A stretch of DNA of 34,834 nucleotides from a virus (taxonomy: Duplodnaviria; Caudoviricetes): positions 1 through 34,834 of IMG/VR virus record IMGVR_UViG_3300033067_001881. One strand, written 5' to 3'. Of the stretch, positions 1-34,834 are shown in pieces (the first letter of the stretch is position 1; each line of letters opens with the position of its first letter). The notes under the pieces were generated by a model. It saw only the letters and a list, made by a program, of their open reading frames with translations. It was not told the DNA's origin and did not search any database. A program made the position numbers and the translations under genes.

Positions 1-3000
1 TTACCAAAAGAGTGTTCAATTGTATTGGTTAAGTAATCTTCTTTGTTTTCACTATCATCTTTAATTATAAATCCTTGTTTACCTGTAGTTTGTCTTGAAT
101 TATAAGCAATTAAAGAATCAAAGAATTTATTATTTACTTCTTTATACTCCCTTGTTACAGGATCATAGACTTGTACCTTAGCTTGTACAATTAAAGATTC
201 AGTCATTTGACTTACTAAAGGATTATTGTTTACTACATATTCAAATACAGAAGGTTCATTTTTTCCGTAAAAAGAACCGGTTCTACCTTTTGAGTTATGC
301 TTCCAAATAATATTATCTTCTTTAATAAGAGAAATAAACTTAGACTGATCATAAATATACTTATATGGTAAGTAGCTATGCCATGATGTCCATTCTCCTG
401 TTAACATACTAAATGACATTGTGAAAGAAAGATTCTCAAAGTAATCTTTATTTGAAAATTCAATTACTTCATATTCCCCATTCTTTAATATTGTCCATTT
501 ATTTATTGGATTACCATCCATACCTATTCTATCATCAAAAAATAACTGTTCATTTTTGAATCCTTTACTAAACAAAGTAACTTCTTTTTTAGCACCGGCA
601 GTAAAACGATAATCTATTTTTGTAATAATGAATCTTGAATTCTCATAATCAAAAGTAGAATGTACTCCTGTACCAAAATTGTGTATTGGATTATTAGCAA
701 AAGGATAATCATATCCAAACAAATCTTTAAACTCATTTTGAAAAACAGGTCTTAGATTCTGTTTGAAATAGTTAACTAAACCTTTTTTACTTATATCTTC
801 TATTGCTGAAGAAAACAAATACACTTTATTTTCATGTTGATCAACCGTAAATACACCAAACTTAGTTTTCAATGTTGCCCACTTATCAATAGAACCTACA
901 GATCCAGTATTATCATCAGATAATTTACGTGGTGGTATTGCAAAGAAATCACCTGTACCCAAGAAGGATACAATTTGATTTGTAGTTCTTTCTTGAATAT
1001 TAGGTAAAATAGCATAAGTACATTCAGGAGTTACAACATATAAGGTATTTGACTTTGTAAATAAGTCAGTAATTTTACCTGTATTACCTTGAATATCAAT
1101 ATAGTTATTAGGTAGTATCCTTCTGTAGTTGTCAGAAAACTCTTCTTGGAAAGATTGTTCTGAAGCATATACTCTATGAGGAAATTCATTCTTACATTTA
1201 GAACAACAATCATAAGTAATATCTAAAGGGAAATAAACAGATTGCATATTTAATCTTGAATAGTCAGGATTATACCTATAAGATTCAGGACAAATAATTT
1301 GTTTTGAAATCCAAGAGTTTTCATTTGCATCAAAATAAAGAATCTTATCTTTTAAATATTCAGCAAAATTAGAGAAGTTTGAAGTATTATAAACTTTACC
1401 ACAAGCATGATTCTCATTTAATCTAAGTGCTAAATTCATATCACTTTCAATCCATATACCATCTAATCTTTCTCCTGCATAAGCAATAAAATCACCAACA
1501 TAACTTACCTCATTATCAATTTCTGAATCTTGTGCAAGTTCTGATAATAAAGAATCTTTGTAAGCATTTACAATTCCTGTAATGGCTTGTGCTGTTACAC
1601 CAATAACACCTGCTACTATTGCTGCTGTTGCTATTGCACCTGAACCTATACCTAAAGCTAAAGCACTATTTATAGCACCTGCAATAGCTACTGCTCCCGG
1701 AGTTCCTGCACCTAAAGTCAAAACTACTACTGTTACTGCTGCTGCTATAAAAAGTATCTTTAAAAAGTCATCTAAGAAATCTTCATAAAATTCTCTGAAT
1801 AAAACATTAATAGGTTCAAAAGGAACAATATAAGTATCACCACCAAATACAATATTAGGAGATGTATTTTTAAGAACGCAATTGTGCATTCTTTGAAGCA
1901 CTAATGAATCAAGATTACAATAAACGTCTCTATTTACTTTTAAAGATACATAAGCAATATCATTTCCATAATTAGGAATATACTCTGTTGTATCTGCTAC
2001 AAGTATTTTATTTGTTTGAGATAAATTAATTGTTTGTAAAGGAGATCTGTATGTATTATCAAAAGCAATAGCATTAAGAGAAGCATATTTATTAGGATAA
2101 TAATTTGATTGAGGAAGAGCTTCTTCATCACCGTAATATTGTTGTCTATTTCCTATTAGTATATCTACATCTTTTAGATTTCCACCGGGTTGATCATAAG
2201 AATATTCATCAATAGATTTATTAATAAAATTCCATTTACTTTCTACTTTTAACGTATCAGGTTTATCAATTTGGTTTTTGTACAAGTAATTAGGAAGCCA
2301 TAACCAATTTGATTTTTGAGAATTGTTACCTCTTGTAAAATAAGAAAAGGTCAAATACTTATTATTCTCTTTTAACTTTCCTGTTAAACCTTTATCTAAA
2401 ACAGTTTTATTTTGTTGTTCTCTTTTTGCAATAACAAAATGATGCCCAACAATAGAAGGATGAGGGTACTGAATATTGTTAAATTCAAATCCTAATATTC
2501 TCAATTTTACTTTTGTTTCCGAAGTTATTTTTTTAACTACAAATCCTTTTATTTTTACATCAGGACTTGAAGGACTAAAAGACACAACTATATTTGTAAT
2601 ATCAGAAGTAGGTCCATTATATTCTCCCATGTCATAAGTATAATTTTTAACAGGAAGTAAATTAGTAAAAGTTTTTTGAATAACTTTACTAACACCTTTT
2701 TCTTTATAGTGAAAAGTTACGTCAATAGAAGGTGGTGGGGTAATAGGAAAAGCAGGTGATAATGTAACTTGTATTTTAAAAATAGTTGTTTCAGTATTTA
2801 CAATTTCTTTTCTTGTTAAAGGTTCTATATCAGTACCCGGAGTTCTAAACCATCTTATATTACCTTCTACTTTTTTACCACAAGCATCAAATCCCCAATA
2901 ATCACTATTATCACAAGTCTTCCTCATTGGGTACATAGAATTTCTACATTCATAATATCCAAAGTCTCCACTATTATCAACTCCTTTTCTTGCAGTATTA

Positions 3001-4742
3001 TATACTTGCCACTTTTGTAGTTTTTGACTATCAGGTAGTAAGTTATATTCATCTTCTTGAGACTTAGGAATAATGAACTCCATATCAGGAATCCATTCTG
3101 TTATTACTTGTGAATCATGTCCTTCAACATCATTACAATTATTACCGGGTTCTCCCGGATCAATAATTACAGTTTCTTTTTTAGTAATAAAAAAATAATC
3201 TATTTGAGGATCAGTACAAGCTGCATTAATAGGTTGATAAGCAAAATCAAGAACAGATATGACATCTAAAGGACTACCACAATAAATTGTAATTGTATCT
3301 TCATCTAATCCTATCTTACCTGCCTTATTAAACTCTACACCATTAACTGTATATTTAATTGAATATTTTAAACCTTTACAAGAAGATTGTGTTTTATCCC
3401 AAACTGATTTTACAATAAGACAGTTTTTTTGAACTATCTTTACTATCTTTTTAGATGTACATGGAAAATAATCTTTACCTCTTGGAATTATAGGAAAAGC
3501 AGGACTTACTCCACCACCATCAAATTCATATACTATATGAGGTGCATATACTTCATCTCTCAATAATGACATCATATCAAAAGGAGTTTCAGGGCATTTT
3601 GGGTCACCATGATTCTCTGTAGATAAAGCATCAATTTCATTTATTTTATAAGTAGCACATATTTTTGAAGCAAACCTTTGAAAGTCACAATAGTTAATAT
3701 CTCTTTCTTTTATATCGGCAAGAATTAACTTATTTTCAATTTGATCAATATGAGTAGCAGAAGATATATCAAGTTTATCAAAACTAATATCATCCTGACT
3801 TACTGTTGTCCATCCACTAAAATTACCATCTACAGTAAACTCATTTTGTGATATAGGTATTTGAGGAGATAAATAAACTTTTGTAACTTCACCTGTACCT
3901 GATGAAGCTTCAAAAAATAATAAATGATAATAAGTAAAATTATCATCTAAATTATCCATGTAAAAAGTAATCCTTTTATTCGTTGGATATTGTCCTGATA
4001 AAGGATCACTTGCAATGTTTGATGAACCTTGTATGCCAAAATAAGACTTTGTTTCATTATCGTTATATATGTTTATTGTTTGAGAAGAATAGATAGGGTT
4101 TGTTTTATTGAGATTACTATCTGAATAAAGTACTCCTGCATTATAAGAACCACTAGGAAGAACACCACCGGTTTCAACAACAGCATCTTTAAAGCATGGT
4201 GTCTTATAATTTCTAATTAAATTGAATTTTTCACAATCCCATTTTTCACCAACAAAATCAGGTTTCTCACCTTTAATACAATCCCAATCAAAATATTCTT
4301 TTGTGTAAAAAGAACTTAACTTATCAAGGATTACTACTCTTGGGGGTTTATTTTCTTGGGTAAAATAAATAGTTCTTTCACACCCAAGTCTTAATCTAAA
4401 TGAAGAGTCAATAGGGTATTGTGTAGAAAAACCAAGACATTCATTAGTTACTAAACTTTGATAATCACAGTTTTGTTTTATCACTCCTATTTCAGAAACA
4501 CCATCATCTGTAACTAAAAATACAACATGTTCATTGTTATTAATATAACAACTATTTACTAATGTAGTATTAACCGGCAATGCTTTACATTGTTCATTGG
4601 ATAACTCATTGGATAAAAGGTATGCACCTTCTACCTGATTATTAACCATATTTTTTCTATATCTTCCTGTTCCTTTTGGTTGGTCTTCAGGAGATACATC
4701 AAGGTTTATTCCTTTTGATTGTCTATTTATATCTTGTAACAT
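1..4742 (-). CDS. Muzzle / tail stabilisation protein (crAss-like, P22 gp10-like), C-terminus truncated by window edge
   Basis: Not in the ORF track because it has no stop in the window. ATG at 4742 reads MLQDINRQSKGINLDVSPEDQPKGT...; the same frame is open wherever I translated it, including the edge (...FDSLIAYNSRQTTG...IEHSFG), about 1580 codons. Size and position after ring/HU/ring genes match the crAss-like muzzle gene. Confidence 0.82.
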   Translation of the reverse strand, partial: MLQDINRQSKGINLDVSPEDQPKGTGRYRKNMVNNQVEGAYLLSNELSNEQCKALPVNTTLVNSCYINNNEHVVFLVTDDGVSEIGVIKQNCDYQSLVTNECLGFSTQYPIDSSFRLRLGCERTIYFTQENKPPRVVILDKLSSFYTKEYFDWDCIKGEKPDFVGEKWDCEKFNLIRNYKTPCFKDAVVETGGVLPSGSYNAGVLYSDSNLNKTNPIYSSQTINIYNDNETKSYFGIQGSSNIASDPLSGQYPTNKRITFYMDNLDDNFTYYHLLFFEASSGTGEVTKVYLSPQIPISQNEFTVDGNFSGWTTVSQDDISFDKLDISSATHIDQIENKLILADIKERDINYCDFQRFASKICATYKINEIDALSTENHGDPKCPETPFDMMSLLRDEVYAPHIVYEFDGGGVSPAFPIIPRGKDYFPCTSKKIVKIVQKNCLIVKSVWDKTQSSCKGLKYSIKYTVNGVEFNKAGKIGLDEDTITIYCGSPLDVISVLDFAYQPINAACTDPQIDYFFITKKETVIIDPGEPGNNCNDVEGHDSQVITEWIPDMEFIIPKSQEDEYNLLPDSQKLQKWQVYNTARKGVDNSGDFGYYECRNSMYPMRKTCDNSDYWGFDACGKKVEGNIRWFRTPGTDIEPLTRKEIVNTETTIFKIQVTLSPAFPITPPPSIDVTFHYKEKGVSKVIQKTFTNLLPVKNYTYDMGEYNGPTSDITNIVVSFSPSSPDVKIKGFVVKKITSETKVKLRILGFEFNNIQYPHPSIVGHHFVIAKREQQNKTVLDKGLTGKLKENNKYLTFSYFTRGNNSQKSNWLWLPNYLYKNQIDKPDTLKVESKWNFINKSIDEYSYDQPGGNLKDVDILIGNRQQYYGDEEALPQSNYYPNKYASLNAIAFDNTYRSPLQTINLSQTNKILVADTTEYIPNYGNDIAYVSLKVNRDVYCNLDSLVLQRMHNCVLKNTSPNIVFGGDTYIVPFEPINVLFREFYEDFLDDFLKILFIAAAVTVVVLTLGAGTPGAVAIAGAINSALALGIGSGAIATAAIVAGVIGVTAQAITGIVNAYKDSLLSELAQDSEIDNEVSYVGDFIAYAGERLDGIWIESDMNLALRLNENHACGKVYNTSNFSNFAEYLKDKILYFDANENSWISKQIICPESYRYNPDYSRLNMQSVYFPLDITYDCCSKCKNEFPHRVYASEQSFQEEFSDNYRRILPNNYIDIQGNTGKITDLFTKSNTLYVVTPECTYAILPNIQERTTNQIVSFLGTGDFFAIPPRKLSDDNTGSVGSIDKWATLKTKFGVFTVDQHENKVYLFSSAIEDISKKGLVNYFKQNLRPVFQNEFKDLFGYDYPFANNPIHNFGTGVHSTFDYENSRFIITKIDYRFTAGAKKEVTLFSKGFKNEQLFFDDRIGMDGNPINKWTILKNGEYEVIEFSNKDYFENLSFTMSFSMLTGEWTSWHSYLPYKYIYDQSKFISLIKEDNIIWKHNSKGRTGSFYGKNEPSVFEYVVNNNPLVSQMTESLIVQAKVQVYDPVTREYKEVNNKFFDSLIAYNSRQTTGKQGFIIKDDSENKEDYLTNTIEHSFG

Positions 4743-5658
4743 TTCCTACATTTAAATATTTACGATTTTCTTCACGACCTGCATTACCATAAAATCCATC
4801 TGCTTTTCTATCATTTGGTAATATGTATAACCATTCATTTTTGAAATTCTCAAGTTCTTCTTCAGTATAATGTATTTCTAAAGCTTCAGCTTTATCTCTA
4901 TATTTTTCCCATTCTTGTTTTGCAAATATCATTCTTTGTTCTGAACCTTGTTTACCATTCCAAAAGTCTTTTGCCATTATATTATATAAACAATAAAACT
5001 TAGCTGCTTGAGTATAGTACTCATGATCAGGGATCATTGGGTATCCTTCATCATCTAATTTATAAGCAAGATAAGAAACCGCAATAGCACCTTCCGGGAA
5101 AGAACATTTAATTATATTATCTACAAATATAAACTCATCATCACAATAAGAATACAATTCAGAATTTATTTCTTCACATAATATACTTGAAGCAAAAGAA
5201 GATGTTGCTGCTCTCATCCTTTTAAATCTTCTTCCATAAAGAGCAGAACTTCCCCATTGACCAAAAGGGAGTTGATAAGCAAATAGTGGTCTGTAATAAG
5301 CAACATCATAAGGTGCAATAGGAGAACCATTACAATCTATTGGAACAGGAATAGTAAGTTTTTCTTCCTCTTCCAATACTTCAGAAACTTCTTTAGGACA
5401 TAAACAAGTTCCTTTATCTTGCCAATGCATATCCTTTGCAATTTGAATTACAGAATGACAATGAGGGGGTAATTCAGCAATAAAGTTTTCAACTTTTTGA
5501 AAAGCTACACTTTCTACATAGCAATTTCTTACACCTATTTCATTAAGTATTTCTGATATCCAATCTTTAATATGATCTAGGTTTTCCCCTTCTAAAGAAA
5601 GTTGTTGTTGTAAACTTCTAATAATTCTTTTAGAAGATGTAAAGTTATGAATTTTCAT
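4723..5658 (-). CDS. Tail ring / tail tubular protein (crAss-like)
   Basis: 311 aa; 'WISEIL..IG' and 'VSYLA...DDEGYPMIPD' motifs; immediately upstream of the muzzle gene as in crAss-like tail operons. Confidence 0.75.
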   Translation of the reverse strand: MKIHNFTSSKRIIRSLQQQLSLEGENLDHIKDWISEILNEIGVRNCYVESVAFQKVENFIAELPPHCHSVIQIAKDMHWQDKGTCLCPKEVSEVLEEEEKLTIPVPIDCNGSPIAPYDVAYYRPLFAYQLPFGQWGSSALYGRRFKRMRAATSSFASSILCEEINSELYSYCDDEFIFVDNIIKCSFPEGAIAVSYLAYKLDDEGYPMIPDHEYYTQAAKFYCLYNIMAKDFWNGKQGSEQRMIFAKQEWEKYRDKAEALEIHYTEEELENFKNEWLYILPNDRKADGFYGNAGREENRKYLNVGNVTRYK

Positions 5659-5668
5659 TTGTTGCTAG

Positions 5669-6169
5669 TTATAAAATAATAAAATTTTGATTCCCATCCA
5701 TTATATGTTTCCCCAAGTCTCTGTTTCTTTTCCTCATTGAATAAAAGTTATATACTGTTTTATTAGGAATAATAACTTTCTTTTTTGACCAATTATAATG
5801 ATACTGTACCCCATTAGTATGATCATTAAAATAAAAGATTCGTTTTTTATCTAATTTAGCTTGAGGATCATTTCTCCACAACTCTAATGTAGATTTCCAA
5901 TCAACAGGAAGATTTAAAATCTTACCATCTTCAGATACTTTTGGAGTAATAGTTTTACCTAAAACTTGAAATGTACCTATATACGGAAGTGTTACTGATT
6001 TACCTGTCAGTAACACTTCATAAAAAATATCCATTATATTCCTATATTCTTTTCTATAATTTGAATAAGATAAAGGTTCAATTAAATGATCCTTACAATT
6101 TTTCTTATAGATTGAATAAGCATTTCTGATATTATATTTGTCTTTTGTCTCTACCTTCTGTTTGGTCAT
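5669..6169 (-). CDS. HU/IHF-like DNA-binding protein (crAss-like)
   Basis: Basic 166 aa with 'GKSVTLPYIGTFQV' HU/IHF signature, then 'VDWKSTLELW...YFNDHTNG'; lies between two ring genes. Confidence 0.78.
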   Translation of the reverse strand: MTKQKVETKDKYNIRNAYSIYKKNCKDHLIEPLSYSNYRKEYRNIMDIFYEVLLTGKSVTLPYIGTFQVLGKTITPKVSEDGKILNLPVDWKSTLELWRNDPQAKLDKKRIFYFNDHTNGVQYHYNWSKKKVIIPNKTVYNFYSMRKRNRDLGKHIMDGNQNFIIL

Positions 6170-6839
6170 CTGATTGAGTTTTCATATAAAAATTATAGAT
6201 ATACTGATTTGCCATTTCTACAATTAAAGTTGTTCTATCATCTTCAGAATAGAATTCCATATCATAATATGATTGACAAGGATCATTCTGATTTATTAAA
6301 GGGTTGTTATTACATAAAGATGGAAAAGTAATAGCTTTAATTGGGTCATCAAATAAAGCTTTCATTCTTAATCCATTAGTAATATTACCATTAGATCTTA
6401 CATACAGATATTCATTATCAATATAACCAAAGGTTTTTTTATTTCCCCATTTACTTTCATCAATATTCTGAACAGCATTCCAATCTATTATATTAATAAC
6501 TGTACTACCATCCATAGAAGTAATTGATTCTATTAATGGTTTTTTATCATCAGTAAGTACTTTTGGTAATTTATTAACACTTCTATATACAAGACAATCA
6601 CCAACAGGTAAACAACCTGAACATTCAGATATACTACACTTCTTCATTTCAATACAAGGTATTGTTTGATAAAGCCAAGGTGATATCTTTTGTTTCTTTT
6701 TAGCTTCTTCTGTAAGTAGTTTATTACGAAAAGACAAACATACTGAATAAATGAAAGGATCTTCAAGTTTATCAGATATGGAAGCTAACCCATGAGAAGG
6801 ATGAAATTTAACTCTGTGTATTAATTCTGTTACCAACAT
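6132..6839 (-). CDS. Tail ring protein (crAss-like)
   Basis: 235 aa; 'QTIPCIEM...RSVNKLPKVL...YIDNEYLYV...ALFDDP' pattern; tail-operon synteny. Confidence 0.7.
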   Translation of the reverse strand: MLVTELIHRVKFHPSHGLASISDKLEDPFIYSVCLSFRNKLLTEEAKKKQKISPWLYQTIPCIEMKKCSISECSGCLPVGDCLVYRSVNKLPKVLTDDKKPLIESITSMDGSTVINIIDWNAVQNIDESKWGNKKTFGYIDNEYLYVRSNGNITNGLRMKALFDDPIKAITFPSLCNNNPLINQNDPCQSYYDMEFYSEDDRTTLIVEMANQYIYNFYMKTQSDDQTEGRDKRQI

Positions 6840-7543
6840 AATTCTGTGTTTAATTCTTTACGTAAATCAGGTACAATTAGTTCTTCATATTCGTTTTCTT
6901 TTAACCAAATAATAACTCCATCTCCCATTTCTATATCAAAGTTCTTTTCAAATACTAACCTATAAAGGTTTAACTGAAGAACATACTTGGAATAAGGACA
7001 ATCAAAAAAGTAAGAAAAAGGATATTTTAAGTTTTTTTCATCAAGTCCTTTAAATAAATCCTTATTGGTTTTAAAATCTGAAAAAAAATATTTGTCTGTT
7101 TTAATATTTTTATTTAGTCTATCTCCTGTTCCCGAAATAGTTTTATAAAACATTCTAAATTCTCTCAATAGAATTACATTTTCTAATGTGAATTTAGCAT
7201 TATATAAATCTACTTGGTTCATCATCCTTAATGCTCTAATACTAGATCCTTTAGGTATGATACCTGTTTCTGCATAGAAGTGAACATTATTACCATCTTC
7301 TAAAGACTCTATTGTATTTTGTTCCCAGTCATCTAATATAATTTGTAGAGGGATAGCATCTCTTCTACTTATTGCTTTACTAATAGCATCCTTATCAAAA
7401 AAGTTACCAAAAGTTTCAGAAATATATTTAGTACCGGATGTAAATTTAAATTCAGGATCACTAGCCAATGTGTATTTATGAAATTCCTCATTGAACTCAA
7501 GATCCTTAAACTTATCCGTTAGGAAATTGTAATTTGGTTTCAT
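6830..7543 (-). CDS. PD-(D/E)XK superfamily nuclease
   Basis: Motifs 'GNNVH', 'E..M', 'SGTGDRL', 'SDFKTN', 'YVLQLNLY' typical of Cas4/RecB/lambda-exonuclease-like phage nucleases. Confidence 0.82.
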   Translation of the reverse strand: MKPNYNFLTDKFKDLEFNEEFHKYTLASDPEFKFTSGTKYISETFGNFFDKDAISKAISRRDAIPLQIILDDWEQNTIESLEDGNNVHFYAETGIIPKGSSIRALRMMNQVDLYNAKFTLENVILLREFRMFYKTISGTGDRLNKNIKTDKYFFSDFKTNKDLFKGLDEKNLKYPFSYFFDCPYSKYVLQLNLYRLVFEKNFDIEMGDGVIIWLKENEYEELIVPDLRKELNTELCW

Positions 7544-8792
7544 AAATTCTATTTTCGTTTTTTCTAATAATATCTATATCAACACCTGAAAGATTTGAAG
7601 CAAAGACAGTTTGAATATAATCTGATGCTCCATAAAAAGACATTACATTTTTATATCTTATCCTGTTGTTTTTTGCATAAGTAGTAGCACATTGATGTAA
7701 GTCTGCTTTAACAAAACTTATTACATAATCTTCTAATCTATGGTGTCTGATATAGGTGTCAATAACTTCAGTAGTTTTACCATCAAGAAACAATGGCATT
7801 CCATGTTTCATGTATTCTCTATCTTTACCATGAGTAAAAATAATACAATGTTCTCCATATATAAAATGTGACATAAACTCTTCTACAAGAACTACATTTA
7901 CATTTGGATATACATGATTTAAATATATCTTTACGGCATTCATTGATATAAAATCAAAGTCACCACTATGATTATTATTAGCACAAGCAATAAAATGATA
8001 GTTATTAGCCGGTTTAATATTTCTAAGTAAAGTATCAAAGAACTGCTTTTGTGTTTCAAAATACGTAAGGTGTTGTTCTCTTGTATTCATATTTTGATTT
8101 AAAGAAGTACCTCTTGTAGTTTTACCATCCATTCCATCTTGGGAATCTCCTAAATCAAAAATGAAAATATCTTCAAATCCTTCATGTAACACAGCTTCTT
8201 CAGTAATAAAATCAAGAAGTATATTATTTCTTTGAGTGATTACTTCTTTATTATATTGATTAGGGTATAAAGAATTTGTTTCTGTTTTTGCACCTACATG
8301 TTTATCTGCAACATAAACAAACAAAGCTTCTTTAAGTGGTGTTTTTAATTTTTCTATTTGAGGAGTATAAACTTCAGTAGTTTGAATTATATTTCTGATT
8401 TCATTTAAAAACCCTTCTGTATCAAATACTGATTCTTTTTTATTATAAGTTATCCATTGTCCACCATAAGGGTTCTTGGTAATCTTATTTATTTCAAACT
8501 CATTAGTATTAACATCTATAGTATCAGGAACAACTTTTAAAGTAGTACTTGTAACTTCACCTTGAGAATTTAACTTCTCCATTACTGGTTCAAGAAGCCT
8601 ATAAGTTTGACCTACACTTCTACAATATCCTCTCCATATATCATTTGCTGCTCTTCCTCTATGATGAGGTACTAATCCTGTAGGATAAATATTAAATTCT
8701 TTTGCTAAATCAGACCATGTTTTTCCTTGTGGCTTTCCATTATTTAAAACTAAATAGTCAAGTAATCTTTGCTTGTCAATTAAACTTGTCAT
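7512..8792 (-). CDS. Calcineurin-like metallophosphoesterase with possible N-terminal HTH
   Basis: Metal motifs in order: 'ADKHVG', 'LGDSQDG', 'NNNH', 'FTHG', 'ADLH'; N-terminal 'TWSDLAKEFNI' is HTH-like. Confidence 0.82.
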   Translation of the reverse strand: MTSLIDKQRLLDYLVLNNGKPQGKTWSDLAKEFNIYPTGLVPHHRGRAANDIWRGYCRSVGQTYRLLEPVMEKLNSQGEVTSTTLKVVPDTIDVNTNEFEINKITKNPYGGQWITYNKKESVFDTEGFLNEIRNIIQTTEVYTPQIEKLKTPLKEALFVYVADKHVGAKTETNSLYPNQYNKEVITQRNNILLDFITEEAVLHEGFEDIFIFDLGDSQDGMDGKTTRGTSLNQNMNTREQHLTYFETQKQFFDTLLRNIKPANNYHFIACANNNHSGDFDFISMNAVKIYLNHVYPNVNVVLVEEFMSHFIYGEHCIIFTHGKDREYMKHGMPLFLDGKTTEVIDTYIRHHRLEDYVISFVKADLHQCATTYAKNNRIRYKNVMSFYGASDYIQTVFASNLSGVDIDIIRKNENRIYETKLQFPNG

Positions 8793-8810
8793 AATATTTT
8801 TTTTAGTTAA

Positions 8811-8850
8811 GAAAAAGTAAGAAGTCCTTTATTTAAAAAGGACTTCTACT
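8811..8850 (-). terminator. Intrinsic terminator after the 490-aa adhesin gene
   Basis: Inverted repeat AGAAGTCCTTT-N6-AAAGGACTTCT (8820-8847) followed by TACTTTTT on the minus strand. Confidence 0.7.
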
Positions 8851-8927
8851 GAAAATAACATACCAAAAAAGATTAATATTTTATTTCCTTAAACAAAGGT
8901 ATTATTCTTTTTTCATATTAGCAAGTA

Positions 8928-10400
8928 TTATGTACAAGGTAAAGCTATAGAACTACTTCCACTACATGCAATACAACCCGGACAAGTTACTGTTACAGAT
9001 ATTGTTCCTGTTGATGCAGTAGTTGATGTAGGATTTGTAGATGTAGAAGTTAATCCCGGACCTGACCATAAAAATGTAGTACCTACACCACAATCATCGG
9101 GGGAAGCTGTTAACTCTGTACTATTACAAGTAAGAGTAGGTCCACCACCATCACCATTAGTTATTACACCCTCTCCACAAATTTCAGGATCAGATATTAC
9201 TAAAGTATTATAACGGCAACTAGGAAGATCAAAAACTGCTGCACTAGAATTTATAGCAAAATTCTTTGTACCACAACCTGTATTAAAACTTGCACCTATA
9301 GATAATGATCCTTGTTGAGAAGAAGTATGTTCATATTCAACAGGTACTTCATCTATATACGCAACCATATTACCTTTAGCACCATCAAATCTACAACCTA
9401 CCCATTTATTTGTAGTTCTTGTTGAAGTATTTACTTTCATTCCTGCTGTTCCACAAATTACACCTGTACCACAAGGTAGAGTAGCAGGAGAAGATTCTAC
9501 GTGAGCGCACCAAAAAGAAACAAAAACTTTTAATCTTGAATTTGCTGTTTTAGTAGAAGTAACAGTTAACACATAATTCTTTTGATTTGCAGGTGTTGAA
9601 GGAACTCCTGTAGCAAGAAATATTGCTCTTTCAATAGTACATCTTAAAGCTGCTGCATGAGCATTTCCATTAGGGTTTGCTGTATTCCAAATAAGATCAG
9701 GATGAGGACCTGCACAACCACAACAATGTAAAGCAGCAGCAGAAGTTGGAGATACATCAAGATCATAATGAGTTTCTGTACCTGTTCCGTTGTCATAACT
9801 AATTCCTACTGTATAAATATAATCTCCTGTTCCAAGAACACCTACTGCTCCTGTATCATAAGCTTCTACAACTCTGAAATTATTATCTGAACAAATTTCT
9901 TCACTAAATACTAAAAAGTCTGTACCCGGTGGTGTACAATTACCATTAATTGATAATGTTGTTTTTACTAATGGACTTACACTATTATCACAGGTTTCTA
10001 CTGAAAAACAACCATCTGCACCATCTAATCCAAATTTAGCAGAATATTCACAACTTATTTGTTCACAACTTATACCTACTGTTGGTGTATCATTTACACA
10101 AACTGTAAGATCAGAAGTATCTGTACCACAAGAACCAAGAGGGGGATTATATCTGAATACATAATCTCCTTCTACAGCACCTTCAAAATCTATACAAGGA
10201 TTATGTACCATTGTAGAACAAAGTAAGAAAGGCAAAGAGTTTACAGGAGTTATTACAAATCCTGAACCACAATTAAGAAGAAGATTAAAAGGAAAAGATA
10301 AACCTGTTGGTTTATTGATCATAACCCAATATCCTGTTTGATCAGGATCAGGAGTAGATATAGTATTTAATTCTGTTAATAGACATTTTATAACTGGCAT
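8928..10400 (-). CDS. Cys/Gly/Thr-rich virion fibre or adhesin protein (putative fibre tip)
   Basis: 490 aa; N-terminal 'LLTEL...PDQTGYW...GDYVFRY...C' and C-terminal 'PTLTCNSTELTA...FLWSGPG...GTISVTVTC' Ig-like units resembling Bacteroidota surface-adhesin repeats; no signal peptide. Confidence 0.6.
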   Translation of the reverse strand: MPVIKCLLTELNTISTPDPDQTGYWVMINKPTGLSFPFNLLLNCGSGFVITPVNSLPFLLCSTMVHNPCIDFEGAVEGDYVFRYNPPLGSCGTDTSDLTVCVNDTPTVGISCEQISCEYSAKFGLDGADGCFSVETCDNSVSPLVKTTLSINGNCTPPGTDFLVFSEEICSDNNFRVVEAYDTGAVGVLGTGDYIYTVGISYDNGTGTETHYDLDVSPTSAAALHCCGCAGPHPDLIWNTANPNGNAHAAALRCTIERAIFLATGVPSTPANQKNYVLTVTSTKTANSRLKVFVSFWCAHVESSPATLPCGTGVICGTAGMKVNTSTRTTNKWVGCRFDGAKGNMVAYIDEVPVEYEHTSSQQGSLSIGASFNTGCGTKNFAINSSAAVFDLPSCRYNTLVISDPEICGEGVITNGDGGGPTLTCNSTELTASPDDCGVGTTFLWSGPGLTSTSTNPTSTTASTGTISVTVTCPGCIACSGSSSIALPCT

Positions 10401-10417
10401 GTTAATATATTTAAATG

Positions 10418-10446
10418 ATAAAAGAGGGTGTAAAAATACACCCTCT
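10418..10446 (-). terminator. Intrinsic terminator after the 217-aa repeat gene
   Basis: Perfect 10-bp stem AGAGGGTGTA-TTTT-TACACCCTCT (10423-10446) followed by a short T-rich tail. Confidence 0.72.
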
Positions 10447-10464
10447 AGTTTAATTTATTAAACT

Positions 10465-11118
10465 TTAATTACAAAGAGTAATTGATCCACCTGATCCTGC
10501 ATTGAATCCTGCTTCAATAGTCACTTTAAATATTCCACATTCTGTACAATCTGTACAAGTATTACTTGCTCCGGCAGGAGTATAACATATATTGTACCAA
10601 AACTCTTTACCTGAACCACAAGGGAGATCTAATACTCCTGTGGTATAATTTGTACATGCATCAGGATTATCAGGACTTCCTACATTTTTACTAAATGTAA
10701 CTGTTCCACCACCCGGTACATCTGTTCCACCTAGAGCATTATATTCTGTTAATAGGTTAACTGTTGAAGGTGTTTGAGTAGCACAAAAACTTTTTGTTTT
10801 AGTATCTAAAGGTGATACATTAGTGACGTTTAAAGTTACTACTGTAGAACCTCCACAAGTACCTGCTGTTTTATATGTAAACAAATAAGTACCTGCTGAT
10901 GTACCATTTAACTCTACCCATAGATTTGTAGTACAACCACCACCTGTAATCAAAGGTTGAGAGTCATTACCTGCAAGTCCTGTTAGAGTTGTAAAGGTAA
11001 CATTATCACAACTGAAATCAGCAGTAATAGTAGTAGCACCATTGTTAGTACCATAGTACCATTTTCCACCTGTATCTCCCCCTGTTATGAGGGTAAATAA
11101 ATTTACTTTACATCCCAT
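10465..11118 (-). CDS. Two-domain Cys-rich Ig-like repeat protein (putative fibre shaft subunit)
   Basis: 217 aa; two copies of 'VNL(F/L)T....GG....(F/W)(T/Y)..C', ending in NAGSGGSITLCN; resembles repeats of Bacteroidota gliding-motility/T9SS-cargo adhesins. Confidence 0.62.
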   Translation of the reverse strand: MGCKVNLFTLITGGDTGGKWYYGTNNGATTITADFSCDNVTFTTLTGLAGNDSQPLITGGGCTTNLWVELNGTSAGTYLFTYKTAGTCGGSTVVTLNVTNVSPLDTKTKSFCATQTPSTVNLLTEYNALGGTDVPGGGTVTFSKNVGSPDNPDACTNYTTGVLDLPCGSGKEFWYNICYTPAGASNTCTDCTECGIFKVTIEAGFNAGSGGSITLCN

Positions 11119-11138
11119 TGTTTTTTATTTTTAATTTT

Positions 11139-13616
11139 TTAAAATAATAAGTATTGACCCATTTCAACTTTTGCTTGTTTACCTTGATTTATTGTTCCAT
11201 TATCATATTCTATAACAATGTATTCTAAATCTTTATCTGATTCTTTTAAAAATACAGAAGATAAATATGAAGAGTTATTTCCAACTATACCATAGGTTGC
11301 ATTTAAACTTGTATAAGGTCTATAAATACACATCCAAGTAGGATGCAAACTTGCAAGTTCTAAAGCAAAATCACCTTCACTTGATAAAATTATTCCAATA
11401 GGATATTGAATTGCTTCTCCTACTATTTTATATTCTATCAGTTTTTGTGGTGGTTTACAATATGGATTACTTCCTATTTCAGAGAACCAAGTTCTTAAAT
11501 CTTCTCCTGGATGCAATCCTGAACATGCAGTACAAATACTATCTGTACCTGCATTTAACCAAGTCCAATTACATTTAACTGAACCATCAGCAATAGAGGT
11601 ATGGTTTGTATCTTCAAATGCCCATATTTTTACTTTAGGAACATTGTATGTATTGGTTACAGATTCAAGTGTAGTAGCAATGTTCTTAGCTTTTACAGTT
11701 ATTTCAACTTCAAAACTATCATCAGTATCTACTGTACCATCTATATTATAAGTAACAATATTACCTGTTGCAATTGCCCAAGCTTGTTTATTAAACTTCA
11801 ATATCTTTCCTGATAAAGAAGCCAATGATGTTTTATCAAAAACACCTGCTTGCCAATATTGTGAAAATGTAGCACCTGTTAACCAATCATTATCAGTTCC
11901 TACTTTTATGCCACCTACTGTTTTCCAATCTTGTCCAACAAGAACTGTACATGATGCAATGATTGTAGAATCAACTTCAAACTGAATAAGGTATTCATCA
12001 CCATCATCAAGTTCATCCATATTATTCATGAACCCTTTAAAGGATACATCAAATTCACCATTGTTATACAAGTTGCTAACAAATACTTCTGCTGTTATAG
12101 ACATTTCATCATCACAAAACGCAACTTCTCCACCTATACCTGCATAGAAAGCATTGTTTACGGTAATCGTTACAGTAGCAGTAGAAAATAATCCATCACT
12201 ATTTGCAACTTTATAACTGAATGAATCTACCCCTACAAAATTTACATTAGGTGTATAGTAGATTTTACCATTAAGTACAAAAGCAGAACCATTAGAAGGA
12301 TTAGTATTTATCATCAATGTAGCAGGAACAAGATTTGGACCTACATCATTTGCAAGTACATCCATTTCATAATCAAGTTCATCATTACACATTTCATAAA
12401 CATCATCAGTAAGATCTGCTGTTGGGTAACAAGTAAGATCAATTATTACTGTAACTGTTCCTGAATGCTTTCCAAATGAATCACTTACACTCCAATTAAT
12501 ATAATCTACTTGTTGTGTACCACCATTTCTATTATATGTAAGAATATGAGTATAAGGATCAAATACAGCAGTAGCAGGCGCAATTGGACCAGATTCAATA
12601 TTAAAAGTTGACCAATCAACTTCATTAGAATCACAACACTTTGGGGAGATAATGAAATCATCTAAATCAAATTTAATAGGGTCTTGATTACAATATTTAG
12701 CACGAGGATTACATTCTTTTTTTACAATGAATTCACAAGCTTCTGTTTCAAAACATTGTACTTCATGAATAATAAGTTTTGCAATATTAGAAGAAGTACC
12801 ATCAGAATCAATTGCAAAGAATGGGATTATTACAACACCACTTTTAAACAATGACCTTTTTAGATAAAGAAGATTATACTTTTTATCTGTACCTTCTTGT
12901 ACAACAATATCATTATCAGGAAGCATAAATTGAAGCTTCACTATACTTGCATTGTCACAAATTCTAACTATATCTTTTACACTAAATATATCAGAGAATA
13001 AAAGATCTTCACCTTCACCATCTTTAGGATGACAAAAAGATTGTATTTCTACATCACCAAGTTGAGGTCTGCAAAGACCAAAGTTTTGTCGTATTCTTGT
13101 ACTACAACCATTTGTATCTCTTACTACTACAGTAACTTCCATTGTGAAAGTTGCACCATAAACATTTGGTTTAGGTATAAACTTTATAAAATTATTACTT
13201 TGAGGAGAAGAATCATAAGGCTCAAAGAAAAGAGAAGGTCTCATTGACCATTCATAAGTATAAGATCCTGATCCCCCCATTGGTTGAATAGAAAATAAAT
13301 ATGGACTTTCTGAACTTTGTACTATTGGAGAAGTAGAAAAATCTACACAAGGGTCAAGATCAGAAAGTAATATAGTTCTAACACAACCTTCTTTATCTGT
13401 AATTACCAATTCTACATTACAGTTAGTTGCACATGCAGGATCAATATCTTTATCAATATTTACGCTGATATCAATAAGTGCAAAATTATCATTTTCATAC
13501 TTAGTAGCTAATCCTGTAGTTTCAAGAAAAGTTACACAAGGGCAATTATTTACATTTGCCAATGACCAAATATAAGGTCCTTCACCACCATAAACTTTTA
13601 CTGTTAAGTTTTTCAT
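11139..13616 (-). CDS. Multi-Ig-domain virion protein (SprB-like and Big_9/cadherin-like repeats)
   Basis: 825 aa; 'GGEGPYIWS', 'GGSGSYTYEW...VRDTNGC' SprB-like units and 'DVLANDVG...PSNGSA...IYYTPNVNFVGVDSFSYKV' Big_9-like unit. Confidence 0.72.
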   Translation of the reverse strand: MKNLTVKVYGGEGPYIWSLANVNNCPCVTFLETTGLATKYENDNFALIDISVNIDKDIDPACATNCNVELVITDKEGCVRTILLSDLDPCVDFSTSPIVQSSESPYLFSIQPMGGSGSYTYEWSMRPSLFFEPYDSSPQSNNFIKFIPKPNVYGATFTMEVTVVVRDTNGCSTRIRQNFGLCRPQLGDVEIQSFCHPKDGEGEDLLFSDIFSVKDIVRICDNASIVKLQFMLPDNDIVVQEGTDKKYNLLYLKRSLFKSGVVIIPFFAIDSDGTSSNIAKLIIHEVQCFETEACEFIVKKECNPRAKYCNQDPIKFDLDDFIISPKCCDSNEVDWSTFNIESGPIAPATAVFDPYTHILTYNRNGGTQQVDYINWSVSDSFGKHSGTVTVIIDLTCYPTADLTDDVYEMCNDELDYEMDVLANDVGPNLVPATLMINTNPSNGSAFVLNGKIYYTPNVNFVGVDSFSYKVANSDGLFSTATVTITVNNAFYAGIGGEVAFCDDEMSITAEVFVSNLYNNGEFDVSFKGFMNNMDELDDGDEYLIQFEVDSTIIASCTVLVGQDWKTVGGIKVGTDNDWLTGATFSQYWQAGVFDKTSLASLSGKILKFNKQAWAIATGNIVTYNIDGTVDTDDSFEVEITVKAKNIATTLESVTNTYNVPKVKIWAFEDTNHTSIADGSVKCNWTWLNAGTDSICTACSGLHPGEDLRTWFSEIGSNPYCKPPQKLIEYKIVGEAIQYPIGIILSSEGDFALELASLHPTWMCIYRPYTSLNATYGIVGNNSSYLSSVFLKESDKDLEYIVIEYDNGTINQGKQAKVEMGQYLLF

Positions 13617-13619
13617 ATT

Positions 13620-13889
13620 TTAGGTTAATTGAACAGCCATAAATTTAATACAATCTTTTGGTTTTAAATCCTGATCTAAAATAAGATTTGAGCAGTTTAC
13701 AATTTCTGTAGAATTATAAGCATCCAAATCAAAATCTATACAACTTATAGGCTCACAATTTGCTGTTTGCATCCACAAGTTTTTTGCATACTGTACTTGT
13801 AGAGTTTTACTACAAGAAATACCGTACTCTTTTTGAGTAAGGTATTTAACTACTTGTTGAAGCAAAGCACATTTTAACATGTTGTACAA
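13620..13889 (-). CDS. Small virion protein, tail hub B-like
   Basis: 89 aa overlapping the preceding gene; 'YLTQKEYG' helix; size and position match the crAss-like tail hub pair (synteny inference). Confidence 0.45.
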   Translation of the reverse strand: MYNMLKCALLQQVVKYLTQKEYGISCSKTLQVQYAKNLWMQTANCEPISCIDFDLDAYNSTEIVNCSNLILDQDLKPKDCIKFMAVQLT

Positions 13890-14770
13890 TTTTTAGAAGG
13901 TGTTTCACCAAGAATTGTTAATATTTTTTCATATATAATACACATATCTTCACACTTACATTCACAATTAATTGCATTTGTAAGAGCAAAATGAAGAAGA
14001 TGAATATCACTTTCTTCTGTTTTATCTAAAGTTGCTAAATAACTAAACACTTTACATTTAGTTATACAATCTCTAAATATACATTTTGTCATTTTAATCT
14101 TTGTACCGGTAGCAAAATTTATAGTAATATCAAATTGATAAATACCATCAGTAAGTTCAGCCATATTATAAAACAAAGGTTTTATAATTATAGTGTCATT
14201 TACAATTTCAATTTTATCAATATCCATTTTTTCTACACACCCAAAGAAAGTAGTATATTTTGGACTTTCAAAAAGATTTTGATCAGATAAATAACTTACA
14301 CTTATTGGCGTGAAATTAGGTGATAAACTATTCATATTCACGGTAACATAAGAATAACCATCTATTGTTGAAAATACTACAGATACATTACCACCACCAT
14401 GAAGATTCATAAATCCTATAATAGCAGCATTATATTGAGCAACTTCAACAGGATTATCTAAATTATAAGTTATACCAAAAGGTATTGCTTCAGTTATAAC
14501 ACCGTTAACATTAAACTTTGTTGACCATATTCTATTTGCAGTATTAGTAGGATTGGTTAATTCAATAGTTGTTTGCTCTCTTCTAGTTGTAGCTTTCCAA
14601 GAACATACTGTACTATTGATTAACTTAGTACTATATACTGTTTCACAACAATTAATCTTACCATTTATATCAATGGAAGTAATTGATGTTTCATTTACAT
14701 ATTGTGAAAAATAATCTGATGTGAGAGTAAAGTTATTACTCTCACAATCAAATGAAATGTTGTTAATCAT
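13874..14770 (-). CDS. Virion protein, tail hub A-like
   Basis: 298 aa; 'LTDGIYQFDI' followed by a Cys-rich helical C-terminus ending 'NCTTC'; synteny inference. Confidence 0.5.
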   Translation of the reverse strand: MINNISFDCESNNFTLTSDYFSQYVNETSITSIDINGKINCCETVYSTKLINSTVCSWKATTRREQTTIELTNPTNTANRIWSTKFNVNGVITEAIPFGITYNLDNPVEVAQYNAAIIGFMNLHGGGNVSVVFSTIDGYSYVTVNMNSLSPNFTPISVSYLSDQNLFESPKYTTFFGCVEKMDIDKIEIVNDTIIIKPLFYNMAELTDGIYQFDITINFATGTKIKMTKCIFRDCITKCKVFSYLATLDKTEESDIHLLHFALTNAINCECKCEDMCIIYEKILTILGETPSKNCTTC

Positions 14771-15018
14771 TACTCTTCTTTTTTAGAGTTTTCAATAGTT
14801 TGTGTTGTTCTAACTCCCATTACAATAGAAGAAAGGTAAATAAGTGTTTCTACAATTTTTGCAAGGGTAGGAGAATCTTTCATTAATCCTGTTTCAATTG
14901 CTGTATTTATTCCCGGAATAGAAATAGCAATTACAACTGCTACAACACCAAAAATAACAGGGTTTGATATTTTAAGTTTATCAAAAAACTTTGCTAAAAG
15001 CAGTTTAATTATTTCCAT
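14770..15018 (-). CDS. Small two-TM membrane protein, holin-like
   Basis: Hydrophobic 'VIFGVVAVVIAISIPGI' and 'LIYLSSIVMGV'; charged C-terminus. Confidence 0.6.
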   Translation of the reverse strand: MEIIKLLLAKFFDKLKISNPVIFGVVAVVIAISIPGINTAIETGLMKDSPTLAKIVETLIYLSSIVMGVRTTQTIENSKKEE

Positions 15019-15259
15019 TTTTTTTGGATTTAGTTGAGTTAATTTTTTCGTTTATTTCTTTTATAAAGAACTTACAACCTGTAAAAATTGCAACCATTGA
15101 AGTTATTATAATACCAAAATTTTTAGCAACTTCTGCAAAACCTTCAAGGTCTACAAGTGACATTGCAAAACACATTCCCCCTGAAAACATACTTGTTAAA
15201 CCTAATTTTTCTGCTGAAATATGATCTACATATTTTTCAAAATTTTCTAATATATTCAT
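15005..15259 (-). CDS. Small membrane protein, holin-like
   Basis: Two hydrophobic stretches ('LGLTSMFSGGMCFAMSLV', 'FGIIITSMVAIFTGC') and basic tail; overlaps the next membrane gene. Confidence 0.55.
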   Translation of the reverse strand: MNILENFEKYVDHISAEKLGLTSMFSGGMCFAMSLVDLEGFAEVAKNFGIIITSMVAIFTGCKFFIKEINEKINSTKSKKNGNN

Positions 15260-15271
15260 ATTTTAATTTAT

Positions 15272-16651
15272 TTAATCATTAACATTTACTACCTGAAGTG
15301 TATCTGAGTTGTTGTAATAGCTTAACCTGATTGTGTCATCAGCTCTTTTAAATATTGTTTTGGTGTAATCTCCAAATATAATAATAGCTGCACTTATATT
15401 GGAAGATACCTGACAATTTATTATAGAATTTTTTCTTATATTTTTATTGCTTAATGTTCCTGATGTTGCTAACTCTAATACACTTTGTTTCAAGTTATTA
15501 TTAGTAATAGTAGAGTTACTTCCAGTAAAATTTTGAATTGAACTAATTTCTAAATCATTAAATGATATTTGTCCAGAAATAGTCGAAAAAATTATATTAC
15601 TTTGCCTTAAAAAATTATTACAAAGTTGCGAATTTTCAGATAAGATATTACCTCCAATTATCGAATAGTCAAATAATTTATTGTTTATAAAAAAACTGTT
15701 AAAGCTTGTTATATTATTTTTTATTACTGAATTATTATATAAATAATTTCCTGAATTTTCTACTGTTTTAAAATTAACACAATTAAAATAAGAATATACT
15801 ACTGTATTATTCGATGATCCTAAATTACTTTCTCCCAATGGTACTGCAACATAATTCCCATATTGCATTGCAGCAATTGGGTGTATATTACCTTCTGACC
15901 AATTTGCATTATTATTACCTCTCAACTTATAATCAACGTCAATGTTAGCAATTTCATCTCTTCTTCTGGTTATAAAATCATTATCATAGTCATACTCAAT
16001 GTAATCAATAACTTTTTTATAAGCAGAAGTATCAGAGTAAGGTAACTTAACCCAATTAGCTTCCAATTCAAAATCATTTAAAGATCCTGAGCCTTCTCCA
16101 ATACCATGATATTCCCACATATACCCACCCCAAATAGTCCTATCATCATCTTCATAAGTAACAGACTGATCATAAATTCCCCACAATCCTGTTTTATCTG
16201 TATTGTTATAATTACTTACAGGTTGGTACTTTGGATTATAGAATTCACCATAACCGGAGTTTGTAAAAGTGCTTGATGTTAATGCGGTTAAGTAGATGGT
16301 AATGCCTAAATCATTACCATCATCATATAGTTTTTCAATATAAAAGCCAGGTTTATTTTTGTGTACACCTGTTATTTTATAAACTTTACCGGGTTGTAAA
16401 AAAGCATTATTAACTAATGCTTGAAATTGCGTTAATGTTAATGTAATTACATTTTCAGGAATTACTAAAGGTTGCCAACTTACTGATGTTCCATCTGTAA
16501 ATAAAAATGTATCATCATTACCTGATTGATCAGGTAATGCATTAGAAGAAACTGTTACTTCTAAATCATTTACTTTATTAAATAAAGATGAAATCTTTTT
16601 TAAAAGAATCTCATATATATTTTGTGTTTTAGGAAACCAATTTTTTGACAT
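15272..16651 (-). CDS. Fibre/spike protein with C-terminal beta-helix
   Basis: N-terminal coiled coil, 'LPDQSGN...FLFTDGTSVSW' fibre linker, 'LQPGKVYKIT' motif, then Asn/Ser/Ile-rich ~11-residue repeats. Confidence 0.65.
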   Translation of the reverse strand: MSKNWFPKTQNIYEILLKKISSLFNKVNDLEVTVSSNALPDQSGNDDTFLFTDGTSVSWQPLVIPENVITLTLTQFQALVNNAFLQPGKVYKITGVHKNKPGFYIEKLYDDGNDLGITIYLTALTSSTFTNSGYGEFYNPKYQPVSNYNNTDKTGLWGIYDQSVTYEDDDRTIWGGYMWEYHGIGEGSGSLNDFELEANWVKLPYSDTSAYKKVIDYIEYDYDNDFITRRRDEIANIDVDYKLRGNNNANWSEGNIHPIAAMQYGNYVAVPLGESNLGSSNNTVVYSYFNCVNFKTVENSGNYLYNNSVIKNNITSFNSFFINNKLFDYSIIGGNILSENSQLCNNFLRQSNIIFSTISGQISFNDLEISSIQNFTGSNSTITNNNLKQSVLELATSGTLSNKNIRKNSIINCQVSSNISAAIIIFGDYTKTIFKRADDTIRLSYYNNSDTLQVVNVND

Positions 16652-16667
16652 TATAATTTATTTTATA

Positions 16668-16711
16668 TTTTATAATTAATGTACAGGTATTAATAAAAAT
16701 ACCTGTACATT
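16668..16711 (-). terminator. Hairpin, probable terminator
   Basis: 14-bp inverted repeat AATGTACAGGTATT-N6-AATACCTGTACATT (16678-16711) in the intergenic gap; T-tail weak. Confidence 0.55.
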
Positions 16712-16720
16712 TAAAAACAA

Positions 16721-16966
16721 TTAAACTTCTACTTCGGTTGCATCTTCTACTTTTAGTTTCAGTTTATAATCTTCAGTAAGTTCAATAGCATTTTCAATTT
16801 TATTTTTTTGAAGATACTCTGTAATAACTGCATTTTTATACAAAGATAATCCTGTAACCAATCTTTGCAAACTTTCAATTTGTTTTAAAACTTGTGAAGC
16901 TTCTAAATCAGTAACTTTTAAATTTTCTACCAATGTACTTGGTAATTCTAAATACTTGTTTTCCAT
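16721..16966 (-). CDS. Small helical protein, possible tail fibre chaperone
   Basis: 81 aa, coiled-coil-like, directly downstream of the tail fibre gene. Confidence 0.45.
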   Translation of the reverse strand: MENKYLELPSTLVENLKVTDLEASQVLKQIESLQRLVTGLSLYKNAVITEYLQKNKIENAIELTEDYKLKLKVEDATEVEV

Positions 16967-17007
16967 TTTTTTGATATGTTTATTTGTTAAAAAATATAAA
17001 ATAATTA

Positions 17008-19260
17008 TTAATATAAATTATTCCATGTGGCACCATCCCAACATTGAAGTTTTTTAGATACTGTTTCAAATATTACCATACCTTGATCTGTACTAGCCCA
17101 TGCTACAGCGTCTCTTTCAGTAGCTGTCATTCGAGGAGGCATAAATCCTCTAGTGGTTGTATTAAGACTTAATATTGCTCTAGGATTAGTCGCAGTAGCA
17201 AATCCTATTTGTACATTTGAGCCTGTTTCTGCGGTAGTATTTCCTGTTAGAGAAGTAGTAGTGTTATTAACTCTAGATCCGATTATTATATCATAATTTT
17301 GAGCTTTTGTAGTTCCTTCAGACCATCCATCTATATAAGATAATCCACTAGTAGTGCCTAATAGTCTTAATCCTTCTGAGTTAGTAGCAAAGCCACAAAT
17401 ATTTACTAACCCATATGATCCACCTTGAGTTAATTCTAAAAGAGTTCCACCATCAATAGAGCGGTTTAGTTTTATACCATTAGCTTGATCATTTATTCCT
17501 CCAAGGACAAGTGCTTTTGCGCTTAATGTTGCAAATCCGCTATCATCTGCTAATCTTACGTCTAAGCCTGTTCCGTTTCTTTTTAATGCTGGGAATGAAG
17601 ATGTAGTACCTCCGAATGAAGTTAAGTCTGTTGATAATATAGTTTTTCCACTCGTAAACTCTAAGGCTATGTGATTAACTCCTGTAGTAGATGTTAAAAT
17701 TGGATCATAATAAATTCCACGTACTATACCACTGTATGATCCTGATGTATTAATTTGTTGTCTAATTAATAATGAGTTAAAAGTTGCAGTACCTGTAGCT
17801 GGCCTAAAGTCTATGTATTGATTTGCAACAGCATTACCTATAGCTACCATATTGTATACTCCAGAAGTCATAGTAAGACCACCTGCTCCAGTAAGAGCTG
17901 TAGAAGACAATACAATAGCATCACCAGCTGTACTATTTATATTTCCTAATAACCTTATAAAACTTGAAGCTGTCTGTTGCTGTATAGTATGTATAACATT
18001 TAAAAATAATATGTTACCACCTGGATGTACAGACAGTGTACCTAATCCTAGTCTAATTAAAGGATTATCTGCTGTATTAAATCCTATTGAAATTGAATTA
18101 CCTGTTGTTTTAGTAATTAAAATTCTATTGTTTTCATCGATACCATTAAGTGTTAGATTTCCACCAGTAATAGATGCTTTACTTGCACCATTAACTTGTA
18201 AATCCATCAGTCTTCCCACAAAACCTGTTTCAGCATTAACGCCTAATTTAGTCCCGCTCGTACTCCAACCCGTTGATGTCGTTCCCGTTGGTTCGATTAG
18301 TAACGTTGGTTTTGTTGTTGTGGAAGTACCGCCCGAGAAGCCTGTTCCGCTTAACCACATACTTGGCGTGGATGCAGTCGTTGCAATTGCGTTGTGGATT
18401 CCTGCAATTGGCGTTGACACATTTAGTCCAAGTAGTCCAGTGCTATTAATTGTAAGAAGGTCACTTCCGTAGTTGTGTGTAATATGGAATCCTGATTCTG
18501 CGCCATTAGTAGAAAAATTAATGTATGCGCCACCACCAGCAGATGGAAGCAAACTGCCGAATGTAGACTTTGATCCTAAAGATGTTGATCCAAAAGATGC
18601 TCCATTTGGCACACCCGAACTATAAGGGCCAGAGTTCGAGTGCATTGCCATTGAAACGGATTGAGACACGCAAGCTGCTTTAGTTATGCCGTTTGATGGC
18701 GTTACACGGAAATTTCCATCAGTGGTTTCTACGCTTAAAGTTAAATTCCCATTTATAGGTTGTGACACTGTTGTTAGTCCATCATTTCTAACAGTCATTA
18801 AAGTAGTTCCAGAACTATTCCTAACTCTCAAAGCATTGGTAGCGCTTGTAGCGCCTGAACCTTGTATATCTAAAGTATTGGTAGTTCCGATATTAGCTAT
18901 AAGTTGAGAGCTTCCTGCAAATGCTCCTGCATTATTGTATTGTATTTCTCCATTTGATCCACCCGGAGTAACAGAAGCATCTACTAAATCAGATAAGTCT
19001 ACATCAAAAGTAGTATTATCTGACATAGTCAAAGTAAGTACATTAGTTGTATTATTATAGGATGCTTGTGAAAGAAACTGTTCAAGTGGTAAATTTACAG
19101 TAGTTTCTACACCATTTTGATCTGTAAGAGTTAATTCTCCTGTAGTACCATTGTATGACATCATTACAGGAGAATCCATATATGTACCCATACAACAGAG
19201 TTTATCTTCTGTTTTTTGAATCCAATCACGAAGATTAAAATTATAAGGTAATGTACTCAT
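17008..19260 (-). CDS. Tail fibre / receptor-binding protein
   Basis: 750 aa Gly/Thr/Ser-rich; 'TPGGSNGEIQYNNAGAFAG' fibre motif; C-terminal 'RGFMPPRMTATERDA...GMVIFET..KKLQCWDGATW' module common in Bacteroidota and phage fibres. Confidence 0.8.
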   Translation of the reverse strand: MSTLPYNFNLRDWIQKTEDKLCCMGTYMDSPVMMSYNGTTGELTLTDQNGVETTVNLPLEQFLSQASYNNTTNVLTLTMSDNTTFDVDLSDLVDASVTPGGSNGEIQYNNAGAFAGSSQLIANIGTTNTLDIQGSGATSATNALRVRNSSGTTLMTVRNDGLTTVSQPINGNLTLSVETTDGNFRVTPSNGITKAACVSQSVSMAMHSNSGPYSSGVPNGASFGSTSLGSKSTFGSLLPSAGGGAYINFSTNGAESGFHITHNYGSDLLTINSTGLLGLNVSTPIAGIHNAIATTASTPSMWLSGTGFSGGTSTTTKPTLLIEPTGTTSTGWSTSGTKLGVNAETGFVGRLMDLQVNGASKASITGGNLTLNGIDENNRILITKTTGNSISIGFNTADNPLIRLGLGTLSVHPGGNILFLNVIHTIQQQTASSFIRLLGNINSTAGDAIVLSSTALTGAGGLTMTSGVYNMVAIGNAVANQYIDFRPATGTATFNSLLIRQQINTSGSYSGIVRGIYYDPILTSTTGVNHIALEFTSGKTILSTDLTSFGGTTSSFPALKRNGTGLDVRLADDSGFATLSAKALVLGGINDQANGIKLNRSIDGGTLLELTQGGSYGLVNICGFATNSEGLRLLGTTSGLSYIDGWSEGTTKAQNYDIIIGSRVNNTTTSLTGNTTAETGSNVQIGFATATNPRAILSLNTTTRGFMPPRMTATERDAVAWASTDQGMVIFETVSKKLQCWDGATWNNLY

Positions 19261-19310
19261 TATATAGTTTTAAGAGTAATAGAAAAAAGAAAAAAAGAAA
19301 AGTTTAAAAT

Positions 19311-19736
19311 TTAGATACCCTCTAAATCTTCAACAATAACAAGTTCAACTTCAATAGCACCCCATAAATCTACAAGTGTACCATCAGCAGTTTTTCTGAT
19401 TTCAAGCCTGTAAGAAGTAGCAGAAGTCTTATACAAATTAAATGATACCATATTAGTATCAAATTCTCTTAGAAATACTTTTGAAGTAAAAGTATAATCT
19501 CCTACAGTAGAAACTGTAGTTGCAATATTAAGTAAACCGGTAGAAACTCTTGTAATAGTTACATCACCAAAATACTTAGCATTTACTTTCTCCGCAAGTT
19601 TAGTGGGATCATTTGTACCATTATCTGCAAGTACAACCATGTATTGTGTATCTTTATTTTTTACATTAGCAGCTTTCAATAATGCTTTTTGCATTTCTGC
19701 TTTTGTATTACCTTTTGGGAAATCGTAAATTGGCAT
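19311..19736 (-). CDS. Hypothetical virion protein (possible head fibre/decoration)
   Basis: 141 aa, beta-rich with 'TRVSTG' motif, inside the structural cluster. Confidence 0.45.
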   Translation of the reverse strand: MPIYDFPKGNTKAEMQKALLKAANVKNKDTQYMVVLADNGTNDPTKLAEKVNAKYFGDVTITRVSTGLLNIATTVSTVGDYTFTSKVFLREFDTNMVSFNLYKTSATSYRLEIRKTADGTLVDLWGAIEVELVIVEDLEGI

Positions 19737-19770
19737 ATTTTTATTTTTTATTAGGTTAATTGAATAATAG

Positions 19771-19842
19771 TTGCGAGGGTAGGACTCGAACCTACATATT
19801 TAAAATTATGAGACTTATGAGTTACCAATACTCTACCTCGCT
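19771..19842 (-). tRNA. tRNA-Met(CAT), initiator-like, atypical anticodon stem (possibly pseudo)
   Basis: Cloverleaf: acceptor GCGAGG/CCTCGC with A1xA72 mismatch, D stem GAGT/ACTC, loop CTCATAA, T arm GTAGG-TTCGAGT-CCTAC, discriminator A; no encoded CCA (CTA follows). Confidence 0.85.
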
Positions 19843-19849
19843 AGTTTAT

Positions 19850-19883
19850 AATAAAATACAGAGGGGAAAAGTTCCCCCTCTGT
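19850..19883 (-). terminator. Intrinsic terminator after auxiliary capsid gene
   Basis: ACAGAGGGG(GAACTTTT)CCCCTCTGT followed by ATTTTATT on the minus strand. Confidence 0.75.
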
Positions 19884-19899
19884 GAAATTATTTAACAAA

Positions 19900-20994
19900 T
19901 TAACAGGCTGCTGTTGGAAGTGCAGGAATAGCAAGAGCAAGTTGACTAATCACTCTATTTATAACTGCTACTACAGAGGCATCTGTAGTGGTACTTGTAG
20001 CAGGTACGGCAATAATAGTAGATGCTGTATTAAAGAAATCTACAAAATTGGATGTACCTTTAACTTCATAATTAATTACAAATTGGCGATAGTTTGTAGT
20101 ATCACTAACTGAATAATTAAAAGTTTTGTAAGGGAAAGGAACAACAGAAGAAGTTCTGTAGATACCCGGTTCTCCTGTCCAACCTAAAGCTTCTGATTCA
20201 AGTTGTTTAAGATCATAACCTGCTCCTTGTTCAACTACAGGTTGTACTGTAACTGTAACTGTTCCATTACATTCAAATCCACAACCAAGTGAAGGTTGAA
20301 TATTGAAATTTCTAATTGAAGTATACTTAGGGTTAATATTGCAGAATTTAGTTACTGCTGCACTAACTGTAGTTACACGAAGAAAAGGACAAAGAGTAGG
20401 ATTAGCTATTACCCAATCAGCAAGATCTTCAGGCTCAATTACATCTCCACCTGCTGCATCAATATATTCTGCTACAAGTAATCCTTCAGGATCAGTATTA
20501 ATAGCATTATAAAGTAGAGTAGCAAGTTCAGAACAACTTCCATCAGGGCAAGCTGCACAATCATCAGTACAACAAGAAGTATGTACTACAAAAGATTTAG
20601 CTGCAAAAGATGTTCCTGAAATCTGATATTGTGTCATACTTGTAAAAGGTACTTTAAGACAATAATCCGTATTACAAGCTGCTTTAAAATCAGTAATTTC
20701 AAATACAGTTTCCACAGGGGCAACATAACATCTTGAATTTACATAATTAATAAGGCGGGGATTAATTTTTTGCCCTGCTGATTCACGAATAGAACCATCT
20801 GCAAGTTTAGTTGCAAAAAATATTTCGTTACCAATTTCTGCTGCGGTAGAGGTAGCATCAAGAGATAGTCCTGTAGTTTTACTAAATAAGCCAAGACCAC
20901 CTGTTGCTAAAGCAGCAAGTGTTTGGTTTTTAGCTAACATAGCACTATTTCCTGTTGTTGCCAGTACTGCAAATTGATCATTTTGATTTGGCAT
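19900..20994 (-). CDS. Auxiliary capsid protein (crAss-like)
   Basis: 364 aa Ala/Thr-rich; 'G.GYDLKQLESEALGW..G.YR' motif; located shortly after the MCP as in crAss-like phages. Confidence 0.68.
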   Translation of the reverse strand: MPNQNDQFAVLATTGNSAMLAKNQTLAALATGGLGLFSKTTGLSLDATSTAAEIGNEIFFATKLADGSIRESAGQKINPRLINYVNSRCYVAPVETVFEITDFKAACNTDYCLKVPFTSMTQYQISGTSFAAKSFVVHTSCCTDDCAACPDGSCSELATLLYNAINTDPEGLLVAEYIDAAGGDVIEPEDLADWVIANPTLCPFLRVTTVSAAVTKFCNINPKYTSIRNFNIQPSLGCGFECNGTVTVTVQPVVEQGAGYDLKQLESEALGWTGEPGIYRTSSVVPFPYKTFNYSVSDTTNYRQFVINYEVKGTSNFVDFFNTASTIIAVPATSTTTDASVVAVINRVISQLALAIPALPTAAC

Positions 20995-21024
20995 TTTTTG
21001 TTTGTTTTAAATAAGTAAAAAAAA

Positions 21025-21780
21025 TTATTGAACGGTGTTTATTTTTTCATTTTTAATTTGCACTAATTCAGGACTAACTTGTATAGTTGCAATCTTAACT
21101 GCTATATCTACAATTTCATCCCAAGTATGCTTTGCTAATTCACAATCCTGTTTACCTGTTAAAGGTGTTGATTCACCGGGTAAAGTATATCCTGTTGGAG
21201 ACCATTGTTCTGCAAGGTGAATATATTTTGGATAACGAATATAAGTAATAAATGCTTTTGTTAAAGTAAAAGTTTCATCAACATAATATTGTAATTTATT
21301 GCCAAAAACTGTTACATTAGATTTTCTCCATTCAAAAGAAGATTTTGTAAAAGGATTGAATTCAAATTCATCTTCATGTTGACGTACAAATCCTCTTAAT
21401 CTTTTAACGCATTTATATGTTTTATTTTTTTTGTTTTCTTGTGTAGTTATTATTTTTTCAGCTTCTACTTCAGATACTACATAAAACATGTAGTCTGAAG
21501 GTAATGTGGCAATATAACTATTTGTATTGTATTTTTGTACATCAATGCCGGATAAGTCATTACCTTCAACTACAAGAGGTCTTATATCATTAATTGTTCT
21601 TTGATTTAACTCAAATCCCAAATTATTAGGTACACGAGGTTGAGCAATTTTCTTAATGAAAATTAACTGTGCTTCATTAATTAATTCAAAAATTTCAGGA
21701 AGTTTAAAGTTCCTGTTTTGAGAAGAATCAACTTTATTGTATTCAGTCTTAAACTTTCTTAACATGTAAGCAGCACTCAT
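21025..21780 (-). CDS. Tail ring protein (crAss-like)
   Basis: 'YNKVDS...EIFELINEAQ...GFE..QR.I.DIRPLV...LPSDYMF...YIRYP...CEL..HTWDEIVDIAV' pattern. Confidence 0.75.
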   Translation of the reverse strand: MSAAYMLRKFKTEYNKVDSSQNRNFKLPEIFELINEAQLIFIKKIAQPRVPNNLGFELNQRTINDIRPLVVEGNDLSGIDVQKYNTNSYIATLPSDYMFYVVSEVEAEKIITTQENKKNKTYKCVKRLRGFVRQHEDEFEFNPFTKSSFEWRKSNVTVFGNKLQYYVDETFTLTKAFITYIRYPKYIHLAEQWSPTGYTLPGESTPLTGKQDCELAKHTWDEIVDIAVKIATIQVSPELVQIKNEKINTVQ

Positions 21781-21798
21781 ATCCTAATAGTTGATTTA

Positions 21799-22611
21799 TT
21801 ACTTTTCTTCTATCTTAGCAATGATAGTTGCTTTAATAGATTGGTTTTGTTTGTCAGAAAGAAACTTTACTGCATCATCAATGTTAACACCAATAAGTTC
21901 ATCCATGAAATAAAGGTTAGAATTCTTTTTAATAATTACACCTCTAAAACTTGCTTCATTAATCAATGCTCTTAAATGCAATTCAGCTTTATTCATTCTT
22001 GCATAGCTAAGAAATCTTTCAATATCACTCTCAATAGCTTCTCCAATAATAGTCATCAAAGTATTTTCTGATGCTTTTCTTACCGGTTTATTATACACAA
22101 TTTGAGCAATGTTTCTCTTTTCTTCCATAGTAAGAGAAGCTACCAAAGTCCAAGCATCACTTTTGTTACTATAAACTTTACTCTTCTTTTCCATTTCTTC
22201 TTCTTCATCATATATAACATGTGTAGCTTCAGGGTACAATCCTTGTTCCCAATCTTTTACACTATTAGCTACATACTTAAATCTAGGACTTTTCAAGTAA
22301 GCTACTTTAATAAAATCCAAAGGTTTTGATGTATCAAAGGTTACAGCATGATTTGGTAATTTAACAACAACTTCACTTGATCCCCAAAATGGGTGTGGTT
22401 TACTAGGGTCATAAATATTACTCAAATCTCTGTTAGGTATTAAATTAGACAATCTTTTAAGATCATCATCATTTAGGTTTGTATCATATCCACCAATTTC
22501 ATCTGAATACAAAGGGCAATATTTTTTTGGTTGTGAAAAAGAATCTGCTCCTTTTTTACCATGCCATTTTTCAATATCCAATGGTTTAATTGTTACTATA
22601 TTGTTTGTCAT
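21799..22611 (-). CDS. Conserved crAss-like protein downstream of the major capsid gene
   Basis: Likely start MTNNIV at 22611 (the track start at 22662 lies within the MCP terminator); 'PFW...PLDFIKVAYLK' motif; synteny. Confidence 0.65.
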   Translation of the reverse strand: MTNNIVTIKPLDIEKWHGKKGADSFSQPKKYCPLYSDEIGGYDTNLNDDDLKRLSNLIPNRDLSNIYDPSKPHPFWGSSEVVVKLPNHAVTFDTSKPLDFIKVAYLKSPRFKYVANSVKDWEQGLYPEATHVIYDEEEEMEKKSKVYSNKSDAWTLVASLTMEEKRNIAQIVYNKPVRKASENTLMTIIGEAIESDIERFLSYARMNKAELHLRALINEASFRGVIIKKNSNLYFMDELIGVNIDDAVKFLSDKQNQSIKATIIAKIEEK

Positions 22612-22643
22612 TTCTTTTTTTGTTAATATGTTAATGTTAAATA

Positions 22644-22676
22644 ATTTAAATAAAGGGGGCAACGAATCACCCCCTT
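22644..22676 (-). terminator. Intrinsic terminator after major capsid gene
   Basis: AAGGGGGTGA-TTCG-TTGCCCCCTT followed by TATTT. Confidence 0.78.
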
Positions 22677-22685
22677 AAAAGTGTT

Positions 22686-24146
22686 TTATCGTCCTAAGTA
22701 TAGACATCCAAGAGTAGTAGGATCATCTACTTGAATACCTTGTTGGATGTGTACGTGCATATCATAGTAATCTCCTTGATGCGATGCCATTGTTTTATTT
22801 CCATTTCCATAAGGATTAATCATACCTGAAGTATAGATCAAACTAAATGAATTAGGCTTTTTAACAACCTTAATGTTTTGAGAAGCTGCTTTTCCATCAA
22901 GATTCAAGAAATACAATTTCTGTGATTCTTTAGGGAAACCTGTTACAGGATCAATTTCTCCATGTAGCATAGGATCATCTTGAGCAGGGTTGTGTACAAA
23001 AGTTAGTGTTCCACCTGTAGGAGCAGCAAACTTAGTAAACTTATAACCAAATCCCCAAGCATTTTCATGGTAAGGAGAAGAATCACGACTTACAGAGAAT
23101 GTATCAACAATCTTAGTATAACCTGATGCAGCAAACTTATCATCAATTGCTCTGTGAGCATTCAACATTCCATACTCACCTGTCATAATTACTTTGTCTC
23201 TTGCTTTACCCGGTTTCAACCTTGTGTAATCCAAGTCCATAGTAAATTCTTCAAGCAATTTAGTAGTCAAGTGTTCATAAGTTGCAGTATGACCATCTTC
23301 CATAATAATTTGATCAAGACCTGCACCTGTTCTAATAGGTCTGTTTGTAGAACCTTTTATAGAATCATTTTTACGTTGATACCAAAGACCAAGATCAAGT
23401 TCTTTATACCATTGTGACCAGTATTCTGCTTCTGCATAACTAATCCAAGTTGCATGTTGTTTACCATCTGAACCCGGAAGCATTACAATCAAAGCACCAT
23501 CACGGTGAACATCACCTGTTACCTGATACGTTTTTCTATATCTGCTCAAACGAGAAGCAAGAGAGATAGGAGTACGGTAAACAGTACTTCCTGATTGCTC
23601 TGAACCTTCTTCATAGTTGGCAAACATTTTTTGCCAAGGTTGATTTTGAGCCAACAAAGCAGGAGGGATAAAGAAATCATCTCTATCAGAAGTATGAACA
23701 CAAATGTATTCCCATTTGTCACCTTTACGTGTAGGAACTTCTTGAATTCTTACTTGATATTTAGAATCCCCTCTTACAGGTTTCATTACGTCACCCGGCT
23801 TATAGAAATTCTCATCAAGAGATACAATAAAAGGTTGTCGATATCTACCCGGTTGAGTAGCATTAACACCTACGTTTACGTTACCCATTGAAACAAGGGG
23901 CCTGCATGCACCTGCATCCATATCCCATTCCCAATCGGTTTTACTTACATTTGAACTTGCTCCTAGTTGACCAAGTACAGTAGATAGTGAGTTATCTGAA
24001 TAATAACTTGCAGTAAAGAGTTTATTCCATACATTCAGCATTTTTTCAGGCTCAATAAGAGTGGCATGACCAAGATGGTTCATTTCTGTCATATTAGCGT
24101 GCCAAGGTCTTATTTGAGTTACAAATTTAGACGAATTAATGTTCAT
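22686..24146 (-). CDS. Major capsid protein (HK97 fold, crAss-like)
   Basis: 486 aa; 'MTEMNHL', 'RPIRTGAGL', 'MTGEYG', 'FVHNPAQDDP...HGEIDPVTGFPKES' motifs; follows portal and scaffold; followed by a terminator. Confidence 0.9.
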   Translation of the reverse strand: MNINSSKFVTQIRPWHANMTEMNHLGHATLIEPEKMLNVWNKLFTASYYSDNSLSTVLGQLGASSNVSKTDWEWDMDAGACRPLVSMGNVNVGVNATQPGRYRQPFIVSLDENFYKPGDVMKPVRGDSKYQVRIQEVPTRKGDKWEYICVHTSDRDDFFIPPALLAQNQPWQKMFANYEEGSEQSGSTVYRTPISLASRLSRYRKTYQVTGDVHRDGALIVMLPGSDGKQHATWISYAEAEYWSQWYKELDLGLWYQRKNDSIKGSTNRPIRTGAGLDQIIMEDGHTATYEHLTTKLLEEFTMDLDYTRLKPGKARDKVIMTGEYGMLNAHRAIDDKFAASGYTKIVDTFSVSRDSSPYHENAWGFGYKFTKFAAPTGGTLTFVHNPAQDDPMLHGEIDPVTGFPKESQKLYFLNLDGKAASQNIKVVKKPNSFSLIYTSGMINPYGNGNKTMASHQGDYYDMHVHIQQGIQVDDPTTLGCLYLGR

Positions 24147-24173
24147 TTATTATTGTTTTAAAAATGTGGTTAT

Positions 24174-25331
24174 TTATAAGAAATCAAGAAAACTTTTAGG
24201 TTTTCCTGTTTCCGTTTCTACTTGTGTTCTTTGCAATGTACTATTTACTTTCTTTATTACATCTGTTGTTTTTACAGCATCAGATATTTTAAATTCACTT
24301 CTTAGTAGTTTTGCAATTGCAAATCTTTTTTCAGGATCAGATAAAGCTTTTTGAAGATCAAAATTAAAAGCTGACATTGTTCCATTATCTGTCTCAACTG
24401 TACCTTTTAAAATATAATCCTTTATCTCTCCTGCTTCTTTTTTACCAATCTTAATGTCTCCAACAACAGATATTTTATTTGAAGTATCTTTTATTGCTTT
24501 AATATACTTCTCGGCATTTAATCTATCTCTTTCTTTTTGAGCTTTCTGATTGGCAATTATTGACGCTTCTTCTTTTGCTTTTTTATCTTCAATCTTAGGA
24601 AGATACTTAGAAGCATACTTTTCTATTTGAGAAGTATCTCTAAGATTTTCAACAAAAAGGTCTGCATCATCTTCATCCATTCCCATTATTTCAGTTTGAT
24701 AATACTTAATGATTTTTTCACCATCGGTATCTTCATTAAAAGAAGGTATTGAAGAAACAGATTTAAACTTTTTAATAAAGTCATCACCTGTTCCACCATC
24801 TTTAATAAACTGAAAAAACTTTTTAGTTGTAGAATCAGATTCTTCAATAAGTTCTTCAAATCGACTTTCAAAATATGTGTCATAACTTTTTACAACAGCA
24901 TTAATTTTATCTTCATCATTTTCTAATCCTTCAGTATCTATCAATCCTTCTAACTCATCAATTTCTGATAGAGTTTCAATTAAAAAATCTGCCCCTGATA
25001 ACTTTTTACCTGTGTTTTCATTTTCATTAACAGGTGGGATTTTCTTAGAACCCTTATCTATTTTACTTTCATTATCAGAATCATTATTAAATTCATCTTC
25101 TATTTGAGCCAAGGCATCTTTAGCTGCTTTTTCTTTTAGTTTTTGAATTTCTTTGTCTTCATCATCTTCATCACTTGATACATCAGTAGTTTTATTATTA
25201 GGTGTAGTTTGAACAGAATCAGGTTTTACTTTTGATTCCGGTTCATCTATAATTCCTAAAGCAATATCTATTTCAGTACTAAGGGGATCAGTATCCCATG
25301 AAAAATTGTCAAGGTCTTTGTTGGTATTCAT
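24174..25331 (-). CDS. Acidic scaffold-like protein
   Basis: 385 aa; Asp/Glu-rich disordered N-terminus and helical C-terminus; between portal and MCP. Confidence 0.65.
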   Translation of the reverse strand: MNTNKDLDNFSWDTDPLSTEIDIALGIIDEPESKVKPDSVQTTPNNKTTDVSSDEDDEDKEIQKLKEKAAKDALAQIEDEFNNDSDNESKIDKGSKKIPPVNENENTGKKLSGADFLIETLSEIDELEGLIDTEGLENDEDKINAVVKSYDTYFESRFEELIEESDSTTKKFFQFIKDGGTGDDFIKKFKSVSSIPSFNEDTDGEKIIKYYQTEIMGMDEDDADLFVENLRDTSQIEKYASKYLPKIEDKKAKEEASIIANQKAQKERDRLNAEKYIKAIKDTSNKISVVGDIKIGKKEAGEIKDYILKGTVETDNGTMSAFNFDLQKALSDPEKRFAIAKLLRSEFKISDAVKTTDVIKKVNSTLQRTQVETETGKPKSFLDFL

Positions 25332-25395
25332 AACGTTTTTGTTAATTTAAAAGTTTAATAATTTCAATTTTAAAAATGTAATGCTATTATAGCGT

Positions 25396-27789
25396 TTAAG
25401 TAGTTTTAGCATTAATCTTTTTATTTTCAAGTTTTAGTTTTTCTTTATCCATTACTTTTTGATGTTCTAATTTATCTCTTTCCAAATCTAATTTAGATCT
25501 TTTTAAAAGTTCATCTTTTGCATTCTTAGCAATCTCTAATACATCAGGTACATCATTGTTATTTGTATCTTTATCTTCAGCAAATCCTAATGCAAGTATA
25601 GTTTGTTTTGTTAATTCAATATCACCTTTAACTCTAATTTCTTCAATATTGTAATCATGTTCAATACCCATTAATTCTTTTTGTTTCTCAAACTTAGAAA
25701 GTTCCCCTTGTTGTTTTAATTTTTCTAATTCCTGTGCATTTTGAGAAGCTTCCATAGATTTACGTTTTTCAGCAAGTTCTAATTGTTCAATTGCAGAATG
25801 GATATTTTCACCTTTCATTATCTTAGCAATATCTGATACATCTGCTCTTTGATTTTGAAGTGCTGCTTGAGCAAGATTCTCCATTGTATTTTTTATTTTA
25901 GCTGCTTTACCGGCATTATCTACATAAACAACAGCTTGCATTTTTGCAAGAAGATCAGGTTTAACAGTAAACAATTGAGTGGTCAAATCATCTGTAATAT
26001 AAGCTAAACTTTCTTCTCCTTTAATTGTATGTAATATAATAGCAGTTTCAGCAATACCTTGTAATACACTTCTTTTAGCAAGATTGTGTAAATTAAATAT
26101 TGGTTCTAACATATAAGAACTTGATGTAATTGCTTGTTGTGTATTTCTTACAGCAGTATCAGGAGCATTTTGCCCTTTCATAGAATCATTAAGACCTATA
26201 ACATTATGACATTTCATTTCCAAATATCCTGCAAGTTCTAAATATCCTGCAATATCATTTGCTGTTGACATATCAATTTGTTGTGCAGCATTTCCTATAG
26301 TAGTTCTATCAGAAGTAGTATCAACTAAACCTATTTTAGTCTTAGAAAGAAAGTCTAAAAATTTAAGTGGTGTAGTTCCCTTTTTAGGAATTATATTTTG
26401 ATTAAGTAATAACCATTTACCTTTATTGGCAGCAAGTAACTCTTCTATTCTGTACCAAATAATATCATACATGTAATTGTACACTTTCATTCTATCCATT
26501 GTACAAGTAACTTTGGAATTCAGATTATCCATGATTACTCCTTTATAAGGAGATTTACAATAGTACAAATTATCAAAAGTTTTATATTGCCCGGGTACAG
26601 GTCTCATTAACTTATACATATCAGCACCAATACAATATACCTCATGGTATTCAGGAATAAACTGCCATTCAATTTTTATATCTCCACCTTCTCTATCAAA
26701 AGAATACATTTCATCTACAAGATCATTTTGAATTTCACCTTCATCATCTATAAAAGTTAAAATGCCAATTTTTCTTAGTGATCTGAATGTCACATGTGTT
26801 ACTCTCCAATTTGAAGCACCAAGTACATTATTTTCATCAAACTCAAGACCATCATTATTATAATTTGCATATTGACCTTTATGTACTGTATCAATTTCTT
26901 CTTTAGTCAATTCATTACCACATAACTCCATTATTTCAGCAGGAGTCATTTCTATTACAGCTTTTTGCCATTGACCATCTTCAATAAACATTAGATCATT
27001 AGATCTATCACATTCAAATTCAATTGCATTAACCGGATTACAAACCAATCTACCACCTCTTATACCAACATAATAAGGTTCAAAACCACTTAACAAAAGA
27101 TGTTTAAACCCCCTTTGGAATTTTATTTCAACATCTTCTTTTTTCATGTAGTAATTAATAAGATCGGTAATTAGTATTTCACCTTCCTCTTTATAAGTCC
27201 TTTGAAAACTTTTCTTTAAACTTTCAGGACTTTTACTATCTACCTCTTGTTCAATTTGTTGTTGAATTTGCTGCATCTCTTCAGGTGTCAACTCTCTACC
27301 TTGTATTTCAGCTTTAGCTTTTTGTTCAGCTTGTATTCTAATATCTTTTGTTACATATTGAATAACAAAGGTTTTGAACTCTTCAAATTCTGCTTGTTCT
27401 CTTGTTTGAATAGCTTCAGGATTCATAGAAAATGCTCCCCATGTAAATGCTCTTGACATATCAATACCTAAAATAGCATTGATATTATCTGACACAATAT
27501 CCTTATGTGTAAAGTTTACAGGTGTTCCTGTTCCTAAACCTTCCTTACCAAAAGGTTGACATACATGAGAATATTCTTTAACATTAACAAGATTATTATA
27601 AATATCATAGTTTACTTGTCTTCGTCTTCTATCAGATATTTCATCATTAAAAGGGTCAGTAAATCCTGCACTATCCCTTATAACACTATTGTAATGATAT
27701 TTATACCAAGCAAAATCATCTTTTTCTTTTTCCTTTTGAGATAGTTGATGAGAATAGGCTTCAGTATTTTTATTAAAATTATTTTTCAT
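25396..27789 (-). CDS. Portal protein (crAss-like)
   Basis: 797 aa directly after terL; 'NYDIYN', 'DLMFIEDG', 'MDRMKVYNYMYDIIWYR', C-terminal 'DTNNNDVPD' and coiled coil. Confidence 0.9.
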   Translation of the reverse strand: MKNNFNKNTEAYSHQLSQKEKEKDDFAWYKYHYNSVIRDSAGFTDPFNDEISDRRRRQVNYDIYNNLVNVKEYSHVCQPFGKEGLGTGTPVNFTHKDIVSDNINAILGIDMSRAFTWGAFSMNPEAIQTREQAEFEEFKTFVIQYVTKDIRIQAEQKAKAEIQGRELTPEEMQQIQQQIEQEVDSKSPESLKKSFQRTYKEEGEILITDLINYYMKKEDVEIKFQRGFKHLLLSGFEPYYVGIRGGRLVCNPVNAIEFECDRSNDLMFIEDGQWQKAVIEMTPAEIMELCGNELTKEEIDTVHKGQYANYNNDGLEFDENNVLGASNWRVTHVTFRSLRKIGILTFIDDEGEIQNDLVDEMYSFDREGGDIKIEWQFIPEYHEVYCIGADMYKLMRPVPGQYKTFDNLYYCKSPYKGVIMDNLNSKVTCTMDRMKVYNYMYDIIWYRIEELLAANKGKWLLLNQNIIPKKGTTPLKFLDFLSKTKIGLVDTTSDRTTIGNAAQQIDMSTANDIAGYLELAGYLEMKCHNVIGLNDSMKGQNAPDTAVRNTQQAITSSSYMLEPIFNLHNLAKRSVLQGIAETAIILHTIKGEESLAYITDDLTTQLFTVKPDLLAKMQAVVYVDNAGKAAKIKNTMENLAQAALQNQRADVSDIAKIMKGENIHSAIEQLELAEKRKSMEASQNAQELEKLKQQGELSKFEKQKELMGIEHDYNIEEIRVKGDIELTKQTILALGFAEDKDTNNNDVPDVLEIAKNAKDELLKRSKLDLERDKLEHQKVMDKEKLKLENKKINAKTT

Positions 27790-27799
27790 TCTTTATTTT

Positions 27800-29914
27800 T
27801 TAATTAAACATGTGTTTTGCAAGGTCCATTAAAAGATCCTCATAATTTTCAGAACCATCCTTTTCAATTTCACTATCTTCTTCTTCTTGAAATAATGCCA
27901 TCATAAACGCCATTATTCTATCAAAGTTCCTTTTTGGTCTGTATTCAATTAATTCTTCTAATATACCCGGATCACAAATAGTATCAATCATTATCAATCC
28001 TTCTTCAACAGGTTTTTCTTCACCTGTCTCTTTATCAAATTCAAATGATTGAGGAACAATCTCTCTTAATAACCATCTTTTGATGAATTTAATTCCAGTA
28101 TCTTTTAATTGTTCATTCATGTGACACCCATAACCCCTTACTACCTTACTCTTTGCTACTGAACTTTTTATAACTCTATCAGGTTGAGCAGCTAAAAACT
28201 TTAATTTATTTTTTCTTTCATAATAAGTTTTTACATCTTTAATCATGTTTTCGTGCATAATAGGAGAACCATAGTATTCACACAATAACAAAGATATCTC
28301 ATTTACATCATCTGTTGTACTTGGTCTTCCAACATACATTGCTACAATTTGCCCATTAGTTTGTGAAAACCTATTGTTACCTTTTATAACATAAATAGCA
28401 GCATAAGAAGGACCTGTACTTTGATCTTGTTGATAAGGGTCATATCCAAGTTTATAATCTCCCGGTTCAGGGTCTTCATGTGGTGATTCAAATATTATAA
28501 CAGCACCATCAGTACCTAATTCAGAAGCATCTTTATTTCTATAATTCCATATTGGTTTTAACTTTGTTCCTGTTAAATCAGGAATTGCTTTTACTACACC
28601 ATTCTCTCTTATTAATTCAACAGGTGTACCCATTTTATTATGAATACTATTTAACTTTATTTTTTCTAATCTTCTTCTCATCAGTTCTACAGGTAAATCA
28701 TTTACTGATACTGATAAGAAAGATTCAGCAGGACACATGGGCCACTCTTGTACATATCTTTGATAAGAAGCCAATGATCTTGAGTTCTTTAATAATTTTT
28801 CTCTTTTTTCTTTTTGAGATGCTATTGCAGATTCCTTTAAAGAGTTACCATATTCATCAATATGCCCCGGTAAATTTTTCCATACAGGATGAAAGAATCC
28901 ACAAAAAGTATGTTCTGCATCATCATCCCATATATTTCTACACGGAAGAATATTAAACTCTTTTGGATTATAAAACATATTAGAAAAAGGAATAGATCCT
29001 GCATCCATATCTCCACCTGTACCATACATAGTCATTTGACCTGTCATATAATCTCCATCTCTACAAGTTGCATCTGTTGCCCAAAAACCTTCATCAAGAT
29101 TATTAAAAGCACCTACTTCTTCAAGTATAACATCATAAGCATCTTTTCCCCTTGCAGCATCAGGATTATCTTTAAAAGTAGTAGTAAGTATTTGTGACTT
29201 ATAACCCTTTTCGATTGGAACACCATTTACATTAGTCATGTAAGATGCTCTTCTTGCCTCATAAGTATTAGATACATCTCTTGCTTTTTTCCAAGCCGTA
29301 TGTTCATTTAAGAAGTTTAAATTATTAAGTACCATTGTAGCAGTACCTTCAGGATATAAATACTTCTTTTCAAATGCACCAATTAAAGTAGTAGAGTTTG
29401 GAATAGTATTATAATTATTACTTGCAATGGCAGCATCTTTATAAGAATAACCTGCTCTACGTCTTTTACCTATCATGCAATGATAACCACCATCCAAAGA
29501 ATCTCTATCAATTTCAATCCCAAGTTTAAGGGCATCAAGTTCTTCAGGTGTTATACCATTTCTTGCAATTTCTTTGTACCAAAAAAAATCATAATCACCA
29601 TCCCACCATTGAGGAAAGGTTTTAACTTTTTTTGCTTTTCTTTCTTTCTTTTGTTGTTTAGTCTCTTTTCCGCTTACGTTTACTGTTTGCTCTATTTGAG
29701 TATAATTCAAATAAGCATAGTGGTATCCAGTAATCCGAACACCACCATACTCATAACCTTCTCTTGTTCTTCTTAACTCTTCATCCCAATATTCTTTATA
29801 GTCAAGAGTTCCTTTAGGGGCATCACAATAGTATCCATGTTTTACAAAATGAATAGCTGCTGCTCTAAAGGCAGAAGTATCTCGCCATAAACCTTCTTGG
29901 GTTCTTACGACCAT
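27800..29914 (-). CDS. terL: Terminase large subunit
   Basis: 'ITGYHYAYLNY', Walker A-like 'KRRRAGYSY', Walker B 'VILEEVG', 'YGTGG', RNase H-like 'GYDPY' and 'NFDRIMA'. Confidence 0.95.
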   Translation of the reverse strand: MVVRTQEGLWRDTSAFRAAAIHFVKHGYYCDAPKGTLDYKEYWDEELRRTREGYEYGGVRITGYHYAYLNYTQIEQTVNVSGKETKQQKKERKAKKVKTFPQWWDGDYDFFWYKEIARNGITPEELDALKLGIEIDRDSLDGGYHCMIGKRRRAGYSYKDAAIASNNYNTIPNSTTLIGAFEKKYLYPEGTATMVLNNLNFLNEHTAWKKARDVSNTYEARRASYMTNVNGVPIEKGYKSQILTTTFKDNPDAARGKDAYDVILEEVGAFNNLDEGFWATDATCRDGDYMTGQMTMYGTGGDMDAGSIPFSNMFYNPKEFNILPCRNIWDDDAEHTFCGFFHPVWKNLPGHIDEYGNSLKESAIASQKEKREKLLKNSRSLASYQRYVQEWPMCPAESFLSVSVNDLPVELMRRRLEKIKLNSIHNKMGTPVELIRENGVVKAIPDLTGTKLKPIWNYRNKDASELGTDGAVIIFESPHEDPEPGDYKLGYDPYQQDQSTGPSYAAIYVIKGNNRFSQTNGQIVAMYVGRPSTTDDVNEISLLLCEYYGSPIMHENMIKDVKTYYERKNKLKFLAAQPDRVIKSSVAKSKVVRGYGCHMNEQLKDTGIKFIKRWLLREIVPQSFEFDKETGEEKPVEEGLIMIDTICDPGILEELIEYRPKRNFDRIMAFMMALFQEEEDSEIEKDGSENYEDLLMDLAKHMFN

Positions 29915-30135
29915 ATTGCTTTGATTTCATCAACGATTGCTTTAATTTCAGCAATCAAAGTTTTAAATTCTTTCCAATTACGGATAATATACCAAATACC
30001 TTTTTTGATCATTTCAGCAATCAAAGTAAATTTTGGAATACTTTGTTGAAACAAGTCAAATGTTTTCAGTACATCATTGTCTTGTACTTTTACTTTTTGA
30101 AGAATTGCAGTCTGTTCTTTTTTTGAAAGATTCAT
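29905..30135 (-). CDS. Small amphipathic helical protein
   Basis: 76 aa; overlaps terL start; C-terminal half is built of 'TLIAE'/'EIKAI' repeats. Confidence 0.6.
   Translation of the reverse strand: MNLSKKEQTAILQKVKVQDNDVLKTFDLFQQSIPKFTLIAEMIKKGIWYIIRNWKEFKTLIAEIKAIVDEIKAIWS
29915..30027. repeat. Short direct repeats inside the 76-aa gene
   Basis: ATTTCAGCAATCAAAGT exact at 29945-29961 and 30011-30027; imperfect 21-bp tandem at 29915-29956. Confidence 0.8.
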
Positions 30136-30162
30136 TTTGTTAAATTAAATTAGATTAAAAAA

Positions 30163-30714
30163 TTAAGAAGGATCTTCATAATCCCCCACTTCTCTGTTTT
30201 TTCTATTTCTTTGAGATTCAAAATTCTCTTGTTGTATTTTTTCTCTTAGATTGTATAAATTTGTAACTACACTTTGGGTATCTGAAAGAGCAGAAGTTAC
30301 ATCTTTAGGTTTATAAACCGGCATTCCTGTTTTAAAATTTCTTTCACCTAAATCAATTGTACGTAAAGATTTTTTTAATCCTTCTGCTGCTTCTAATGCA
30401 GCCATAAAATAAGAATATGTATCTGATCCTTCTTCTTGTAGTTCAATAAAAACTTCTGTTGCTTTTTCAAAATAAGAACTAAATGTAAAATCCTCATCTT
30501 TAACTACCAACTTCATTATCCTTTTATATCTTTCTCCTTCTTCTAATCCTAAAAAAGGATTCTTTTTATTTGCAGAGTGCATAAAGAATATAATACCAAA
30601 CTCTTTTAAAGCATGTTCTTTATCTTCTTCCCACATCTCTTTAAAAGGGTATATCAGTAAAAGTTCAGGAGAGGGTTTTACTACTCCACTTTCTATTATG
30701 AAACAATCATTCAT
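30163..30714 (-). CDS. Conserved crAss-like protein, possible terminase small subunit
   Basis: 183 aa helical; 'IDLGERN..TGMPVYKPKDV' motif; near terL. Confidence 0.5.
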   Translation of the reverse strand: MNDCFIIESGVVKPSPELLLIYPFKEMWEEDKEHALKEFGIIFFMHSANKKNPFLGLEEGERYKRIMKLVVKDEDFTFSSYFEKATEVFIELQEEGSDTYSYFMAALEAAEGLKKSLRTIDLGERNFKTGMPVYKPKDVTSALSDTQSVVTNLYNLREKIQQENFESQRNRKNREVGDYEDPS

Positions 30715-31148
30715 TACTTAATCTTTTTTAATCTTCGATACCCAAGTACTCTTTTAATATCAAACTTTTGAATACTCCAAGAATCCATTTGATTAGCACC
30801 AAGTAACCATATATGATTAGCATCTCTACGAATAAATAAACCTACATGACCTTGCCACGAACTAGGGTTATTTCTCCACAATACTACTACATCATCTAAA
30901 TCAGGTGTAATTGTATTTTCACCTACAGTTAACCAAGATCTTGCTGATGCTGATGTTGACCTTTGATACCCAAGATCCTTACAAACTTCTGATAATCCAA
31001 TACTACACCAAGAAATTGCAGAATCATCTTTAGTACCGGGAATAAAAGCTTGTATCCATTTTAAAATTATAGGGTTACTTTTTTCACCGGGTACTTCAGA
31101 AACACCATAGTACCTTTTTAAAATGTTTGTTGTTATTTCACTATTCAT
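30714..31148 (-). CDS. TIGR02594-type NlpC/P60/CHAP-like peptidoglycan hydrolase (endolysin)
   Basis: 'GVSEVPG..SNP.I', catalytic 'WCS', 'SARSWL', 'GHVG', 'LGANQ'. Confidence 0.88.
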   Translation of the reverse strand: MNSEITTNILKRYYGVSEVPGEKSNPIILKWIQAFIPGTKDDSAISWCSIGLSEVCKDLGYQRSTSASARSWLTVGENTITPDLDDVVVLWRNNPSSWQGHVGLFIRRDANHIWLLGANQMDSWSIQKFDIKRVLGYRRLKKIK

Positions 31149-31477
31149 AGAATTAAGATTTTAGAAACACCTGCTTCCTGATTAAGAAGTACAGTATTTT
31201 TATCGTTATGTAAAATTATGTTAGTAAATTGTACTTTAGTAGCACAGGAAAGAATTAAATAAAGATCAGCAGAATCAAAAAAAGAAATTACTAATCCTGT
31301 TCCTGTTCCTTCAGGAACACTTAAAATTCTAAATCTAGCTTTAGCGGTTTCTAAGAGATCAATGAAAGCATCTATTTTTGGGAAACAATCAAAATTAAAA
31401 TCTGTATTAAGATTTTTATTTTCTGCTATTACAAAATTTTTAAATGCACTTGCCTGTAGATACGTAGAATATTTCAT
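31145..31477 (-). CDS. Hypothetical protein
   Basis: 110-aa ORF tightly packed with neighbours. Confidence 0.6.
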   Translation of the reverse strand: MKYSTYLQASAFKNFVIAENKNLNTDFNFDCFPKIDAFIDLLETAKARFRILSVPEGTGTGLVISFFDSADLYLILSCATKVQFTNIILHNDKNTVLLNQEAGVSKILIL

Positions 31478-31494
31478 GTTAATTTGTTAAATAA

Positions 31495-31803
31495 TTATTG
31501 AGAAGTTACTATAAAAGTAATATAAGCTGTTTGTTGTTCCTTTGTAATCTCATCTTCAATTAGTACTGTTGCACCTTTTGAAAATTGTTGAGTTGTTTTT
31601 TGTTGCTTATGTTGCATAGAAGGTGATGGTACAATATAACCTAATGTTACTACATTATTTACAGTTGTAGAATCCGTACACCCACAATCAGGAGTTACAC
31701 TAAGTATATTACAATTCTTAAACTCAAACTTTGGTCTTATAGTTGTACCGGCTTTAACCTTGCCCATGTTAACAACAGTACTATCAATATATTTCCCTGC
31801 CAT
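31495..31803 (-). CDS. DUF1573-like Ig-fold protein
   Basis: 'NMGKVKAG...FEF....ILSVTPDCGCT' signature of the Bacteroidota DUF1573 family; no signal peptide. Confidence 0.75.
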   Translation of the reverse strand: MAGKYIDSTVVNMGKVKAGTTIRPKFEFKNCNILSVTPDCGCTDSTTVNNVVTLGYIVPSPSMQHKQQKTTQQFSKGATVLIEDEITKEQQTAYITFIVTSQ

Positions 31804-31806
31804 TTT

Positions 31807-32214
31807 TTAAATTGTAGTTTTAGAACCATTAGAATGAAAAAGAGCTCCTTGTTCATTTATAAAAAATCCAATACTTTTAAAATTTTTATACTCTTTATCG
31901 GTAAACATTGGGGGGTAACATTTACCCTCACAAGTTTTATTACAATATTGTAAAGCAGGAGTATCACATTTACATATTACACAAGCATTATCTTCTAAAC
32001 ATTTCTTGTGCATCCATTGTAATCTCAAATTAAATATTTCAAGAGTTTTTTTAGATAATAAACTAGGATAATTATAATGTAAATACATTCTCCAATTACC
32101 TATAAAATACTCAATAACATCTTTAAATGTCATTGGGGTTTTGGTATCATTTTTATATTTTTTGTATTTTTTAAAATCAGCTATTAGCTTCTTTACTAGA
32201 ATTTTTAAAGTCAT
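31807..32214 (-). CDS. Cys-rich putative Zn-binding protein
   Basis: 'CLEDNACVICKC...CNKTCEGKCYP'; start uncertain (32256, 32214 or 32133). Confidence 0.65.
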   Translation of the reverse strand: MTLKILVKKLIADFKKYKKYKNDTKTPMTFKDVIEYFIGNWRMYLHYNYPSLLSKKTLEIFNLRLQWMHKKCLEDNACVICKCDTPALQYCNKTCEGKCYPPMFTDKEYKNFKSIGFFINEQGALFHSNGSKTTI

Positions 32215-32401
32215 CTTGTATTTTTTTTCTATATTTATCAACCACAAATGTTCCAAAATAAATTAATCTTACTGATTCAAAGTTTCCTTCATTAATTGTA
32301 TTTCTTACAAGTTTAAAAGGACTCTTTAGTAATATATCAAAATGTTCATCTGATATATCATTTACTTTATTCTTTCTTGCTTCATCAATTAGCTTTGACA
32401 T
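32177..32401 (-). CDS. Short HU/IHF-like protein
   Basis: 'SPFKLVR..I.EG.FESVRLIYFGTFVV' HU-like signature, 74 aa. Confidence 0.65.
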   Translation of the reverse strand: MSKLIDEARKNKVNDISDEHFDILLKSPFKLVRNTINEGNFESVRLIYFGTFVVDKYRKKIQDDFKNSSKEANS

Positions 32402-32739
32402 TGTACTTTGAATTGGTAAACCTGATTATCTTCATTTGCTTTTAATACATCACGTACTTCATATCTACCACCGGTATTCTTTACAAATCCTGATTCAATA
32501 AAAGACTTGATATAATTAGACAAATTAGCATCAGACAAATTTAGTTTCTTTTTAATAATCTTTCTTGATGTTGTTCCAAAAATATCATCTGATAACTCAC
32601 CTTTAAATTCCATAAAAGCACTCAATACACAAAGTTGTTTTTCAGATAACCTTATTGGAAGTACTGAATTTACAATTCTAAGATGAGTTATCAAATAATC
32701 TTCGGGGTTAACATTTATTGTTTTTGTTATTGGTTTCAT
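32389..32739 (-). CDS. Winged-HTH DNA-binding protein (RepL/MarR-like)
   Basis: 'LSEKQLCVL...RKIIKKKLNLSDANLSNYIKSFIESGFV' wHTH pattern. Confidence 0.72.
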   Translation of the reverse strand: MKPITKTINVNPEDYLITHLRIVNSVLPIRLSEKQLCVLSAFMEFKGELSDDIFGTTSRKIIKKKLNLSDANLSNYIKSFIESGFVKNTGGRYEVRDVLKANEDNQVYQFKVQCQS

Positions 32740-32781
32740 TTTGGTATGTTATTCAAACTGTAATAACAAATTTGAAAATAT

Positions 32782-33168
32782 TTAAGTTCCACTTTGAATC
32801 TTTTTAATTTCATCATTATACACTTTTGTTATATTTTCAACAATATCATCAAGTAAATAAGCAAAACATTCATCTTCATGAGCAGCACCAATATACTTAA
32901 ATATGTTACAAGTAATATGATAAGCTTCATGGGCAATAGTTGAAGCTATCTTATGAAAAGGAACATCTCTTATTAAAATAACTGCGATACTATGCCCTTC
33001 ACAAAAAGGTATTGTAAGACCATTATATTCCCCAATAGTTTGCATTAGTTCTTTTGTTCCTTTATACTTCTTACTAATAGTAGTAACTGCTTTTTCTAAA
33101 CTATCTGTAATAATTACATCATACTCATAAGAATATATTTTTATTTTATGCTTTATTATTTTTATCAT
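32782..33168 (-). CDS. HExxH zincin-like protein
   Basis: 'TIAHEAYH' plus downstream 'EDECFAYLL'. Confidence 0.65.
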   Translation of the reverse strand: MIKIIKHKIKIYSYEYDVIITDSLEKAVTTISKKYKGTKELMQTIGEYNGLTIPFCEGHSIAVILIRDVPFHKIASTIAHEAYHITCNIFKYIGAAHEDECFAYLLDDIVENITKVYNDEIKKIQSGT

Positions 33169-33170
33169 AA

Positions 33171-33734
33171 TTAGGAGTTTTCATTTTTATACATTGGGAT
33201 TATTTTTGCACCTTGACAAACATCACAAACTACAGAAGTTACTGATGAAATTCCATCATCTGATACTCTACCCTTACCAAGACATATTGGACATTGTTGA
33301 TAAGGTATAAAATTAATAATAGATGATTCTTCAGGTACATCTACTACTTCTGCTTTTGAACGAACTTTAATAAAATTTTTTATGAGTTCATCTATACTTT
33401 TATTATAAGCTTCCTGATTTTCTTCATTTTTAGTTGCTTTTCCAATCCATTCTTTATTAAATTTCATTCTAAAGGTATTACCATGTATTCCGGGTTTAGA
33501 TAGTGTTTGTTTTTCATCTTCTGCTTTTGGAGGAATAAAATCGGCTAAATATGTATCTATACACAACCCTCTTTTATATAAGACTTCTTTTAAAGTAGGT
33601 GGAGTATTAAATACATCATTTGTTTCATATTTACCCCACTTAGCAATATATTCATCGTTTGTCAGCATATCCTGATCATTAATAAATTCATCACGTTTAT
33701 CAAGTGGTAGTAGAAAGTATAATCTTATTTTCAT
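33171..33734 (-). CDS. Hypothetical protein with C-terminal DnaJ-type Zn finger
   Basis: 'CPICLGKG...CDVCQGAK' CxxCxGxG-type pair. Confidence 0.65.
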   Translation of the reverse strand: MKIRLYFLLPLDKRDEFINDQDMLTNDEYIAKWGKYETNDVFNTPPTLKEVLYKRGLCIDTYLADFIPPKAEDEKQTLSKPGIHGNTFRMKFNKEWIGKATKNEENQEAYNKSIDELIKNFIKVRSKAEVVDVPEESSIINFIPYQQCPICLGKGRVSDDGISSVTSVVCDVCQGAKIIPMYKNENS

Positions 33735-34144
33735 TATATTTGATTTTTAAAATTTTCTAATAAATTTTTAATATTATCAGCTCCTACAGGATTAGCAGAA
33801 TGTACATAGTATTCAGGTAAATCTAAGTCATGATTCATGCAATATTCAACTAACCAATTAGCACAATCTTTACCTGTCTTTTCTGTATAATTTTGAGCAT
33901 CTTGATATTCCTTACTTAATTGGTAATCATGCCAATATTCTTCAGGTGTATAATGTTCATGTGCTAAATCATGGTCAAAAGATATAACTTCAGATAGACC
34001 ATTTTTTGTTATCCATTGGGTAAACTCATCATAATTCCTTACCCAAATTATTTCAGTATTTATAGGTGGTACTTTATTTTCAAGATTAAGAAAAGGATTT
34101 CTTAAATCATCTAACCACAATAATTTTATTTTACCAAAATTCAT
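33734..34144 (-). CDS. Cyclic-phosphate-processing receiver-domain (cREC-like) protein
   Basis: 'LWLDDLR', 'ISFDHDL', 'TGKDCANWL', 'VHSANPVGA' motifs. Confidence 0.8.
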   Translation of the reverse strand: MNFGKIKLLWLDDLRNPFLNLENKVPPINTEIIWVRNYDEFTQWITKNGLSEVISFDHDLAHEHYTPEEYWHDYQLSKEYQDAQNYTEKTGKDCANWLVEYCMNHDLDLPEYYVHSANPVGADNIKNLLENFKNQI

Positions 34145-34155
34145 ATTATTTGTTT

Positions 34156-34470
34156 TTAAGGGTTTAGTGTAATAATTCTTACAGGTACTTCTGAAAAATA
34201 ATCTATAAACAATTCTACATTGTCTAAATAATAATCATCTATACGTCTTCCAAGATAAGATTTAGATTTAATATCCCCATAAGTAATTGGTTCAAGAATA
34301 ACTAAATTCATTTCTTTAGCCATTTGTTTTATATTTCTTGCTTCATTACGTGAACAACAAATAATAGTTCCACCATCTTGAGCAGATCTTTTAATTAACT
34401 GATATGTCTTACCATATCCTCTTGCCATAATAATTTTTTCCATGTTTTTTGTGTTTAAGTTATTTACCAT
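34156..34470 (-). CDS. Minimal P-loop NTPase-like protein
   Basis: 'ARGYGKT' Walker A-like and 'YYLDN' Walker B-like; about 100 aa (alternative start at 34443). Confidence 0.62.
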   Translation of the reverse strand: MVNNLNTKNMEKIIMARGYGKTYQLIKRSAQDGGTIICCSRNEARNIKQMAKEMNLVILEPITYGDIKSKSYLGRRIDDYYLDNVELFIDYFSEVPVRIITLNP

Positions 34471-34730
34471 CTACTAAATCTTGTTTTAAATTCCCAAGAT
34501 TTAGCATGTTGTTCTGCTGCCCATTGTATAATATTTGGTTTTGTGATAAAAGAATCTTGCCTAGTAAGTAAAAGATTTTCAATTGTTTCATCATGAATAT
34601 AAACACAACCATCAATAGTTACTTTAGCTTTTTTAGTAGTAGATATAAAATCTCTTTCTATTTCATAATCATAAGTTATTTTTGATTTTTTAAGTATTTC
34701 TTGTACATCTTGATCAAAAGTATTTTTCAT
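34464..34730 (-). CDS. Hypothetical protein
   Basis: 88-aa ORF with AT-rich leader. Confidence 0.55.
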   Translation of the reverse strand: MKNTFDQDVQEILKKSKITYDYEIERDFISTTKKAKVTIDGCVYIHDETIENLLLTRQDSFITKPNIIQWAAEQHAKSWEFKTRFSRW

Positions 34731-34746
34731 AGTTAAACTTATTTAA

Positions 34747-34834
34747 TTAACAATTAGGACATTCAACATCCAATATATACTTCATAGTAGTTAACCTTGC
34801 TGTACTATTACCTCTCCAATAATACTTAGGACTT
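34747..34834 (-). CDS. Partial CDS (3' end only)
   Basis: Open frame from the right edge ending ...LDVECPNC-stop. Confidence 0.45.
   Translation of the reverse strand, partial: SPKYYWRGNSTARLTTMKYILDVECPNC

Follow-up and report, generated by a model that had tools for sequence, protein, structure and literature searches.

In chaperone–usher pili (Fim/Pap), the Ig fold is completed in trans: a donated N-terminal strand takes the place of strand G, with a chaperone and an usher required. Among podophages, most fibres known so far are trimers, or dimers on a rope. The Type V pili (FimA and Mfa1) are predicted to join through a C-terminal strand that completes the following subunit, and the genes for anchor, stalk and tip stand in a row (PMC13655056). 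The Ig-like repeats of GhpA, a T9SS adhesin of Aureispira, have been solved (PDB 9FLP/9FLY), and the report on them names a Cys2988–Cys3140 bond (bioRxiv 10.1101/2024.01.29.577165). In Lactococcus phage Tuc2009, BppU completes a sheet of BppA, the C-terminal extension of a virion protein thus completing the β-sandwich of the next gene's product (PMC4742702). The available part of the crAss001 report describes disulfide-stabilised appendages, inter-subunit disulfides in the virion and hubs that hold trimeric gp22 fibres, and contains no description of an Ig-chain fibre (PMC10172136).

The window analysed here, the whole stretch of 34,834 nucleotides, is by its gene content the virion region of a crAss-like phage. 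A crAss-type MCP (43% against that of FpV4), portal, terminase, several ring proteins and muzzle are all present, matching the virion plan of crAss001 (MCP, portal, rings and muzzle); PF23898, PF24228, PF25702 and PF25731 scored over the cut-off and PF25710 under it, and the PHROG matches were to portal and TerL. An independent contig (run X2) covers the stretch without indels and with five substitutions, all of them outside the 217-aa gene. Three genes of 825, 217 and 490 aa, all on the minus strand and with the sizes and positions given in the original prediction, are referred to as base, shaft and tip (Table 1). No Pfam or PHROG family was found for the shaft or the tip, and the last domain of the tip is presumably PKD-like by its motif. 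CHU_C and Por_Secre_tail, which were found in host controls, were absent from all three proteins, and the predicted lack of signal peptides agreed, at low confidence, with a weak hydrophobicity proxy and inspection.

Table 1. Positions of the putative fibre genes and their parts within the window
Feature	Position	Strand	Remarks
Small Cys-rich gene (89 aa) upstream of base	13620..13889	-	Tail-hub-B position by synteny; no match to crAss001 gp39
Base protein, 825 aa	11139-13616	-	SprB/PKD-like and cadherin-like Ig domains, Big_9, candidate donor strand, 323-aa C-terminal extension
Big_9 domain (aa 404-485)	12162..12407	-	PF17963, E 6e-13; C410 ends first strand
Candidate base donor strand YAGIGGEVAFC (aa 491-501, C501)	12114..12146	-	Conserved residues, hhalign
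C-terminal extension of base (aa 503-825)	11142..12110	-	Not a repeat body; in L020, missing from L019
Shaft-type subunit, 217 aa	10465-11118	-	Headless domain, then whole domain, then spare strand
Headless acceptor domain 1 of shaft (aa 1-100)	10819..11118	-	Strands B-G, phage-specific insertion; C3, C88
Complete Ig-like domain 2 of shaft (aa 101-204)	10507..10818	-	C112, C188-x-x-C191; model and alignment
Terminal candidate donor strand of shaft, FNAGSGGSITLC (C216)	10471..10506	-	Top motif score; conserved in family
Terminator-like hairpin of 10 bp with a T tract, in the shaft–tip intergenic region	10423..10446	-	z -5.9, 0/200 shuffles
Tip protein, 490 aa	8928-10400	-	Headless acceptor domain, variable middle, presumably PKD-like last domain, no spare strand
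Headless acceptor domain of tip (aa 1-104)	10089..10400	-	C91 in F-G loop

Alignment shows that a single Ig repeat of Bacteroidota adhesins, interrupted behind its first strand, is common to the three proteins. In Bacteroidota T9SS adhesins, 26 of 27 runs of this repeat open on an AG-x8-C strand, which bears out the motif that the original prediction gave as the first strand of the unit; all but one of the runs end at the last strand (the exception was clipped by the end of its locus), and in L026 and L030 the run stops directly before a T9SS sorting domain. A host profile made from 66 units of 14 proteins matched shaft residues 5–33 at positions 19–47 (14.9 bits) and residues 58–98 at positions 41–81 (20.9 bits), the best of 500 shuffles reaching 8.3 bits. 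Tip residues 65–102 matched at positions 44–81 (17.0 bits; shuffles, 8.6), and hhalign gave 95.5% for the tip headless domain against the host repeat. The motifs LF-x-L, G-x-W and G-x-Y-x-F-x-Y, the F–G-loop Cys and the strand-A Cys are present, as in the GhpA-type repeat; the repeat profile matched GhpA at E 1e-61, with the same two cysteine positions, and GhpA was the top Foldseek match (E 1e-4, TM 0.32).

Host sequences excised so as to begin at strand B of unit n and finish with strand A of unit n+2 aligned along their full length with the shaft family, and W20, C88, C112, C188 and C216 were invariant in all 44 alignment rows. In line with the circular permutation proposed earlier, the shaft opens at strand B and closes with a surplus strand A, NAGSGGSITLCN at 10468–10503 adjoining the stop codon. 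The host HMM alone gave no match to the second domain of the shaft, which was located by the 44-row alignment and the model; in VIA it matched a cadherin domain (Z 7.0, rmsd 3.2, 91 aligned), no match reached Z ≥ 8 and domain 1 was barely covered.

When 9,480 positions in 24 window proteins were scored with a first-strand matrix built from 30 host 12-mers, the shaft tail ranked first. The base strand, lying where the original prediction had placed it, ranked fourth, outranked also by one position in the muzzle and by an unconserved look-alike at base residue 687, which was rejected as its Cys is missing in the related locus L020. The best score in the tip, which has a headless start and no spare strand, was 3.0 bits. 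The base strand aligned with the host G-to-A junction in hhalign (E 7e-4, probability 26%), and its A492, G493 and C501 are invariant in three of three bases, as is C410. On the acceptor side, G23, W25, G78 and C91 (tip numbering) are invariant in nine of nine N-termini, and all 32 family proteins open M-x?-C with the first Trp at 18–21.

None of the outcomes that had been named as contrary to the original prediction was seen. In an AlphaFold model of the shaft monomer (pLDDT 78), domain 1 appears to start at strand B without forming a complete Ig unit and opens with a strand at residues 4–6, domain 2 has its own first strand (107–112), strand G is present, and the spare strand is C-terminal, with residues 203–217 modelled as unpaired rather than folded back; in addition, 32 of 32 family proteins keep the terminal G-x7-C no more than seven residues from the stop. 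The input of the model contained 14 host rows cut in the permuted register, which favours a free tail. Both the sequence alignment and the model leave the acceptor domains without one strand of the fold.

Since the repeat is cut after the first strand in three adjacent genes, each protein likely plugs its end strand into a groove of the next. We give roughly even chances to an ordered virion fibre assembled from the three proteins by donor-strand complementation, with joints closed by inter-subunit disulfides. The order would be base, shaft, tip: shaft domain 1 would receive the base strand (aa 491–501) in its strand-A groove, and the first domain of the tip would receive the shaft tail (205–216) in the corresponding groove. 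In the present register, the GhpA Cys2988–Cys3140 pair becomes the strand-A Cys of n and the F–G Cys of n+1. Because this cryo-EM disulfide maps onto the repeat, by a cysteine mapping taken from alignment envelopes and not from coordinates, two inter-subunit disulfides per joint are predicted via four invariant cysteines; as in GhpA, the strand-A-ending Cys of one domain would bond to the F–G-loop Cys of the next, giving base C410–shaft C88, base C501–shaft C188 (or C191) and shaft C112–tip C91. These bonds would form once lysis exposes the virion to oxygen. How many shaft genes a phage carries (one in the window, three in L020) would largely fix the length of the fibre; binding to the host surface would fall to the base extension and the variable tip.

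Attachment of this fibre to the tail collar we infer from gene position only, the small Cys-rich gene upstream of the base being a possible attachment point. The tail-hub-like pair noted earlier beside the fibre genes (298 and 89 aa) agrees with tail hubs A and B in synteny and Cys-rich ends, whereas its identity as a hub gained no confirmation from sequence, with no PDB match and hhalign probabilities of 0.4 and 0.1%.

The gene set was found at three independent loci only (the window, L019, and L020, which equals L021). The genes of L019 were opened by reading TGA as Trp and not by reading TAG as Gln. No loci came from searching directly with the 217-, 825- and 426-aa proteins, and none of the 17 matches to a DNA motif for the terminal strand and its stop codon closed a fitting ORF. 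Four of the nine matches of one search were not used (P0006 and P0011, which look like unrelated ubiquitin-type repeats, and P0007 and P0009, which are other repeats), and six of the seven loci from the base profile (L036–L041) matched via Big_9-type domains only, without such a gene set. In the cultured relative FpV4, the fibre-gene position shows neither genes of such size nor a match.

Permutation, donor and acceptor anatomy and the predicted cysteine lock of the original model are supported, whereas its self-polymerising shaft is no more than plausible, given the 1:1 counts and the L020 paralogues. We consider it doubtful that the 217-aa protein can use its own tail as a donor as well and so polymerise, in many copies, into a pilus-like filament running from a single base to a single tip. 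In the window, the base and shaft strands share the pattern AG-x-GG-x-hydrophobic-x-hydrophobic-C, so that either could fit into one groove, and the strong terminator-like hairpin after the shaft gene has a counterpart after the major capsid gene; however, none follows the shaft genes of L019 or L020. Donors and acceptors stand at 2:2 in the window and 4:4 in L020, an equality that favours an ordered chain of fixed length, but at 2:3 in L019, where strict gene-order pairing therefore fails and the extra acceptor would suit a polymer. L020 in turn keeps three divergent tandem shaft paralogues, each with its own donor strand, the S2- and S3-type paralogues being starred clades with their own tail motifs. 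The shaft gene uses C in 0.18 of its 45 two-fold pyrimidine codons, against 0.28 of 116 in the capsid gene, a codon bias that is not clearly capsid-like, and no chaperone or length ruler was recognised. A true phage pilin, self-polymerising in the cytoplasm without chaperone or protease, with a tail-anchored base, an adhesin tip, post-lysis oxidation and two disulfides per joint, is likewise rather unlikely; if real, it would make a covalent pilus on the virion by one cut in a host adhesin repeat.

A consideration against the ordered fibre is that the base strand could serve the 323 residues that follow it. That the shaft–tip joint is real while the base is no donor, its strand serving this extension or being a relic and the shaft being anchored otherwise or ring-closed, seems quite improbable to us. 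The strand is indeed internal in two of the three bases, its motif score is modest in both rank and hhalign probability, and the donor search covered 34.8 kb of a roughly 90-kb genome. Yet the base gene of L019 (491 aa, 25%) stops one residue past the strand, C410 and C501 do not vary, no other donor was found within the window, and the L020 base (859 aa, 30%) has no Cys after the donor Cys, which is therefore without a downstream partner in its own chain. The extension itself gave no host-repeat match and no usable Atlas match. There is also little likelihood that complementation is absent, with domain 1 a stable six-strand variant whose groove is filled by its insertion or a folded-back tail, and the proteins ordinary Ig-chain decorations. 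A phage-specific insertion of 25–35 residues does bring extra strands into domain 1, which was modelled at pLDDT about 80 without a partner; but a 230-aa acceptor of L019 lacks the insertion and nevertheless carries the cut at the identical position, none of the 32 proteins has lost the tail or its Cys, and the model shows no fold-back, which on geometric grounds would need two sharp bends, against the straight, disulfide-braced GhpA junctions in the available part of that report.

The ordered fibre would differ from each system described above. GhpA strings intact repeats along a single secreted chain that has a signal peptide and a T9SS tail, whereas the phage divides the repeat between genes and has neither export signal. 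Compared with Type V pili, the phage proteins lack a lipoprotein signal and start at strand B, the strand being absent from the gene itself instead of being an N-terminal strand removed by a protease; they stand in a phage virion context with predicted disulfide locks, and no FimA or Mfa1 pilin was among the listed Pfam, Foldseek or VIA matches. The single-copy adaptors FimF–FimG–FimH resemble the L020 paralogue chain, but in the phage a C-terminal strand would replace strand A, and no chaperone or usher gene was among the 34 window proteins scanned. The Tuc2009 BppU–BppA contact, as far as the available excerpts go, is a single hairpin joint of unrelated sequence, with no repeated or chained use. 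A literature search covering few subscription journals found no description of such a split-repeat, strand-donating phage fibre.

If the prediction holds, a tag of 12 residues that fits into a domain of 100 residues and becomes cross-linked by disulfides would be a potential protein connector. A chain of Ig monomers linked through donated strands would be another principle for building a virion appendage, and a single step, the introduction of a gene boundary into the A–B loop of a host repeat, may suffice to create a pilus-type joint. With joints of this kind, a fibre could lengthen by gene duplication and its tip could be swapped gene by gene, which bears on the host range of aquatic Bacteroidota phages.

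The window covers virion genes of a crAss-like phage, among which those for the major capsid protein (MCP), ring proteins, muzzle, portal and terminase were recognized. The record measures 34.8 kb, with a completeness of ~37%, and the nearest cultured MCP is that of Flavobacterium phage FpV4 (43%), in which no base/shaft/tip gene trio was found. The window agrees with an independent contig without indels, and the three ORFs, together with both strands quoted in the original prediction, were located where it had placed them. Of the four coding differences in runs X2/X3, three change a residue, and the shaft gene is free of them.

Among the nine matches of a representative search with the 217-aa shaft protein, three were T9SS proteins and one, of 213 aa, was a full-length homologue; a genome scan using a homologue gave 12 Bacteroidota loci. 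From both searches an 82-position profile of the host repeat was built (66 units, 14 host proteins). Of the 27 host repeat runs, 26 started on the Cys-ended strand, immediately behind an unrelated domain. The last strand was also where the runs finished, in two cases directly before a T9SS sorting domain, with the single exception of a run truncated where its locus ends. Thus AG-x8-C is strand A of the host repeat, as had been proposed.

The phage proteins are cut in another register. The shaft entered the host profile at position 19 (residue 5) and the tip matched its second half, each scoring above 500 shuffles; P0037, the cleanest homologue, covered positions 18–81, 3–82 and then 2–14. Nine acceptor N-termini from three phages shared a single register, and their match to the host repeat (95.5%) sets in at strand B. 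In a 44-row alignment, host stretches that open at strand B of a unit and close on strand A of the second unit after it matched the family end to end, with Trp20, Cys88, Cys112, Cys188 and Cys216 invariant in every row. All 32 collected family proteins, many of them closely related and together forming roughly a dozen clusters at 90%, started with M-x?-C and ended with G-x7-C within seven residues of the stop (within six in 30), keeping the terminal motif as the prediction demanded. With a first-strand matrix, the shaft tail ranked best of 9,480 positions and the base strand only fourth. The feature is real.

In an AlphaFold model built from the 44-row alignment (mean pLDDT 78, pTM 0.62), domain 1 began at residues 4–6, the first strand of domain 2 spanned 107–112, and domain 2 aligned as a complete domain of the cadherin/PKD type (Z 7.0). 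Residues 203–217 were unpaired rather than folded back, the case named against donation, a point on which the chosen permuted host rows bias the model toward a free tail.

Base, shaft and tip recur in the relative phage loci L019 and L020 (L021 is the same phage as L020, 99.9%). In L019, whose virion genes read TGA as Trp (TAG=Q was rejected, the genes staying closed under it), the base gene stops one residue past the donor strand's Cys and is followed by a 230-aa acceptor-only gene, whose product may be an alternative cap, then by the shaft gene (207 aa) and a tip of 745 aa that carries additional repeats. The L020 base has an internal donor strand plus an extension resembling that of the window base, and is accompanied by three tandem shaft paralogues (211, 226 and 219 aa) with different tails (GDAGDAQDGVVC, ISAGSNQEFMYC and PFTGYDCEESVC) and a 424-aa acceptor-only tip. 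The second- and third-type paralogues each group with homologues encoded on other contigs, in clades that are starred, and agreement in size of the longest contigs suggests that such pairs share contigs elsewhere too. Donor:acceptor counts were 2:2 in the window, 4:4 in L020 and 2:3 in L019.

We regard a three-part joint, whether ordered chain or polymer, as probable. A base–shaft–tip chain of fixed order has about an even chance, and self-polymerization of the shaft into a filament is rather unlikely. The base and shaft strands of the window are alike, as a polymer would allow, and the shaft gene, like the capsid gene, has a hairpin behind it, here of 10 bp with a T tract; however, this hairpin is not conserved, and L020 lengthens through paralogues, each with its own tail. 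The spare L019 acceptor would suit a polymer, but would also fit a single base that takes two alternative caps, and codon bias favoured neither side. That no complementation takes place is quite improbable, and so is a real shaft–tip joint with another protein as anchor.

That the proteins form a virion appendage is indicated by the location of their genes between the capsid and ring genes, by the lack of export signals and by homology to adhesin stalks. The 298/89-aa pair upstream, described as tail-hub-like, occupies the hub-gene position of crAss001, but did not match the crAss001 hub genes. In all three loci the small gene that precedes the base closes with P-x-x-C and a hydrophobic strand. 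The first SprB/PKD-like domain of the base looks headless, without the leading strand present in its second domain. The small protein is a candidate for a further donor joint, possibly tying the fibre to the tail.

Coordinates of features in the window and in relative phage loci
Locus	Position	Strand	Feature
Window	11139–13616	−	Base, 825 aa
Window	10465–11118	−	Shaft, 217 aa
Window	8928–10400	−	Tip, 490 aa
Window	13620–13700; 13560–13616	−	Small-gene end (P-x-x-C + strand) versus headless base start
L019	7730–7860		Same junction
L020	7330–7460		Same junction
L019	9292–9984		230-aa gene directly 3′ of base; terminal domain resembles one preceding repeats in Bacteroidota locus L030
Window	8937–9179	−	Last PKD-like domain of tip; YNTLV, common to window and L020 tips, lies just ahead of this point
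L020	13296–13883		Separate 195-aa gene at the position of that domain
Window	22653–22676; 19858–19883; 10423–10446; 8820–8847	−	Four strongest terminator-like hairpins: after capsid, 364-aa, shaft and tip genes
Window	9185; 10037; 13558		X2/X3 changes: tip E406K, tip K122E, base A20V
Window	15272–19260	−	459- and 750-aa orphan genes, beta-rich repeats, no match in family search; probably conventional fibre or spike proteins
Window	33734–34144	−	Cyclic-phosphate processing receiver domain (PF20274, E 2e-23), upstream of terminase

The host profile matched GhpA, an Aureispira T9SS adhesin with Ig-like repeats (E 1e-61), which was also the top Foldseek match. In the paper on GhpA, which was solved by cryo-EM, disulfides are reported to link neighbouring Ig domains, and Cys2988–Cys3140 is the bond named. 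By alignment envelopes ending at 2989, 3086 and 3168, Cys2988 is placed at the end of strand A in one domain and Cys3140 as the F–G-loop cysteine of the next. On the pattern of this bond, none of the four invariant shaft cysteines would have a partner in its own chain: Cys216 would bond Cys188 (or Cys191) of the acceptor subunit, Cys112 would bond Cys88 of the next subunit or Cys91 of the tip, and base Cys410 and Cys501 would be both matching residues for the shaft bonds. The latter two are invariant in all three bases, and the L020 base has no cysteine downstream of the donor Cys. This map of the joints is a prediction by analogy with a single named bond. The crAss001 virion is known to contain disulfides between subunits (PMC10172136).

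The nearest phage precedent, BppU–BppA of Tuc2009, is a single joint. Chaperone–usher pili have tip adaptors, and the phage fibre would work alike, yet it lacks the features of chaperone–usher membership. Its C-terminal donor would work like that of type V pili (PMC13655056), but the type V membership features were not found here. A literature search of incomplete coverage turned up no paper describing a phage fibre of this kind. What is new is the conservation across the family, the base gene that ends with the donor strand, the chain of three paralogues and the disulfide map predicted from GhpA.
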